A DNA stretch of 64,000 nucleotides from Nitrospiraceae bacterium (GTDB lineage Bacteria; Nitrospirota; Thermodesulfovibrionia; UBA6902): NCBI GenBank assembly GCA_020356065.1, contig CP070632.1, forward strand, positions 141,262-205,261, written 5' to 3'. Numbering within the stretch: the first letter of the stretch is position 1; every line of letters starts with the position of its first letter. This document shows, piece by piece, positions 1-64,000 of this stretch. The notes below the pieces were generated by a model. The model ran no database searches. It was not told the origin of the DNA and worked only from the letters and a program-made list of their open reading frames with translations. Made by a program: the position numbers and the translations under genes.

Positions 1-2
1 AT

Positions 3-569
3 TTTGGGAGCAAACCTCTTCTGGCTCGTCTTGAAGTGAAAGGCAGTCCTCTTTTTCAGGGTGTAATAGTTACATACAAGTCAGCTGCAGTTGAATCAGT
101 TCAAAAGCTGAAAGGGAAAAGCTTTGCATTTGGAGACCCCAATTCAACCATGAGTTATATTGTTCCTCTCACGGTTTTAAATGATCATGGCATCAAGCTG
201 GATGATCTTGCTAAACACTCTTTTTTGAGTGGACACAGTAATGTGGCACTCGGAGTATTGATGGGTGATTTTGATGCAGGCGCTGTAAAAGAAGAAGTAT
301 TCCATGAGTATAAAGACCGGGGCCTGATTGCTCTTGAATGGACCCCAAGGATTTCAGAGCATTTGTTCGTAGCAAAGTCATCACTGCCTGGTTCGATAAT
401 CAATGCGCTGCGGGTCGCACTGTTATCTCTCAAGGATGATCCTGATGCAGGCAGAATCATGTCTTCAATAAAGCAGGGTGTTACCGCACTTGTCCCTGTT
501 GAGGACAGGGATTATGAAAACCTGCGTGACATCATGAAAAAAGCGGAAAAGATAAGCGCCGGTAAATGA
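3..569 (+). CDS. PhnD/SsuA-type periplasmic substrate-binding protein (5' truncated by window edge), partner of downstream sensor kinase
   Basis: Frame open from nt 3; motifs LKGKSFAFGDPNSTMSY, GHSNVALGVLMGDFDAGAV and DYENLR typical of Phosphonate-bd family; stop overlaps the kinase start. Confidence 0.8.
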   Translation, partial: FGSKPLLARLEVKGSPLFQGVIVTYKSAAVESVQKLKGKSFAFGDPNSTMSYIVPLTVLNDHGIKLDDLAKHSFLSGHSNVALGVLMGDFDAGAVKEEVFHEYKDRGLIALEWTPRISEHLFVAKSSLPGSIINALRVALLSLKDDPDAGRIMSSIKQGVTALVPVEDRDYENLRDIMKKAEKISAGK

Positions 570-2710
570 GCAAGATGAAACAATTCAGGTATTCCCGTTT
601 CATACTGACCTTCATTTCAATTCTTTTAATTTTCCTCATTATAGTAATCTCTTCAATCATGTCCCAACATTATGAAATGCTGGACGAAATACATCATGAC
701 ACGCAGAGGGAGCTTGAGCTTATCGGAACCTTTTCACGAGAGGCCCTTCTCAGCAAGGATTATGCATCAATCGAACAGTTCCTCAATCAGTGGGCCAGGG
801 AGCATGAAGAGATACTGGAGATGAAGGCTGTTGCACCGAATGGATTTGTCCTGGTCCATTATAAAAGTTATTCTGAATCAAGCTCCAGCCTGCACCTGAA
901 ACAGCTTGTGACGTTTGAGAACAGGAAACTGCTTGACCTTGAGATGACGAAGGACATGTCGCCGGCTCAATCAAGCATGGTCAGGTTCAGCCTCCCATTA
1001 ATTATCGGATCAATCATACTGACCATTGTTATCGGTATTGTTCTCTGGTATGCAATGAAAAGACTAGCATTACTTCCCATGGAGAGAGAACTGTCAATAA
1101 GAGAACAGGCTGAGAGAAAATTCCGTCTCCTCCTGGAGTCAGCACCCGACGCAATGATCTATATCGACAGTAAAGGTAAAATTCTCATGATTAATGCTCA
1201 GACTGAGCTGATGTTTGGGTATAATAGGAATGAACTCGTCGGTCAGGATATTGAAAAACTTGTGCCTGAGAGCCTGCGTTCAAAACATATTGAGTCAAGA
1301 AATAAGTACTCTTTAAAACCAGCTGCTCGCCCCATGGGCTCAGACATTGAACTCTTCGGAGTAACTAAAAAAGGCAGGGTGTTTCCGGTTGACATAAGTC
1401 TCAGTCCAATAGAAACCGAAGACGGTCTGTTCATTTTAAGCGCTGTCAGGGATATTACAGAACGAATAAAGGCAGCAGAAAAAATAAGGAGAAACTATAA
1501 CTTTCAGACCGCGATCAGTGCAATTCTCAGTATCTCTCTTGAAGCTATACCAATCGAAGAACAGCTCCAGCGCATTCTTGATTCTATTCTTTCAATACCC
1601 GGGCTTTCTCTGGAATCCACCGGATGTATCTACCTTGTCGATGATCAACCTGATGTGCTTGTCATGAAGGCCAATAGAGGACTTCCCGAGTCAATTAAAT
1701 TGGGATGTGAAAAAGTCCCCTTTGATACTTGCCTCTGCGGAGGTGCAGCTGCAAGCGGAAAGGTAATATTTGCGCAATGTACCGATAACCGTCATGATCA
1801 TAACAAAAAACATGAGGATGACTACCTTCATAGTCACTATTGCATCCCGATTATGTCAGGAGATACATCCCTGGGTGTTATCAATCTCGTAGTAAAGGAA
1901 GGCCATGAAAGAAGTACAGATGAAGAAGATCTTCTGAAGTCCATAGCCAGTACGCTGGCCGTTACTATTGAACATAATCATGCTGATATGGACAGGCAGA
2001 AACTTCAGGAACAGCTTGCACAGGCTGAAAAAATGTCAGCCCTCGGACGGTTAACAGCCAATGTTGCGCATGAAATAAGAAATCCTCTCACATTAATTGG
2101 AGGTTTCGCGCGCAAGCTTGATAAGTCCATACCCGAAGGAGCACAAGACAAGGAATTTTCCGGAATAATCATTGCGGAAGTGGAGCGGCTTGAAAAGATT
2201 TTAAGAAATGTTCTCACATACTCGCGTGAAGCTCCCATAAAAAGTGAGCAGTCCGATATAGCACAGATCCTGCATGATTCACTGAATCCGTTCATGGATA
2301 AATTTACAAAACTCTCCATTCAAGTTAAGGAGTCACTCAATAATCTTCCTGCTGTATATGTAGACAGGGACCAGGTAATGGAAGTGTTCAATAACCTTCT
2401 GGCAAATGCCATGGACTCCATGCCAGAGGGAGGAACACTTACCATCTCTGCTGAACATACGATAGTCAAAGAAAAAGATTATCTGGTAGTCAGTTTTGCT
2501 GATTCAGGAGAAGGGATCGCAAACGATAAAATGAAAATGATCTTTGAGCCATTTTATACGACAAAAATCATAGGACAGGGGACCGGCCTGGGATTACCGA
2601 TTTCCAAAAAAATAATGGAGGACCATAAAGGATTTATAAAAGTTGACAGCTCAATGGAGAAAGGAACTACGTTCAGTCTCTATTTCCCGGTGAATGGCAG
2701 AAAAGCATGA
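566..2710 (+). CDS. Membrane sensor histidine kinase (2 TM, PAS, GAF, HisKA, HATPase)
   Basis: PAS (LLESAPDAM...FPVDISLSP), GAF with CLCG/HYC, H-box AHEIRNPL, N-box NLLANAMD, G boxes DSGEG and GTGLGL. Confidence 0.92.
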   Translation: MSKMKQFRYSRFILTFISILLIFLIIVISSIMSQHYEMLDEIHHDTQRELELIGTFSREALLSKDYASIEQFLNQWAREHEEILEMKAVAPNGFVLVHYKSYSESSSSLHLKQLVTFENRKLLDLEMTKDMSPAQSSMVRFSLPLIIGSIILTIVIGIVLWYAMKRLALLPMERELSIREQAERKFRLLLESAPDAMIYIDSKGKILMINAQTELMFGYNRNELVGQDIEKLVPESLRSKHIESRNKYSLKPAARPMGSDIELFGVTKKGRVFPVDISLSPIETEDGLFILSAVRDITERIKAAEKIRRNYNFQTAISAILSISLEAIPIEEQLQRILDSILSIPGLSLESTGCIYLVDDQPDVLVMKANRGLPESIKLGCEKVPFDTCLCGGAAASGKVIFAQCTDNRHDHNKKHEDDYLHSHYCIPIMSGDTSLGVINLVVKEGHERSTDEEDLLKSIASTLAVTIEHNHADMDRQKLQEQLAQAEKMSALGRLTANVAHEIRNPLTLIGGFARKLDKSIPEGAQDKEFSGIIIAEVERLEKILRNVLTYSREAPIKSEQSDIAQILHDSLNPFMDKFTKLSIQVKESLNNLPAVYVDRDQVMEVFNNLLANAMDSMPEGGTLTISAEHTIVKEKDYLVVSFADSGEGIANDKMKMIFEPFYTTKIIGQGTGLGLPISKKIMEDHKGFIKVDSSMEKGTTFSLYFPVNGRKA

Positions 2711-2808
2711 TTTTAAAAACCTTTCCTATCCTTCGAACAGTCTCCTCATGGATTTTTTAAATCGACCTTACTGTACAAGCCTCATTTTAATGCCTGCTAT
2801 AATATGTA

Positions 2809-2964
2809 ATGTCCAAAAAAAGCAAAAAGAATATAAAGGGTAACGTACCGGGTAAAATTACGTCTCATAATGATACGTTTATCTGTTTTAATAAAGAGTG
2901 CAAACTGAGAAAACAGAAGAGTTGTAAAGGCTTTGAGGGGTGTCCGGGATATCTTGGAAAATGA
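2809..2964 (+). CDS. Small basic 4-Cys protein (51 aa), not in ORF track
   Basis: MSKKSKKNIKGNVPGKITSHNDTFICFNKECKLRKQKSCKGFEGCPGYLGK*; extended -10 TGcTATAAT (2795-2803) lies 5 nt before the ATG. Confidence 0.6.
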   Translation: MSKKSKKNIKGNVPGKITSHNDTFICFNKECKLRKQKSCKGFEGCPGYLGK

Positions 2965-2973
2965 GTATATAAG

Positions 2974-3264
2974 TTAAAACCAGAAGCGATAAATTGTTAG
3001 CCAGAATAAGCATCCTGAAAAAGCCAGAATTTTTTCCAGAAAATTCAGCTTTTCCGTCGTTAGTATAAAGTACAGACTTAAGGGAGAAGTGAGGAAACAG
3101 GAGGTAATATATATCCATTTAGAGATCCCCTCTTTTTGTGGTTCATCAGGAAAGATGGAGCAAAAGGGGCATTCAATGTCTCCATCCAGGCGATGCCCGC
3201 ATCGCACACATCTTGTTATTCCCAGTATTTCATCAGTTTCAGGATCGTGCATAGGATTATTCAT
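2974..3264 (-). CDS. Small zinc-ribbon membrane protein
   Basis: CVRC...CPFC followed by two hydrophobic segments. Confidence 0.65.
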   Translation of the reverse strand: MNNPMHDPETDEILGITRCVRCGHRLDGDIECPFCSIFPDEPQKEGISKWIYITSCFLTSPLSLYFILTTEKLNFLEKILAFSGCLFWLTIYRFWF

Positions 3265-3439
3265 TTCACATAGATAGTAATATGCCTGTTTGAATTATTT
3301 CCTGTTATTCGTACCTAACCAGGATCTTCACCAGGATGTCTTTCGGGCTTTGTTTAAAGGAATAACAGCATGAAAATTATGCTACCCGGGAATTGTCTAC
3401 TGGCTGATGAAAGATACCCCAGGATCTATGCCGTTCAGT

Positions 3440-4117
3440 CTACACCCCAAACTCGAGAAAATACTGATAGGGCAGAAAGTCATGTGCCCGGATAAGTCTG
3501 TACCCTGCTTCCTCCAGTTCTCTGATAACAACTTCCTTTGCCAGCTTGTGATGGGGTGGCGGACCATAGGGAAGTTCTTTCTTGTAAAAATCAACAATAA
3601 CCAGTCTCCCCCCATGTTTAAGACTTTCTGCAACTTTAGAAAAATATGTAACTCTGTTATCAATATGGTGATATGTATTGCACAGGAACACAATATTTAC
3701 TGAATCTTTGTCCAGTTCAGGATCATCAGTTTTTACGACCCTTGCCTCATAATTATTCAGTCCCAGTTTCTTCGCATCCTCTTTCATGTACCGGACCATG
3801 GAAGCATCGACATCAAGACCTATGGCTTTGCCGGTTAATGCGGCAAAAGCAAACCTTCGGGTAAAGTAGCCTGTTCCCGCACCTATATCCGCAATTACAT
3901 CACTCAGGTCCACATTCATTGCTTTTATCACTTCTTCAGGTTTCTGCCATTTATGTCGTTCCGGGTCTTCAAAGGCATTAATCCAGTGCTGAATATCTTT
4001 AAACGTGTTCCGGGATAAAGGAGCGGATTTTTCCTGATTTCCCGCACACCCCGACATAACGACCATTGCAATTAACAACACATTAACAAGTATGTTATTA
4101 CATAACCTGCCGGACAT
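3440..4117 (-). CDS. Class I SAM-dependent methyltransferase, predicted lipoprotein
   Basis: IADIGAGTGYF motif I, WQKPEEVI, NTYHHI; signal peptide with lipobox-like MSGC. Confidence 0.88.
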   Translation of the reverse strand: MSGRLCNNILVNVLLIAMVVMSGCAGNQEKSAPLSRNTFKDIQHWINAFEDPERHKWQKPEEVIKAMNVDLSDVIADIGAGTGYFTRRFAFAALTGKAIGLDVDASMVRYMKEDAKKLGLNNYEARVVKTDDPELDKDSVNIVFLCNTYHHIDNRVTYFSKVAESLKHGGRLVIVDFYKKELPYGPPPHHKLAKEVVIRELEEAGYRLIRAHDFLPYQYFLEFGV

Positions 4118-4152
4118 GTAACCCCCTTAAATGAATGAATTTAATCCTGATT

Positions 4153-4923
4153 TTAAAGGGTATTAAGAAAAGCCAGTAAGTCATCTATCTCTTCATCCGT
4201 AAGATACTCAAATGACGGCATCCTGTTAAAGGGCTGTTTAATCTGTTTAATAATATTTTCAGGTAGAGCAGGTTTGTTGCTTACCGGTAATCTGGCATTT
4301 TTTAATACCCTTTTAAGGCCAGGACCGACTTTATATTCAGCACTGTAGGCCTCATGGCAAAAGCTGCATTTGGAGTCGAACAGATTCTTCCCTCGTCCGA
4401 TGCCCTCTGCATCCTCATCTATTATAATTCCCAGGATTTTTTTATTCTTATCTTTTTCAATATTCATTGTGGCTTTATACTGAACAAATGAATTAAAGGA
4501 TGTATCTGTCCCGAATTTAGATATAAGCATATGATATCCTCCCGATAAACTGACAAGTCCGAATGTAAGAATAGCGATTGCAATACCAAGATACCTCACC
4601 TGATCATATGACTGTCTGTATATCCTTATAAATGACAGTTTAATTCCTAGAAGTGCAAGAATCGTAACAGCAATAAAACTGTGAAGTGACGCCCGTGAGG
4701 AGAGTTCGGTTTTTGCTGACGCTATGTAATGAAGACAGAAGTAAGTAATGGTCAGGAATGAAAGTATATACACATACCCTGATATCCTGTGCACTCTCTT
4801 TAAGTTATCGATACTATATTTTTTTTCCCTTCTTCCGAGGACTTCAAACATGCTGAACATTAAGAGAACTGTCAGAACTATTAGAAATAAAGAAAGAATG
4901 GACTTAATGAAAAATATAGACAT
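4153..4923 (-). CDS. Membrane protein (4 TM, His-bearing) fused to C-terminal monohaem cytochrome c
   Basis: TM helices with HRISGY and LHSFIA; CSFCH haem motif; distal RMPSF. Confidence 0.85.
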   Translation of the reverse strand: MSIFFIKSILSLFLIVLTVLLMFSMFEVLGRREKKYSIDNLKRVHRISGYVYILSFLTITYFCLHYIASAKTELSSRASLHSFIAVTILALLGIKLSFIRIYRQSYDQVRYLGIAIAILTFGLVSLSGGYHMLISKFGTDTSFNSFVQYKATMNIEKDKNKKILGIIIDEDAEGIGRGKNLFDSKCSFCHEAYSAEYKVGPGLKRVLKNARLPVSNKPALPENIIKQIKQPFNRMPSFEYLTDEEIDDLLAFLNTL

Positions 4924-5100
4924 ATAATCGTTCGGTTAATAAACATCACCAATTAATATAAAAAGAATTATATCTGATTACAGAATTAACTGTCTAATAA
5001 ACATCAGCACAAAGCTTTCAGCTGTCAGCCGTTAACCGAGATCCCAAAACCATCACCTATCACAATTTACCCCCTGCCCCTTACCCTGTCCTTAATCGAA

Positions 5101-5109
5101 TGATATAAT
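5101..5109 (+). promoter_or_regulatory. Extended -10 promoter, leaderless start
   Basis: TGaTATAAT 6 nt upstream of ATG 5116; no SD. Confidence 0.6.
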
Positions 5110-5115
5110 TTTACA

Positions 5116-7551
5116 ATGAAACACTCATATGCCGTCATATTTCTTGTTTCATGCGCTCTCCTGATGTTTGAGGTATCTCTTATGCGTTTCTTTGCTATTC
5201 ATCTCTGGTATCATTTCTCCTTTATGGTGGTCAGTATCGCAATGCTCGGAGTAGGCACTGCAGGTACTGTCCTTGCCATTGTCTCAGCACGATCTCAATA
5301 TGCAGATCAACGTTTCGATAAACAGAGATTGATATTCAGAAATATTTCAGAATGGATCTGCTCTGAATCAGTCATTCCGCTTTTTGCATTGACTGCCGGG
5401 GTATCGATTATGCTTTCATATCTGGCTGCCAATCGTTTCCCTTTTGATCCGGTCAGGCTTTCATGGGAAAAGTGGCAGATACTGTATCTGTTTCTTTACT
5501 GCACAATTCTTAGTGTACCCTTTTTGTTCTCAGCCCTTCTTATCGCATCCATGTTTTTACACCGAAGTGAAAGGGCAAAATCTATTTACTCCGCTGATCT
5601 TCTGGGTGCGGGTCTGGGGTCAATATCTGTTCTCGCCCTTTTACATATTTCAGGTCCTGAAAATCCGGTCATTTGTGCATCTGTCATGTGCCTGACAGGA
5701 ACATGTATATCAGGAAAGAGAACATATAAAGTTGCAGCCATCCTGCTGATCTTTTCGAACATTATTCTGTTAACTGCCGGTCATGACATACTGGAGCCAA
5801 GATTGTCTCCATTTAAGAAGCTATCCAATTACCTGAAATACCCCGGAGCTGAACATATGAAAACTTATAACAGCTCTTACTCAAGGATAGATGTATTTAA
5901 GAGCCCGGCTGTGCGTCTTGCACCTGGCCTCAGCCTGAAATATCTTAATCCCCTGCCTGATCAGACAGGGATGGCCGTTGATGGAGACAGAATTACTGTG
6001 GTAACAGACGCGTCAGACAAGTCAAAATTACATTTTCTAAGCCATCTCCCCTCCTCTGCCGCATATGAAATAACACAAGATGTCACAGTACTGGTGATCG
6101 ATCCGGGAGGCGGTCTGCAGGCCCTTATGGCTGCATATTATGAAGCAAAAGAAGTACATAAAGTTGAAAGCAATCCGCTATTGCTTAAGATCATAAGGGA
6201 TGATCTGAGTGAATTTTCCGGAGGAATATACGGGGAAAATACATGGACTGGACTGGGACGTAACCGTCTCAGCCTTATGAACAGTGATAAATATGACATT
6301 GTTGATATTCCCATGACGGGGATATCTGTCAGCGGTTCATTTGGCATATCAGAAGACTACAGATATACAGTTAATGCCTTTGAAAAATATTTAGCTGCAT
6401 TAAAGAGAGATGGTATGCTCAGTATCAGCCTTTATATCATCCCTCCGGCAAGAACAGAATTCAGGCTGCTGGCAACTTTATTATCTGCATTTGAAAGAAT
6501 GGGGATAGATGATGCATCAGGCAGAATCGTTGCCATCAGGAGCTGGGACAGCTTGACGATACTTGCGGCAAAAAATCCTTTTACCAAAAAAGAATTGGCA
6601 GGAATAAAGGAATTCTCGGGATCAAGACGGTTTGATATGCTGTATTATCAGGGCATTAAAAAAGAAGAGAGTAATGCATACATCAAGTACGCATCAGATA
6701 ATTATTATGAAGGATTTATCAGTCTGATCGACAGGGAGAAACGTTCGCAATTTATAGATAATTATTTATTTGATATTTCACCGGTCACAGATAATTCACC
6801 TTTTAGCGGATATTATATCAAACTGGAAAATATTAAAGCTATTTATAAGACTATGGGTCATAACTGGTTGTATTTTATGGATGAAGGATACATGCTTCCA
6901 TTCATATTGGCCATACTTGTCATCTCATGCATAATAATCATTTCCCTACCTGCTGTTTCAAAACCCATACGAACAAAGCTAAGGACATATCATCGTTCAG
7001 TCACTGCATCAACAATGGTCTACTTCGCAATGCTCGGTCTCGGATTCATGTTCCTTGAGGTTTCTCTGATGCAAAAGAATATTCTTTTACTCGAAAATCC
7101 GTCATACTCATTTTCGGTCATGCTTACCGCAATTCTTATCAGTTCCGGTGCTGGGAGCTATGTGAGCAGGAGACACACCGGCCTGAGCAGTCCTTTCTTT
7201 ATTGTTGTACTGTCTGCTGCAATTCTTGGATACAGTTATCTGTATCCATTTCTGCTGCACCACCTTGTCTCACAAAACCTTATGACAAAAATACTGTTAT
7301 TGTCGCTGTCTGTCATACCAATCGGTTTCCTCATGGGCATCCCCTTTCCCACCGGCCTGACGCTGCTCGGTAAAAATCATGGATCACTGATCCCATGGGC
7401 ATGGGCCATAAATGCCTGTTTTTCCGTTCTTGCGCCTGTTCTCTCGGTGGCAATTGCACTGTCAGCCGGATTTGATATGGTTTTACATATTGCCTCGGTT
7501 GCATATTTTTTTGCGTTTATATCACTCCTGTCAATTCGGAAGAACACCTGA
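5116..7551 (+). CDS. Polytopic membrane protein with central spermidine-synthase-like SAM-binding domain
   Basis: N- and C-terminal TM bundles (WYHFSFMVVSIAMLG, YSADLLGAGLG, GFMFLEV, IPWAWAINACFSV); central VLVIDPGGG...VESNP; PVTDNSPF. Confidence 0.85.
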   Translation: MKHSYAVIFLVSCALLMFEVSLMRFFAIHLWYHFSFMVVSIAMLGVGTAGTVLAIVSARSQYADQRFDKQRLIFRNISEWICSESVIPLFALTAGVSIMLSYLAANRFPFDPVRLSWEKWQILYLFLYCTILSVPFLFSALLIASMFLHRSERAKSIYSADLLGAGLGSISVLALLHISGPENPVICASVMCLTGTCISGKRTYKVAAILLIFSNIILLTAGHDILEPRLSPFKKLSNYLKYPGAEHMKTYNSSYSRIDVFKSPAVRLAPGLSLKYLNPLPDQTGMAVDGDRITVVTDASDKSKLHFLSHLPSSAAYEITQDVTVLVIDPGGGLQALMAAYYEAKEVHKVESNPLLLKIIRDDLSEFSGGIYGENTWTGLGRNRLSLMNSDKYDIVDIPMTGISVSGSFGISEDYRYTVNAFEKYLAALKRDGMLSISLYIIPPARTEFRLLATLLSAFERMGIDDASGRIVAIRSWDSLTILAAKNPFTKKELAGIKEFSGSRRFDMLYYQGIKKEESNAYIKYASDNYYEGFISLIDREKRSQFIDNYLFDISPVTDNSPFSGYYIKLENIKAIYKTMGHNWLYFMDEGYMLPFILAILVISCIIIISLPAVSKPIRTKLRTYHRSVTASTMVYFAMLGLGFMFLEVSLMQKNILLLENPSYSFSVMLTAILISSGAGSYVSRRHTGLSSPFFIVVLSAAILGYSYLYPFLLHHLVSQNLMTKILLLSLSVIPIGFLMGIPFPTGLTLLGKNHGSLIPWAWAINACFSVLAPVLSVAIALSAGFDMVLHIASVAYFFAFISLLSIRKNT

Positions 7552-7596
7552 TTGCGATTTATACTTTCTTGTTCTTTTCTCACTTAAGTGCTAAAT

Positions 7597-7650
7597 AGGG
7601 ATTAAGATGGGAGCGACTCACCCCGGTGAGTCGCTCCCACCTTGATCCCT
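7597..7650. repeat. 54-nt near-perfect palindrome (REP-like hairpin or terminator)
   Basis: agggattaagaTGGGAGCGACTCACC-cc-GGTGAGTCGCTCCCAccttgatccct. Confidence 0.7.
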
Positions 7651-7800
7651 TGAACCATGACTTATTGCTGTGGTTTTGGAGTTGAGCCTGTTTTTACCTG
7701 TCAGCAGTAAAGCTATTCAAGTCGCTATCTTTTAAAGAAAATTTCAGTTTAGTCCGAGTACATACATATTTCATGTAGTGTGTACAAAAAGGAATGCCCC

Positions 7801-8748
7801 ATGGTAACAGTTTTAGTTGTTAATGACGAAATAAACGTCCTGAATTCAATTGAAAGACTGTTTATCGATTCTGGAATCAGGCTGTTAAGAGCGGAGAATG
7901 CCCTTACAGCACTGGATATTGTAAGCAATGAAAACGTAGCAGTTGTTGTATCAGACCATCAAATGCCGGGAATGAAAGGTATTGACCTTCTCTCAAGGAT
8001 AAAGGATATTTCGCCTGATACCTTCAAAATTCTCATGATAGCAAATACAGATCTTGAAAAAGCAGTTGAAGCAGTAAACACGGGAGATGTGTTCCGTTTC
8101 ATTATCAAACCATGGCAGAATGATTCTATCATAAAGGCTGTCAATGAAGCCATCGAACAGTTCGCTCTTGTGCAGGCTCTGAAAAGCTCTGATGAAAACA
8201 CCCTTCTCTCTCTTGCCGAAGCAGTGGAGTTAAAGGATGGTTATACCAGAGGGCATTGTGAAAGAGTGGCGGATTATGCATTGATAACTGCATCTGAGTT
8301 AAATTTGCAGGATGCTATTAAAACCGACATCAGACATGGAAGCTGGATTCACGATTGCGGCAAGATCGGAATACCCGAAAGTATTCTTAAAAAAAAGGGA
8401 ACGTTAGACGCAGATGAGTTTGAAATCATGAAAAACCATCCTCAATGGGGGGTTGACATAGCAAAAAAGGCTGCAATGTCTCATGCTGTTATCAATATAA
8501 TAAATTATCACCATGAACGTTATGACGGCTCAGGATATCCCGCGGGACTATCATCAGATGAAATCCCTATTGAGGCCCGTATAGTTACCATTGCTGATGT
8601 CTATGATGCCCTTACTACGGAAAGACCGTACCGGGATAAATACAGTAATGAAAAAGCTACAGAAATAATGAGTATCATGAGGGGAAGTGTATTTGATCCT
8701 GATATTCTGGATATATTTCTGGATGTGTATGCAACGGTCACGAAATAG
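7801..8748 (+). CDS. Response regulator with HD-GYP cyclic-dinucleotide phosphodiesterase domain
   Basis: Receiver (VVSDHQMP, KPW); YTRGHCERV, HDCGKIG, HHERYDGSGYP, RPYR; ATG 7801 preferred over GTG 7780. Confidence 0.92.
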   Translation: MVTVLVVNDEINVLNSIERLFIDSGIRLLRAENALTALDIVSNENVAVVVSDHQMPGMKGIDLLSRIKDISPDTFKILMIANTDLEKAVEAVNTGDVFRFIIKPWQNDSIIKAVNEAIEQFALVQALKSSDENTLLSLAEAVELKDGYTRGHCERVADYALITASELNLQDAIKTDIRHGSWIHDCGKIGIPESILKKKGTLDADEFEIMKNHPQWGVDIAKKAAMSHAVINIINYHHERYDGSGYPAGLSSDEIPIEARIVTIADVYDALTTERPYRDKYSNEKATEIMSIMRGSVFDPDILDIFLDVYATVTK

Positions 8749-8782
8749 TGTCTTGATATAACGTACCGTATCCCGTCAATCC

Positions 8783-8814
8783 GGTCAGAGCGACTCCTCG
8801 CGGAGATCCGCTTC
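8783..8814 (+). repeat. Dispersed 32-bp intergenic repeat, copy 1
   Basis: ggtcagagcgactcctcgcggagatccgcttc; 28/32 identical to the reverse complement of 33133-33164. Confidence 0.75.
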
Positions 8815-8960
8815 GGACCTGACCGGAATCTTACTCCAAATGGATCCCCAAAGTAGAGTACCGGCTGGAATGAAAGGATGATCAACGATCGCAAAACTTT
8901 TATTGGAAAATTCATTTATAATTACTGCCAGTACAAATCAATTGCGTACGGAGTTTCATT

Positions 8961-10694
8961 ATGGGATTAAATTTTAAAGGCTGGAAAAAGAACTGGTCTT
9001 TAATGAGCGCTTTTTTCAACGCTGAAGAAATCAGGACAATCACAGACAGGTTAAAGCATTTAACAGCTGAACATATCGTGTTCTGCTCGTTCGAGAACAG
9101 ATTTGCCAGAAGTGGGGGTCTTGCTACTGTCATTACCAACATCCTGCCGTATCTTAAAGAGTTAAATACAGTCCAGTCTGTTATCCTCCTCACCCCTTTT
9201 TACCCGCATATAATGGACGGAAAGAAACTCAGGCCAACAGGGATAAAGTTTAACGTACAGTTCAGCGGAAAACCGGTCAGGGCAGAACTTTATGAGTATA
9301 CCTGGTCATACACCTCTCCTCTTAAAGGAAGTATAAAGGAATACTATATTGGGGCCAGAGGTTTTTTTGAAGCCAGTAACAGTCTTAAAGACCCTTATAT
9401 ATATATTGAAAAAAGCAAAGAGCAGAACAATAAAGCCCTTTGTCGTAACGCATTATTTTATTGTAAAGCTGTCCCTTCTGCTCTTGGTGCCCTGGGGATA
9501 CGGAAAAATATCATTTTTCATCTGCATGAATGGCAGACCGCTTTTGTTTCACTGACATCCAAGGAGGCCATGCTTAATCGCGTATTAATATCCGGTGCTA
9601 CTGTTCAGACAATGCATAATTCATATGATTCCCAGATCAGCTGGAAAGAGCTAAAAAGTATTTTAACCAGACCCAGACGACCGAGCCTGGCTCGAATAAG
9701 CGAACAATCGCTTTCAGCATATCAGATAGGACTCCAGCTGGTAGATGCCCCTCTTACAACCGTCAGTGAAAATTTCGCGAAAGAACTTACAACTGACATC
9801 ATTCAAACCAAGCATTATGCGCCTCATTTACAGAATATCCTGAAGGCAAACAAAACATTTGGTATTAATAACGGTATGTTTGTTGATTTCTCACCTGAAT
9901 TTCCCAAAAAAGATAAACATACTCTCAGTGAAATCAAGAACGTGAAATTAAAAAACAGAAAAGCCCTGCTCGAGATCCTTGACTGCTATCACCCAAAGGA
10001 ACGGTTCGGAGAATTGACATACAGAGAGAAATCCATAATAAAATTACCTGATAATGTACCGATCGTTGTTATGACCGGAAGACTCGATCCAATTCAGAAG
10101 GGATACTTCGTACTGTTGAGATCAATTGAGAAATTTGCCCGTGATAAAATTAAATTCATACTTGCCCCATTACCGGTAAACCCGGCGCACCTGGATTACT
10201 TTTACGAGATCGCATGCAAATGCAGAGGGAATGTTACAGTCTTCCCCCTCAGAATGATAAAGGGATACAGGGAACTGCAGACAGGAAGTACCTTTGGAGT
10301 CATGCCATCAATTTATGAGCCCTTTGGTGCCGCTGTTGAGTATATGGCCAGCGGCACTGTCGTAATAGGAAGAGCCACCGGAGGACTTGTAGACCAGATA
10401 GACAATACATGCGGTTTTCTGTTTAAAGAGGATGCTGTATTTTACAAGCCGGAAAACATCAGGGATTTTATAGACTCCGGCACAATAATGCAGGCAAATA
10501 AAATAAATACATGGGCGCAGAGCATGGCGGACAATTTATCATTAACATTAAAAAAGGCTTCAGAGATATATCAGAACCATCCATCTCAATATTACCGGCT
10601 TATACAGGAAAGTTTTAAAAAGGCGTCTCGATTTGACTGGAGAAAAGCTGCAAAAAAATACTTTCAGGTTTACAATATGGTTAATAATAAATAG
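8961..10694 (+). CDS. Glycogen/starch synthase-like glycosyltransferase (GT5, divergent GlgA)
   Basis: SFENRFARSGGLA, HLHEWQT, TVSENFAKE, GINNG, GRLDPIQKG, PSIYEPFG, ATGGLVD. Confidence 0.82.
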   Translation: MGLNFKGWKKNWSLMSAFFNAEEIRTITDRLKHLTAEHIVFCSFENRFARSGGLATVITNILPYLKELNTVQSVILLTPFYPHIMDGKKLRPTGIKFNVQFSGKPVRAELYEYTWSYTSPLKGSIKEYYIGARGFFEASNSLKDPYIYIEKSKEQNNKALCRNALFYCKAVPSALGALGIRKNIIFHLHEWQTAFVSLTSKEAMLNRVLISGATVQTMHNSYDSQISWKELKSILTRPRRPSLARISEQSLSAYQIGLQLVDAPLTTVSENFAKELTTDIIQTKHYAPHLQNILKANKTFGINNGMFVDFSPEFPKKDKHTLSEIKNVKLKNRKALLEILDCYHPKERFGELTYREKSIIKLPDNVPIVVMTGRLDPIQKGYFVLLRSIEKFARDKIKFILAPLPVNPAHLDYFYEIACKCRGNVTVFPLRMIKGYRELQTGSTFGVMPSIYEPFGAAVEYMASGTVVIGRATGGLVDQIDNTCGFLFKEDAVFYKPENIRDFIDSGTIMQANKINTWAQSMADNLSLTLKKASEIYQNHPSQYYRLIQESFKKASRFDWRKAAKKYFQVYNMVNNK

Positions 10695-10918
10695 TGTACC
10701 CATTAATGTAATTTAAAATGAGACAGGTATGCTAATGAAACTAATTCATCTATACTGGGATATAATATTCATAAACGCTCTGCTTAAATGTGTTCTTATA
10801 TGGTAATGATGCATATAATTAATCTCATCTCATTTAATGCGTTTTTTAGTACGCCTGTCTAAATATGAATGTTTATGAATAATATTACTGATATGATTCA
10901 TACATTGAAGGAGGAAGA

Positions 10919-11098
10919 ATGATAGCAGAAGTACAGATAATAGAAGGCGGTCAAACCATAAAAAAAGAACCTATGAAATTAAAAGCTGTAAAAGAGTTCA
11001 GTAATGATGTAATACTTTTTGAAAATGAGGAAGGAAGGGCAGTAATTTATTTCAAACAAAAAGATGAGTATATTCTCGTATCAATAGATATGGCATAG
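10919..11098 (+). CDS. Small hypothetical protein (59 aa), not in ORF track
   Basis: Strong RBS AAGGAGG before ATG; MIAEVQIIEGGQTIKKEPMKLKAVKEFSNDVILFENEEGRAVIYFKQKDEYILVSIDMA*. Confidence 0.7.
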   Translation: MIAEVQIIEGGQTIKKEPMKLKAVKEFSNDVILFENEEGRAVIYFKQKDEYILVSIDMA

Positions 11099-11311
11099 TA
11101 TTTTGCGTATTAGGAAATAAGCTGCGATAGTCACCAAACGCATTTGCATTTTATAAAGGGCTTTCATGACGTATCTGTGAAATTACAAATTACGAGTGAT
11201 GAGTAACGGTTACGGGTAACGAGGATAATAAGTGTAAAGTGCGAGGTTTTTTTCAGTAAAATGTATTTGAATTTTGGATTTTGATATTTATTTGTAATTT
11301 GTAATTTATCA

Positions 11312-12046
11312 TTATTCTCTCGCCCTGCCTGTCATCGGTACAAATGCAACGCCTCCCATCTGCTCAACCTCAAGCTCTTCTTGTATCTTTGTCACAAGAG
11401 TCAGTGTCTGAAAGTAGAGAGTACTTCCAAGCGGAATTATCAATTTGCCGCCCTCTTTCAGTTGCATTATCAGTGGCGGTGGTATATGGTTTGCTGAAGC
11501 CGTGATAATTATGGCATCAAAGGGGGCATGTTCGTCCCATCCAAAATAACCGTCGGCATATCGGGTTTTTACTTTATCATATCCTAGACTGTCAAGGAGT
11601 GATAATGCCTGTTTCTGAAGGCTTTCTATTATCTCTATTGTGTATACTTCAGAAACGATTTCAGCAAGGACAGCCGCCTGATACCCCGAACCAGTTCCTA
11701 TCTCAAGTACCCTGTCGGTTGATTTCAGGTTCAAAGCTTCCGTCATCAGGGCAACTACATACGGCTGTGATATCGTCTGTCCTTCTCCTATGGGGAGAGG
11801 ATGATCATTATATGCTTTACCGCTTAATGATTTATTGACAAACAGATGTCTCGGGATTTTGCCCATTGCCTGTAAGACCCTCTCATCCTTTATGCCCCTT
11901 TTTTCCAGCTGGTCACTGACCATTGCCGATCTCTGCCTACTATATGTTTCAGAATCCGGGTTATTAACAAGCGAATCAGGAGGAGAGGAAAATCCAGAAA
12001 GAAAAAAAGAGAAGATTAATATGAACAGTTTACCCATTGTATGCAA
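11312..12046 (-). CDS. pcm: Protein-L-isoaspartate O-methyltransferase
   Basis: [46 protein letters not shown]; hydrophobic N-terminus. Confidence 0.95.
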
Positions 12047-12107
12047 AAGACCCTGATAACTTAATGTTCGGAAACTATTTTTTATTAACTAATAAGGGGA
12101 CTGAGGG

Positions 12108-12731
12108 TTAAATACCTTTCATCAGTCTCCTTATATTGGCCTTGATATCACCAGACTGTATTGCCGATATTACGGCGCATGCATCTGCTCCCGTCTTCAT
12201 TATTTCACTGATATTGTCCCATGAAATCCCACCGATTGCAACAACAGGTATGTTTATTTTATTACAGACATTTTTAAGAGATCTCAGTCCTTTTGGTCTG
12301 CCGGCGTATTTAGTTGAAGTATGAAACACCGGTCCAAACCCGATATAATCAGCCCCTCTGTTCTGCGCTTCCATGGCCTGGACCAAATTATGAGTTGATA
12401 CTCCAATAATTGTGTTCCTGCCAAGAATTCGCCTTGCATCCTCGACCGGCATATCGTCCTGACCAATATGGACACCGTCTGCCCTGACAGCCATGGCAAT
12501 ATCAATATAGTCATTCATAATGAATTTCACTTTATGTTTCAGAGTAATATGCCTGACATTCACCGCCTCTTCATAAAGTCCTCTCTTGTGCATCTGCTTG
12601 TCCCTTACCTGTACTGTCTTCACTCCCGCAGATACAGCTTTCCTCACTATCTGAGAATGTGTCAGCCCGGTTATTGATGTATCGGTTATGAGATACAAGG
12701 GATTATTTTCAGAAAAGAGGTTTCTTAACAT
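12108..12731 (-). CDS. thiE: Thiamine-phosphate synthase
   Basis: LYLITD, VQVRDK, ND...ADGVHIGQDD, GVSTH, GPVFHTSTK, VAIGGI. Confidence 0.95.
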   Translation of the reverse strand: MLRNLFSENNPLYLITDTSITGLTHSQIVRKAVSAGVKTVQVRDKQMHKRGLYEEAVNVRHITLKHKVKFIMNDYIDIAMAVRADGVHIGQDDMPVEDARRILGRNTIIGVSTHNLVQAMEAQNRGADYIGFGPVFHTSTKYAGRPKGLRSLKNVCNKINIPVVAIGGISWDNISEIMKTGADACAVISAIQSGDIKANIRRLMKGI

Positions 12732-12923
12732 ATTTCAATCTAAGCTAGAGTGTTCAATACATGTATGCTTATAATGGATCTATTGATACAGTCATCAAAT
12801 GACCGTTGGCAGTTATTCCTGTTGCCTGCGGCAAGCAGGTTTTGCATCAATATTCAATAGGGATTCCCGAAGCATTTCTTTTGCGCGAATGACAAATGAG
12901 TGCTCTATATTCAGGAACAGCAG

Positions 12924-14282
12924 TCAGGCACTGGCAGAAGCTTTTTTAAAATTGTCAAGAAAATGCGTATTATATGTGCCGCTGATAAAATCCCTGTCTT
13001 TAAGGATCTTCAGATAGAATGGGATGGTTGTCTTTATCCCTTCAATAACAAACTCACTCAGCGCCCGTTTCATCCTCATTATCGCTTCTTCCCTGTCCCT
13101 TCCGTGGACTATGACCTTGGCAATCAGCGAATCATAATAGGCAGGCACTTTCCAGCCAGAAAATGCAGCGGTATCTGTTCTTACGCCATGACCACCAGGC
13201 GGGATAAAGAGCGATACTGTTCCGGGTGAGGGGATAAAACTTTCCGGATCTTCAGCATTAATTCTGCACTCAATGCTGTGGCCGGAAAATTTTACGTCCG
13301 ACTGCTTTAATGATAACATAGAACCTGCAGCAAGTTTGATCTGTTCCTTGATTATATCGATGTCCGTGATCATTTCTGTCACAGGGTGCTCGACCTGTAT
13401 TCTTGTGTTGATCTCCATAAAATATATATCACCGTTGCTGTCAAGAATAAACTCTACTGTACCGGCATTCCTGTATTTCATGGCTCTGGCGGCCTTGATA
13501 GCAGCATCCCCGACTTTTTTCCTGAATTTCGGAGTTGACAGGACAAAAGGGGCTTCTTCAACAAGCTTCTGATGTCTTCTCTGAATGGAACAGTCTCTTT
13601 CTCCAAGATGAATAATGTTCCCTTTTTTATCGGCAAGTATCTGAATTTCGATGTGTCTCATGTCAGAAATATATTTTTCCATATAGAGTTCACCGTTTCC
13701 AAAGGCTGCAAACGCCTCTTTCTGGGCCATGTGATACATCTTGCCAAGATATTGTTCTTCCGGAACTATTCTCATGCCCTTGCCACCCCCGCCTGCTGAT
13801 GCCTTGACAATAACAGGAAACCCTATTCTTTTTGCAGTCTCCATAGCCTCAGCTTCGTCACTGATCGGTTTATCACTGCCCGGGACAACCGGTACTCCTT
13901 TCTTCATCATGATCCTGCGTGCCTTTGCTTTGTCTCCTCCTAAACGGATATTATCAGCAGTTGGTCCGATGAAGGTAATATTTGATGCGGTGCAGGCCTC
14001 AACAAACTGGGGATTTTCAGCCAGGAACCCGTATCCGGGATGTATTGCCTCTGCATCGGTTATTTCTGCCGCGCTTATGATAGCCGGAATATTAAGATAG
14101 CTTTCTGCAGATGGCGCGGGACCTATACAGACAGCTTCATGAGCAATTCTGACAGGCAGGGTATCGCGGTCTATGTCTGAATATACAACGGCCGTTTCAA
14201 TACCAAGTTCATGGCAGGCCCTGATTATCCTGATCGCGATTTCACCTCTGTTGGCTATGAGGATTTTTTTGAATAATTTCAT
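12924..14282 (-). CDS. accC: Acetyl-CoA carboxylase biotin carboxylase
   Basis: [53 protein letters not shown]. Confidence 0.97.
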
Positions 14283-14710
14283 GTCGAGGGTTCAATAAGA
14301 AAAAGAGGTTCACCATACTCAACAGGATGACCGTTTTCAACAAGAATTTTCGAGACTATACCGTGTGTGTCACTTTCTATCTCATTCATAAGTTTCATAG
14401 CCTCAACAATGCATAATACCTGTCCTTTCCTTACTGTGCTCCCCACTTCTACAAAGGGAGGGGACTCAGGAGACGGGGCTCTGTGAAATATTCCAACTAT
14501 AGGTGATGTAATTTTGGCCAGCATCAGATCGTCCGGAGCCTTCTCTTCAGCAGAAGCAGCATGATGGGGAACAGATGTAACCATTTCAGCAGCAGCAAGA
14601 TATTTCTCTCTTTTAATTTTGATCTTTGACCCATCCCGTTCAATCGACAGTTCTGTTACGTCTGTTTCCTTTATAAGATCAATCAGTTTCTTAATCTCAT
14701 CAAGTTCCAT
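14279..14710 (-). CDS. accB: Biotin carboxyl carrier protein
   Basis: [10 protein letters not shown] biotinylation motif. Confidence 0.97.
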
Positions 14711-15270
14711 TATTTCACCTTTTCGATATATTCAGAGGTTCTCGTATCAATCTTTATTACATCTCCTTCATTCAGGTGAAAAGGCACCTTTACCGTGACT
14801 CCTGATTCCAGTACGGCAGGCTTGCTGCCACCGCTGGCTGTATCGCCCTTGAATCCAGGATCGGTCTCCGTTATTGCCAGTTCAACAAACATCGGGACTT
14901 CAACAGTAAGGGGTGATCCGCTGTATAAAAGGATCTTCACCATCATGTTTTCTTTAAGGAACTTTTTTGCATCACCGAGCTGTTCCGCTGTCAGCGGCAC
15001 CTGCTCATAATTTTCATTGTCCATAAAATGATACTGATCACCATCATTATACAGGTACTGCATGGACCGTTCATCAAGGTTAGGGGCCTCGAACTTTTCT
15101 CCGCCCTTAAAGGAGTCATCAAATATGCTCCCCGTCTTTAGGTTCTTCAGCTTGGTCCTGACTATTGCTCCCCCCCTTCCCATCTTATGGTGCTGGAAGT
15201 CTAGGATTTCGTGCGGAGCACCCTTATACTCGATTTTTTTACCCTTTCTGAAATCACTTGTTGATATCAC
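14710..15270 (-). CDS. efp: Elongation factor P
   Basis: KMGRGGA loop, MQYLY, PGFKGDTASGGSKPA, IDTR. Confidence 0.97.
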   Translation of the reverse strand: MISTSDFRKGKKIEYKGAPHEILDFQHHKMGRGGAIVRTKLKNLKTGSIFDDSFKGGEKFEAPNLDERSMQYLYNDGDQYHFMDNENYEQVPLTAEQLGDAKKFLKENMMVKILLYSGSPLTVEVPMFVELAITETDPGFKGDTASGGSKPAVLESGVTVKVPFHLNEGDVIKIDTRTSEYIEKVK

Positions 15271-15272
15271 AT

Positions 15273-16349
15273 TTACCTCTCTATTATTTTCAGTTTTTTT
15301 GGCAGCGATGTCATAACGTCAGCTCCGCCTTTTTTTGCCGCTACCATATCCTCTATTCTCACTCCCCCGAAACCCGGAAGATAAATGCCGGGCTCAACAG
15401 TAAAGACCATGTTTTCCTTGATAACTTCCCTGCTCCGCCATGATACAACAGGTTTTTCATGAACTGCAAGCCCGACACCATGGCCCGTTCCATGACCAAA
15501 ATACTCATCATATCCGGTCTGTTTAATATATGTCCTCGCGGCCCTGTCTATGTCAGCCGCATTTACGCCCGGCTGAACTTTAAAAATGGCCCTTTTCTGT
15601 GCCTCAAGCACATTGTAGTATAATTCTTTTTGCTTTGAAATGCTTCTGCCCTTAAGGAGTACGGTCCGGGTCATATCTGAAGTATAGCCTTTACATTCCC
15701 CTCCCCAGTCTATTACAACAAGATCACCGCCTCTGAGTTTTCTTTCTGTTGGCTGGGCATGAGGAAGAGCCGCTGTGGGACCAGACGCTACTATAACCTC
15801 AAACGGGAGTGTTTTGCAACCTTCAGACTTGAGCAACCCCTCAAGTTTTAAAGCTAATTTTTTCTCTGTCGTACCTGCCATGATAAATGGCTGAAGTTTA
15901 CGGAATGCAGATTCAGCCCTTTTCACAGCGGTCCTGATATCATACAGTTCCTGTTCGGTTTTTGTGATCCTTATCTGCTCGATCACATTAGTGAGCTGCT
16001 TAAGCCTTATTTTTCTTTTGACAAGCTTTCTGTATAAACCATAATTGACATTATGGTCTTCAAAGCCCAGAGTCCTTATCCTGTATGATTCACAATATTT
16101 TTTTATTTCACCTGTCCGTTCCGCATTCTCAATAATGATCTTGAACCCCTTCACCTCACCCCTGGCCTGTTCCTTATAGCGGAAATCGGTTATAAACAGA
16201 GCGTCCCTTTCCGTAATAATACTATAGCCCGAGGAACCGGTAAATCCCGTAAGATACCTAACGTTTATGAGATCCGTTATGAGGATAGCGTCAACCCGGG
16301 CTTTGGCAAGCTTTTTTCTAAGAAGCGCTTTTTTTTGCATTGGCAACAA
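15273..16349 (-). CDS. Xaa-Pro aminopeptidase (M24)
   Basis: [44 protein letters not shown]. Confidence 0.93.
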
Positions 16350-16764
16350 TAACCGCAGCCCGCAATCCTAGAAGATAACTGTCAGGACCAAATCCGGCAA
16401 CCTGTCCTGATGCAACGGGAGAAATCAGAGACGTGTGCCTGAACTCTTCTCTCTTATAGATATTGGAAAGATGTATTTCAACCGCAGGGATGTCAACCGC
16501 TGCAATAGCATCTCTGATGGCAACACTCGTATGAGTATATGCGGCCGGGTTTATGAGCAGAGCTGAACATTTACCGGAATGCTGTATGATCTCCACTATT
16601 TCACCCTCATGGTTGGACTGGTGAATCGCCAGCTCAACACCGAGTTCTTCAGCGAGGGAGTTCAGGGAGTCATTTATCTCATCCAGTGTTTTGATGCCAT
16701 AAATGTCTGACTCTCTCGCACCCAGCAGATTGAGGTTCGGACCGTGAATAACAAGTATTTTCAT
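16318..16764 (-). CDS. aroQ: Type II 3-dehydroquinate dehydratase
   Basis: [33 protein letters not shown]. Confidence 0.97.
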
Positions 16765-17942
16765 GAGCTCCCCTTTTTTTTCTTTAAGCAGTCCAGAATG
16801 ATATGTGCTACCTCGATTTTCTTCATAATGGGATAATCTTTTACATCCCCCTTTTTATGTATCAATGTGACAATATTTGTGTCAGTATCAAACCCGGCAC
16901 CTTCCTGTGATATATCATTTAACACCATGAGGTCAAGCTTTTTTTCTTTTAGCTTGGCTGAAGCCCTTTTTACATTCTTACCTGATTCCGCAGCAAAACC
17001 TATGAGAAATCGTTTTCCTTTCCTGCTTCCCAGTTTTTTAAGTATGTCAGTTGTTTTATTTAATTTCAATGATTTAACTATGTTTTTATCAAGTTTATTC
17101 TTAGTATTTAAATCAGCTCTGAAGTCTGAAACTGCGGCAGACATGATCACCGCAGTGGCCTTATCCAGATGCTTAAATACTGCCTTTTCCATATCATCTG
17201 ATGTTTCCGCGTATACAATTGAAACGCCATGGGGAGGATCGACTGAACAGGGTCCGCTGACCAGGGTTACGTCTGCTCCCCGTCTCTTTGCTGCCAGTGC
17301 CAGAGCATAGCCCATTTTACCGGAAGAACGGTTTGAGATGTATCTGACGGGATCGATCTGTTCCCGAGTCGGCCCGGCAGTAACCAGTATCTTATGTCCA
17401 GTCAGATCATGAGGTGACATAACTGAAATTGCAGCTTCCACAATTTCACTGACTTCAGACATCCTGCCCTTTCCCTCTTCACCACAGGCAAGGCTCCCCT
17501 TTGCAGGACCTATAATTTCAACTCCTGTTTTTTTAAAATTTTTTATGTTTGACTGAACAGTCCTGTTCTTATACATCCGGAAGTTCATTGCAGGTGCCAT
17601 AAGCGCCGGTCCGTCATAGGCAAGCCAGAGGCAGCTGAGAAGATTATCAGCCAGTCCACAGGACAGTTTGTTAATTGTGTTGGCTGTGGCAGGCGCGATT
17701 ATGAAAAGATCAGATTCAGCAGCGAGGTGTATATGACAGTATGGATCCCTAAACAGGTCCACATGTACCGCATTTCCTGTAATGGATTCCAATGTATAAG
17801 GAGTGATAAAGCGACAGGCCGCATCGGTCATAACGACATTGACCTTTGCACCTTCGTCCATTAAACGTCTGGCAAGATCTGCAGCTTTGTAAGCTGCTAT
17901 ACTTCCAGTAATACCAAGAAGGACATTGCTTCCACTGAGCAC
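16761..17942 (-). CDS. coaBC: Phosphopantothenoylcysteine decarboxylase/ligase
   Basis: [51 protein letters not shown]. Confidence 0.96.
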
Positions 17943-17946
17943 TTAA

Positions 17947-18330
17947 TCAGCTGTCTCCGAAAATGTCCTCGATCGTCTTCTTCTGTTCTGACTCACCTTT
18001 TTCACTCAGATAGATTTTAAGGTCTTTTTCAAGTTCAGTCATATCCTCGGGCATGGTTTCCTTCTGCTGTGCCTCATCAATCACCTTTTGATGGGTCAGC
18101 TTTTTTGCCTCTTCACTGGCCTTTACAGCTTCTTCGCCAGTGAGTATTTTTACAGCGCCTGAAGCGACCTCTTCAATTGCCAGTGTAGTGATTTTTTGTG
18201 CCTTCGAAGAGATAACCGGCAGGGATCCCTGTGACAGATCTTTTGCTCTCTTGACTGCTGCCATGACCAGCCTGTAATTGCCATCGATTTTTTCCCTGTC
18301 ATATTTAATTGGTAATGAAATTATATCCAT
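17947..18330 (-). CDS. rpoZ: RNA polymerase omega subunit with C-terminal extension
   Basis: YRLVMAAVKRAKDL, KITTLAIEE; position between gmk and coaBC. Confidence 0.85.
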   Translation of the reverse strand: MDIISLPIKYDREKIDGNYRLVMAAVKRAKDLSQGSLPVISSKAQKITTLAIEEVASGAVKILTGEEAVKASEEAKKLTHQKVIDEAQQKETMPEDMTELEKDLKIYLSEKGESEQKKTIEDIFGDS

Positions 18331-18339
18331 ACATCCTCC

Positions 18340-18981
18340 TTAATTTATTATTTTTTTAATCCATTCATGATCAGCACATTCTGTTTTCAGCCTTGCTGAA
18401 AGCACTATGCTTTCAAGTTCCTTATATGCTGTATCAATCCTGTCATTCACAATTATATAATCGTAATTTTTATATTCCGATATTTCAGCCTTTGCGTTAT
18501 CAAGCCGTTTTGTTATAATTTCCTCAGAGTCGGTTTTGCGGTGTATCAGCCTCTTCTGCAGCGCCTCCATGGTCGGAGGTAGTATAAAAATATAAACAGC
18601 ACCTTTGTAGCTCTTTTTGAGCTGAATCGCACCATGGATATCTATATCGAGTATTATATCATAGCCCTTGCTGTTCAACTCCTTCACCCTCTTTATGGAT
18701 GTGCCGTAAAGGTTTCCGTGGACCATGGCCCATTCGGCAAACTCTCCCTTATCAATCATCTTCTTAAACGTCTCTCTGGTCACAAAAGTATAGTCCTCAT
18801 CATGTATTTCACCTCTTCTTGGCTCCCTCGTTGTGTAAGAGACAGACATCTTGATATCAGACATTTTATTCAGAAGCTTCCGGCAAAGGGTTGTCTTGCC
18901 TGCACCTGATGGCGCTGATATAACAAAGAGATTGCCTCTTCGCTGTATGGTCCTTTTAATTTCGGCGTTAGCTGCTGCCAT
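18340..18981 (-). CDS. gmk: Guanylate kinase
   Basis: SAPSGAGKTT, SYTTREPR, VHGNLYGT. Confidence 0.97.
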   Translation of the reverse strand: MAAANAEIKRTIQRRGNLFVISAPSGAGKTTLCRKLLNKMSDIKMSVSYTTREPRRGEIHDEDYTFVTRETFKKMIDKGEFAEWAMVHGNLYGTSIKRVKELNSKGYDIILDIDIHGAIQLKKSYKGAVYIFILPPTMEALQKRLIHRKTDSEEIITKRLDNAKAEISEYKNYDYIIVNDRIDTAYKELESIVLSARLKTECADHEWIKKIIN

Positions 18982-18982
18982 A

Positions 18983-19243
18983 TTATTCTTCTGATATAAA
19001 CCTCTGTGTTATGGTTTCAACCTGAAGAGCTGATAATATGATATGATCACTGTCAGTAATTATGATCGCCCTTGTCTTGCGCCCCTGTGTCGCATCAATA
19101 AGTTTTCCTCTTTCACCTGCCTCTTCACGCAGTCTCTTGATCGGCGATGAGCCGGGAGCTACAATGGCAACCACACGTGTCGCTGACACAATATTACCAA
19201 AACCGATGTTTATAAGGTTTATTAATTTACCGGACTTCTTCAT
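18983..19243 (-). CDS. remA: DUF370 / RemA family protein
   Basis: [43 protein letters not shown]. Confidence 0.92.
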
Positions 19244-19246
19244 TAT

Positions 19247-20098
19247 CTATTGAAGGTTTTGAATCTGCTCCTTTATCTTTTCCAGCTCGTGCTTGGATTC
19301 AACAACCTTTGTCGATATCCCAGCGTCCTGGACCTTGGCGCTGATCGTGTTTATCTCCCTGCGAAGTTCCTGTACCAGAAAGTCCAGTTTTTTGCCGATA
19401 GTATCACCTGCCCTCAGCACCTCTTCGAAATGCTTCAGATGGCTTTTGATCCTCACAATCTCTTCAGTAATGTCTGATTTCTCTATGAGATAAGCCACTT
19501 CCTGGACCAGACGTGTATCATCAACATCCTTGTCATCCAGGAGCTCCCTGATTCTGTCGCGAAGCCTGTTCTGTGAAGACCTGATAAAGTCCTGTCTCTG
19601 GTCTTCTATTGCCTTCAGATATGTGCGAAACAGATGAACGCGTTCAGAAATATCATCCATAAGCTCTTTTGCTTCATCAGACCGTGACCTCATCAGATCA
19701 TCAATAGCCAGATCAACAGCCTGATACAAATCATCTGTATTGACCTCAGGCTCGTCCATAAAAAAGATGTCCCTTTGGGATGCAAGCAACTGAATACCGA
19801 TTTCTTCATTAATAGAGAGTTCGTCCTTCAGTGAGGTCAATGCATTATAGTATTCCCTGGCGAGCGACCTGTTTACATTCAGCTTTATGCCTTCAATGTC
19901 CTGTTTGGGTACATAGACATCAATGCGACCACGATTAAGTTTCTTCTTGACAATCTTCCTTATTTCTGTTTCATGGGAGAATAAATAATAGGGAAGATTG
20001 ATATTGATATCAATATTTTTATGATTGGATGACCTGATCTCGATCTTAAAACAACCTGAGGTCCCTCTTCCATATCCTGTCATCGATTGCGCTGTCAT
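19247..20098 (-). CDS. yicC: YicC/YloC family endoribonuclease
   Basis: SMTGYG, RGRIDV, DITEEIVR, GKKLDFLVQELRREINTISAK, KEQIQN. Confidence 0.93.
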   Translation of the reverse strand: MTAQSMTGYGRGTSGCFKIEIRSSNHKNIDININLPYYLFSHETEIRKIVKKKLNRGRIDVYVPKQDIEGIKLNVNRSLAREYYNALTSLKDELSINEEIGIQLLASQRDIFFMDEPEVNTDDLYQAVDLAIDDLMRSRSDEAKELMDDISERVHLFRTYLKAIEDQRQDFIRSSQNRLRDRIRELLDDKDVDDTRLVQEVAYLIEKSDITEEIVRIKSHLKHFEEVLRAGDTIGKKLDFLVQELRREINTISAKVQDAGISTKVVESKHELEKIKEQIQNLQ

Positions 20099-20605
20099 AA
20101 TAAAAACTTACCTTTATCATTACGTATTCAAATCCCGGCCATAACATAATAATATATAATAATTGCTTACTTTAAGCAATAACCAGCATATTATCCTGTC
20201 TTTTGTGTAACCTTCCAGCGCTAGCAAACCGATGACAATAATTTTTGTATACCAATATCTTAAACGTTTTTTTTACTAACAGATTTAGACTTTCCATTTT
20301 CACGCATCATATCACCTGAATATTATCAATACGATATGTTGAGCATACTCATTCTTGTGCAAAATATGTGGCATAAGGTATACTTTTAATTATCAAAATT
20401 CTTGAGCGTTGAAACTCCGGAGAAGGTCTGTAGATACAGTATCAAACTGAACGCTAATTTCGCCTCTCGACTCTACACATTGTTTTTGCATGAGGGCAAA
20501 TCCAATATTGAATGAAATAAACGGGTGTCGAAACTCGACATCGACAATATAGATAAAAAAAACTGAACCGTTCACATAGTCGCCAATCAAATGTAAACTG
20601 GAAGA

Positions 20606-21100
20606 ATGAGACCCGGATCCGCCATTGCCCTCATATGCTCAGCCATCATTGGCTTGACCCACGTCAGCATATCCTCCAGAGCAGAGGCCAATAATGCCAT
20701 TACTGCCGGGAATACTACCCGGCTATCCATTGTCGTCAAAGGTATACCTTCACAGGCTGCTTTGCTTCATTGGGTGCTTTACGCTTCCAAGGACGCTCTG
20801 CCGGGTCTTTTTTCTCGCGGGCAGCCCTATCGAAAGGGGTCTATGGAGAGTTTCGGTGATACAGCAGTAATTGAGGTGGGTGAAGTACCCGGAGGCACCT
20901 ACTTCGCTATCGTTGGCCAGGACATAGACGGCAGCAAAGACATTGCCAAGTTTTCCGAACCACGCGGTTACTCTGGTTACAACGGTTGCTGGCTGCCCAG
21001 CTGGGAAAAAGGTGCGCGATATGTGAAGGGGGAGCAATCATTGATTGAGGTAGTGCTGGGGTGTAATGCATCAATCCGGGAGCTATCCGGTGCTCCATGA
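20606..21100 (+). CDS. Exported DUF2141-like protein
   Basis: Signal peptide; LYAS...VPGGTYFAIVGQDIDGSKDI...EPRGYS resembles the DUF2141 pattern. Confidence 0.6.
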   Translation: MRPGSAIALICSAIIGLTHVSISSRAEANNAITAGNTTRLSIVVKGIPSQAALLHWVLYASKDALPGLFSRGQPYRKGSMESFGDTAVIEVGEVPGGTYFAIVGQDIDGSKDIAKFSEPRGYSGYNGCWLPSWEKGARYVKGEQSLIEVVLGCNASIRELSGAP

Positions 21101-21485
21101 CTTTCTGCTGCTTGACAGATTACAATCTCTTTTCTTCATACCATGCCAGGCGCATTTATAAAAATATGTGCTTCGTCTTGGTGCAGGAACTGTCATGTCT
21201 CATCCATACATCAAGGTAAGAGGCAAAACGAATTTAAAATGCGGTGGAGGCATCATACCAAAGATATGGACAGACAGATACCATTGTTGCGGAATAACCG
21301 GCCAGGTCAGCATTTCAAGAGACATTCAGCTGGTTAATTAATTATATTTCATTCCGGAGTTAAAATTAACTCACGCGAGGCAGGACGTTCCCATTGCAGA
21401 TGGTTCGGTAAAGGTAAATATCACAGCACTTCACTTTGATTTTGGACTGGGATATTTCTTCTAATTGATATTTCGATACAGAGCA

Positions 21486-23930
21486 TCAGTTATTGGAAGA
21501 GATCAGTGCCTCAACATCAGTTTCAACAAATACCGGGGTATCGTTTTCAAGCGTTACATTGACCTTTTTCACATCAATGAACTTGCCTTTTAAAATCTCT
21601 TCCGAGAGAGGGTCCTCAATATGTTTCTGAATTGCCCGTCTCATGGGTCTCGCGCCATAAGACGGCTCATAATTCTTCTCGATGAGCCACTCTATTACTT
21701 CATCAGAAAGTGAAATGGCCAGGTCCTGATCAAGCAGCTCTCTGTTGAGTTCATCAATAAGCAACTTCACAATTTCTACAAGATGAGTCTTATCAAGCTG
21801 ATGAAATACAACGATATCATCAATCCTGTTCAGAAACTCCGGGTTAAACTTAATCTTCAGTTCATCCAGAACCGAGCTTTTAATCTTGCTATATGTATTC
21901 TCGGAAGATTCCTTCTGAAAACCCAGCGGCATTGCGTTTCCAATGTTCTTGGTACCCACATTGGAAGTCATGATAATGACCGTATTCTTGAAATCGACCT
22001 TTCTTCCAAGGTTATCTGTAATCACCCCTTCATCAAGGACCTGCAATAACACATTGAAGACATCAGGATGGGCCTTTTCGATTTCATCAAACAGCACAAC
22101 AGAATAAGGTCTCCTGCGAACAGTCTCTGATAACTGGCCCCCCTCTTCATACCCCACATATCCGGGAGGGGCGCCTGTAAGTCTTGAAACATTAAACCTT
22201 TCCATATATTCAGACATATCAATCTTAATCAATGCTTTGTCATCATTAAACAGGAATTCAGTCAGTGCCTTTGCAAGTTCTGTCTTTCCAACCCCTGTCG
22301 GTCCAAGAAAGAAAAATGATCCGATAGGCCGTGTTCTGGCTTTAATACCCGCCCGTGACCTTCTAATGGCTTTTGCTATGGCATTCACAGCATCATCCTG
22401 GGCGATAATCCTCTGGTGAAGTTCTTCTTCCATGCGCAACAGTTTCTCTGATTCCTTTTCTTCCAGCTTGGAAAGAGGAATGCCTGTAATTTTCGAAACA
22501 GTATAAGCCACATCATCTTCAAGCACATTGGGGGTTTCTTTCTGCTGATTCTCACGCCACTTCTTGTTTAAACTCTCGTACAGTTTTCTTACCCTGTCCT
22601 CTTCGTTTTTTACAGAGGCTCCCTTTTCAAAGTCATTGAGTTTAACATACAGGTTCTTTTCCTTACTCAGTCTTTTCAATTCCTTTTCAAGCTCACGAAT
22701 CTCAGGCGGCATGGTAAATCTCTTCAGTTTGATCCTGGCGCCTGTTTCATCCATAACGTCAATCGCTTTATCAGGGAGATAACGTTCGGTGATATATCTG
22801 TCCGAGAGATTGACACAGGCCTTAATCGCCTCGGGGGTAACCTTAACTTTGTGGTGAACCTCATACCTGGTTTGTAGTCCTTTCAGAATCTGAATGCTCT
22901 CGTCCAGGGTAGGAGGCTGTAAATAAATGGGCTGGAATCTTCTTTCGAATGCGCCGTCCTTTTCGATATATTTTCTGTATTCATCAGGGGTAGTCGCACC
23001 AATACATTGAATTTCACCTCGTGAAAGCGCAGGTTTGAGCATATTCGATGCGTCTATGGAACCTTCCGCAGCTCCGGCACCAACTAGGGTATGAAGTTCG
23101 TCTATGAAGAGTATTACATTGTCAGACTGTACGATCTCCTTCATCACAAGCTTCAAACGCTCTTCAAACTGGCCCCGGTATTTGGTACCGGCTATGAGAG
23201 CACCAAGGTCAAGGCTGACGATGCGTTTATCAATAAGGTTTTCGGGTATTTCTTCTGCAACGATTCTCTGGGCAAGCCCTTCAACAATGGCAGTCTTCCC
23301 TACGCCTGATTCACCTATGATGACGGGGTTGTTCTTCACGCGTCTCCCAAGGATCTGCAGTACTCTTTCCACCTCCCGTTCCCTGCCAATAACAGGATCA
23401 AGTTTACCGTCTCTTGCAAGCTGGGTTATGTCCCTGCCGAATTCGTCAAGCGCAGGTGTGTGGGTCTTTTTCTCTTTCTGCCCGGCCTGCATCTTTCTTA
23501 TCGATAAATTGATTGCAAGCTGTCTGACACCAAGCAGGTTGGCTCCCAGGCTCCTCAGGATTTTTCCGGCTATTCCCGCTTCCTCCCTGATCAACCCAAT
23601 AAGCAGATGTTCACTGCCTATATAACTGTGCCCAAGCAGCCTTGCTTCTTCAACAGCAAGCTCAAGAACCTTTTTCGCTCTTGGCGTAAAGGGAATATCA
23701 CCAAATGTGAGAATATTAGATCCAGTAGGAAGGTTTCTTTCTACTTCCATGCGCAGTTCATCCGCTGAAAGCCCCATCTTTTTTAGTATAACCATGGGCA
23801 GACTTTCCTCTTCTCTTAGAAGACCCAGTAGCAGATGTTCTGTTCCGAGATAGTCATTTTGACGCTTTTCGGCTTCCTCGCGTGCATATATTATGACCTT
23901 TCTACCTCTTTCCGTAAATTTCTCGAACAT
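21486..23930 (-). CDS. clpC: ATP-dependent Clp protease ATP-binding subunit
   Basis: Two Clp-N repeats, GESGVGKT, GPTGVGKT, GAPPGYVGYEEG, ClpP-docking-like LGF. Confidence 0.95.
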   Translation of the reverse strand: MFEKFTERGRKVIIYAREEAEKRQNDYLGTEHLLLGLLREEESLPMVILKKMGLSADELRMEVERNLPTGSNILTFGDIPFTPRAKKVLELAVEEARLLGHSYIGSEHLLIGLIREEAGIAGKILRSLGANLLGVRQLAINLSIRKMQAGQKEKKTHTPALDEFGRDITQLARDGKLDPVIGREREVERVLQILGRRVKNNPVIIGESGVGKTAIVEGLAQRIVAEEIPENLIDKRIVSLDLGALIAGTKYRGQFEERLKLVMKEIVQSDNVILFIDELHTLVGAGAAEGSIDASNMLKPALSRGEIQCIGATTPDEYRKYIEKDGAFERRFQPIYLQPPTLDESIQILKGLQTRYEVHHKVKVTPEAIKACVNLSDRYITERYLPDKAIDVMDETGARIKLKRFTMPPEIRELEKELKRLSKEKNLYVKLNDFEKGASVKNEEDRVRKLYESLNKKWRENQQKETPNVLEDDVAYTVSKITGIPLSKLEEKESEKLLRMEEELHQRIIAQDDAVNAIAKAIRRSRAGIKARTRPIGSFFFLGPTGVGKTELAKALTEFLFNDDKALIKIDMSEYMERFNVSRLTGAPPGYVGYEEGGQLSETVRRRPYSVVLFDEIEKAHPDVFNVLLQVLDEGVITDNLGRKVDFKNTVIIMTSNVGTKNIGNAMPLGFQKESSENTYSKIKSSVLDELKIKFNPEFLNRIDDIVVFHQLDKTHLVEIVKLLIDELNRELLDQDLAISLSDEVIEWLIEKNYEPSYGARPMRRAIQKHIEDPLSEEILKGKFIDVKKVNVTLENDTPVFVETDVEALISSNN

Positions 23931-23947
23931 AAAAATCTCCTAAATTT

Positions 23948-23976
23948 AATATATCGTCTATACTGTTTATTGTCAA
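23948..23976 (-). promoter_or_regulatory. sigma70-type promoter of clpC
   Basis: TTGACA-17-TATATT on the minus strand, followed by RBS AGGAG. Confidence 0.65.
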
Positions 23977-24069
23977 GCAAGAACCATCCATACATCCTAT
24001 GGCCAATTATGTATTCGGCTTAATGGTTGATTTAATTTAATGATGCAGAGTGAATACAAATGTATCGAA

Positions 24070-24534
24070 TTAACGGTCTTTTTTCTTGTAAACAATATCA
24101 TTTATTTCCTGCATAAATTCTTTGATGTCTTTAAATTGTCTGTAAACAGATGCAAACCTTACATAAGCAACCTGATCAATCTCCTTGAGATTGTCCATAA
24201 CCTGTTCACCTATAAATGCGCTCGATATTTCTTTTTCCCCTGTTGCCTGAAGACTTTTTTCGATTTTTGTTGCTAGCTCTTCCCTGGCCTCAACACTCAC
24301 CGGCCTTTTTTCACATGCTCTTTCAAGCCCCTGAAGTATTTTCTGCCTGTCAAAAAGAACCCTGCTATTGTCTTTTTTGATGACATGGGGCAAGATGTTT
24401 TCAATTCTTTCATAACTTGTGAAACGGCCTTCACATTTCAGACACTCGCGCCTGCGCCTGATCACATCAGCATCCTTACCCTGCCTCGAGTCTATGACTT
24501 TATCTTCAATATGATTACAAAAAGGGCATCGCAT
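24070..24534 (-). CDS. nrdR: Transcriptional repressor NrdR
   Basis: MRCPFC, IRRRRECLKC, ATP cone, AYVRFASVY; start trimmed to ATG 24534. Confidence 0.96.
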   Translation of the reverse strand: MRCPFCNHIEDKVIDSRQGKDADVIRRRRECLKCEGRFTSYERIENILPHVIKKDNSRVLFDRQKILQGLERACEKRPVSVEAREELATKIEKSLQATGEKEISSAFIGEQVMDNLKEIDQVAYVRFASVYRQFKDIKEFMQEINDIVYKKKDR

Positions 24535-24572
24535 GATATTTTGCAGTGATAATGCAGGACGGTTATTATTGA

Positions 24573-25826
24573 TTAAATAGTTATGTCCTCGTAAACCGGA
24601 AACTTCTTGCACAAAGATTTCACTTTGCTTCTTACTCTACTGATCGTTGCGCTGTTCTTGTGATCATGGAGCACTGCAGCTATTAGTTCAGCTATGATAA
24701 CCATTTCCGGCTCCTTCATTTTGCGGCTTGTTACTATTGGTGTACCTACTCTTATACCGCTCGTAATGGTAGCGGGCTTTTTATCAAAGGGTATTGAGTT
24801 TTTATTCACCGTAATGCCTGCAAGGTCAAGTGCAGTTTCGGCCTCGCTTCCGGAAATATTCAATTCTGTAAGATCCACGAGCATTAAGTGGGTGTCAGTC
24901 CCGCCAGATATGACCTTCAGCCCTGTGCCCATCAATACATCTGCCAATTCCCGTGCATTCCTGACAATCTGGAGCTGGTATGTCTTAAATTCCTGTGTCA
25001 GGGCTTCTTTAAACGCAACCGCTTTTGCAGCAATAACATGCATGAGCGGCCCGCCCTGCATGCCCGGAAATACCACTCTATCGATTACCTTTGCATACTC
25101 GGATTTACACATGATTAACCCACCACGGGGACCTCTCAGGGTCTTGTGAGATGTGCTGGTAACAAAATCCGCGTAAGGGACCGGCGATAGATGGTTACCG
25201 GTCGCAATTAATCCTGCGATATGTGCAATGTCAGCCATGAAATACGCCTTCACCTCTTTTGCAATATCAGAAAGGGCCTTAAAATCCAGTGTCCTCGAGT
25301 AGGCACTTGCACCGGCCAGAAGCAGCTTGGGTTTCTGCTTTTTTGCCAGCTTGCGAACCTTGTCATAGTCGATCATGCCTGTAACTTTGTCTACTCCATA
25401 AGATGATATTTTGTAATATTTGCCTGTAAAATTAACCTTTGCTCCGTGTGACAGGTGGCCCCCGTGACTGAGGTCCATACCGAGAATCTTATCGCCCGGT
25501 TTTAATACGGCAAAATATACCGCCATATTTGCCTGCGACCCGGAGTGGGGCTGCACATTTACATGTTCCGCTCCAAAAAGCTCCCGTGCACGTTCAATTG
25601 CAAGAGTCTCGACCTGATCTGCAAATTCACAACCTCCATAATAACGCCGGCCCGGATACCCCTCGGCATACTTGTTGGTAAAGACCGAACCCTGGGCCTG
25701 CAAAACTGCCCTGCTGGCATAATTTTCAGAAGCAATAAGCACGATTTTATCCTGTTCGCGTTTTATCTCTTCCCTGATGGCCCGATAAATCTCAGGATCA
25801 AATTTCTTCAAGTCATCGTCATTCAT
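24573..25826 (-). CDS. glyA: Serine hydroxymethyltransferase
   Basis: [31 protein letters not shown]. Confidence 0.98.
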
Positions 25827-26272
25827 TTCTGTTTCTCTTCAATTTCTTTTATCTTGTCCAGCCTTCGCTGATGCCTTCCACCCTCAAAATCAGTTGTAAA
25901 CCATGTTTTGACTATTTCTTTTGCTTTCTCTTTATCAATAATCCTTCCGGGTAATACAAGAATATTGGCATCATTATGCAGCCTGCTCATTTTTGCTGAA
26001 TAATCTTCCTGACACAGAGCAGCCCGTATGCCAGGAACTTTGTTTGCAACAATAGACATTCCGATACCGGTTCCGCAAATGAGAATCCCCCTGTCTGCTT
26101 GACCCCTGGAGACAGCATCAGATACCTTTTCTCCAAAATCAGGATAATCCACTGATTCCTCGTCTTTCGTGCCAAAATCCTCCCAATCAATGAATAACTC
26201 ATCCAGAACAGGCACAATCTCGCTTTTCATGGTGACGCCGGCATGATCGCTTCCAATTGCTACTTTCATCAA
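25823..26272 (-). CDS. rpiB: Ribose-5-phosphate isomerase B
   Basis: [31 protein letters not shown]. Confidence 0.97.
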
Positions 26273-26377
26273 ACCCTCCTGACTTGTTTATTATTTACAG
26301 ACAGTGCCTGAGAAGTTCCTCTAGACTTTTCATATTGTAAAAGACATAAGGAAAGATTTCACGATTTGACGTAAATT

Positions 26378-26406
26378 ATATTATCAATCTCCTTAAGGTA
26401 AGTCAA
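26378..26406 (-). promoter_or_regulatory. sigma70-type promoter of rpiB-glyA-nrdR
   Basis: TTGACT-17-TAATAT with TG extension on the minus strand. Confidence 0.5.
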
Positions 26407-26540
26407 GAAAACAGTATAGTTGAGAAATTCCTCGATTCCTACATGTCACATACTTAGTTATCAGGTGTAATTCACTAATTTTTAAGCTTTAATCATTGAT
26501 GCGATCCGCAACCTTATACTGAAAACTGTTATAATTTCTT

Positions 26541-27155
26541 ATGCCAACCATCGGTCTAACAGGCAGTTTCGGAATGGGAAAAACAACGGTTCTGAATTTG
26601 TTTGAAAAACTCGGGGCCTATACATTTAATATTGATGAGTTTGTTCATGATATTCTGGGCAAGGAAAGTACAATCCGGAAGATATCCAGCCTTCTTGGAG
26701 ATGAAGTACTGACAAAATCTTCTTCAGGCATATCTTTAAACAAAAAAAAGTTGGCCGGTATTATTTTCAGTGATCCGGAAAAAAGAAAAGCTATTGAAGA
26801 AATAATCCATCCGGGAGTTTTAAAAGAAATAAAAGCGGTAAAATTAAATTTAACGAGAATAAACCCCGACGCCTTTATAATTTTTGAAGTTCCCCTGCTG
26901 TTTGAGGCCCATTACGAAAAACATTTTGACAAGACGATTGTTGTCCATGCAGACCGTCAGACGGCAATTAAAAGATTGCAAAGAAAAGGATTTACCAGAG
27001 ATGAAATTTCACATCGATTTCGATCACAAATGCCCATGTATAAGAAAAAAAAACTGGCGGACTATCTGATCGAAAATAACGGGGACATTAAAAAAACCTC
27101 TGAAAGAGTAAAAAAATTATACCATATATTAAGGAATGATGATCAACAGGGTTGA
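26541..27155 (+). CDS. coaE: Dephospho-CoA kinase
   Basis: IGLTGSFGMGKTT, IIHP, EVPLLFE, ADYLIEN; TGtTATAAT 5 nt before ATG (leaderless). Confidence 0.94.
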   Translation: MPTIGLTGSFGMGKTTVLNLFEKLGAYTFNIDEFVHDILGKESTIRKISSLLGDEVLTKSSSGISLNKKKLAGIIFSDPEKRKAIEEIIHPGVLKEIKAVKLNLTRINPDAFIIFEVPLLFEAHYEKHFDKTIVVHADRQTAIKRLQRKGFTRDEISHRFRSQMPMYKKKKLADYLIENNGDIKKTSERVKKLYHILRNDDQQG

Positions 27156-27564
27156 GAACACGGATAACATATCGTTTAAACCACCAAAAGAAAAACCATC
27201 TGATAACATTGTCATAAAATCAGAAAAAAAATTTGGCATAGTTGAAGGTCAGGCAATTCTATGTATATACTGCGGAAATATTGTGACCTGGCCTGAACAG
27301 ATCATTACTGTGAATGATCAGCACAGGCATACCTTCATTAATCCGGAGGGTCTTGTGTTTCAGATAGGCTGTTTTTCGCATGCAGACGGCTGTCTGATTG
27401 ATGAACAATCTACACTGGACAACACCTGGTTTACGGGTTTTACATGGAGCGTCAGCATCTGCTCAAACTGCACGGCACATCTCGGCTGGTTCTATGAGAA
27501 AGACGAACGGCATTTCTTCGGTCTCATCCTGGACAGGATTAAGGACTCTGCATCAAATCACTGA
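27136..27564 (+). CDS. Cereblon-like (CULT / thalidomide-binding domain) protein
   Basis: CIYC...NPEG...GCF...WFTGFTW...CSNC.AHLGWFY: Zn ligands plus tri-Trp cage. Confidence 0.9.
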   Translation: MMINRVENTDNISFKPPKEKPSDNIVIKSEKKFGIVEGQAILCIYCGNIVTWPEQIITVNDQHRHTFINPEGLVFQIGCFSHADGCLIDEQSTLDNTWFTGFTWSVSICSNCTAHLGWFYEKDERHFFGLILDRIKDSASNH

Positions 27565-28757
27565 TTCAGAAACTCTTTCTTTGCAACTATAAGAAATATC
27601 CTTCCCCTCTGTTTCAGATAACCTGCGATTAATTCTGACTCCTTTCCATGACCCAGAAATATATCTGCCCTGCCGTGATCCCGTATGGCCCCTCCCGTGT
27701 CCTGAACAAGGGAAAATCGTCTGATGGATTTCCACCCGATGACCTGCTCATCATCAAAAAAAGGTATTTCAGTCTGAATATAGGCAAGACCTCCTTTTGG
27801 AATACCTCTCTTATCCATTGCAATAGAACGAAGCGGTGTGAGGGGTACATCAATATTACCCAGAGGCCCCTCTTCTACCACACGGAAAAAAACATAGCTC
27901 TGATTGTAATTTAGCACATCCTTTACTTCTTCAGGATGTGCATAAAGATATTCCTTGATCGCCTGAAGAGACATCTTTTCCTCGGGAATTCTGTCAAATA
28001 GTATTTTCCCGATCGCCTTGTACGGATGACCATTCTTCTGAGAATAGTTGACCCGCAGTGTGTTTCCATCCTGAAGCCTGATAAGACCCGAACCCTGAAT
28101 CTGGAGAAAGAAAAGTTCGATTTCTTTAACATATGCAAGTGGATTCGCACGTCCAACAAGAGATTTCCTGTGCACTATGTCATCTCTGGAATCATATGGA
28201 ACAAGTTTATTGCCGACCAGGCGACCGACAATTTTTTCATATTTCCACTTATTCGAAAAATCACCGAGATCAACTTCCACAAGATCATGAGGAGTTTCAT
28301 AGAGCGGTTCGGTGAAATCCCCTTCGGGGACAAGACTTCCCTCCAGAAGAGGCTCATAATACCCGGTAAAATACGCCTCTCCTTCAGCGTTCTTACTTTC
28401 AAAAAAAAGAAACTTCTCTTTTAATTGATGTAAACGTTCATTCCCTTCCGAGCTCTCTATTATCTTAAGAAACAAAGTCAATGATGCGATCATTTCTTTT
28501 GAAGAGTACATACGTTCTCCATACTGAAATACTTCATCCGGAGAAAGCCGTTCATAATATCTGATTGACTGCTCAATAGCCCGGTCAATTTCCACGAACA
28601 TCAGATCATCCGTCCAGTCATGATCAAAGACCTGCTGAGAGGTCAGATTTTCCAGCTTTGGCTCTGGCCGGGGCTTTATAAAAAGGGAGCAGCCATACCA
28701 TATTGAGAATACAAGGGTCAAGAATAAAGGTATCCATATCCTGAGGGTAGTCTTCAT
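27558..28757 (-). CDS. mltA: Membrane-bound lytic murein transglycosylase A
   Basis: FTGYYEP, FFLQIQGSG, NGHPYKAIG, SYVFF, QDTGGAI...RADIFLG. Confidence 0.95.
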   Translation of the reverse strand: MKTTLRIWIPLFLTLVFSIWYGCSLFIKPRPEPKLENLTSQQVFDHDWTDDLMFVEIDRAIEQSIRYYERLSPDEVFQYGERMYSSKEMIASLTLFLKIIESSEGNERLHQLKEKFLFFESKNAEGEAYFTGYYEPLLEGSLVPEGDFTEPLYETPHDLVEVDLGDFSNKWKYEKIVGRLVGNKLVPYDSRDDIVHRKSLVGRANPLAYVKEIELFFLQIQGSGLIRLQDGNTLRVNYSQKNGHPYKAIGKILFDRIPEEKMSLQAIKEYLYAHPEEVKDVLNYNQSYVFFRVVEEGPLGNIDVPLTPLRSIAMDKRGIPKGGLAYIQTEIPFFDDEQVIGWKSIRRFSLVQDTGGAIRDHGRADIFLGHGKESELIAGYLKQRGRIFLIVAKKEFLNQ

Positions 28758-28818
28758 CGGTTCGTAAGATTATATATAAATGAGAGGAAAATGAGAAGTA
28801 TATAGACGTTATAACAGC

Positions 28819-29157
28819 CTATCTGTTTTCAATACATGAAACACACATTCTGCTTTCGGGCATGACCATCAATCTTTTAAAAGGTATCGGCTCTTCACAG
28901 CCTGCACAGATACCGAAATCAGGCTCATCGATATTATGAAGAGCAGATTTAAGCTTATTCAGTCTTGCTTGATAAGATCTCAATGTCGCTTCACTGACAC
29001 TCTTCGCATTAATAGCTTCCATCCTGGTAAGACGTCCTATCGCATCATCCGGAACAACAGGCTGAACAGTATCCTTTACACGTTCAATCGTCAGCTTTAG
29101 CTCTTCGATCTCTTTATCAATAAGTTTTCTCAGTTTTTCTGTCTGTTCTGCATTCAT
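28819..29157 (-). CDS. TraR/DksA C4-type zinc-finger protein
   Basis: DAIGRLTRMEAI, FGICAGCEEPIPFKRL...MCVSC; start trimmed to ATG 29157. Confidence 0.88.
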   Translation of the reverse strand: MNAEQTEKLRKLIDKEIEELKLTIERVKDTVQPVVPDDAIGRLTRMEAINAKSVSEATLRSYQARLNKLKSALHNIDEPDFGICAGCEEPIPFKRLMVMPESRMCVSCIENR

Positions 29158-29451
29158 ACATGGGTTGTTTCCTATAAGAAGATACGTAATACTGCACGGT
29201 AATAACATTCATTAATAAGATTAACAAAATAAGGTTTGATTAATCATTCAAGACAGGTTGATTATATTACGTATAGACAGTACGGTGCCCTGTAATAATA
29301 CAAACATTACAGATATCATAATATATCGAATGCTCACACACAGCACAACAGTGATAGCATTTATTTTATTTCATAAATCTGATTGAAGATATATAAATCA
29401 ATTCCTGTCTATACGTGTCACATCAGATCGTTCAATGAAAGAATACAATAA

Positions 29452-29913
29452 TTATTTCTCAAACAGTTCCAAATACTCCCCATACCCCTCTTTTTCCATG
29501 TCTTCTTTTGGAATAAACCGGAGTGATGCTGAATTCATGCAGTAGCGAAGTCCTGTAGGTTCGGGACCATCATCAAAGACATGCCCGAGGTGGGAGTCAC
29601 CATATTTACTCCTGACCTCTGTCCTTACCCGGAATAATTTTTTGTCTTCTTTTTCTACGATAAATTCCTTGTCTATAGGTTTTGTAAAGCTGGGCCAACC
29701 TGTACCTGATGAATATTTGTCATTTGAACTGAAAAGGGGTTCACCCGATGCGATGTCAACGTATATACCTTCTTTCTTGTTGTCCCAGTATTCATTATCG
29801 AATGCCCTTTCTGTCCCATCCTCCCGTGACACTTTATACTGAATTGGTGTTAGTTTCTTTCGGATTTCATCGTCAGACGGCTTACTGTATTTATTACTTC
29901 TTTTGTCAGTCAT
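29452..29913 (-). CDS. msrB: Peptide methionine (R)-S-oxide reductase (Zn-free, Cys type)
   Basis: [33 protein letters not shown]. Confidence 0.96.
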
Positions 29914-30243
29914 TTATTCTCCCTGTCTTATACCAATATGTTGTTCATGCATCTTCTTCGTCCTGAAGCATTGACATCTCGTATCCATAACAATAGAGAA
30001 TTCTATGTTGAATATCTTAAGCATATTCTCTTATTTTATTTTTCTTTTTTATCTTATTTGATCTAAGCAAAATTAAATATGATATATATCATCCCATAAT
30101 TCAAAAATCAATCGACAGGTGTGCCCAACACAAGAGATTCCGGACAAGTCGGTTGTCCCTGGGGAACAACTTCGACCATCATAACGGTGTGTGTCGATAC
30201 TCAACTGATTTTATGAAATATCTCAGAGGGAAAAAGACTCTTT

Positions 30244-30894
30244 TTACTGATGTTCCTTTACATAAATCTCTTCTGCAATCATGCTGTCTACGGCAAGAGT
30301 TGTTTCATCTATTTCAAGAACAAAAGATGGTCTCTTCTGTTTCAGCTTAATAATACTGCCTGCGATAATACCCATTGATGAGAGACGTTCAAGACGTGTG
30401 CTGTCAGATGGCCTTATGAACACGATTCTTCCTCTGGAGCCAACCTCAAAATCCTTGAGCTGTACTACAAGGGGTCTGAATCCGGACTTGTATTTTGAGC
30501 AGCACACCCCTCTGGGAATAGGCTTTCCATGCGGACATGTGGGAGGATGCCCCAGAAAAGAACATACGCTGTCAGTAACTGAAGGCGATAGAAAATGCTC
30601 TATCTCACATGCAGTTTCCTCACTCTCTTTCATACTCACGTCAAGTACGTCATGAAACAGTCTTTCAGCCAAACGATGTCGCCTCGTAAGGTCCCTCGCC
30701 CGGGTCTCACCTTTTTCAGTCAGTTCGACGTCATGATTCCTAATGAGTAAACACCCTGCCTTTTCCATCTTCCGTATTTCATCAGATGTGTCGCTATCTC
30801 CAATACCTTTGACGATATCTTCTATACTATTTACATTTTTTTCTCGTAATGCCCATATGAGCTCAAGAATTTCATCTCTCAATGTACTGCTCAT
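30244..30894 (-). CDS. DtxR/MntR-family metal-dependent regulator with C-terminal FeoA domain
   Basis: RRHRLAERL, ACEIEH, PPTCPHGKPIP, RLSSMGIIAG. Confidence 0.9.
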   Translation of the reverse strand: MSSTLRDEILELIWALREKNVNSIEDIVKGIGDSDTSDEIRKMEKAGCLLIRNHDVELTEKGETRARDLTRRHRLAERLFHDVLDVSMKESEETACEIEHFLSPSVTDSVCSFLGHPPTCPHGKPIPRGVCCSKYKSGFRPLVVQLKDFEVGSRGRIVFIRPSDSTRLERLSSMGIIAGSIIKLKQKRPSFVLEIDETTLAVDSMIAEEIYVKEHQ

Positions 30895-30900
30895 TATAAA

Positions 30901-31905
30901 TTACCCCCACACACCTTCAATTTTTGCAGAACACTTGAAACAGGTTCCGTTCTTAATTTTATTTGATGTATTATACCCAATCCGCTCTATAAGAAGCTCT
31001 CCACAGTCAGGACAGTACGTATTTTCTCCACCCTCCCCCGGCACATTACCTTCATATACGTACTTGAGTCCGGCTTTTAATCCCATGTCCCTTGCCCGTC
31101 TCAGTGTTTCAACGGGGGTTCTGGGCTTGTCCAGAATCTCATACGTAGGATAAAACTGTGTTACATGCCATGGAATTGCAGGATCAACAGATAAAATAAA
31201 TTCTATAATGTCCTGTAACACTTCATCTGAATCATTGTATGATGGGATGATAAGAGTCGTAATCTCCACCCAGACACCTGACTCCTTCATTAATCTTATT
31301 GTGTCCAGAACAGGTTTGAGTCGAGCACCGCAAACTTTTTTATAGAATTGATCATCGCCCTTCAGATCAATATTATTTCCATCAATATAAGGAATAATTT
31401 TTTTTGCTGCTTCAGTGCCCGTATATCCGTTACTGACAAACACATTTTTTATACCGCGTTGATGAGCAATCCTGGCGCAGTCATATGCAAACTCAAAAAA
31501 GACTGTCGGTTCAGTGTATGTATACGATATACTTTTACAGCCAGCCTTTTCAGCGGCATGCACCACCTTCTCCGGTGTTACATCTTCTCCCGGGATCTTA
31601 TCATGGGTCTTAGGGTACTGGGCTATATCATAATTCTGACAGTGTTTGCATTTGAAATTACAGCCAACTGTGGAAATCGAAAAAGATGTCGATTCAGGAC
31701 AAAAATGAAACAGCGGCTTCTTTTCAATAGGATCTATATTCATGGAAATCAGTTTTCCGTAAACCAGGCTGTACAGTATCCCATTCCTGTTTTCCCTCAC
31801 GCTGCATATTCCCTTCTTTCCTTCCGGGATTATACAGTTATGAGCACACAGAATACATTTAACTTTGAGACCATCACGTTTTCCGTAAAACATTGCTTCT
31901 TTCAT
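30901..31905 (-). CDS. amrS: AmmeMemoRadiSam system radical SAM enzyme
   Basis: CILCAHNC...GICSVR, DPIEKKPLFHF, CNFKCKHCQN, YTYTEP, YVYEGNV...TYCPDC. Confidence 0.93.
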   Translation of the reverse strand: MKEAMFYGKRDGLKVKCILCAHNCIIPEGKKGICSVRENRNGILYSLVYGKLISMNIDPIEKKPLFHFCPESTSFSISTVGCNFKCKHCQNYDIAQYPKTHDKIPGEDVTPEKVVHAAEKAGCKSISYTYTEPTVFFEFAYDCARIAHQRGIKNVFVSNGYTGTEAAKKIIPYIDGNNIDLKGDDQFYKKVCGARLKPVLDTIRLMKESGVWVEITTLIIPSYNDSDEVLQDIIEFILSVDPAIPWHVTQFYPTYEILDKPRTPVETLRRARDMGLKAGLKYVYEGNVPGEGGENTYCPDCGELLIERIGYNTSNKIKNGTCFKCSAKIEGVWG

Positions 31906-32102
31906 ACCATCATTATATCACAGGAACTGGTTCTCTTTAATCGAATATCTACTGACATTCAAGAAGCAACGTCTAAACTTATTTGTTCGTTATGCCGATA
32001 ATAAATGCATGATTATCAATTGTTCATTATTTATCAACGATAGTGCCATTATCTGGAACGTTCACAAAATGTATTCTTATGTTCTTATTTTGTATTTTTT
32101 TC

Positions 32103-32131
32103 TTGACAAGGAATTTTATTTCATATAAATT
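32103..32131 (+). promoter_or_regulatory. sigma70-type promoter
   Basis: TTGACA-17-TAAATT, 11 nt before ATG 32143; no SD. Confidence 0.55.
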
Positions 32132-32142
32132 ATTAATAACAT

Positions 32143-32688
32143 ATGTTAGAAAAACTTTTTACATCGGGTATCAGGGCGGATATTATGTCCCTGCTATTCA
32201 ATAACCCAGAAGAAAAGTTTTATGTCAGAGAAGTAGCCAGACTTGTCAACAAAAATCCATCAGGTGTTAAAAGAGAACTTGACAAGCTTCTTAAGATGGA
32301 TCTCGTGCTCACTGAAAAAGAAGGCAACCTGAAATATTTCAAGGTCAACAGAAACTCTCCCCTCTTTCCTGAACTGAAGGGTCTTATTGCCAAGTCACTC
32401 GGCCTCCCGGGAGCGCTCAAATCTGTTCTCAAAGCTTCCGAAGCTAAAACAGCCTTTATTCATGGTTCATATATTAAAAATGCGAACATACCTTCTGTTG
32501 ATCTGTTTGTGGTTTCTGATGCAAATCATCTGAGAAGGACGCTTGATGATATAGAAAAAAGATTCGGCAGGTCTATACATTTAACATTAATGAGTGTCTC
32601 TGAATATAAGTCAAAAAAACGAGCCGGAGAACGTCAATTAAAGAAGCTGTTAAACAAACAGAAGATTCTTCTCTTGGGAAGATTGTGA
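32143..32688 (+). CDS. Winged-helix protein with degenerate nucleotidyltransferase-like C-terminal domain
   Basis: LFTSGIRADIM...FYVREVAR...VKRELDKL...GNLKYF (wHTH); AFIHGSY...SVDLFVV (MNT-like, DxD reduced to SxD). Confidence 0.8.
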   Translation: MLEKLFTSGIRADIMSLLFNNPEEKFYVREVARLVNKNPSGVKRELDKLLKMDLVLTEKEGNLKYFKVNRNSPLFPELKGLIAKSLGLPGALKSVLKASEAKTAFIHGSYIKNANIPSVDLFVVSDANHLRRTLDDIEKRFGRSIHLTLMSVSEYKSKKRAGERQLKKLLNKQKILLLGRL

Positions 32689-32732
32689 TAAATACTCCCA
32701 CAACATTGGGAAAAGAAAGGGGGTGAGCTTGA

Positions 32733-32864
32733 ATGGCCGCCAAAAAGAAAGCCGCTGCAAAAAAGAAAGCTACCAAGAAAAAAGTAGCTAAAAAGAAAGT
32801 AGCTAAGAAGAAAGCTACCAAGAAGAAAGCTACCAAGAAAAAAGCCGCAAAGAAAAAAAGATAA
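32733..32864 (+). CDS. Histone H1-like Lys/Ala-rich peptide (43 aa), not in ORF track
   Basis: RBS AAAGGGGGTGA; MAAKKKAAAKKKATKKKVAKKKVAKKKATKKKATKKKAAKKKR*; synonymous codon variation between repeats; terminator directly downstream. Confidence 0.85.
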   Translation: MAAKKKAAAKKKATKKKVAKKKVAKKKATKKKATKKKAAKKKR

Positions 32865-32886
32865 ATTCTTCTGTGTTGCTACATTA

Positions 32887-32926
32887 AGCTGTCCCATCCT
32901 TCGCAAGGTGGGACAGCTCTTTTTTT
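32887..32926 (+). terminator. Rho-independent terminator
   Basis: AGCTGTCCCAtCCTT-cgc-AAGGTGGGACAGCT then cTTTTTTT. Confidence 0.85.
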
Positions 32927-33132
32927 ATCTGTCCCGAACTACAAACACATTTCAAATATTGAAAACCTTTCCTTAACTTGATCTTGAAAGGCTTCAGGGT
33001 GGAAGGGTCCAAGATTGACACTATTCTAGGTATTGATTCAAACCAGCTCTGCCGATACATGATTCTGAAGTCATACGGTATCAGTCCATTTATAATTATT
33101 CCATCACTTGTATCCCCGGACCCTCAAATATT

Positions 33133-33164
33133 GAAGCGAGTCTGCGCGAAGAGTCGCTCTGACC
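33133..33164 (-). repeat. Dispersed 32-bp intergenic repeat, copy 2
   Basis: gaagcgagtctgcgcgaagagtcgctctgacc; inverted copy of 8783-8814 with 4 mismatches. Confidence 0.75.
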
Positions 33165-33427
33165 TTACATCCTTTTTTATATTCGGGTCACGAATATTCT
33201 TTCACTGCAGGTTACACTTTCCACTGATCTTCTAACCATTGAGATATTGATAGCCAAAAACGATCTGTTCAGAAAGTTTTAAATTTAGCGTTGCAGTAAT
33301 CATTATTTCCCATTGATAGTAGCGGGATCTGCCGGCAGGGATAGTCGGGTCTATTCTCAGCTCTTCTTAAGATGAGGTGAGACTTTCAAAAGGCTTTTGA
33401 GTATGGTCAATTGATAAAAAAGAGAGT

Positions 33428-34321
33428 TTATACCTGAGCAACAACTTCTTCAGCTGTCGGCTTCGCAACATGCAGAGATACAATTTCCCATGAGTCACTG
33501 CACAAAAGGATTTTTTTCAGAAGTTTGATATGAAGAGTATGCCCTGATTTGTTTGCAATAATATGCCCGAAAATCGGTGCTCCTATTAATGACAGATCCC
33601 CTATAGCATCAAGTATTTTATGCCGGACAAATTCATCTTTAAACCGTAATTGACCGCCGTTAATGACCTCACTGTCATTAAGTACAATCGCATTGTCAAG
33701 TGAGCCTCCCCTTGCCAGCCCTTTAGATTTCATCATTTCAACATCTCTTAAAAAACCAAACGTCCGGGCAGGAGCCAGTTCACTGACAAATTTCATAGTT
33801 GTAATGTCTATACCCATTTTCTGCTCACCGAATGCAGGGTGCGTATAAAAAACCCTGTACGTTATTCTCGTTCCATCATACGGTGTTATTGCAATCTGGC
33901 ATGGGCCTTCCATAACAACGATAGGTTTTAAAATCCTTATGCATGATAAAGCCTGTGCCTGCTTCTCCAGTCCGGCTTCCCTTATCAGAGTAATAAACGG
34001 CAGTGCGCTGCCGTCCAAAATGGGAACTTCCGGTCCATTTAATTCAACAAAGACGTTATCTATACATAACCCTGAAAAAGAAGCCAGCAGATGTTCTACT
34101 GTCCCGACCCTGGCACCGTTTGATTTAAGAGTTGTGGCAAAAGCGGTATCAGACACTGAACTGACATTTGCCTTAATCCGTTCGTTGTTTTTGTCTGTTC
34201 TGATAAAGACAATGCCGGTATCGGCCGGAGCAGGTCTCAGGTTCATTTTAATTTCTTTCCCGGTATGGAGACCTTTACCCTGGACAGAAACCTCTTTTTG
34301 TATTGTATTCTGCAAACGCAT
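33428..34321 (-). CDS. lpxC: UDP-3-O-acyl-GlcNAc deacetylase
   Basis: GKGLHTG, TVEHLLA, EVPILDGSA, ARTFGF, EFVRHKILDAIGDL, SGH. Confidence 0.97.
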   Translation of the reverse strand: MRLQNTIQKEVSVQGKGLHTGKEIKMNLRPAPADTGIVFIRTDKNNERIKANVSSVSDTAFATTLKSNGARVGTVEHLLASFSGLCIDNVFVELNGPEVPILDGSALPFITLIREAGLEKQAQALSCIRILKPIVVMEGPCQIAITPYDGTRITYRVFYTHPAFGEQKMGIDITTMKFVSELAPARTFGFLRDVEMMKSKGLARGGSLDNAIVLNDSEVINGGQLRFKDEFVRHKILDAIGDLSLIGAPIFGHIIANKSGHTLHIKLLKKILLCSDSWEIVSLHVAKPTAEEVVAQV

Positions 34322-34335
34322 AACTTTCTGTAGTA

Positions 34336-34351
34336 TGCAAATTCGATACCA
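34336..34351 (-). promoter_or_regulatory. sigma54 (-24/-12) promoter of lpxC
   Basis: TGGTATcgaatTTGCA on the minus strand with exact GG-N10-GC spacing. Confidence 0.65.
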
Positions 34352-34434
34352 AATAAAATTGTTTTATTAATCAGAAGGTTTAGAATTCAGAATGTATCAT
34401 AAATACATCATTAGTGTACCTATCTCCGCACAGT

Positions 34435-35826
34435 TTACACTTTTCCTCCAATCACCATTTCAGGAATCCTAATAGTCGGCATGGCGTCAGAGACAGGTAC
34501 TCCCTGCGCGTCTTTTCCGCACGTACCTATGTCAAAACCGATGTCATCTCCAACCATGTCAATAGACTTCAGAATTTCAGGGCCATTCCCTATTAAAGTG
34601 GCCCCGCGTAACGGTTCACCTATGTCCCCTTTTTCGATGATACATCCCTCTGACACTTCAAAAACAAACTCTCCTGTAACCGTATTTACCTGCCCTCCCC
34701 CCATTTTTTTCACAAAAAAACCTTTGTCCACAGATTTAACAATTTTCTCCGGGCTTCCCTCTCCAGGCGCAATAAATGTATTTGTCATCCGCGGAATGGG
34801 TCTGTTTCTGTATGATTGTCTTCTGCCGTTTCCCGTCGATGGAACTTTTCCCTTCAGTGAAGTCATCACGTCATACATATATCCTTTTAAAATTCCTTTA
34901 TCAACAAGAACGGTTCTTTGAGAAGGGACACCCTCATCATCAAACCTGAATGAGCCCCTCCTGCCGGCAAGTGTTGAATCATCGATTATTGTTACGAGGG
35001 AAGAGGCAATCTTCTCTCCGACCTTATCGGAATATACAGACAGTCCCTGCTGCACGAGATCCGCTTCCAATCCATGGCCTATCGCTTCATGGATCATTGT
35101 CCCTCCTGCCTCTGAAGCTATTACAACAGGCATCCTGCCGCCCGGAGCCTTTTTTGCCTTCAACATACTGACAGCCTTTTTTGCAGCCTTTACAGCTGTC
35201 TGTTCAAAAGGGTTCTCTTCAAATATTTCAAATCCAGCCATACCACCCACAGATTCATATCCTGTCTGCAGCAGATCACCGTCTGCGGCAATTACATGTA
35301 TCAAGGCAAGTGAATATATTCTCTCGTCTTCAGCAATTATTCCATCAGATGTAGCTATGCAAACATCCTGAATTGTGTCCCTGTATATAACTGATACCTG
35401 ACTGATACTCGAAGAAATGTTCTTTGCTGCCCGGTTGGCGTTTTCAACCAGAGAAATTTTTCGGGTCATATCAACATCGCCGGGATTACGTATAATGTCA
35501 AAGTTTACGAGCGGGTTTATTTTAGTTAAATCAAACGTTCTGTCAGCCTTATCTTTGTCCTTCACAGCCCGGCTTACTGTTTCAGCTATATCAAACAGCG
35601 AGTGTTCCGAAAAATCATTGCTGTAGGCATATGCTGACTTGTCTCCGAATACCACACGCACCCCTATTCCGGCATCAACACCCGAAGACAGTTTTTCTAT
35701 CTTATCATCTTCAAGCTGTATGGTCAGAGGCCTTTGATGTTCGATAAATATGTCACCATAATCAGCCCCGGTTGACATGGACTTCTTCAGGATACCTGCT
35801 AATACATCATCTGACGGTCTTTTCAT
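34435..35826 (-). CDS. tldD: TldD/PmbA family metalloprotease
   Basis: GIGVRV, IHEAIGHGLEAD, DDEG, TGNGRR, PRMTNT, CGKDAQGVPV; likely start ATG 35826. Confidence 0.93.
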   Translation of the reverse strand: MKRPSDDVLAGILKKSMSTGADYGDIFIEHQRPLTIQLEDDKIEKLSSGVDAGIGVRVVFGDKSAYAYSNDFSEHSLFDIAETVSRAVKDKDKADRTFDLTKINPLVNFDIIRNPGDVDMTRKISLVENANRAAKNISSSISQVSVIYRDTIQDVCIATSDGIIAEDERIYSLALIHVIAADGDLLQTGYESVGGMAGFEIFEENPFEQTAVKAAKKAVSMLKAKKAPGGRMPVVIASEAGGTMIHEAIGHGLEADLVQQGLSVYSDKVGEKIASSLVTIIDDSTLAGRRGSFRFDDEGVPSQRTVLVDKGILKGYMYDVMTSLKGKVPSTGNGRRQSYRNRPIPRMTNTFIAPGEGSPEKIVKSVDKGFFVKKMGGGQVNTVTGEFVFEVSEGCIIEKGDIGEPLRGATLIGNGPEILKSIDMVGDDIGFDIGTCGKDAQGVPVSDAMPTIRIPEMVIGGKV

Positions 35827-35993
35827 ATTTTTTTTGGCTGATCGTCGCTGGGAATTATTGATTACAATATATAAAAATTCAGTTCCCGCATTCATCCTGC
35901 CTTTTGAATTTATACATTCTATTATGTACAGTTAAGTGATATTATACTAAAACAGTTTTAATTCTGTATTCATTCAATGAATGAGGAGGGATC

Positions 35994-36782
35994 ATGTCTA
36001 GAATTGGTGTAATTGCGGGAAGCGGACTTTACGAAATCAGAGGACTGACCATAAAGAAGAACAGGACTGTAACAACTCCCTATGGGAGACCATCGGAGAA
36101 ATATGTTATTGGTGAGATAGACGATACAGAAATCATTTTCCTGCCAAGGCATGGAAAGCATCATGGCATACCTCCTCACATGATAAACTACAGGGCCAAC
36201 ATATGGGGCTTTAAGAAACTGGGCGTCAAAAGGATTCTTTCCATAAGCGCTGTCGGGGGCATAAGGAAAGGATTAAAACCCGGCGATATAATAATTCTGG
36301 ACCAGGTACTGGACATGACGAAAAACAGGCAGGCAACATTTTTTGACGGTAAAGACGGTGTTGCACATATTGATTTTACGGACCCCTTTTGTCCGGAGCT
36401 CGGAAAGGCAATTAAAAGGGCGGGAGTAAAGTCAAAGGTCACCCTTAAAAAGGGGGGCACCTATGTGGCTGTCGAAGGACCGCGCCTTGAGTCTGCCAGT
36501 GAAATAAAAAGTTTCCGTATTCTCGGAGGAGATGTTGTGGGGATGACTGGCATGCCTGAAGCCTCCCTGGCACGAGAGGCGGAAATATGTTATGCAGGGG
36601 TATCTGTAGTAGCCAATTATGCAGCAGGTATCAGCAGGAAGAAACTCACGGTAGCAGAAGTGATGGAGGCCATGAAAGGTACAACCGGGAACCTGAAAAA
36701 ACTCCTTAAGGCTGTCTTTACCATGATTCCTGATGAAAGAAAGTGTGCCTGCAAAGACGCGCTGGCTGAAGCTAAGATATAG
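35994..36782 (+). CDS. mtnP: S-methyl-5'-thioadenosine/thioinosine phosphorylase
   Basis: IGVIAGSG, TPYG, LPRHG, NYRANIW, EGPRLES, VGMTGMPEA, ANYAAG. Confidence 0.93.
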   Translation: MSRIGVIAGSGLYEIRGLTIKKNRTVTTPYGRPSEKYVIGEIDDTEIIFLPRHGKHHGIPPHMINYRANIWGFKKLGVKRILSISAVGGIRKGLKPGDIIILDQVLDMTKNRQATFFDGKDGVAHIDFTDPFCPELGKAIKRAGVKSKVTLKKGGTYVAVEGPRLESASEIKSFRILGGDVVGMTGMPEASLAREAEICYAGVSVVANYAAGISRKKLTVAEVMEAMKGTTGNLKKLLKAVFTMIPDERKCACKDALAEAKI

Positions 36783-36828
36783 ATTGTTGGGCATAATTGC
36801 ATGTCAGAATTTTTTAATCTTTTTTACT

Positions 36829-37689
36829 TTACTGCAATTCCAACATCCCACTCTGAATAGTCAATGTACCATTAGTTATTGTCATATTTCCGACAAGAGT
36901 GGTTAAGAGTATATTGTTCAAATAATCGCAATCATATCCTGCCTTCAAATAGACTGACTTGTTAATATCTATAAGAAGATTTTCAATAAAAAGCGTGGCC
37001 TGAATCTGCATAGTCTCCATACTTGCAGTATTATCATACGCATCTTGAATAAAATCATATTCATCAGTAGTGCCTTCAATTCTTGATTGAAGGTTTGGGC
37101 ATGTATATAAATGTGTAACGCCATCAATGTCATCCTGATCTAAAGTCTGCTTTTTGATTTCACCAGCTGAGGCAGACCCATACATTGTTTTTTCAGAATC
37201 TGCACCACTGTATAAATCAACTAAACATAGAGAATGACCATGCTCATGTGTCCCTACATTCTGCAAATCATAAGTACCAGAAGCCCCGGTAGTGCTCCAG
37301 GTATAATACGTGTTAAACCTGACATCACTATCAAGTAGTTCTCCCTCTTGAGATGGAGGCCAAATTTTATATCAAAATCTATTTTCTGCCAGCGTTCCAA
37401 CGCCAAGTAGACCGAATGTGACTATATTGTTTCCATCATTTATGCCATGTGCTGTTCCTGTTGTCGTTCCACCATAGTAAAAAATAAAATCTGCGCAACA
37501 TCTGTCCACGTCTGCATGCCTTCCAGAATAGCTGTAATAGTGCCTATTGGCCCTCCTAAATCATTTATTAAATACATTATTTCAGAGTTCTGCCATTTAA
37601 TTTCTTTACCGACACTAGTTGTACAAACTCCATAATGCAGTCCATACAAGGGTAACTAAAATAAATAACGTAAATGAGAAGAATTTCAT
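36829..37689 (-). pseudogene. Matrixin-like (M10-type) exported metalloprotease, disrupted
   Basis: Signal peptide from ATG 37689; two frameshifts and an in-frame TGA (37372-37374) upstream of DSDVRFN...YDLQNVGTHEHGHSLCL...TMYG. Confidence 0.75.
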
Positions 37690-37692
37690 GTC

Positions 37693-38223
37693 TTAATAAC
37701 TGTGCCTATTTATTTTATCAATCAATTCTTCTACAGGAATGTTATTATCGATGAGTTCCTGTCCTTCTAAAACAGAAAATCATTTTTTTCTTGCAATACC
37801 ATCATCGCCAATGACATATTTACCCTGGCCTTTTCCAACAATATTAAAAACTTCTCCTTCTTTTAAACTCCTTCCAACACGCAAAAATAAAATGACCCAT
37901 TCCCCTGCTTTTAAAGGTGCAACATCAGATACCCTGAGACCAACATCTCCTATCTCTCCTCCTTCATATTCAACAATTAAATTCCTTTTGATAGTCATAC
38001 CCTTGATCATTTTTTGTTTTATCAATAGTGCTCTGCTAATTATGCTCTTACCATCACTGCTCCAGCGAGCTTTCACGTCTTTTATCTCACCCTGAACTAC
38101 ATGGTCTGATTCCATTGTTAGATGTTCAGTACTCATCCCTGTCATGATAGCTGATGATTCAGACTGTAAAAAGCATAAGATACTGAAGAATAATAATTTG
38201 AATAAAACAAGATTTCTCGTCAC
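37693..38223 (-). pseudogene. Exported partner/propeptide-like protein with premature TGA
   Basis: ORF stops at TGA 37780-37782, but the frame continues FSVLEGQELIDNNIPVEELIDKINRHSY to TAA 37693, abutting the next ATG. Confidence 0.6.
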
Positions 38224-38441
38224 GCGAGTCTCCTGACAAAGACAGATATACAGAAAAAACCCATTTGTTTTACAGTCACAAATATTTTCATAGCAAAAAT
38301 AAATAAAAGCCTTTATAAATATTATAATTTATAGGAATATAAATGTTTAACGAAAATGCCATTTTATAAAAGTAAGGGATTAGTATTGTTGTGCACATTT
38401 GCAGATTTGAATCTCTCTTTTAAAAGCATACAATTTAAAAT

Positions 38442-38911
38442 TCAGGAACAATCTGCAACATCACTTTCTCTCTTCTGAGGAGACTCCCTCACAATTCTCG
38501 TTATCTCCATTTCCGCAGCATTATCCAGTTTTTCATTTTGCATAAAGAGACAATAATTGTGATTACCAGACCTGTGATTTCGAGTATGACATTCAGTCCT
38601 TTCAAGTTTGTACGAACTGATATTACATCCCCAAGATACGCACATAAGAAAAGTGAAACGACCGGGAATATGAAGACCGGAACATACGCTTTCACTTGAA
38701 CACTTTTTTTCAGACCTAACGTGACCCTGTCACCTTCCCGTGCATGTAATGTATTGCCTGCCTCCATGACCATTCCTTCCCCGCTCTTGCCGCAGATGCC
38801 CGCCTGGGCCTTGCCGCACTCCTTGCAGGATGTGCTCTTATCAATCCTGATTTTGGCTCTGTTCCCCGCTATTTCAATAACAGTCCCTGTTTTAAGTCCT
38901 GAGCGTTCCGT
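38442..38911 (-). pseudogene. RseC/MucC family protein, disrupted
   Basis: TGTVIEIAGNRAKIRIDKSTSCKECG...IC...AGN..HAREGDRV..YVPVFIFP; start appears as ACG (38909-38911); frameshift near 38535. Confidence 0.7.
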
Positions 38912-39023
38912 TTATGTATGTTAATTAATATAAATTGCTCTGCATATGATTCAGATCATCTTTACGCAATTGATAATTAAAATCCGGTATTTTATACTGG
39001 TCTAAAACAGGACAGAGGCACTC

Positions 39024-40556
39024 ATGATAAAAGTGGCAACAGCCAAAGAGATGCAGGATATTGACCGGCTTACCATTGACAGATTCGGCATCCCCGGAAC
39101 AGTGCTGATGGAGAGAGCCGGTCTATCAGCTGTTGAGAAGATTAACGAGTTTTACCCAAACAAAAAAATAGCAGTTTTATGTGGTGGGGGAAATAACGGC
39201 GGTGACGGTTTTGTTATCGCAAGAGAACTGCATAATCAGGGAAGGAAAGTTGACGTCTTTATCACTACTCATCCGGCAAAGTTAAAAGGTGACGCAAAGA
39301 CCAATTATGAAATCGCAAAGAAATTCAAAGTCCCTGTTTTTCCCGCACGCAAATTTGTGCGCACACGTTTTTCAGCTCATCATCTGATTGTTGATGCTCT
39401 GCTCGGGACTGGTCTCAGTAAATCTGTCAAGGCACCTCTGTCCGATGTAATTAAGAAAGTAAACAGGTTATCCTGTCCTGTGGTTGCAGTTGATATACCT
39501 TCCGGTATTTCTTCAGATACAGGCCAGGTGATGGGAACGGCAGTGAAAGCAGATGTTACCGTGACCTTTGGTCTTCCCAAACGAGGTCACCTGATCTATC
39601 CCGGAGCGGAATATACAGGCAGGTTATGCATCGAGGATATCGGATTTCCTGCCATTCTTCTCGCATCAGAAAAAATCAGGATCAACCTTTTCCGTTCAGA
39701 TGATGCACATGCGTTACTCCCTGTGAGACCAAAGTCCTCTCACAAAGGCACATATGGTCACGCCCTCGTTGTTGCAGGTTCCAGAGGAAAGACAGGCGCC
39801 GCCCTGATGACAGCCAGGGCATGTTTAAAAGCAGGGGCCGGACTGGTAACGATTGGAACTGCTGAAACCGTCGTTAACTCTTTGCAGTCTCGGGTAACGG
39901 AAGAAATGATATTGCCTCTTGAAGATAATGGAAATGGGACTGTCTCATATAGGGCCGCTAGTTCTGTTTTAAATTTTCTTGACTCTAAAGGTAACGTGCT
40001 TGTCATAGGACCCGGTCTTTCTGCCGGTGATGAAATTCCGAATTTTGTTGCTGAACTGATAACCAGATCCAGGGTACCTGTTGTTATAGACGCTGATGGT
40101 CTGAATGCAATTGCAAATAAAATAGGAGTTCTGAAAAAAAGTAAAGCTCCTGTTATACTCACTCCGCATCCCGGGGAGATGGTCAGGCTTGAAGGTCCTC
40201 GAACCGGAGACATACAGGACAGAATCTCGAGGGCTTTAATGTTTGCGAGCAAATATAAGGTTTTTATGGTCTTAAAAGGCGTTCCTACGGTAACTGCGAC
40301 ACCTGATGGCATGGCGTATATTAATTCATCGGGCAATCCCGGAATGGCCACAGCTGGTGCAGGTGATGTACTGACGGGCATGATAGCTTCTTTCCTTGCC
40401 CAGGGCTTGACTCCCCAAAATGCATCTGCGCTTGGCGTGTATATGCATGGTTATGCAGGTGATATTGCTGCGGATAAAAAAGGGCAGGAATCCCTGGTCG
40501 CATCTGACATCATAAAGGAAATTCCCGGTGTGTTCAGGTCTGTTAAGTCCTGTTAA
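39024..40556 (+). CDS. nnr: Bifunctional NAD(P)H-hydrate epimerase/dehydratase
   Basis: LMERAG, GNNGGDG, DALLGTG, HKGTYG, DADGLN, TPHPGEM, AGAGDVLTG. Confidence 0.95.
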   Translation: MIKVATAKEMQDIDRLTIDRFGIPGTVLMERAGLSAVEKINEFYPNKKIAVLCGGGNNGGDGFVIARELHNQGRKVDVFITTHPAKLKGDAKTNYEIAKKFKVPVFPARKFVRTRFSAHHLIVDALLGTGLSKSVKAPLSDVIKKVNRLSCPVVAVDIPSGISSDTGQVMGTAVKADVTVTFGLPKRGHLIYPGAEYTGRLCIEDIGFPAILLASEKIRINLFRSDDAHALLPVRPKSSHKGTYGHALVVAGSRGKTGAALMTARACLKAGAGLVTIGTAETVVNSLQSRVTEEMILPLEDNGNGTVSYRAASSVLNFLDSKGNVLVIGPGLSAGDEIPNFVAELITRSRVPVVIDADGLNAIANKIGVLKKSKAPVILTPHPGEMVRLEGPRTGDIQDRISRALMFASKYKVFMVLKGVPTVTATPDGMAYINSSGNPGMATAGAGDVLTGMIASFLAQGLTPQNASALGVYMHGYAGDIAADKKGQESLVASDIIKEIPGVFRSVKSC

Positions 40557-40614
40557 GACAAATGAATTGGTGTAATTACTCAGCAATAAAAGACGTTTAG
40601 GGTCAAAGAAACTC

Positions 40615-41307
40615 ATGGAAACCATTATCAAACCTCCCAATATAAATTCAACAGGCATCCGGGCTTTTTTCACATCAAGACATTTTTGCAAATCTCATGC
40701 AAGTATAAAAGAAGCGCTCCTTAACGAATCCGGATGTGATAAAGATAAGGTTTACCTTCCGGTGCAAAAACATACAAATAATGTCCATGTTCTTGATTTA
40801 CATTTTAATCCTGTAGTGGCTGACGCAGTTATCACAAAGAGAACTGATGTATTAATCGGTGTGATTGTTGCAGATTGCGTACCTGTCCTTATTTATGACC
40901 GGGCCAGAAAAGTCATTGGAGCTGTACACGCAGGCTGGAGAGGGACAGCAGACGGAATACTCCCGCATGCATTACTGAAGATGAACAATTTATTTAACTC
41001 CCGTCCTGACAATGTTCTCGTCGCAATTGGACCAAGCATAGGAAAATGCAGTTATGAGGTTAACACTGATGTTAAAGATGCAGTTGAAAATAAAACTGGA
41101 AAGGGAAACTATTATGAGATGAGGGGAGATAAGTTCATGATGGACCTCGCAGAGGCAAACAGAATTCAGGCACTAAACTCCGGAGTATCCGAACTCAACA
41201 TCTGGAAGTCAGATGAATGCACGTTCTGCAACCCTGATAAGTTTTATTCATATAGATACGCAAAAGAAACCGACGGGAGACAGGGTGGTTTTATCGGAAT
41301 GTGGTAA
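40615..41307 (+). CDS. pgeF: YfiH/PgeF family protein
   Basis: QKHT, ADCVPVL, HAGWRG, GPSIGKCSYEV, YSYR. Confidence 0.93.
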   Translation: METIIKPPNINSTGIRAFFTSRHFCKSHASIKEALLNESGCDKDKVYLPVQKHTNNVHVLDLHFNPVVADAVITKRTDVLIGVIVADCVPVLIYDRARKVIGAVHAGWRGTADGILPHALLKMNNLFNSRPDNVLVAIGPSIGKCSYEVNTDVKDAVENKTGKGNYYEMRGDKFMMDLAEANRIQALNSGVSELNIWKSDECTFCNPDKFYSYRYAKETDGRQGGFIGMW

Positions 41308-41341
41308 TATATCGGAATAATCATAACATTTTGGAGGTCAA

Positions 41342-41788
41342 ATGCTTAAAGCCAGAGATATAATGACAAGGGATGTAATAACGGCAACGAATGAAACCAC
41401 TATCGAGGAACTCGCAAGACTTCTTATCGAACATAAAATCAGCGGAGTGCCGGTTATTGATGATAACAAGAACTTAATCGGAATAGTCACTGAAAATGAC
41501 CTCATAAAAAAGAACAAACGTTTTCATATACCTACCATCGTTCGCCTGTTTGATGCGTATTTCCTTCTCGATTCGGGTAAAGTTGAAGATGAAATAAAGA
41601 AAATGGTAGCTACTACTGTCGGTGAGATCTGCACTAGAAAGGTCCAGTCAATATCAGAAGATACCACACTCGAGGAAATCGCCACGATAATGGCGGAAAA
41701 GCATATACATCTTCTGCCCGTGTTAAAAGATGAGAAAGTTGTGGGGATAGTAGGCAAAGCTGATGTGGTCAGGTCCATGACAGGATGA
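41342..41788 (+). CDS. CBS-domain protein
   Basis: Tandem CBS (ISGVPV..GIVTENDL; LPV..GIVGKAD). Confidence 0.92.
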   Translation: MLKARDIMTRDVITATNETTIEELARLLIEHKISGVPVIDDNKNLIGIVTENDLIKKNKRFHIPTIVRLFDAYFLLDSGKVEDEIKKMVATTVGEICTRKVQSISEDTTLEEIATIMAEKHIHLLPVLKDEKVVGIVGKADVVRSMTG

Positions 41789-42204
41789 GGCTTCAGAGTA
41801 AGAACGAGAGCGAAACAATACAGTTCGGTCAGCGCCTGGGAAAGAAACTTAAACCCGGAGACATTGTCTGTCTGTACGGAGAGCTTGGCGCAGGTAAAAC
41901 TACAGTTACCAAAGGGATTGCATCCGCATTTGGCATAAAGGAACGGGACATAACAAGTGCCAGTTTCACCATAATCGCGGAATATGATAATGACATTCCC
42001 TTCTATCATATCGATCTTTACAGGATATTGAATGGAGAGACCCGGGAACTGGGGCTTCATGAATATTTCAGACCGGACTGTGTATCAGTGATAGAGTGGG
42101 CTGAGAAAGCTGACAATGAAATTCCGGACACTCCTATAAAAGTGAGACTCAAACATGCGGGAGATGATATGAGGGAAATAGAGCTGGAAGGTCTGGAATT
42201 ATGA
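41785..42204 (+). CDS. tsaE: tRNA threonylcarbamoyladenosine ATPase
   Basis: GELGAGKT, HIDLYR, IEWAE. Confidence 0.95.
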   Translation: MRLQSKNESETIQFGQRLGKKLKPGDIVCLYGELGAGKTTVTKGIASAFGIKERDITSASFTIIAEYDNDIPFYHIDLYRILNGETRELGLHEYFRPDCVSVIEWAEKADNEIPDTPIKVRLKHAGDDMREIELEGLEL

Positions 42205-43046
42205 AACGTATCGGCATTATCGTTAAAAGGGAAGAGCCGGCAACTGTCAGGGCTATCAGAGAGCTGATAAAATTATTTCAGGGAAAGGACGTCAAATTTT
42301 TTATTGAATCTGAAGCGGCCGCAGCCCTGAAAATGAAGGGATATTCCAGGAAGAGCATTCCTTCCAGATCAGATATTATTATCGTGTTTGGGGGAGACGG
42401 CACCGTCCTGAGCGCTGCACGACACATAGGTGACAGGGGAATCCCTGTTTTAGGAATTAATATGGGAGGCCTCGGGTTTATTACAGAGCTGAGAAAAAAT
42501 GAAGTACGCAAAAATATAAATATGATTTTTTCCGATGACTGCTGCTATGAAGAAAGAATCATGCTGCTTGCAGATGTGTACAGGGGAAGAAAAAGAATCA
42601 TTCAACATAACGCTCTTAATGATGTGGTTCTTAACAAGAGCGCCCTTGCGAGGATGTTTAATCTGGATATTGATATCAATAAACAGCATGTGACTACATT
42701 CAGACTCGATGGATTAATTATTTCATCGCCCACCGGCTCCACAGCTCACTCACTGTCAGCAGGCGGTCCCATTCTGTATCCCACTCTCGAAACTTTTTTA
42801 ATGACGCCCATATGTCCGCATTCACTTACCAGCAGACCCATAGTATTGCCGGATACATTTACCATCGATATTCATGTTCGGGATGGAGATGATGTATATT
42901 TGACCCTGGATGGCCAGGAAGGTTTTCCGTTAAAAGTTAAAGACAGAATAAGGGTCAGAAAAGCTGATTACAAGATAAAGTTTCTTGTTCTCCGGGACAG
43001 GGACTACTTCAAACTGTTACGAACTAAACTCAAATGGGGCGAATAA
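42201..43046 (+). CDS. nadK: NAD kinase
   Basis: GGDGT, ALND, DGLIISSPTGSTAHSLSAGGP. Confidence 0.96.
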   Translation: MKRIGIIVKREEPATVRAIRELIKLFQGKDVKFFIESEAAAALKMKGYSRKSIPSRSDIIIVFGGDGTVLSAARHIGDRGIPVLGINMGGLGFITELRKNEVRKNINMIFSDDCCYEERIMLLADVYRGRKRIIQHNALNDVVLNKSALARMFNLDIDINKQHVTTFRLDGLIISSPTGSTAHSLSAGGPILYPTLETFLMTPICPHSLTSRPIVLPDTFTIDIHVRDGDDVYLTLDGQEGFPLKVKDRIRVRKADYKIKFLVLRDRDYFKLLRTKLKWGE

Positions 43047-43063
43047 TTTCTAGATCCGGGGAA

Positions 43064-43801
43064 ATGGATAACAGGGAAGTTACAGAAGAACTGATTAAGG
43101 CGCTCGAAGTGTATGAAGAACTCGGATTTACATTTCTTCCCCTGAAACGTGACCGCATCTTTAATCTCATGCAGAGCAGGCCTGTCTATGCTGTTGCTGA
43201 ATCACGCGAAGGCACGATATCAGAACCTGATCATATCATGTCCAGGGACAATGCCCGGGCATTGCAAGAGTTGAGGGAGGAACTAGGAGAATGCACAAGA
43301 TGCAAACTTCACAAGGAGAGAAAAAATATCGTTTATGGTGAAGGATCATCTGATGCCCGCCTTATGTTTATCGGCGAAGGCCCTGGCAGAGATGAGGACA
43401 TGCAGGCCCGCCCCTTTGTTGGTGAGGCAGGCAAGCTTCTTACGAGGCTGATAGAAAAAATGGGCATGAAGCGAGAGAATGTGTATATTGCAAATATCGT
43501 AAAATGCAGGCCGCCTTATAACAGGGACCCTGAAGAGAATGAAATAGCCGCCTGCAAACCATTTGTGGAAAGACAGATAGAGATAATCAAGCCTAAAGTC
43601 ATCATGAGTCTGGGAAGGGTCTCCGCACAATCCATACTTGGCATGAAAATGCCTATCAGCAGAATGCGGGGGAATTTTTTCAGCTTTCATGATATTGCGC
43701 TTATGCCAACTTTTCATCCTGCTTACCTGCTGAGAAATCCTAAAGACAAATGGCTAGTCTGGGACGACGCTCAAAAGGTGCTGGAAAAACTTAAAGATTG
43801 A
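43064..43801 (+). CDS. Uracil-DNA glycosylase, family 4
   Basis: CTRCKL, IGEGPG, PFVGEAG, KCRPP.NRDP, TFHPAYLLR; likely start ATG 43064. Confidence 0.93.
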   Translation: MDNREVTEELIKALEVYEELGFTFLPLKRDRIFNLMQSRPVYAVAESREGTISEPDHIMSRDNARALQELREELGECTRCKLHKERKNIVYGEGSSDARLMFIGEGPGRDEDMQARPFVGEAGKLLTRLIEKMGMKRENVYIANIVKCRPPYNRDPEENEIAACKPFVERQIEIIKPKVIMSLGRVSAQSILGMKMPISRMRGNFFSFHDIALMPTFHPAYLLRNPKDKWLVWDDAQKVLEKLKD

Positions 43802-43813
43802 GGCGGAGGTTTT

Positions 43814-44317
43814 ATGAAGCGGTTATGGGCCCCATGGAGGATGGAGTATATACTTGATGATAACAAGCACGACACCTGTCTGTTCTGCGATGTATCAAAA
43901 ACAGAAAAGAGCACGGTTAATAAAACAAGGGACAAAAAAAATCTGATCCTTCACAGATCAAAAAAATGTTTTGTCATGTTGAACAAGTATCCGTACAACA
44001 GCGGACATGTAATGGTCGTCCCGTATTTTCATACTTCTTCTTTTGATGGACTTGACGATGATGTTCTTTTTGATCTTATCAAGAATGTGGAAAGGTCAAC
44101 AGGACTCCTAAAACAGGTACTCAATCCTGACGGGTTTAATATGGGGCTGAATTTCGGTAAGGTTGCAGGCGCCGGAATGGAATCTCATATGCATATTCAT
44201 GTGGTACCGCGCTGGACAGGTGACACCGACAGCATGCCTATTATTGCAGAAACAAGGGTCATGCCTGAACATCTTATAAAGACATACAATAAACTGGTCA
44301 GGGTCTTTGCAAAGTAG
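43814..44317 (+). CDS. HIT family hydrolase
   Basis: LWAPWRMEY, CLFC, NKYPYNSGH, HMHIHVVPRW. Confidence 0.93.
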   Translation: MKRLWAPWRMEYILDDNKHDTCLFCDVSKTEKSTVNKTRDKKNLILHRSKKCFVMLNKYPYNSGHVMVVPYFHTSSFDGLDDDVLFDLIKNVERSTGLLKQVLNPDGFNMGLNFGKVAGAGMESHMHIHVVPRWTGDTDSMPIIAETRVMPEHLIKTYNKLVRVFAK

Positions 44318-44589
44318 TAATTGCGAGCGGTTATTCTATTCACTTCTTATCATGAGATACTTACATTAATTATTCTCGATTCCTTTCATTATGCCTGTAT
44401 CTCAAAGAAACATTATCAAAATTAATTCCGTGTACAAATTCTACAGTGCAACACAGAATTACCATAACATATTGTTTTTTAAGGTTTTATATGCATAGAT
44501 ATATCACCGATCATATTATTTAGTTCAAAATAGCATTCGTGCATTAGTTATGTTATACTTATTAGTTACATGTCCGGAGGATCAATACT

Positions 44590-46020
44590 ATGAAAGAAAA
44601 AGATGTATTCGATGAGTTAATCGAGATAGGTAAGAAGCGCGGCATGCTTACTTATGATGAAATCAATGATGCTCTTCCATCGGAATTTTTTACTCCTGAT
44701 GAAATCGAAGAGTTAATGGATCTCCTGAGCGATATGGGAGTAAAAATAGTGGACAGCGATGAGTCCGCCCCACTGGAAGAAGTCGCAACTCCCGAATATG
44801 AAAAAACCGAAGACCTGGTTCAGGCATATTTCCATTCAATGGGAGACATCTCCATCCTTACCAAAAGTGAGGAAGTCGAACTTGCCAAGAAACTTGAAGA
44901 GGGCAAGGAAATTATTGGAGAGATTATCAGGCCCCTCGCTTTGACTAAACGGATCGAAAAAGATCTTGTCGAAAACGAAGAGAATCAGGATATGGAAGAA
45001 GACGAAAAAACAAACTATATCCTGGATTCCACCCTGTTCAGACTGGATACGATGGTTGAAGTTATCAATGATTTCAATGATGAGATTTCTCTTTACGGGG
45101 AGTCGCTTGGTGAATTAAAAGTTCTTATCAAGTATGAAAAAAACAAAAAACGAGTACGAAGCGCCGTGCTGGCTGACATGGAAGAACTGGCAGAAAGGGC
45201 TCAATCTGTCTTTAAGAGAGTAGAGGCCGAAGTAGGGATCAAGACTGATCAGCTCATTTCAATGTGGGAGCGAATCAGCAGGGTGCAGGCGTTTGTGCTT
45301 GAGGCAAAAAATGAACTTATAACGCGTAACCTCCGGCTTGTTGTAAACATTGCGAAAAACTATGTAGGCAGGGGACTGCCCCTCCTTGACCTCATTCAGG
45401 AAGGCAATATTGGACTGATGAAGGCTGTTGACAAATTCAAACATGAAAAAGGGTTCAAATTCAGTACGTATGCAACATGGTGGATAAGACAGGCCATAAC
45501 AAGGGCGCTCATCGATCAGACCAAGACTATCAGGGTGCCGGTCCATATGATGGAATTTTATAACAGGGTCACAAAAGCCTCCAGGGAACTGACCCAGGAA
45601 CTGGGCAGAGAACCCACGGATGAAGAAATAGCAAAGAAACTCATCGTACCAACGAAAAAAGTTGAAGAGGTTTTCAGGGCAATTCAGGACCCGATTGCAC
45701 TTCAAACACCTGTTGGAGATGAAGACACTGAACTGGAAGATTTTATTGGTGACAAGAACAGCCCCTCACCTTATACAGATGCCGAAAATAATGAAATATC
45801 CGGCTATATTAAGAAGGTACTCGGCACTCTTACCCCGAAAGAAGAAAAAGTCATCAGGATGAGATTCGGTATTGGCGTTGACAGAGACCACACCCTTGAA
45901 GAAGTGGGAAGGCACCTGACAATTACCAGGGAAAGAGTACGGCAGATAGAGGCCAAGGCCTTAAGGAAACTGAAACATCCGAGCAGGTTAAAGGCACTTA
46001 AGGCTCTGGTAAGCACATAA
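44590..46020 (+). CDS. rpoD: Group 1-type RNA polymerase sigma factor
   Basis: Region 1.1 (LTYDEINDAL), NLRLVV, DLIQEGNIGLMKAVDKF, STYATWWIRQAITRA, TRERVRQIEAKALRKL. Confidence 0.85.
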   Translation: MKEKDVFDELIEIGKKRGMLTYDEINDALPSEFFTPDEIEELMDLLSDMGVKIVDSDESAPLEEVATPEYEKTEDLVQAYFHSMGDISILTKSEEVELAKKLEEGKEIIGEIIRPLALTKRIEKDLVENEENQDMEEDEKTNYILDSTLFRLDTMVEVINDFNDEISLYGESLGELKVLIKYEKNKKRVRSAVLADMEELAERAQSVFKRVEAEVGIKTDQLISMWERISRVQAFVLEAKNELITRNLRLVVNIAKNYVGRGLPLLDLIQEGNIGLMKAVDKFKHEKGFKFSTYATWWIRQAITRALIDQTKTIRVPVHMMEFYNRVTKASRELTQELGREPTDEEIAKKLIVPTKKVEEVFRAIQDPIALQTPVGDEDTELEDFIGDKNSPSPYTDAENNEISGYIKKVLGTLTPKEEKVIRMRFGIGVDRDHTLEEVGRHLTITRERVRQIEAKALRKLKHPSRLKALKALVST

Positions 46021-46354
46021 TTTGGAAAGATGCAAAGGCCTGAAAGACAATAATAGCTGTATTTGAATCATCCTGTTTGATTCAGCGCTCCGGCCGTATC
46101 AGGACTTATCCTGTAATACCATATTAACGATACGTGAGTTAAACTGTACATATCTGTAGTAAGGGATAATTGCATATAATCAATCATGGCTGTATAATAC
46201 TGAATTGGTAACACGGTGCTATTTGGACCATTGGTGAGACTCGTGTACTGCCTGAAACGCAATAATGACAAAATAATTGCCAATATGACATTCTCCATTA
46301 GTTGCCTTTAGAGGCAACTTACTATTTTTAAAAAATAATTGAAATATGAAATTA

Positions 46355-46370
46355 TGGCATGAGATTTGCT
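46355..46370 (+). promoter_or_regulatory. sigma54 (-24/-12) promoter
   Basis: TGGCATGagatTTGCT, close to consensus TGGCACG-N4-TTGCW, 65 nt before ATG 46436. Confidence 0.72.
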
Positions 46371-46435
46371 TTTGTATTAATGATTCAATTTTTTATACAT
46401 AATTAACAAATAAGTTTCAACATTCCGGGGTAGGG

Positions 46436-48100
46436 ATGAAAGAAAAACAAAAAAACACGACAGGCTTGTCATCTCCATGTGCGCTTCATTACGCAAATAG
46501 GGAGAATGCGATTGCATTTTTTATGAGGAATGGTGGCATCAGTAGCAAAAATATCCATTACGGAAACGCTGTAATAGTTGCTTCTGGTATCGTTCTGTTA
46601 ATCATAATATTACTGTTATCATCCGCCTCTGCCCAGCAATGCACAGATAATGATCGGGACGGGTTTTTTAAGGAAGGCGGCTTGTGTGGTGCTACGGACT
46701 GTGATGATAATGATCGTAGCGTTCATCCCGGGGCACTGAAATTGTGCGATGGCAAAGACAGTAACTGTGATGGAAAACGTGATTTCCCAACTGATGTTGA
46801 TAATGATCTCGATGGGGTACCGTGGTGTGCCGGTGACTGTAATGATAATCATCCGGACATCTCCCCTCTTGTGCAGGAAGGTCCATATGCAAGTCTTACC
46901 TGCAGTGACGGAATCGATAACGATTGTGACAACACGATCGATCTGAATGATACGGAATGCGAACAACCGTGCGTGGATAAAGACGGTGACGGTTTTGGAT
47001 ATCCCGGCAGAATAACCTGTGATAATGGTCCCCGGCCTGACTGTAATGACAATGATGCCAGTATACATCCGGACGCAGACGATAATAGCTGCAATAATAT
47101 TGATGAAAACTGTGATGGGTATTATGATGAAGGCTACATAAAGAGTGTTACTGCCTGTGGTGTCGGAACATGCTCAGCCACCGGTTCTCTAATATGTTCA
47201 GACGGTATCGAACTTGATACCTGCACTCCGGGAATAGCTCTGGCAGAAGGACCGCATGGGGATCTGACATGTAATGACAATATTGATAATGATTGTGACG
47301 GAATGACCGATTCAATCGACACGAACTGTATAGAACCATGCCAAGATAATGACAATGACGGATATGGAAGTCCGGGGAATATTCTCTGTTCCAATGGACC
47401 GGTAAGCGACTGTAATGACAATGATGCCAGCATACGTCCGAATGCAGAAGATAATAACTGCAATAATATTGATGAAAACTGTGATGGGTATTATGATGAA
47501 GGTTATGTAATCAGCGTTACTACATGTGGTCAGGGAATATGCTCGTCTTCCGGATTATTGGTATGTTCTGACGGTGTTGAAATTGATACCTGCTCCCCTG
47601 GAGCGGTTCAATCTGAAGGACCTGCAGGCAATCCCACCTGTTCTGACAATATTGATAATGACTGTGATGGTATAACTGATTCAAATGACACAAACTGCCT
47701 GGCACCGTGCATTGATAATGATGGAGATGGATACGGGAGCCCGGGTAATATTACCTGTCCAAACGGTCCTGTTGCTGATTGTAATGATCAGGACCCGGCC
47801 ATTAATGCTCATGATATTTCATATTGTGACCCGTCAACCAGTAATTGCGATAGTATTACTCTATCCTGGACGTCACCTGTACAAAATATGGACGGATCTG
47901 AGTTAACCGATCTTGCAGGCTATAAAATTTATTTCGGAGAATACTCAAATATCTATACTGATGTCATTGATATCGGAAACAGCACATGTTTTAAGGCGTA
48001 CATTCAGTCCCAGGCGCAGTCGTGTTTCTCGATAACCGCCTATGATACTCTCGGAAATGAAAGTGAATATTCCAATGAGGCGTGCTACTTAATCAATTAA
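46436..48100 (+). CDS. Exported Cys/Asp-rich repeat protein (MopE-like putative metal-binding motifs) with C-terminal FN3-like domain
   Basis: Repeated DxDxDG...DCNDND..I.P...C.(D/N).IDNDCDG; signal-like TM ending SASA; TLSW.SP..N.DGS.LTDLAGYKIY...AYD..GNES. Confidence 0.85.
   Translation: MKEKQKNTTGLSSPCALHYANRENAIAFFMRNGGISSKNIHYGNAVIVASGIVLLIIILLLSSASAQQCTDNDRDGFFKEGGLCGATDCDDNDRSVHPGALKLCDGKDSNCDGKRDFPTDVDNDLDGVPWCAGDCNDNHPDISPLVQEGPYASLTCSDGIDNDCDNTIDLNDTECEQPCVDKDGDGFGYPGRITCDNGPRPDCNDNDASIHPDADDNSCNNIDENCDGYYDEGYIKSVTACGVGTCSATGSLICSDGIELDTCTPGIALAEGPHGDLTCNDNIDNDCDGMTDSIDTNCIEPCQDNDNDGYGSPGNILCSNGPVSDCNDNDASIRPNAEDNNCNNIDENCDGYYDEGYVISVTTCGQGICSSSGLLVCSDGVEIDTCSPGAVQSEGPAGNPTCSDNIDNDCDGITDSNDTNCLAPCIDNDGDGYGSPGNITCPNGPVADCNDQDPAINAHDISYCDPSTSNCDSITLSWTSPVQNMDGSELTDLAGYKIYFGEYSNIYTDVIDIGNSTCFKAYIQSQAQSCFSITAYDTLGNESEYSNEACYLIN
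47042..47790 (+). repeat. Intragenic tandem duplication, 369-bp (123-aa) unit
   Basis: tgtaatgacaatgatgccag at 47042 and 47411; aataatattgatgaaaactgtgatgggtattatgatgaagg identical in both units. Confidence 0.85.
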
Positions 48101-48105
48101 CCAGA

Positions 48106-49074
48106 TTAGTTAGCCCATGTGGAGCCTACTGTTATCTCATTCTTACTGTCAGTGATAACAGCTCCTGCTGTCGTGTTTCTGAGTGAAATGATTTGCATAT
48201 TTCCGATAGGCCTTCTCACCGGTGTATCTGTATAAATCAGGAAGGCATCCCCGATCATAAGTCCATCTTCTTTACCTTTGTCAAGGAATATGATATTTCC
48301 GGGTCTCAAAAGCTTCAGGTTCATATGTGATTCCACGATATACCCTGAGTTATCCGGAGTCCTTGGATTTTCTGTAACCGGAGGAAGTTCAATCTCATTA
48401 AATGGAATAAGTCCATCACCTACATGCACGTTCTCAAAGGATTCCAGCACGAGCGCCTTTTTTTGACCATCGTCATCACCCACCACCTTTATAATTCCAG
48501 AAACTCTGATCTGGTGTCCAAGTTCGTCATTTGATTCAGGATGATGAACTATCTTGATTTCTCTGATAACGAGATACTGTGTATCGATGTCAGCATTGTC
48601 CTGAGTATTGATATACACCATTTCATGCTGACCAACCATGGTTCTTCCGGTCTCAGTAGAAACGATTTCTCCCTGACCGGGATATGTATCATCAATCCAT
48701 CCGCTGGCCAGATAGAGATTCCGGTCCACCAGAAACTTTTGCTTTTCTATTTTCGGTACAACGACAGCTGCAGCCTTTTTCCTGCGTTTCTTTACAATAC
48801 GGGCCTTTTCAGGCGGTATCGTCATTCGCATTAATTCTTCCCTTGAAGGAATGATAATACTGGATCCTGGATAAATTCGGTCCGGATTTTCGATCTGGGG
48901 ATTTACATTCCAAAGTTTAGGCCAGAGAAAGTTATCTTCCAGCTCCGAGTCTGAAATGTCCCAGAGGGTGTCTCCTTTCTGAATGATATATTCTCGTGAT
49001 GCTTGATCTTCTGCTCTGACAACAGAGATTGCGAATAATAATACAACGACAAAGGGAAAGAAGGTTTTTTTCAT
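48106..49074 (-). CDS. LysM-domain periplasmic protein
   Basis: Signal peptide; YIIQKGDTLWDIS...WPKLW..NPQIENPDRIYPG. Confidence 0.9.
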   Translation of the reverse strand: MKKTFFPFVVVLLFAISVVRAEDQASREYIIQKGDTLWDISDSELEDNFLWPKLWNVNPQIENPDRIYPGSSIIIPSREELMRMTIPPEKARIVKKRRKKAAAVVVPKIEKQKFLVDRNLYLASGWIDDTYPGQGEIVSTETGRTMVGQHEMVYINTQDNADIDTQYLVIREIKIVHHPESNDELGHQIRVSGIIKVVGDDDGQKKALVLESFENVHVGDGLIPFNEIELPPVTENPRTPDNSGYIVESHMNLKLLRPGNIIFLDKGKEDGLMIGDAFLIYTDTPVRRPIGNMQIISLRNTTAGAVITDSKNEITVGSTWAN

Positions 49075-49230
49075 CGTAATACCCCCGAAATTGATATGTA
49101 ATATTTCATAATAGTATATACATTAACACAATAAAAAAAATAAATTATGTGACCGCGTTTACATCTATATTCTGATTGACTGCCAGACCATTTTACGTGA
49201 ATAAAGGCTAAAAAAGCCACTAATCTATGT

Positions 49231-50436
49231 CTATGTTCTATATTCGGCATTTATTGCAATATACTTTTCTGTAAGGTCGCATGAAATTGCCCTGACCATT
49301 TTATCGCCCGCACCAAGGTCGACAGTTATGACGACTGTTTTATCCTGAAGGCCCCTGGCGGCCTGTTTCTGTTTATTTGTACCGGCACCCTTGCTCACAA
49401 CCTTGACTCTGCCTATATATATATCGATCTTATTCTCACGTATCTTTACCCCTGAATACCCCACAGCTGCCATAATTCTGCCCCAGTTCGGATCATTTCC
49501 ATAAACCGCAGTCTTAACCAGCATAGAGCCGGAAATGGCTCGGGCTACCCTGTCTGCATCAGCCACAGACCGTGCTCCCTTTATAACAACCTCGATAAGC
49601 TTTGTAGCGCCCTCTCCGTCCCGGGCTATCATTTTGGCAAGATCATACGTAATTTCCTGTAATGCATTTTTAAATGCTTCGTCGTCTGCCGACCCTGCAG
49701 TAATTGCATCATTACCGAGCATTCCGTTTGCCATGACAAATACCGAGTCATTTGTACTCATATCATTGTCAACAGTGAGCCTGTTAAATGACCGGTTAAC
49801 AGCATCGTTAAGATCATGCTCCAGCAATCTGTGACTAATTGAAATGTCAGTGAGAATATAACAGAGCATTGTTGCCATGTTCGGGCATATCATGCCCGCA
49901 CCTTTTGCAATACCTGCTATCGTCCCTGTCTTGCTGCCTATCTTTACTTTTTTTCTTATCGCCTTAGGGAAGCTGTCTGTTGTCATGATTGCGTCAGCAG
50001 CGTCCGTCAAAGAATACGGGGACAGCTTCCGAACTAGTCCAGGAATAGACTGTCTGATTTTGTTAATCGGTAGCTGTTCGCCAATTACCCCCGTAGATGA
50101 AACCTGTACCAGATCCGGAGATATGCCCAGTTTTTCCGCTGTTGCAACTATCATGGCGTTTGCATTTTTCAGACCCTCCTGGCCTGTACAGGCATTTGCA
50201 TTTCCACTGTTTATAATTATTGCCTGACATTTTTTCCGGCCGTTAAGTCTTTTAATGGCCAGCTTCACAGGGGCGGCCTTGATGTTATTTGTCGTGAATA
50301 ATCCGACTGTTACTGACGGGACTTCAGAAAATACGAGGGCGAGGTCCTTTTTCCCGGTTTTCTTTATTCCTGAACATATGCCCGCAAACAGGAAACCGTT
50401 GACTTTGATATTGCGATAGACAGGGGCTTTTTTCAT
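49231..50436 (-). CDS. argJ: Bifunctional ornithine acetyltransferase / N-acetylglutamate synthase
   Basis: NSGNANACTG, STGVIG, IMTTD, KGAGMICPNMATML, DGEGATK, DPNWGR. Confidence 0.97.
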   Translation of the reverse strand: MKKAPVYRNIKVNGFLFAGICSGIKKTGKKDLALVFSEVPSVTVGLFTTNNIKAAPVKLAIKRLNGRKKCQAIIINSGNANACTGQEGLKNANAMIVATAEKLGISPDLVQVSSTGVIGEQLPINKIRQSIPGLVRKLSPYSLTDAADAIMTTDSFPKAIRKKVKIGSKTGTIAGIAKGAGMICPNMATMLCYILTDISISHRLLEHDLNDAVNRSFNRLTVDNDMSTNDSVFVMANGMLGNDAITAGSADDEAFKNALQEITYDLAKMIARDGEGATKLIEVVIKGARSVADADRVARAISGSMLVKTAVYGNDPNWGRIMAAVGYSGVKIRENKIDIYIGRVKVVSKGAGTNKQKQAARGLQDKTVVITVDLGAGDKMVRAISCDLTEKYIAINAEYRT

Positions 50437-51482
50437 CAGGGAGTCGGAGAGGAAGTCATAAGCCCTGCAGTCTCTTCAAGGCCATACATTATGTTCATGT
50501 TTTGGACCGCTGATCCGGAAGCTCCCTTTATTAGATTATCTATTGCACTGACAACGATAAGAGAATATCCTTTACCCGAACGATTATCAAGAAAGACAGA
50601 TATATCACAGAAGTTAGTGCCCTTCACAGCTTTTGTCAGAGGATAATCACCGTTTTTCAATACCCTCACAAAAGGCTCCTTTTTATAGTACTCCCTGAAG
50701 TGTTCCTGAATTTCAGAAAGTTTCATTCTTTCTTTTAATCTTACATATATGGTACTTAATATTCCCCGGTCCATAGGGATAAGATGGGGTGTAAAGATTA
50801 TCCGAACTTTATTCTTTGAAAGAGTGCTCAACTCCTGTTCGATTTCAGGGGTATGCCTGTGGACCGATATTCCGTACGCCCTGACAGACTCATTGACCTC
50901 ACAAAACATAAAAGGCTGGGCAGGATTGCGTCCTGCACCTGAAGTCCCGGACTTGGAGTCCACTATGATCGAATCAGTGTCAACATAATCCCGGCCCATT
51001 ACTGGTGCAAGCCCCAGAATAGCACTTGTTGGATAACATCCGGGATTGGCTATAATGAACGCTTTCTTGATCATGTCCCTGTTTATTTCAGGAAGCCCGT
51101 AAACAGCTTTTCGAAGAAGTGCTGAAAACAGATGAGGTGTTTTATACCATGATTCATATATCTTAGAGCTATTCAGCCTGTAGTCTGCAGAGAGGTCTAT
51201 TACTTTTTTTCCGGCCTTATGCAAATCAGCAACTATCTTCTGTGAAGTTTTGTGGGGGAGACACAGAAAGAAAAGATCAGCTCTGGCGGTAAGGTCCTGA
51301 AGATTCAAGGATTCAAATGTTAAACCGGTATTGCGGAACTGCAGAAATGTATCAGAGACCGGCGTTCCTGAAAAACGTTCTGATGTGACTGCAGTTACCT
51401 TAACATCAGGATGTCCCAAAAGAAGCCTTAAAAGTTCACTACCTGTATACCCGCTTCCTCCTATAAGTGCAACATGTATCAT
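50436..51482 (-). CDS. argC: N-acetyl-gamma-glutamyl-phosphate reductase
   Basis: GGSGYTG, DLSADYR, ANPGCYPT, SGTSGAG, HRHTPEI, DNLIKGASG. Confidence 0.97.
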   Translation of the reverse strand: MIHVALIGGSGYTGSELLRLLLGHPDVKVTAVTSERFSGTPVSDTFLQFRNTGLTFESLNLQDLTARADLFFLCLPHKTSQKIVADLHKAGKKVIDLSADYRLNSSKIYESWYKTPHLFSALLRKAVYGLPEINRDMIKKAFIIANPGCYPTSAILGLAPVMGRDYVDTDSIIVDSKSGTSGAGRNPAQPFMFCEVNESVRAYGISVHRHTPEIEQELSTLSKNKVRIIFTPHLIPMDRGILSTIYVRLKERMKLSEIQEHFREYYKKEPFVRVLKNGDYPLTKAVKGTNFCDISVFLDNRSGKGYSLIVVSAIDNLIKGASGSAVQNMNIMYGLEETAGLMTSSPTP

Positions 51483-51536
51483 TTTCAGATAACCGGTCTG
51501 GTAATTAAGATACCAGTATATAATTTTTTCTTAAAT

Positions 51537-51566
51537 AAAAAGGCCCAGGTTAAAGAACCTGAACCC
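51537..51566 (-). terminator. Rho-independent terminator after rpsI
   Basis: Minus strand GGGTTCAGGTT-cttt-AACCTGGGCC-TTTTT. Confidence 0.6.
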
Positions 51567-51620
51567 GTTTATTCATTACAATTTGAGTATTATAAAAAAT
51601 CTGTATCCTGATCTGACGTA

Positions 51621-52013
51621 TTATCTCTTCGAGAACTGGAAACGTGCCCTGGCACCCTTAAGACCGTATTTTTTCCTTTCAACCGATCTCGGGTCCCTTG
51701 TTAACAGCCCCTCTTTTTTTAATTTTCCACGGAAATCGGAATTCGCCTGAACCAGCGCACGTGATATGCCATGTCTGATTGCCGAAGCCTGTCCGCTATA
51801 TCCTCCACCCTTGACCCTGACGCTAATATCATATTTCCCGCTTACCGCAACTACATGTAAAGGCTGCTGAACTATCATTTTCATGGTTTCATGAGGAAAG
51901 TACTGGTTCATGGGTTTCTTGTTGATGACAATATTTCCTGAGCCGGCTTTCATAAACACCTGCGCAATAGATGACTTTCTTCTGCCTGTTGCATTATATT
52001 CTATTTCTGCCAT
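51621..52013 (-). CDS. rpsI: 30S ribosomal protein S9
   Basis: [34 protein letters not shown]. Confidence 0.98.
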
Positions 52014-52029
52014 TTTTTAAAAAAACTCC

Positions 52030-52467
52030 TTATTTGATATTTAAAGACAATTCTTCAGGGTTCTGCGAACTGTGCGGATGGTCGGCTCCGCGATATACTT
52101 TTAATTTTTTGAACTGCTGTCTTCCAAGCGTGTTTTTTGGAAGCATGCCACGGACCGCGGAATAGATTATTCTTTCAGGAGATTCTTTCATAATATCCCT
52201 GGCCGTTTTTGATTTTAAACCGCCGGGATACCCTGAATGACGGTAATATGTCTTTTTCTCAAGTTTATTTCCCGTAAACCTGATTTTTTCCACATTTATT
52301 ATCACAACATAATCACCGGTATCTACATGTGGGGTAAAAATAGGTTTGTTTTTGCCCCTTATTATTGACGCAACTCGTGCAGCCAGCCTCCCTACTGCCA
52401 GCCCGTCAGCATCTATCACATGCCACTTCCTGATAACATCCGTATTTTTTGCTGATTTTGTTTTCAT
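52030..52467 (-). CDS. rplM: 50S ribosomal protein L13
   Basis: [35 protein letters not shown]. Confidence 0.98.
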
Positions 52468-52508
52468 ATTTCCTCGCTATGCTCGTATTAAAAAGAATAG
52501 AACATAAC

Positions 52509-52538
52509 ATGATAATGAAAAAATGCTTAATTTGTCAA
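52509..52538 (-). promoter_or_regulatory. sigma70-type promoter of rplM-rpsI
   Basis: TTGACA-18-TATCAT on the minus strand. Confidence 0.55.
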
Positions 52539-52583
52539 TACTAATGGAAATAATTACAATATCGGGGTACAAAAATCGTTTAA

Positions 52584-52769
52584 TTAAACCCTGTCACAGG
52601 AACGGTGAGAAAGTTTTTCCCAGAAATTCATATCAAGCTCGTCTACATATTCATCAATTGAATATTTATTGCTGCATTCCATGCAGCGCAGTGTAACGCC
52701 CCTTCAACCGATTTTCAATTCCAGTTTACCGCTACATTTCCTGCATTTCATGGATGATCTTGTACTCAT
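52584..52769 (-). CDS. Small dual-CxxC selenoprotein (61 aa, UGA read as Sec at codon 22)
   Basis: RBS GGGAGG; MSTRSSMKCRKCSGKLELKIG-U-RGVTLRCMECSNKYSIDEYVDELDMNFWEKLSHRSCDRV*; TGA at 52704-52706; SECIS-like hairpin downstream. Confidence 0.82.
52671..52687 (-). promoter_or_regulatory. Bacterial SECIS-like hairpin
   Basis: mRNA GCUGCAU-GGA-AUGCAGC; stem starts 16 nt and loop 23 nt after the UGA; G-containing loop. Confidence 0.72.
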
Positions 52770-52908
52770 GAATAAAAACCTCCCATTTCCAGTTTCATAT
52801 AGTATAGACCAATTGCATTTAAAAGTTAATTTTTCTGAAGTGGCATTGGCTTCTGAGATATTCCCATTTGAAAATTCATGCCTTCGACCGCTGGCGGGTG
52901 ATGTACTT

Positions 52909-52924
52909 TGGCAATTAAATTGCA
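52909..52924 (+). promoter_or_regulatory. sigma54-type site or palindromic operator upstream of the kinase operon
   Basis: TGGCAAttaaaTTGCA has -24/-12 spacing and contains the palindrome GCAATT-A-AATTGC. Confidence 0.5.
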
Positions 52925-53117
52925 TATAAATCGTTAGAATTATTTCTATACATTTCAATTTAATTTATATATATTTATGGTTGACAAATTATATATAATT
53001 AGGCATTTATTTTATTATGAATCTCTCTGAAATTATATTCCGGAAAGAGATTCATCTCATTTTTTATTGTGCATTAATAACATCAAGGCCATTAATCAGT
53101 GAAAAGGATAGAATGAT

Positions 53118-55247
53118 ATGAGTATTAGTCAGCACCATTCAGTCGCTTTGCTGATCTCATCTGCTTCATTTTTACTGTTGGGCCTGTTTGTTCTTTTTAA
53201 AGCTCCCCGCAAGCATATACATAAGGTTTTTTCATTTTACGCACTGTGTGTTGTCCTGTGGAGCTCTGGGCAGGCATACCTCAGCAGCACCACCAGTTCT
53301 GCCGGGTATATGATCGCCATTGTTCTTCTCACGTCAGGAACCATTTTCATTGCTCCGGCCTTTGTCCATTTCATATGTTCATTACTCAGGCTTCGTAGAT
53401 TAAAGAGCAGACTGCTGACCGCGCTTTACGTAATCAGCTGTTTCCTTCTGCTTGCGGTCACACCTGCATTGATTAAACCAGGCAGTAAGATAATGAGCTT
53501 CAGTATGAGCAGCTATCTTTTTTTCACAACCATTTTTTTCTGGACAGGCTGTGTTGTTTACGGATTTATTCTCCTATTAAAGTCATATGTTCGCTCAACA
53601 GGCTTGAGAAGAAAACAGTTGACGTTACTGGTAACAGGATCGCTTCTCGGATACTCTGGCGGGACGACAAACCTGCTTAACACTCTGGGTCCTGATAGTT
53701 TCCCGATTAGTCCTTTTGCCACATACGCTGTTCCGCTATATGGGGGCATCATTGCGTATGCCATATTCCGCTATCGTTTTTTAGGGATTAATATTCCTCT
53801 GAAAAGGGGTATGGCATATTCCTTTTCAGCAGGCCTTCTAATGGGACTTTTTGTCATACTGGTCTTATCAATAACTAATACACTGTCGGTGTATACGAAG
53901 GTTGACTCGTTTAAAATCAGTCTTTTGTCTGCCGGTATTATTGCATTTCTTTTTAATCCTCTCAGGAACCGGATTCAGGTATTAATTGATAAAATATTCT
54001 ATAAGAAGACGTATAACTATTACTCCATTCTTAAGAAAATCAATGCCAGACTTTCTTCAATATTTGACCTGAAGGAGATTTGTGACATCATCGGGAATGA
54101 GGTCTGTGCTGTCATGGGCTTAAGGAACATGTATGTACTGTCATACGTTCCGAAAGCAGGTTACAGGGTGATAAGCAGATCATCTATAAAACCCTCCATG
54201 AGAAAAGAATGCAAGGAAGGCGGGGATATTCATGCCAATGGCCTGAATCCTGATCAGTCACTGGACATAGCACGATACTGGCTTAATTCCAGAGATATTA
54301 TTTTAAACGGTGAACAGTCCGGTCTGGCCGGATATATTGCACCTGAACAACTGGAGAGCATTCACCTTGCATTCAAGCTATTTAACGGGGAGGTAATGGT
54401 CCCTGTAATGATAGACAATAAACCTTCCTTTCTTCTCATGATCGGCGAGAAAATGTCCTGTGAATTTTTCACTAGAGAGGATATTTCTCTGCTGGGTACA
54501 ATATCGGAGCAGATGGCTGTTGCAGTGAAACATTCAGAACTATACAAGGACAAGGTGCATTCAGAAAGGCTGGCATCTATTGGCATGATGTCAGCCACAT
54601 TTGCGCATGAAATCCGAAATCCTCTCACTTCATTAAAAACGTTTGCCCAGCTTATGCCAGAAAAATATAATGACAGTGAATTCAGAGATACCTTTTCAAA
54701 AATCGTTGAGGGAGAAATTGAAAAAATAGATCGCCTTATTAAAGACCTGCTTGACTTTTCCATTCATAAACAGGCATCGCGTATTGACCATTTCAATATT
54801 GTGTCTCTGGTAGATGAGACCATTGACTATGTTAAAGAGAAGGCCCCTGATAATATGAAAAGCATAACTGTACAGAAAAAATATAATGAGAGTGAAATAC
54901 TCATGACAGGCGATGCATCCAAACTTAACCAGGCGTTTGTAAATATAATAACAAACGGATATCAGGCAATGCACGGCGAAGGGCAGCTGATTGTTGATAT
55001 CAATCCAAAAGGGAAAAATGTGGAAGTTGTCATATCCGATACGGGAGAAGGTATAGAACCTGAGAGTATGGACAGAATATTCGATCCTTTCGTGACCTCC
55101 AAAGAGATGGGCATCGGTCTTGGTCTGGCCATCAGTAAACGAATTATTGAAGACCATAACGGAGAGTTGCATGTAATAAGTTCTGTATCGGAAGGTACGA
55201 GCTTCACGATCACACTCCCTGTACAGAATGGTTCACAAATATTATAA
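53118..55247 (+). CDS. 7TM (HisKA_7TM-type) sensor histidine kinase with GAF-like domain
   Basis: Multi-TM N-terminus ending YAIFRYRFLGI; AHEIRNPL, NIITNG, DTGEG, FDPF, GIGLGL. Confidence 0.9.
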   Translation: MSISQHHSVALLISSASFLLLGLFVLFKAPRKHIHKVFSFYALCVVLWSSGQAYLSSTTSSAGYMIAIVLLTSGTIFIAPAFVHFICSLLRLRRLKSRLLTALYVISCFLLLAVTPALIKPGSKIMSFSMSSYLFFTTIFFWTGCVVYGFILLLKSYVRSTGLRRKQLTLLVTGSLLGYSGGTTNLLNTLGPDSFPISPFATYAVPLYGGIIAYAIFRYRFLGINIPLKRGMAYSFSAGLLMGLFVILVLSITNTLSVYTKVDSFKISLLSAGIIAFLFNPLRNRIQVLIDKIFYKKTYNYYSILKKINARLSSIFDLKEICDIIGNEVCAVMGLRNMYVLSYVPKAGYRVISRSSIKPSMRKECKEGGDIHANGLNPDQSLDIARYWLNSRDIILNGEQSGLAGYIAPEQLESIHLAFKLFNGEVMVPVMIDNKPSFLLMIGEKMSCEFFTREDISLLGTISEQMAVAVKHSELYKDKVHSERLASIGMMSATFAHEIRNPLTSLKTFAQLMPEKYNDSEFRDTFSKIVEGEIEKIDRLIKDLLDFSIHKQASRIDHFNIVSLVDETIDYVKEKAPDNMKSITVQKKYNESEILMTGDASKLNQAFVNIITNGYQAMHGEGQLIVDINPKGKNVEVVISDTGEGIEPESMDRIFDPFVTSKEMGIGLGLAISKRIIEDHNGELHVISSVSEGTSFTITLPVQNGSQIL

Positions 55248-55320
55248 TATAGATATTAAACCTCAGATTGCTGCCATATATCAGTTGGTACGGTATCATA
55301 TTGTTTGTGAAAGATAAATC

Positions 55321-57357
55321 ATGGAGTTACTGGCATTATTAAGCAAAAACGAGAAAATGATTCTCGAGGTCAAAGCTGCCCTCAAAAAGTATACAGTCTA
55401 TCCTCTAAAAACACTGGATGAACTGGAAGATCTTAACAGCAATATACCTCTTAACCTGGTTCTTATGGACACTGACTGCCTTGGCTTGACTGAGCTGAGG
55501 GAATTCCTCGACCGGTTTGATGATGGCATGGCCGTCATTATTACCCGTGATAATATCAGATGTGATGTTCTCAATCTGCCAAATAGTGTAATCAGCAGTA
55601 TTTCAGCGGGGGCCACAGGGGATTCATTTCTTATGAGTGTTGAGAAAGCACTTGAAAAACAGAAACTCAGGCGCAGATTAAAATTATTGAAACAGTCAGG
55701 CAGATCCATCCCCCCCTCATATGATCAGGGGTTCGGTGTACAAAAACCGGACAGGTCGGCCGACGTTTCTGAACCACTGACGACCGGCAGAGTAATTCAC
55801 GAAAAAATAATAGTTAACTTTGCGAGGATGTTGACTGCCAGTTTTGACATGAGAAAGCTCCTTGACACCTTTATGGATTCAGTCATGGAAATAGCCAGGG
55901 TAAGCAGGATGTCCGTCCTGCTCAGGAACAAACAGGGATTTTATGTAAAAACCCACTACGGCCTGGACCCCTATATAGCAGACAACATGAGAATCTCAAG
56001 GGACAGTGCACTTGTTTCCTGGCTCGCAAAGACGGGAAGGATTATTCATAAACCGGCAAACTTTGTCGATTCTTCCGATGTTGATGTCAGCAGTGACATG
56101 GAAGCCCTGCAATGCACCGTTTCATTTCCCATGATATACAAGGGTAAGTTAATCGGTATATTTAACATAGACAGCAAGGTGACTGAGGAACCCTTTCATA
56201 AAGAAGAACTGGAAATGATATATGTGCTGTGCAACTATCTGGCTGCTGCTGTAAAGGATATCGATGTGTATCATCAGATGTGGTATCAGAAAGAGTTTAC
56301 AAAAAACATCTTATTGAGCATGAACAGCGGAATGATAGCAATTGACAGAGATGAAGCAATCACTTTTTTTAATAAACAGGCTTCAGAAATTCTTGCCATC
56401 GATGCTGAGAACATGATAGGGAAAAACACGAGGGCTCTGCCCTACCCTTTGGGAGATATTCTTTTGAGAACCATGGTGGCCGGAACATCATACAGCAGGT
56501 ACGAAGTGGAGATGGCCACCGGGGAACTAACTCTTGGCATCAACAGTTACCGGTTACAGGATGAACACAATATCCCTACAGGTGCCGGCATTATTTTTTC
56601 AGACATATCTGATTCAAAAAAACTGGCTGAACAGAACAACAGGACAGCGAAACTTGAGGCGGTTAATAATCTGGTGGCAAAAATTGCTCATGAGGTCCGA
56701 AATCCCCTTACATCCATTCAGACATATATACAACTTCTGAGCGACAAGCTTACTGATGATGATCTTCATAACTTCTATCTCTCAACAGTCAGAGACTCAA
56801 TTAATAAACTCACGGGTCTCATTGACAAGCTGGTGAGCTTCTCAAGTTCTGAAAACTACAATATGAAGCATTATGATGTGAATGTCTTTATTAATGAATC
56901 CTTTGAATTTCTCTTAAGAAACCTTCCCGTATCTCACAGGTTGTCAAAAATATTATCCGATACTCATCTGACCATCAATATTGATAAACGTCAGATGCTA
57001 AAAGCCATATATTATATTATTTTAAACATCATTGATATGACCCCCGAGGGAACCCTGATTCGGATCGGCACATACGGTACTAAACCGGAAGAACCTTTCC
57101 TGGAAATATCCATTGAATTCACTCAGACAGGCACAGCCGTCAAGGATAAGAAAGCATTGTTAAAACCGTTACTTGATATAGAACATCTCGGGACAGAACT
57201 GAACATCCCGATCAGTCATAAAATTATTGAAGCACATGAGGGCAGTCTTGATTTACGGTCATTTGATAAATTGCATTCCTTTATCATTAAATTACCTCTT
57301 GTAGAGCGGAGAGACGCTCAGGTTTCTTCTGAAGAAGGATGGGTACGTGGACAATAA
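55321..57357 (+). CDS. Receiver-like/GAF/PAS/HisKA protein with degenerate ATP-binding domain (pseudokinase)
   Basis: H-box AHEVRNPL intact; G1 replaced by EFTQTG, F box by LLKPL, G2 by GTELNI. Confidence 0.8.
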   Translation: MELLALLSKNEKMILEVKAALKKYTVYPLKTLDELEDLNSNIPLNLVLMDTDCLGLTELREFLDRFDDGMAVIITRDNIRCDVLNLPNSVISSISAGATGDSFLMSVEKALEKQKLRRRLKLLKQSGRSIPPSYDQGFGVQKPDRSADVSEPLTTGRVIHEKIIVNFARMLTASFDMRKLLDTFMDSVMEIARVSRMSVLLRNKQGFYVKTHYGLDPYIADNMRISRDSALVSWLAKTGRIIHKPANFVDSSDVDVSSDMEALQCTVSFPMIYKGKLIGIFNIDSKVTEEPFHKEELEMIYVLCNYLAAAVKDIDVYHQMWYQKEFTKNILLSMNSGMIAIDRDEAITFFNKQASEILAIDAENMIGKNTRALPYPLGDILLRTMVAGTSYSRYEVEMATGELTLGINSYRLQDEHNIPTGAGIIFSDISDSKKLAEQNNRTAKLEAVNNLVAKIAHEVRNPLTSIQTYIQLLSDKLTDDDLHNFYLSTVRDSINKLTGLIDKLVSFSSSENYNMKHYDVNVFINESFEFLLRNLPVSHRLSKILSDTHLTINIDKRQMLKAIYYIILNIIDMTPEGTLIRIGTYGTKPEEPFLEISIEFTQTGTAVKDKKALLKPLLDIEHLGTELNIPISHKIIEAHEGSLDLRSFDKLHSFIIKLPLVERRDAQVSSEEGWVRGQ

Positions 57358-58369
57358 CGATAAAATTCTTGTCATCGATGATGAACTTGCTCCACGAGAA
57401 TCAATACGTATGGTATTAAAGGACCACTATCATGTGTTAACCGCTTCAGGTGCGGGAGAAGGACTGGATATAATGAGCAGGGACCCCGTTGATCTGGTAG
57501 TGATGGATATTAAAATGCCGAAAATGGACGGAATTACTGCGTTGCAGCAGATCAAAAGCACACATCCTGATACGGAAGTCATACTTCTCACCGCTTATGC
57601 AAGTCTTGAAACTGCCAGAGATGCGATCCGCTTCGGTGCTTTTGATTACCTGATAAAACCTTTTGACAAAGATGATGTCATAATGATCGTTGAGAAGGGA
57701 CTTGAGAAGAGACGCACCAATGCCGGCCTCAGACTGGAACGAGATACACTGCTGGACAAGACATCCAGGCTGGAAAGTCAGATCAATGAGGCCCGCTCAA
57801 ACATTATGAATTATTATGATGGAACGGTTAAAGCCCTGATTTACACTATTGACGCCAAAGATCATTACACATTTAATCACTCCAACAGGGTTGCTGAGCT
57901 GGCATCAGCCATGGCTAAGGTAATTGGTGTGCCACAGACGACGATCAAGGGACTAGAGCACGCTGCCTCAATTCATGATATTGGGAAAATAGGAATTGAT
58001 GAGAGCATTCTCAGGAAAAAAGGACGCCTCTCGCCGGAGGAATACGAAGAAGTGAAAAACCATCCTGCAATCGGAGCAAGGATCGTAAAGTCCGTGCCCT
58101 TTCTTGAAGATGCGGTACCGGTAATTCTTTATCATCATGAACGGTTTGATGGTAACGGTTATCCTGAAGGATTCAGGAGCACGCAGATCCCTTTAACCGC
58201 CAGAATCGTTCTCGTTGCTGACGCGATTGATGCGATGATGAGTGACAGACCATACAGAAAAGCATTACCGATTGAACAGGTTATGAGCGAACTAAAAAAT
58301 AACTCAGGCACCCAGTTTGATCCGGTTATTACGAGCCTTGTGTTAAACGGTGACGTTCCCCTTCAGTAA
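57347..58369 (+). CDS. Response regulator with HD-GYP phosphodiesterase domain
   Basis: IDDE, MDIKMP, KPF; HSNRV, HDIGKIG, HHERFDGNGYP, RPYR; GTG start overlaps the upstream stop. Confidence 0.93.
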   Translation: MDNNDKILVIDDELAPRESIRMVLKDHYHVLTASGAGEGLDIMSRDPVDLVVMDIKMPKMDGITALQQIKSTHPDTEVILLTAYASLETARDAIRFGAFDYLIKPFDKDDVIMIVEKGLEKRRTNAGLRLERDTLLDKTSRLESQINEARSNIMNYYDGTVKALIYTIDAKDHYTFNHSNRVAELASAMAKVIGVPQTTIKGLEHAASIHDIGKIGIDESILRKKGRLSPEEYEEVKNHPAIGARIVKSVPFLEDAVPVILYHHERFDGNGYPEGFRSTQIPLTARIVLVADAIDAMMSDRPYRKALPIEQVMSELKNNSGTQFDPVITSLVLNGDVPLQ

Positions 58370-58636
58370 AAGTATCCTGTGCAGTTATCCGCTTCTTATA
58401 AAAATTCCGAACCATGATTATTTCTTCCCTCCGCTACTAACCGTAACATTTATTAGATAAGACATGCGTGCTAAAAAAACTTATTCATCGATACCTTAGT
58501 GACAGCTATCAAAAACACTCTGTAATATCATGTTTATAAGCAGTAACAATGAATATAATCAATCTTATGGCATTAAATAAGTTTTTTTAGCACAGACGTC
58601 CTGAAAAAAAATGTACGAATACCATGGACTGGCTTA

Positions 58637-60781
58637 CTATAACATGCTGATAGCCTGATAATACTTCTGGTTGTTTATTGAAGTGTTATAAAAATACTGA
58701 CGTAACACGGTATGTAAGGGGTGGTCTATTTGTTGGGCGAGTTCCTTTCTGATATGCTTACTTGTCTCCTTGTGCCTGGGCAGGTCTGCAATCAGTTTTT
58801 CAGCTTCTTCCAGACTTATCACATCCTCTTTTACTTTTTTTATAAAGGCTGCAAGCTGAGCACCGTTTCTGTCCTTCTTATTACCCGACTGTTCTTCTAC
58901 GAGTTGAATTAATTCATCAAGCCTGATTTTCAGGTTCGGATCATCATACGTAAGGTCTGCTGACACATCGTCTATATAATTGCTGACTTCATTATTAATC
59001 CTGCTCAGCCTTGACCGGATATCTTCCGTGATGAGTTTGGCTCCGTTGCCCTGAATGAAAATCACAGTATTGGCTCTCATCATGATATTGGGTATTTCCC
59101 TCTGTAAATCCTGTACTGATTTGATCATTGAGTCTGGAATTTCACCATGATTCCATGGTTGTGCCAACTCACTTTCTTTCAATTTCTGTGCTATCGGAAG
59201 AACATACTTAACATATAGGCCCGGCTTTCCCATCTCATTCACCTGATGTGCCAATTCCATAACTGCATCAGGGTTAAAGGGGAATATCTCCACATACTGT
59301 AACAGACTGTTAAATGTGCGACTGTAATTGAGCATTCCTTTGCTGTATGGCGCCAGCCTGCGATTCAGACTGGCATACTTGGCCGCAGCTTCGGCTGCAT
59401 TGAAGTAAGCATTATCAGGAATTATGTCAATATATCCATTTTTCTGGTAGTTTTCAAAAAATTCAAGGTATTGAAGCAATGCGGCCTCGGTCTTGATGAC
59501 CTTGTCTGAGTAATCCCGGATATCCGTCTCTGAAATTCCCTTTTCATAATAATATGCACTCCATAACGACAGTTCAACAACTGAGCTCCACAGACTGTGC
59601 ATCGCAGACACATAGTCCTTGCGTTGAGCAAAACCATGCTTTACCCACTGGTCCACCCTGATGTCCGCATCAGCCAGTTGATCAAATAATGTTATGGCCT
59701 TATCAATAGTAAGGTTTCCATCTTCTGCTGATAACGTAGCGAATACATTGTCACGCTCAATGTCCTTTGGTTCGGGCAATCTGGAATAAGCAAAACTTAT
59801 CAAATCTAGATAGTCACTTAAAACTGCCGCCTTTCCCTGACTCGTATTCGCTGATTCATAAGCAAGATTGTAATAAAGCCTGGAATTCGAAAAAGCCTCC
59901 CCTGCCTTAGCTGATGGGCCTGCGTCGTTCAGGGTCTTTTGTGTTTCAAAACGATACTGTTCAGCTTCAAGGAAAATGACAGTATAAAAAAGATTATTTG
60001 AGTCTGATTTCGGTCCTGTCATGCGGTTTACTACAGTTTTTACCGTATCTGAGTAACCATTCTCAAGAGTTAGCCTGTCCTTCAATGCGAGAATAACCGC
60101 TCCTAGGGAACCTACATTGCGCAGTTTGCACTGAATAATAGCCTTTGTTATGATCAGATTGGCAATATTTTCATACAGATAGGGCATGCTATATGCAAAA
60201 TCTTTCATGGATACAGGGGTAGTAGGGACTTTCAGCACCGTGTTTTCCTCTTCATGGGGAAGCACGATGTTAAGCCATATTTTAAAAATATTTTTTACGA
60301 AATTTCCGCTTGCAACATCCATATCCGTTCCATCAATTGCAAGAGCATCGTACGCATGAATAAAGCGGTACCAGAAATCTATATCAGATTTATCAATCTT
60401 TCCCTTAAGCACTTCAATCACTCTGATTGATTCATTTAATCTGAACTTGTCACCGCTTGTAATGTAAAGTATCAGTTCAGCAACTGCCAGGCGTTTATAC
60501 CTGTTTTCATGATATGGAAATCTACCGCCTTCGTTTTCGACAGCACCTGCGTTTTCTGAAGTACCAAAAAGTCTGTTGTTCCATGTATCGGCATATTGAG
60601 TCAGACTCTCACCAAACTGCTGTTCCTGATCACTGATCCAGGAAGTAAGCTCATCCTCATCCCAGTAGGTAAGTTCATAGGCATGATCCAGGTATATGTC
60701 CCATTTCGACTGATCGCTGTCAGTTTGAGCATATAATTGACTGCTGATAAAAAAGATGAATACAATTATTACTTTTTTCAT
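58637..60781 (-). CDS. Large exported hypothetical protein (714 aa, probably alpha-helical)
   Basis: Sec signal MKKVIIVFIFFISSQLYA; no recognisable family; ATGA overlap with the upstream gene. Confidence 0.8.
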   Translation of the reverse strand: MKKVIIVFIFFISSQLYAQTDSDQSKWDIYLDHAYELTYWDEDELTSWISDQEQQFGESLTQYADTWNNRLFGTSENAGAVENEGGRFPYHENRYKRLAVAELILYITSGDKFRLNESIRVIEVLKGKIDKSDIDFWYRFIHAYDALAIDGTDMDVASGNFVKNIFKIWLNIVLPHEEENTVLKVPTTPVSMKDFAYSMPYLYENIANLIITKAIIQCKLRNVGSLGAVILALKDRLTLENGYSDTVKTVVNRMTGPKSDSNNLFYTVIFLEAEQYRFETQKTLNDAGPSAKAGEAFSNSRLYYNLAYESANTSQGKAAVLSDYLDLISFAYSRLPEPKDIERDNVFATLSAEDGNLTIDKAITLFDQLADADIRVDQWVKHGFAQRKDYVSAMHSLWSSVVELSLWSAYYYEKGISETDIRDYSDKVIKTEAALLQYLEFFENYQKNGYIDIIPDNAYFNAAEAAAKYASLNRRLAPYSKGMLNYSRTFNSLLQYVEIFPFNPDAVMELAHQVNEMGKPGLYVKYVLPIAQKLKESELAQPWNHGEIPDSMIKSVQDLQREIPNIMMRANTVIFIQGNGAKLITEDIRSRLSRINNEVSNYIDDVSADLTYDDPNLKIRLDELIQLVEEQSGNKKDRNGAQLAAFIKKVKEDVISLEEAEKLIADLPRHKETSKHIRKELAQQIDHPLHTVLRQYFYNTSINNQKYYQAISML

Positions 60782-62070
60782 TTATTATTCCTTTCTGATG
60801 TTAAACAGTAATATGCATTTTTCAGTTCCTCGCAACGATTGGCAAGTTTCCTGCCCCCCTGGGGACGTACCTTCATGTCAAAGGAAGCAAACCTGGATGT
60901 GCCCATAAACAGGAATTCACCCAAGCCTTTACGATAACATCCCATGTTTTTCCCGATAACATTCAATATCTTCTTCTTAAGCATTCTCTCAGCCAATGCA
61001 TCTGTGCACGCATTTAACTCATCAAGTGGAACTCCCGTTATCATGAGATCTGGATCATTTATGTTATCATTTTTATTATCATCAGCAAGATCCGTCTTCT
61101 TTAATAACTCTTCCTTCTGACGGTCCTGCATCATTTCTCTTTTTTCAGGCACACCCTGCACAGCCGGCCTTTCAATAACCGGAGCACCGTCATCACCTGA
61201 TATCTCGGAAGAGCTTGATTCATTGGTAAAATCTGTGCCGGAATAGTCAACAGGGTCTTCATCAGGGAGGTCGCGCACAGCTTCATTCATGACCGGTACC
61301 TGCGGCCTGGCGATAGCATACTGACTTTCATCAACTGATTCTGTTTCCTCTTCCTCATATAGTGAGTCCCTGTGCGCTTTTTCCAGAGGTAGATTACTAT
61401 TTTCTTCTTCTCTGCTGCTTCTGGTTATCCTGTGCTGATCATCATTGTAATTCCGTTTCAGGTTAAAAGACTGCTCTCTTACCCCTTTTTCTATCTGCTC
61501 ATGTTCTTTTTTTTTGGCAACCTCTTTTCCTGTGATGACGCCAATATTATCTAGGGAACCAGCTTTTGCCATAAATGTTGATCCTCTGTCCCGTCTGTTC
61601 GTGGAAAAAGACTGGACACGTTCTCTTTTTTGCCGAGATGCCTTTCTTTTAATTGTAATATCATGTCTTGCAGCATGTTTACTTTCAGCAAGCGGAGGTG
61701 CAGCGTCAGCATATTTTTTGTCAGCCTGAAACCGGTTCTTCACACTCTTTTTTTTTATGGTCTGTATACTATCTGATACCAATTTCTTTTTCTGCACTTT
61801 TTTAACAGATTCAGGTTTCTTTACCTTCTTTACTGAAACCACTGGTTTTGACTGTTTAACTGTTTCTGATTTCGGTTTTTGTTTTGTTTCCTGCACCGGT
61901 TTTGACGGAGTCACAAGCTTCACAAAATACCTTTCTTCAATTCTTTCATTTTTCATAAACGGACTGGTAATTATAGCAAGTACCAGGATATGCAGCAGAG
62001 CTGACGCTATAAGAATTATCTGGAAGGCCGGTTCCGTACCTGATTTGGTTATATCTGCAGATCGAATCAT
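60778..62070 (-). CDS. TonB/TolA-like single-pass membrane protein with atypical Cys4 C-terminal domain
   Basis: N-terminal TM with SxxxH (ASALLH); long K/E/P/S-rich linker; C-terminal ~85 aa with four Cys. Confidence 0.65.
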   Translation of the reverse strand: MIRSADITKSGTEPAFQIILIASALLHILVLAIITSPFMKNERIEERYFVKLVTPSKPVQETKQKPKSETVKQSKPVVSVKKVKKPESVKKVQKKKLVSDSIQTIKKKSVKNRFQADKKYADAAPPLAESKHAARHDITIKRKASRQKRERVQSFSTNRRDRGSTFMAKAGSLDNIGVITGKEVAKKKEHEQIEKGVREQSFNLKRNYNDDQHRITRSSREEENSNLPLEKAHRDSLYEEEETESVDESQYAIARPQVPVMNEAVRDLPDEDPVDYSGTDFTNESSSSEISGDDGAPVIERPAVQGVPEKREMMQDRQKEELLKKTDLADDNKNDNINDPDLMITGVPLDELNACTDALAERMLKKKILNVIGKNMGCYRKGLGEFLFMGTSRFASFDMKVRPQGGRKLANRCEELKNAYYCLTSERNNK

Positions 62071-62726
62071 TTCTGATCACACATATAACTGAAATCGGAC
62101 ATGATTAAATAAGGATTTCTGTAAATACTCAGCTTCTCGCCTAAAATGCCAAGTTGTGCGGTTTCTTCATGGTGATAGCTGCCTTCCAGTTCAAAAACCG
62201 CGTCACAGGCATGCTCGAATTCATTTATTTCATACAACAGGTGCGCCTTAATATATTTAAGTTCTGCTACGGCCTTGCGAATATCAGACGATTGGCTGCT
62301 CACATTGCTGACCAGCAGAGGATCAATTTTTTTGTCAAGGTACTCGATGGCAACCTCAGCCATCAATTCCAGGTCCTGCTCCATTTTATTTACTCTTAAA
62401 TAATGGGCTGTAATATAAAAAAACTCAATATTTTTTTTGGCTAAATGTAACACAACCTCATTATCGGTATTATTCAATATATCATTAATATTTAATGGAG
62501 GATTATAGGCACGAGACATAAGAATCATGGACTTATCTGTAGTGGTGGCTGAATAGTTACGCGCTAACAATGCCACAGGAATATCTTTAGCAGCAAGATT
62601 CCTCTGATATTGGTCTATGCTCCTGTCTGGTTTATCGTCCAGTAAGTAAGACCTGAACTGGTCGTGAGAGCAGCCCTGAAGTAACAAAAGCAGGGATACA
62701 TATATGAATATTATTATGTTTTTCAT
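62067..62726 (-). CDS. Hypothetical lipoprotein
   Basis: MKNIIIFIYVSLLLLLQGC lipobox; helical, TPR-like C-terminus. Confidence 0.8.
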   Translation of the reverse strand: MKNIIIFIYVSLLLLLQGCSHDQFRSYLLDDKPDRSIDQYQRNLAAKDIPVALLARNYSATTTDKSMILMSRAYNPPLNINDILNNTDNEVVLHLAKKNIEFFYITAHYLRVNKMEQDLELMAEVAIEYLDKKIDPLLVSNVSSQSSDIRKAVAELKYIKAHLLYEINEFEHACDAVFELEGSYHHEETAQLGILGEKLSIYRNPYLIMSDFSYMCDQK

Positions 62727-63133
62727 ATGGACCTGTTTTGTATTACGATTTCAACTCTTCGTTCTCTCTGTGCCCCGGAAATTCAGTGATGAATTTAAAA
62801 AAGATTTTGCAATAAATTAAATGATTACAATGACTTATAATCACGACCCGACATAATATTAAAGTATATGAAATAAAAAAGAATCTTTTCAACTGTTCTA
62901 TGACCGTATAAATAAAATGTATAAAAAGATGTCTAAGAATAGTTATAATTCGTTTTTCATTTTATTCAATTGGTCAGGCAGATCAGGTTTTTTATTTGGC
63001 CCTCACAATTTTTCAAATAAAGCGGTCCATAATATGAGAAAATATAAGGACTTAGACAGTATACGACACTTATGATTATGAATTAAAATTATGAAAAACT
63101 GTGATACCCGCTTAACTATATTATCATAATATC

Positions 63134-63394
63134 ATGTATTTTGATCTGATACAAAAAAAATTTCTGATAGTCGATGAATTTAGCCAGTTTGAGGCTGACA
63201 GTAAAAAAATGATTGAATCAATGGGGGTGCATCAGGTCGACGGAGTCAAGAGCGGTGAGTGCGCAATTCAGCAGATGCAGGAGAATGCGTATGATGTTAT
63301 TTTATGCGTTTACAATCTCGGCCAGGGTAAAAAAGACGGTCAGCAGATGATCGAGAAGTTTAATATCTTAATCTTTTTACATATTCAACCATAA
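63134..63394 (+). pseudogene. Truncated response-regulator receiver fragment
   Basis: FLIVDEF...YDVILCVYNLGQGKKDGQQ; expected phospho-Asp appears as Val; similarity ends abruptly. Confidence 0.6.
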
Positions 63395-63539
63395 TCCTGG
63401 TCGGGATAAAGTACCCCATATACTACCATTCGGAGTTCAATAAAGACCCTTATCATTTCCATCGCCTCACCCATCACCTATTACTTTTCTTTTCCTGAAT
63501 ATGACAATGTTGTCTCTTTTTTCTGTTATACTACTTTGC

Positions 63540-64000
63540 ATGAATACCATTTCTCTAGGCTATTCCCCCTGCCCTAACGATACGTTCATCTTCTATGCAA
63601 TGACTCATAATAAAATTAACACAGGTGAGTTACATTTTGATCAGGTCCTGCTTGATGTGGAAACACTCAACCAGAAGGCATTGAAGGCTGAACTTGACGT
63701 CACCAAAATCTCCTATGCGGCATTAGGCCATCTGCTTGAAGATTATTGTCTGATCAGATCAGGAGGGGCCCTTGGTCGCGGATGCGGTCCTTTGGTCGTG
63801 ACCAGACATCCTTATGGGGTGAAAGATCTCAGAGAAAAAAAGGTGGCTGTTCCCGGCAAACTGACCACTGCCTTTCTCCTGCTTCAGCTGTATGATTCCT
63901 GTTTTATAACGTCTGACATTATTTCCATGCCGTTTCATGAAATAATGGAAGCTGTTGCGAACAATAAAGTGGATGCCGGGGTTATTATCCATGAGAGCCG
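63540..64000 (+). CDS. mqnD: 1,4-dihydroxy-6-naphthoate synthase (futalosine pathway), 3' truncated; not in ORF track
   Basis: MNTISLGYSPCPNDTFIFYAM...DVETLN...KIS...GGALGRGCGPLV...VPGKLTTA...IIHESR; TGtTATACT 7 nt before ATG. Confidence 0.92.
   Translation, partial: MNTISLGYSPCPNDTFIFYAMTHNKINTGELHFDQVLLDVETLNQKALKAELDVTKISYAALGHLLEDYCLIRSGGALGRGCGPLVVTRHPYGVKDLREKKVAVPGKLTTAFLLLQLYDSCFITSDIISMPFHEIMEAVANNKVDAGVIIHES

What the first reader, a model, noticed from the sequence alone, without database searches (positions are those of the whole stretch)
52584..52769. Hidden CxxC-Sec-CxxC selenoprotein between rplM and a signalling operon
Seen: the ORF track stops at TGA 52704-52706. The frame starts at an ATG with a GGGAGG RBS and continues past the TGA to give a coherent 61-aa protein: CRKC, then U, then CMEC, an acidic helix and a terminal Cys. 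A perfect 7-bp hairpin (GCUGCAU-GGA-AUGCAGC) starts 16 nt after the UGA, and a possible lower pairing UUGAA/UUCAA spans the UGA. Established: bacterial SECIS elements lie just 3' of the UGA with a G in a small apical loop. From recall, small dual-CxxC (seleno)proteins have been described, with unknown function. Inference: a zinc-ribbon redox switch with Sec between the knuckles, transcribed divergently from the 7TM-kinase/HD-GYP operon and possibly read into rplM-rpsI.
Basis: partly seen in the sequence, partly recalled or inferred. Interest (0 to 1): 0.82.

Follow-up and report, generated by a model that had tools for sequence, protein, structure and literature searches.

The report
Small dual-CxxC selenoprotein gene, known family
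The stop codon in this short gene is really read as selenocysteine, giving a 61-residue zinc-ribbon-like protein that belongs to an already catalogued family of small selenoproteins whose function is still unknown.

Summary
On the minus strand, 52769-52584 holds an ATG with a GGGAGG site, an in-frame TGA at codon 22 (52706-52704), and 39 more codons in the same frame. The read-through product scores 62 bits against NCBIfam NF041197, "dual CXXC motif small (seleno)protein" (cut-off 40). This family was first reported in 2007 as OS_HP3.

The genome is a Nitrospirota MAG; its relatives' records are titled Thermodesulfovibrionia. It has selA, selB, a Sec-containing selD and the 5' half of selC, which is cut by a contig end.

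In 61 related genomes all 49 matches carry exactly one in-frame TGA. Across the phylum, 136 of 301 genomes have a match, and only 3 rows over the cut-off lack the TGA.

The 7-bp hairpin 16 nt after the UGA is conserved. It shows compensatory changes and strong synonymous-codon constraint: Cys codons in the stem are TGC in 119 of 122 cases, against 107 of 177 elsewhere. It is a credible SECIS embedded in the second CxxC. The proposed lower pairing is not conserved.

The placement upstream of rplM-rpsI holds within the family only, and the kinase operon link does not hold beyond a few loci. Function remains unknown; a Zn-ribbon with Sec at the hairpin tip is the best inference.

Verdict: real, but an ordinary member of a known kind.

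The parts
52584..52769 (-). Coding sequence of the 61-residue selenoprotein (ATG 52769-52767, TAA 52586-52584), read with TGA=Sec at codon 22
   Evidence: Searches give the sequence and translation. NF041197 at 62 bits, cut-off 40; the same codon periodicity on both sides of the TGA.
52704..52706 (-). In-frame UGA, codon 22, read as selenocysteine
   Evidence: The TGA sits at the same column in all 30 aligned loci, in 49 of 49 matches among relatives, and in all 61 Sec-form loci examined. It is unchanged in contigs of runs X5 and X6.
52671..52687 (-). SECIS-like hairpin: 7-bp stem GCUGCAU/AUGCAGC with GGA loop (52680-52678), starting 16 nt after the UGA; it overlaps codons R28-C29-M30-E31-C32-S33
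   Evidence: fold; 92% of cells paired over 30 loci, with compensatory changes at two pairs; synonymous sites are frozen.
52779..52784 (-). GGGAGG ribosome-binding site, 9 nt before the ATG
   Evidence: Read directly.
52589..52601 (-). Weak terminator-like hairpin overlapping the end of the gene (tentative)
   Evidence: a consensus scan only: 5 pairs, tail TTTAATTAAA.
52801..52829 (-). Weak sigma-70-like promoter match upstream of the gene (tentative)
   Evidence: TTAACT-17-TATACT, 9 of 12 positions.

Best explanation
This is a genuine selenoprotein gene and a member of the known family NF041197 (dual CXXC motif small (seleno)protein, first reported as OS_HP3).

How it is decoded: during translation the UGA at codon 22 is read as selenocysteine. 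The mRNA folds into a small hairpin 16 nt downstream, with a 6-7 bp stem and a G-starting apical loop. This hairpin is the kind of element that bacterial SelB with Sec-tRNA(Sec) recognises. It is built from the very codons that encode the second CxxC motif (R-C-M-E-C-S).

What the product looks like: it is a 61-residue protein predicted to be a zinc ribbon. C9/C12 and C29/C32 form the two metal knuckles. Sec22 sits at the turn of the beta-hairpin between them, and an acidic helical tail ends in Cys58.

Shown: the gene, the conserved UGA, translation past it, the conserved hairpin under RNA-level selection, the Sec machinery, and family membership.

Inferred (about 0.3-0.4): the four Cys hold a structural metal, and the exposed Sec is the reactive redox or metal-binding residue. 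In this clade it may be resolved by the C-terminal Cys as a selenenylsulfide.
For: Family: 62 bits against NF041197, cut-off 40, covering profile positions 1-53 of 53.

Conserved UGA:
- 48 of 61 related genomes have a match, and all 49 match rows carry exactly 1 TGA.
- 136 of 301 genomes of the phylum have a match, 127 over the cut-off; only 3 rows over the cut-off have no stop.
- Those three, and the database homologues P0003 and P0005, carry Cys at that column.

Translation past the UGA:
- C29, C32, D46 and R60 are invariant downstream of it in 30 loci.
- Mean pairwise identity at codon positions 1/2/3 is 0.70/0.76/0.35 upstream and 0.67/0.78/0.49 downstream, in the same frame.

Hairpin:
- 92% of cells are paired over 30 loci. 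Pair 23-39 changes GC to AU in 2 loci and pair 29-33 changes UA to CG in 5.
- Over 61 loci, the six core pairs are all standard in 54. Pair 29-33 is UA 15, CG 22, UG 3, GC 1, AU 1.
- Cys codons in the stem are TGC in 119 of 122 cases, against 107 of 177 for the other Cys codons.
- The Arg codon before the stem is CGC in 48 of 48 cases.

Sec machinery:
- selB scores 353 bits and selA 630 bits.
- selD scores 329 bits with one in-frame TGA, reading GGUAAK.
- The first 53 nt of selC, including the UCA anticodon, lie at a contig end.
- The organism's own selD has a similar 6-bp hairpin with a GGC loop 11 nt after its UGA.

Fold: AlphaFold2 gives pLDDT 71 with strands 15-21 and 24-29, putting residue 22 at the turn. 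The nearest solved folds are Zn-ribbons, but only weakly.
Against: - No experiment shows selenium in the protein, and no RNA run holding this stretch was listed.
- The fold of the hairpin in this one sequence is not better than shuffles (z = -0.94).
- Rfam has no matching family.
- The stem coincides with a conserved protein motif, so part of its conservation comes from the protein.
- selC is only half present in the assembly.

Against the functional inference:
- Foldseek found no match with E <= 0.001 (best 0.3), and the PDB sequence search gave nothing convincing.
- The C-terminal Cys is missing from the last six residues in 6 of 61 Sec-form members.
- It is also missing from the Thermodesulfobacteriota-type Cys homologues P0012, P0020 and P0037. 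A Sec22-Cys58 bond therefore cannot be the family's general mechanism.
- Gene neighbours differ from family to family, so context gives no clear partner.
Confidence: 0.9

Rival explanations
1. The TGA is a true stop. The locus would then hold a 21-residue peptide, or a decayed gene, and the downstream frame would be open only by chance or be a separate 32-residue ORF starting at Met30.
For: Table 11 ends the ORF at 52704. Public gene calls list many 31-38-residue proteins that begin just after the TGA. No expression data are available.
Against: - The TGA is kept at one column in 49 of 49 matches, in all but 3 rows over the cut-off across the phylum, and in 61 of 61 Sec-form loci. A pseudogene would not keep it.
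- Both halves show the same codon periodicity in one frame.
- The rare TGA-less forms have Cys there.
- The Sec machinery is present.
- The short database proteins are what gene callers produce from an unrecognised Sec codon.
Confidence: 0.03
2. The hairpin is only a by-product of the palindromic codons for Cys-Met-Glu-Cys and is not a SECIS. The UGA would be passed by some other route, or the true SECIS would lie elsewhere.
For: The stem is made of TGC-ATG-GAA-TGC, which is self-complementary by its nature. The single-sequence fold has z = -0.94. Rfam gives no hit.
Against: - Sites free at the protein level are fixed. The third base of the codon before Cys29 is C in 30 of 30 loci, whatever the residue (R, Y, S, L or C).
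- Arg there is CGC in 48 of 48 cases.
- Ser after Cys32 is AGC or AGT and never TCN.
- Stem Cys codons are TGC in 119 of 122 cases, against 107 of 177 elsewhere.
- Where Met-Glu becomes Thr-Ala/Ser/Val, the U-A pair becomes C-G.
- Two of three Cys forms have weakened stems.
- RNAalifold finds no other conserved structure in the 66 nt after the UGA.
Confidence: 0.05
3. The short ORF acts mainly as a selenium-dependent leader for rplM-rpsI. Whether the UGA is passed would set expression of the ribosomal genes downstream, and the peptide itself would matter little.
For: In 21 of 30 loci, rplM-rpsI-argC follows 74-242 nt downstream on the same strand. In other families gltX or asnS follows directly.
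Against: - The protein sequence is conserved along its whole length, with invariant Cys, Asp and Arg.
- In the other class of the phylum the gene lies downstream of aspS, not upstream of anything comparable.
- In a survey of 20 further loci the neighbours are mostly unrelated.
- A strong promoter-like site (11 of 12 positions) and a terminator-like hairpin lie between the gene and rplM in the window.
Confidence: 0.04
4. The four Cys bind iron as in rubredoxin, or another redox metal, and the protein is an electron carrier rather than a structural Zn-ribbon carrying a reactive Sec.
For: Two CxxC knuckles with a following Gly or Ser also fit rubredoxin-type sites (recalled). One relative has a rubredoxin-reductase-like flavoprotein abutting the gene convergently (L106). 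Multihaem cytochromes are neighbours in L092, L100 and L111. A CxxCxxCC Cys-cluster protein follows directly in 5 loci.
Against: The structural matches, though weak, are to Zn-ribbons and not to rubredoxins. The listed Pfam, NCBIfam and PDB sequence matches include no rubredoxin family. Sequence alone cannot decide which metal is bound.
Confidence: 0.15

Closest known systems
NCBIfam NF041197, CxxC_Se_CxxC, 'dual CXXC motif small (seleno)protein' = 'hypothetical protein OS_HP3' of Zhang and Gladyshev 2007 (PMC1976440; listed in the 2026 review PMC13188914)
   Same: It scores over the curated cut-off across the whole profile. It is about 55-61 residues long, with two CxxC motifs flanking one Sec and a SECIS-like hairpin after the UGA. 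Function is unknown in the literature seen.
   Different: The review's table gives the Sec motif as RxU, whereas this clade has [IVFM]-G-U. This clade also ends in R-x-C-[DN]-R-x with a further Cys (55 of 61). The Thermodesulfobacteriota-type Cys homologues end in ERY..IIYD without that Cys. I could not see the OS_HP3 sequences themselves, because figures are not held and supplements are closed.
Bacterial SECIS elements such as that of E. coli fdhF (recalled), and the SECIS of this genome's own selD
   Same: A stem-loop shortly 3' of the UGA, inside the coding sequence, with G at the start of a small apical loop. The selD of the same genome has a 6-bp stem with a GGC loop 11 nt after its UGA.
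   Different: The element is very small (6-7 bp with a 3-5 nt loop) and has no conserved lower stem. SelB binding was not tested.
Zinc-ribbon domains: TFIIS/Rpb9/RPC10 type, topoisomerase I C-terminal ribbons, NudC, eIF2-beta
   Same: Two CxxC knuckles separated by a beta-hairpin. The model superposes on these over 31-35 residues at 1.4-2.3 A rmsd.
   Different: The matches are weak (best E 0.3), with no sequence kinship. None of these, as far as I recall, carries a Sec or reactive Cys at the hairpin tip.
MsrB1 / selenoprotein R (recalled, not tested)
   Same: A structural Zn held by two CxxC pairs, plus a separate catalytic Sec that is resolved by a distant Cys.
   Different: MsrB is about twice as long and has a different fold and Sec position. 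No sequence or family match was seen here. This is an analogy of design only.

Membership tests
NF041197 dual CXXC motif small (seleno)protein | Score over the curated cut-off of the family model | tested here: met
   62 bits against a cut-off of 40, protein residues 9-61 on profile positions 1-53 of 53. The six-frame genome search gives 53.1 bits with 1 TGA.
NF041197 dual CXXC motif small (seleno)protein | Small protein with two CxxC motifs flanking one Sec or Cys | tested here: met
   C9xxC12 - U22 - C29xxC32 in 61 residues. The same columns are invariant in 30 loci.
NF041197 dual CXXC motif small (seleno)protein | Sec/Cys pair at the same column in homologues | tested here: met
   Cys is at that column in P0003 and P0005 and in L090-L092. 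TGA is there in 61 of 61 other loci.
Bacterial selenoprotein gene (Sec decoding) | selA, selB, selC and selD in the genome | tested here: met
   selB, selA and selD with its own in-frame TGA are present. For selC only the 5' 53 nt with the UCA anticodon are assembled, cut by a contig end. ARAGORN and Rfam missed it.
Bacterial selenoprotein gene (Sec decoding) | Stem-loop shortly 3' of the UGA with G in a small apical loop (criteria recalled from bSECISearch descriptions) | tested here: met
   The hairpin starts 16 nt after the UGA and has a GGA loop. It is conserved, with covariation and frozen synonymous sites. In 61 loci, 58 loops have G at the first or second position.
Bacterial selenoprotein gene (Sec decoding) | Selenium shown in the protein | not testable with these tools
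   This needs 75Se labelling or mass spectrometry.
Zinc ribbon | Two knuckles on beta-hairpins binding one Zn | tested here: inconclusive
   The AlphaFold2 model has pLDDT 71 and the expected strands. Foldseek gives only weak Zn-ribbon matches, with none at E <= 0.001. Pfam Zn_ribbon_4 matches at E 0.16. The metal was not determined.
Rubredoxin | Match to a rubredoxin family or fold | tested here: not met
   The listed matches include no rubredoxin family or fold.

The most novel reading that the evidence does not exclude
This small selenoprotein is near-universal in Thermodesulfovibrionia and may work on the translation apparatus as a Sec-based redox or metal sensor bound to the ribosome, a tRNA synthetase or a tRNA. 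That would explain why different families place it next to different translation genes: rplM-rpsI, tilS-gltX, aspS, asnS, hflX and a YacP-type NYN nuclease. A variant of this reading is that it forms a redox relay with the CxxCxxCC Cys-cluster protein that follows it directly in four families.
Probability: 0.12. Interest if true: 0.6.

Novelty: new member of a known kind. Interest (0 to 1): 0.25.

Why it matters
The finding shows that the first-stage reading can recover a selenoprotein gene that standard gene callers split or truncate. Public protein sets hold many 31-38-residue stumps of this family.

The gene itself adds no new kind of system. The family has been known since 2007 and has a curated model that annotation pipelines use.

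- The family is one of the most constant selenoproteins of Thermodesulfovibrionia. It almost never switches to Cys.
- Its SECIS is written into the codons of the second CxxC motif, with clear RNA-level selection.
- In 23 of 61 members the gene ends on a UGA stop only 39 codons after the UGA read as Sec. This makes the family a compact natural case for studying how the two UGAs are told apart.

The function is still open. Any assay that finds it would fill a gap nearly twenty years old.

Tried and rejected
Rfam scan of 52000-53200 at E <= 10: only chance-level rows and no SECIS family.

Pfam on the read-through protein: nothing over a cut-off.

PDB sequence search with the 30-row profile: best E 0.0063, to a C2H2 finger over 28 residues, judged spurious. 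bL31, eS27, HypA and a Trm112-like chain all score at E > 0.1.

Foldseek against PDB: no match at E <= 0.001.

ESM Atlas with the natural Cys homologue P0005: only its own family and generic Zn-ribbon clusters, with no functional lead.

Search for RNA evidence: no RNA holder was listed.

Run X7 gave no contig on the stretch, and X1 covered only parts of it.

ARAGORN on the whole genome (32 tRNAs, no tRNA-Sec), the Rfam tRNA-Sec search of the genome (no row over the cut-off), and ARAGORN and Rfam on the selA/selB region all missed selC. It was found only by blastn with the tRNA-Sec of relatives.

A literature search for the Thermus protein ZifS returned only papers on zeolitic frameworks and was dropped.

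A general link to translation genes was considered and then tested on 20 more loci from other families. One has tilS and gltX as neighbours, one has a YacP gene two genes away, and three have the CxxCxxCC protein. The rest have unrelated or unnamed neighbours. The link is kept only as the novel case.

A link to the 7TM kinase operon was rejected. The kinase is upstream only in the window's genus and a few loci.

A Sec22-Cys58 bond as the family's general mechanism was rejected, because 6 of 61 Sec-form members lack the C-terminal Cys.

Supplements and figures of the papers could not be seen. The original OS_HP3 sequences and SECIS drawing (PMC1976440, Figs 4 and 5) were therefore not compared.

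Full report
**What is in the window**

On the minus strand an ATG at 52769-52767 is preceded by GGGAGG at 52784-52779, 9 nt upstream. The frame meets TGA at 52706-52704 and then runs on for 39 more codons to TAA at 52586-52584. By table 11 the ORF list ends at 52704. With TGA read as Sec the product has 61 residues: MSTRSSMKCRKCSGKLELKIGURGVTLRCMECSNKYSIDEYVDELDMNFWEKLSHRSCDRV.

- rplM (52467-52030), rpsI and argC lie downstream on the same strand.
- A 7TM histidine kinase, a GAF-PAS kinase and a response regulator with an HD domain are transcribed divergently upstream.

**Family**

The read-through protein scores 62 bits against NCBIfam NF041197.2, CxxC_Se_CxxC, "dual CXXC motif small (seleno)protein". 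The curated cut-off is 40, and the match covers the whole 53-position profile. Pfam has nothing over a cut-off.

In the literature held here:
[quoted passage not shown] I saw passages of its table.
- Its reference is Zhang and Gladyshev 2007, PMC1976440, of which I read section 12 and passages. OS_HP3 is there one of six new selenoprotein families from the Olavius symbiont metagenome, with 2 selenoproteins, 0 Cys homologues and a predicted SECIS.
- PMC12013277 mentions OS_HP3 in Desulfosarcina widdelii as the one known selenoprotein its method missed (one passage).
- None of these passages gives a function.

**Does the organism use Sec?**

The window lies in a 3.17-Mb MAG made of 124 pieces joined by 100-N spacers, 95% complete. 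Its Sec genes are as follows:
- selB scores 353 bits and selA 630 bits, and the two lie close together.
- selD scores 329 bits with one in-frame TGA. Read through, it gives GGUAAK at the known Sec/Cys site.
- tRNA-Sec was missed by the Rfam search of the genome, by ARAGORN (32 tRNAs in all), and by both tools around selA/selB.
- Seven of 13 relatives have a tRNA-Sec at about 70 bits. Blastn with those sequences finds the first 53 nt of selC, including the UCA anticodon loop, at G000:C1:2032116-2032168, immediately before an N spacer.

All four genes are therefore accounted for, with selC cut by the assembly.

**Is the TGA real and conserved?**

- Contigs of runs X5 and X6, from two other studies, cover the gene with the TGA unchanged. 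The X6 strain differs by changes that I read as Y41F and S6A.
- Among 61 related genomes (the window's included), 48 have a family match, 47 of them over the cut-off. All 49 match rows carry exactly one TGA.
- Across 301 genomes of the phylum, 136 have a match, 127 over the cut-off. Only three rows over the cut-off (G297, G336, G311) have no stop.
- Presence is near-universal in the window's class and in one family of another class (46 of 57). No match was found in several other families sampled: 0 of 57, 0 of 27 and 0 of 20.
- Named records of relatives are Thermodesulfovibrionia or Nitrospirota MAGs. All 21 of those loci also have the TGA, but many come from the same genomes as the G handles and are not independent.
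- The three TGA-less loci and the database homologues P0003 and P0005 carry Cys at the Sec column.
- Database entries P0002, P0004 and P0006 have W there. I read this as TGA translated under another table.

**Is the frame translated past the TGA?**

In 30 aligned loci the invariant columns are C9, C12, U22, C29, C32, D46 and R60. G14, L16, L18, Y36, Y41, E44, W50, R56 and C58 are at 90% or more. Mean pairwise nucleotide identity at codon positions 1, 2 and 3 is:
- 0.70/0.76/0.35 upstream of the TGA;
- 0.67/0.78/0.49 downstream of it;
- 0.62/0.78/0.42 downstream without the hairpin codons.

The same frame is under protein-level selection on both sides of the TGA.

**The hairpin**

In the window GCUGCAU-GGA-AUGCAGC lies at 52687-52671, 16 nt after the UGA. 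On its own it is unremarkable: z = -0.94, and 35 of 200 shuffles fold as well. The comparison with relatives is what counts.

- Over 30 loci the stem is paired in 92% of cells. Pair 23-39 changes GC to AU in 2 loci and pair 29-33 changes UA to CG in 5. RNAalifold predicts only this helix.
- Over 61 Sec-form loci from 61 genomes, the six core pairs are all standard in 54. Pair 29-33 is UA 15, CG 22, UG 3, GC 1, AU 1.
- The stem is made of codons R28-C29-M30-E31-C32-S33, so protein and RNA constraints overlap. I therefore looked at synonymous sites.
- Cys codons inside the stem are TGC in 119 of 122 cases. The three Cys codons outside it are TGC in 107 of 177.
- The Arg codon before Cys29 is CGC in 48 of 48 cases. 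The third base of that codon is C in 30 of 30 loci, whatever the residue.
- Ser after Cys32 is AGC or AGT and never TCN.
- Where Met-Glu in the CxxC becomes Thr-Ala/Ser/Val, the U-A pair becomes C-G.
- Of the three Cys forms, one keeps the hairpin and two have it weakened by wobbles and a mismatch. With n = 3 this is only suggestive.
- The organism's own selD has a 6-bp stem with a GGC loop 11 nt after its UGA.

Kinship among the genomes means none of these counts is a clean statistic, but together they show RNA-level selection on a SECIS-like element. I do not count it as part of the element.

**The protein**

AlphaFold2 with the 30-row alignment gives pLDDT 71 and pTM 0.50. It predicts strands 15-21, 24-29 and 35-37 and helices 38-41 and 47-55. 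The two CxxC motifs therefore sit at the ends of a beta-hairpin whose turn is G21-U22-R23, and the tail holding Cys58 is of low confidence. Foldseek finds no match at E <= 0.001. The best rows (E 0.3-1) are Zn-ribbons: topoisomerase I, RPC10/Rpb9, eIF2-beta, NudC and ZifS, over 31-35 residues at 1.4-2.3 A.

My reading is a Zn-ribbon with the Sec exposed at the far tip of the hairpin. This is an inference, at about 0.7 for the fold and 0.3-0.4 for the chemistry. A C-terminal Cys is present in 55 of 61 Sec-form members. It is absent from the Thermodesulfobacteriota-type Cys homologues, which end in ERY..IIYD. A Sec-Cys58 selenenylsulfide can therefore be at most a clade feature.

**Context**

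In 21 of 30 loci, rplM-rpsI-argC follows 74-242 nt downstream on the same strand. One locus ends at the gene, and eight have other neighbours. Those eight are:
- gltX directly downstream in two;
- asnS directly downstream in one;
- hflX convergent in one;
- an unnamed protein followed by a YacP-type NYN domain in two;
- an unnamed protein followed by a DeoC aldolase in two.

In the other class the gene lies just downstream of aspS, in 4 of 4 upstream ORFs sent to Pfam.

This looked like a link to translation, so I sampled 20 more loci from other families. All 20 have the gene with its TGA. Their neighbours are mostly unrelated: MscS, UbiD, a methyltransferase, multihaem cytochromes, DAC, an IF-2B-family protein, FeoB, a glycosyltransferase, LptD, a kinase, a sulphur-transport protein, MFS, a pyridine-nucleotide disulphide oxidoreductase and alanine dehydrogenase. 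One locus has tilS and gltX.

The one recurrent operon-like partner outside the window's family is a protein of about 180-200 residues with a CEGCEDNCC motif. It matches PF03692 (CxxCxxCC) at or near the cut-off: 25.7, 22.6, 21.2 and 16.1 bits against a cut-off of 23. It occurs in 5 loci of 4 families. The window's genome has no homologue at 1e-4.

The 7TM kinase is upstream only in the window's genus and a few other loci. In the window, a promoter-like site (TTGACA-18-TATCAT, 11 of 12 positions) lies between the gene and rplM, and a weak terminator-like hairpin lies at the gene's end. These are consensus matches only, so co-transcription with rplM stays open.

**Verdict**

The gene is an ordinary member of a family that has been known since 2007 and is curated in NCBIfam. 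The novelty is low and I score interest at 0.25.

Beyond the literature seen, the session adds:
- the clade-wide constancy of the Sec form;
- the codon-level evidence that the SECIS is written into the second CxxC;
- the clade-specific [IVFM]-G-U and C-terminal Cys signature, against the RxU motif of the review's table;
- the fact that 23 of 61 members end on a UGA stop 39 codons after the Sec UGA.

The function remains unknown.

**Limits**

- There is no expression or selenium data.
- The structural model is of middling confidence.
- The related genomes are kin, so the counts overstate independence.
- The translation-gene pattern was noticed after the fact.
- Figures and supplements of the papers could not be seen.

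Noticed in passing
G000:C1:2032116-2032168 (outside the window): The first 53 nt of tRNA-Sec (selC), with the UCA anticodon, end at a contig boundary. ARAGORN and Rfam both miss it for that reason.
   Followed up: yes
L009:1399-2424 (-), the window genome's selD: SelD is itself a selenoprotein (U at residue 15, GGUAAK). It has a 6-bp hairpin with a GGC loop 11 nt after its UGA.
   Followed up: partly
61 Sec-form loci (L020-L049, L079-L089, L093-L112): In 23 of 61 members the gene ends on a TGA stop 39 codons after the TGA read as Sec, so the two UGAs in one short mRNA are read differently.
   Followed up: partly
L027:1738-2271, L032:909-1502, L098:2144-2764, L109:1389-1970; also L096: In four other families the selenoprotein gene is followed at once, on the same strand, by a protein of about 180-200 residues with a CEGCEDNCC motif. 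It matches PF03692 (CxxCxxCC) at or near the cut-off. In three loci a YacP-type NYN gene comes next. No homologue was found in the window's genome.
   Followed up: partly
L080, L082, L083, L086 (a family of another class of the phylum): There the gene lies just downstream of aspS on the same strand (4 of 4 upstream ORFs sent to Pfam). Its CxxC reads C-T-[ASV]-C, with the stem's U-A pair replaced by C-G.
   Followed up: partly
window 52509-52538 (-): A sigma-70-like promoter match, TTGACA-18-TATCAT (11 of 12 positions), lies between the selenoprotein gene and rplM. This suggests rplM-rpsI has its own promoter (a consensus scan only).
   Followed up: no
window 51541-51566 (-): A terminator-like hairpin (11 pairs, T-rich tail) lies after rpsI and before argC.
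   Followed up: no
window 52648 and 52754: A strain in run X6 differs at these places. By my reading of the codons these are Y41F and S6A in the selenoprotein, and the TGA is kept.
   Followed up: partly
Public protein sets (P0007-P0043): Most database relatives are 31-38-residue stumps that start just after the TGA, and three full-length entries show W at the Sec column. Gene callers truncate or misread this family.
   Followed up: partly
window 53118-58369 (+): The divergent operon encodes a HisKA_7TM histidine kinase, a GAF-PAS histidine kinase and a response regulator with an HD_5/HD domain.
   Followed up: no
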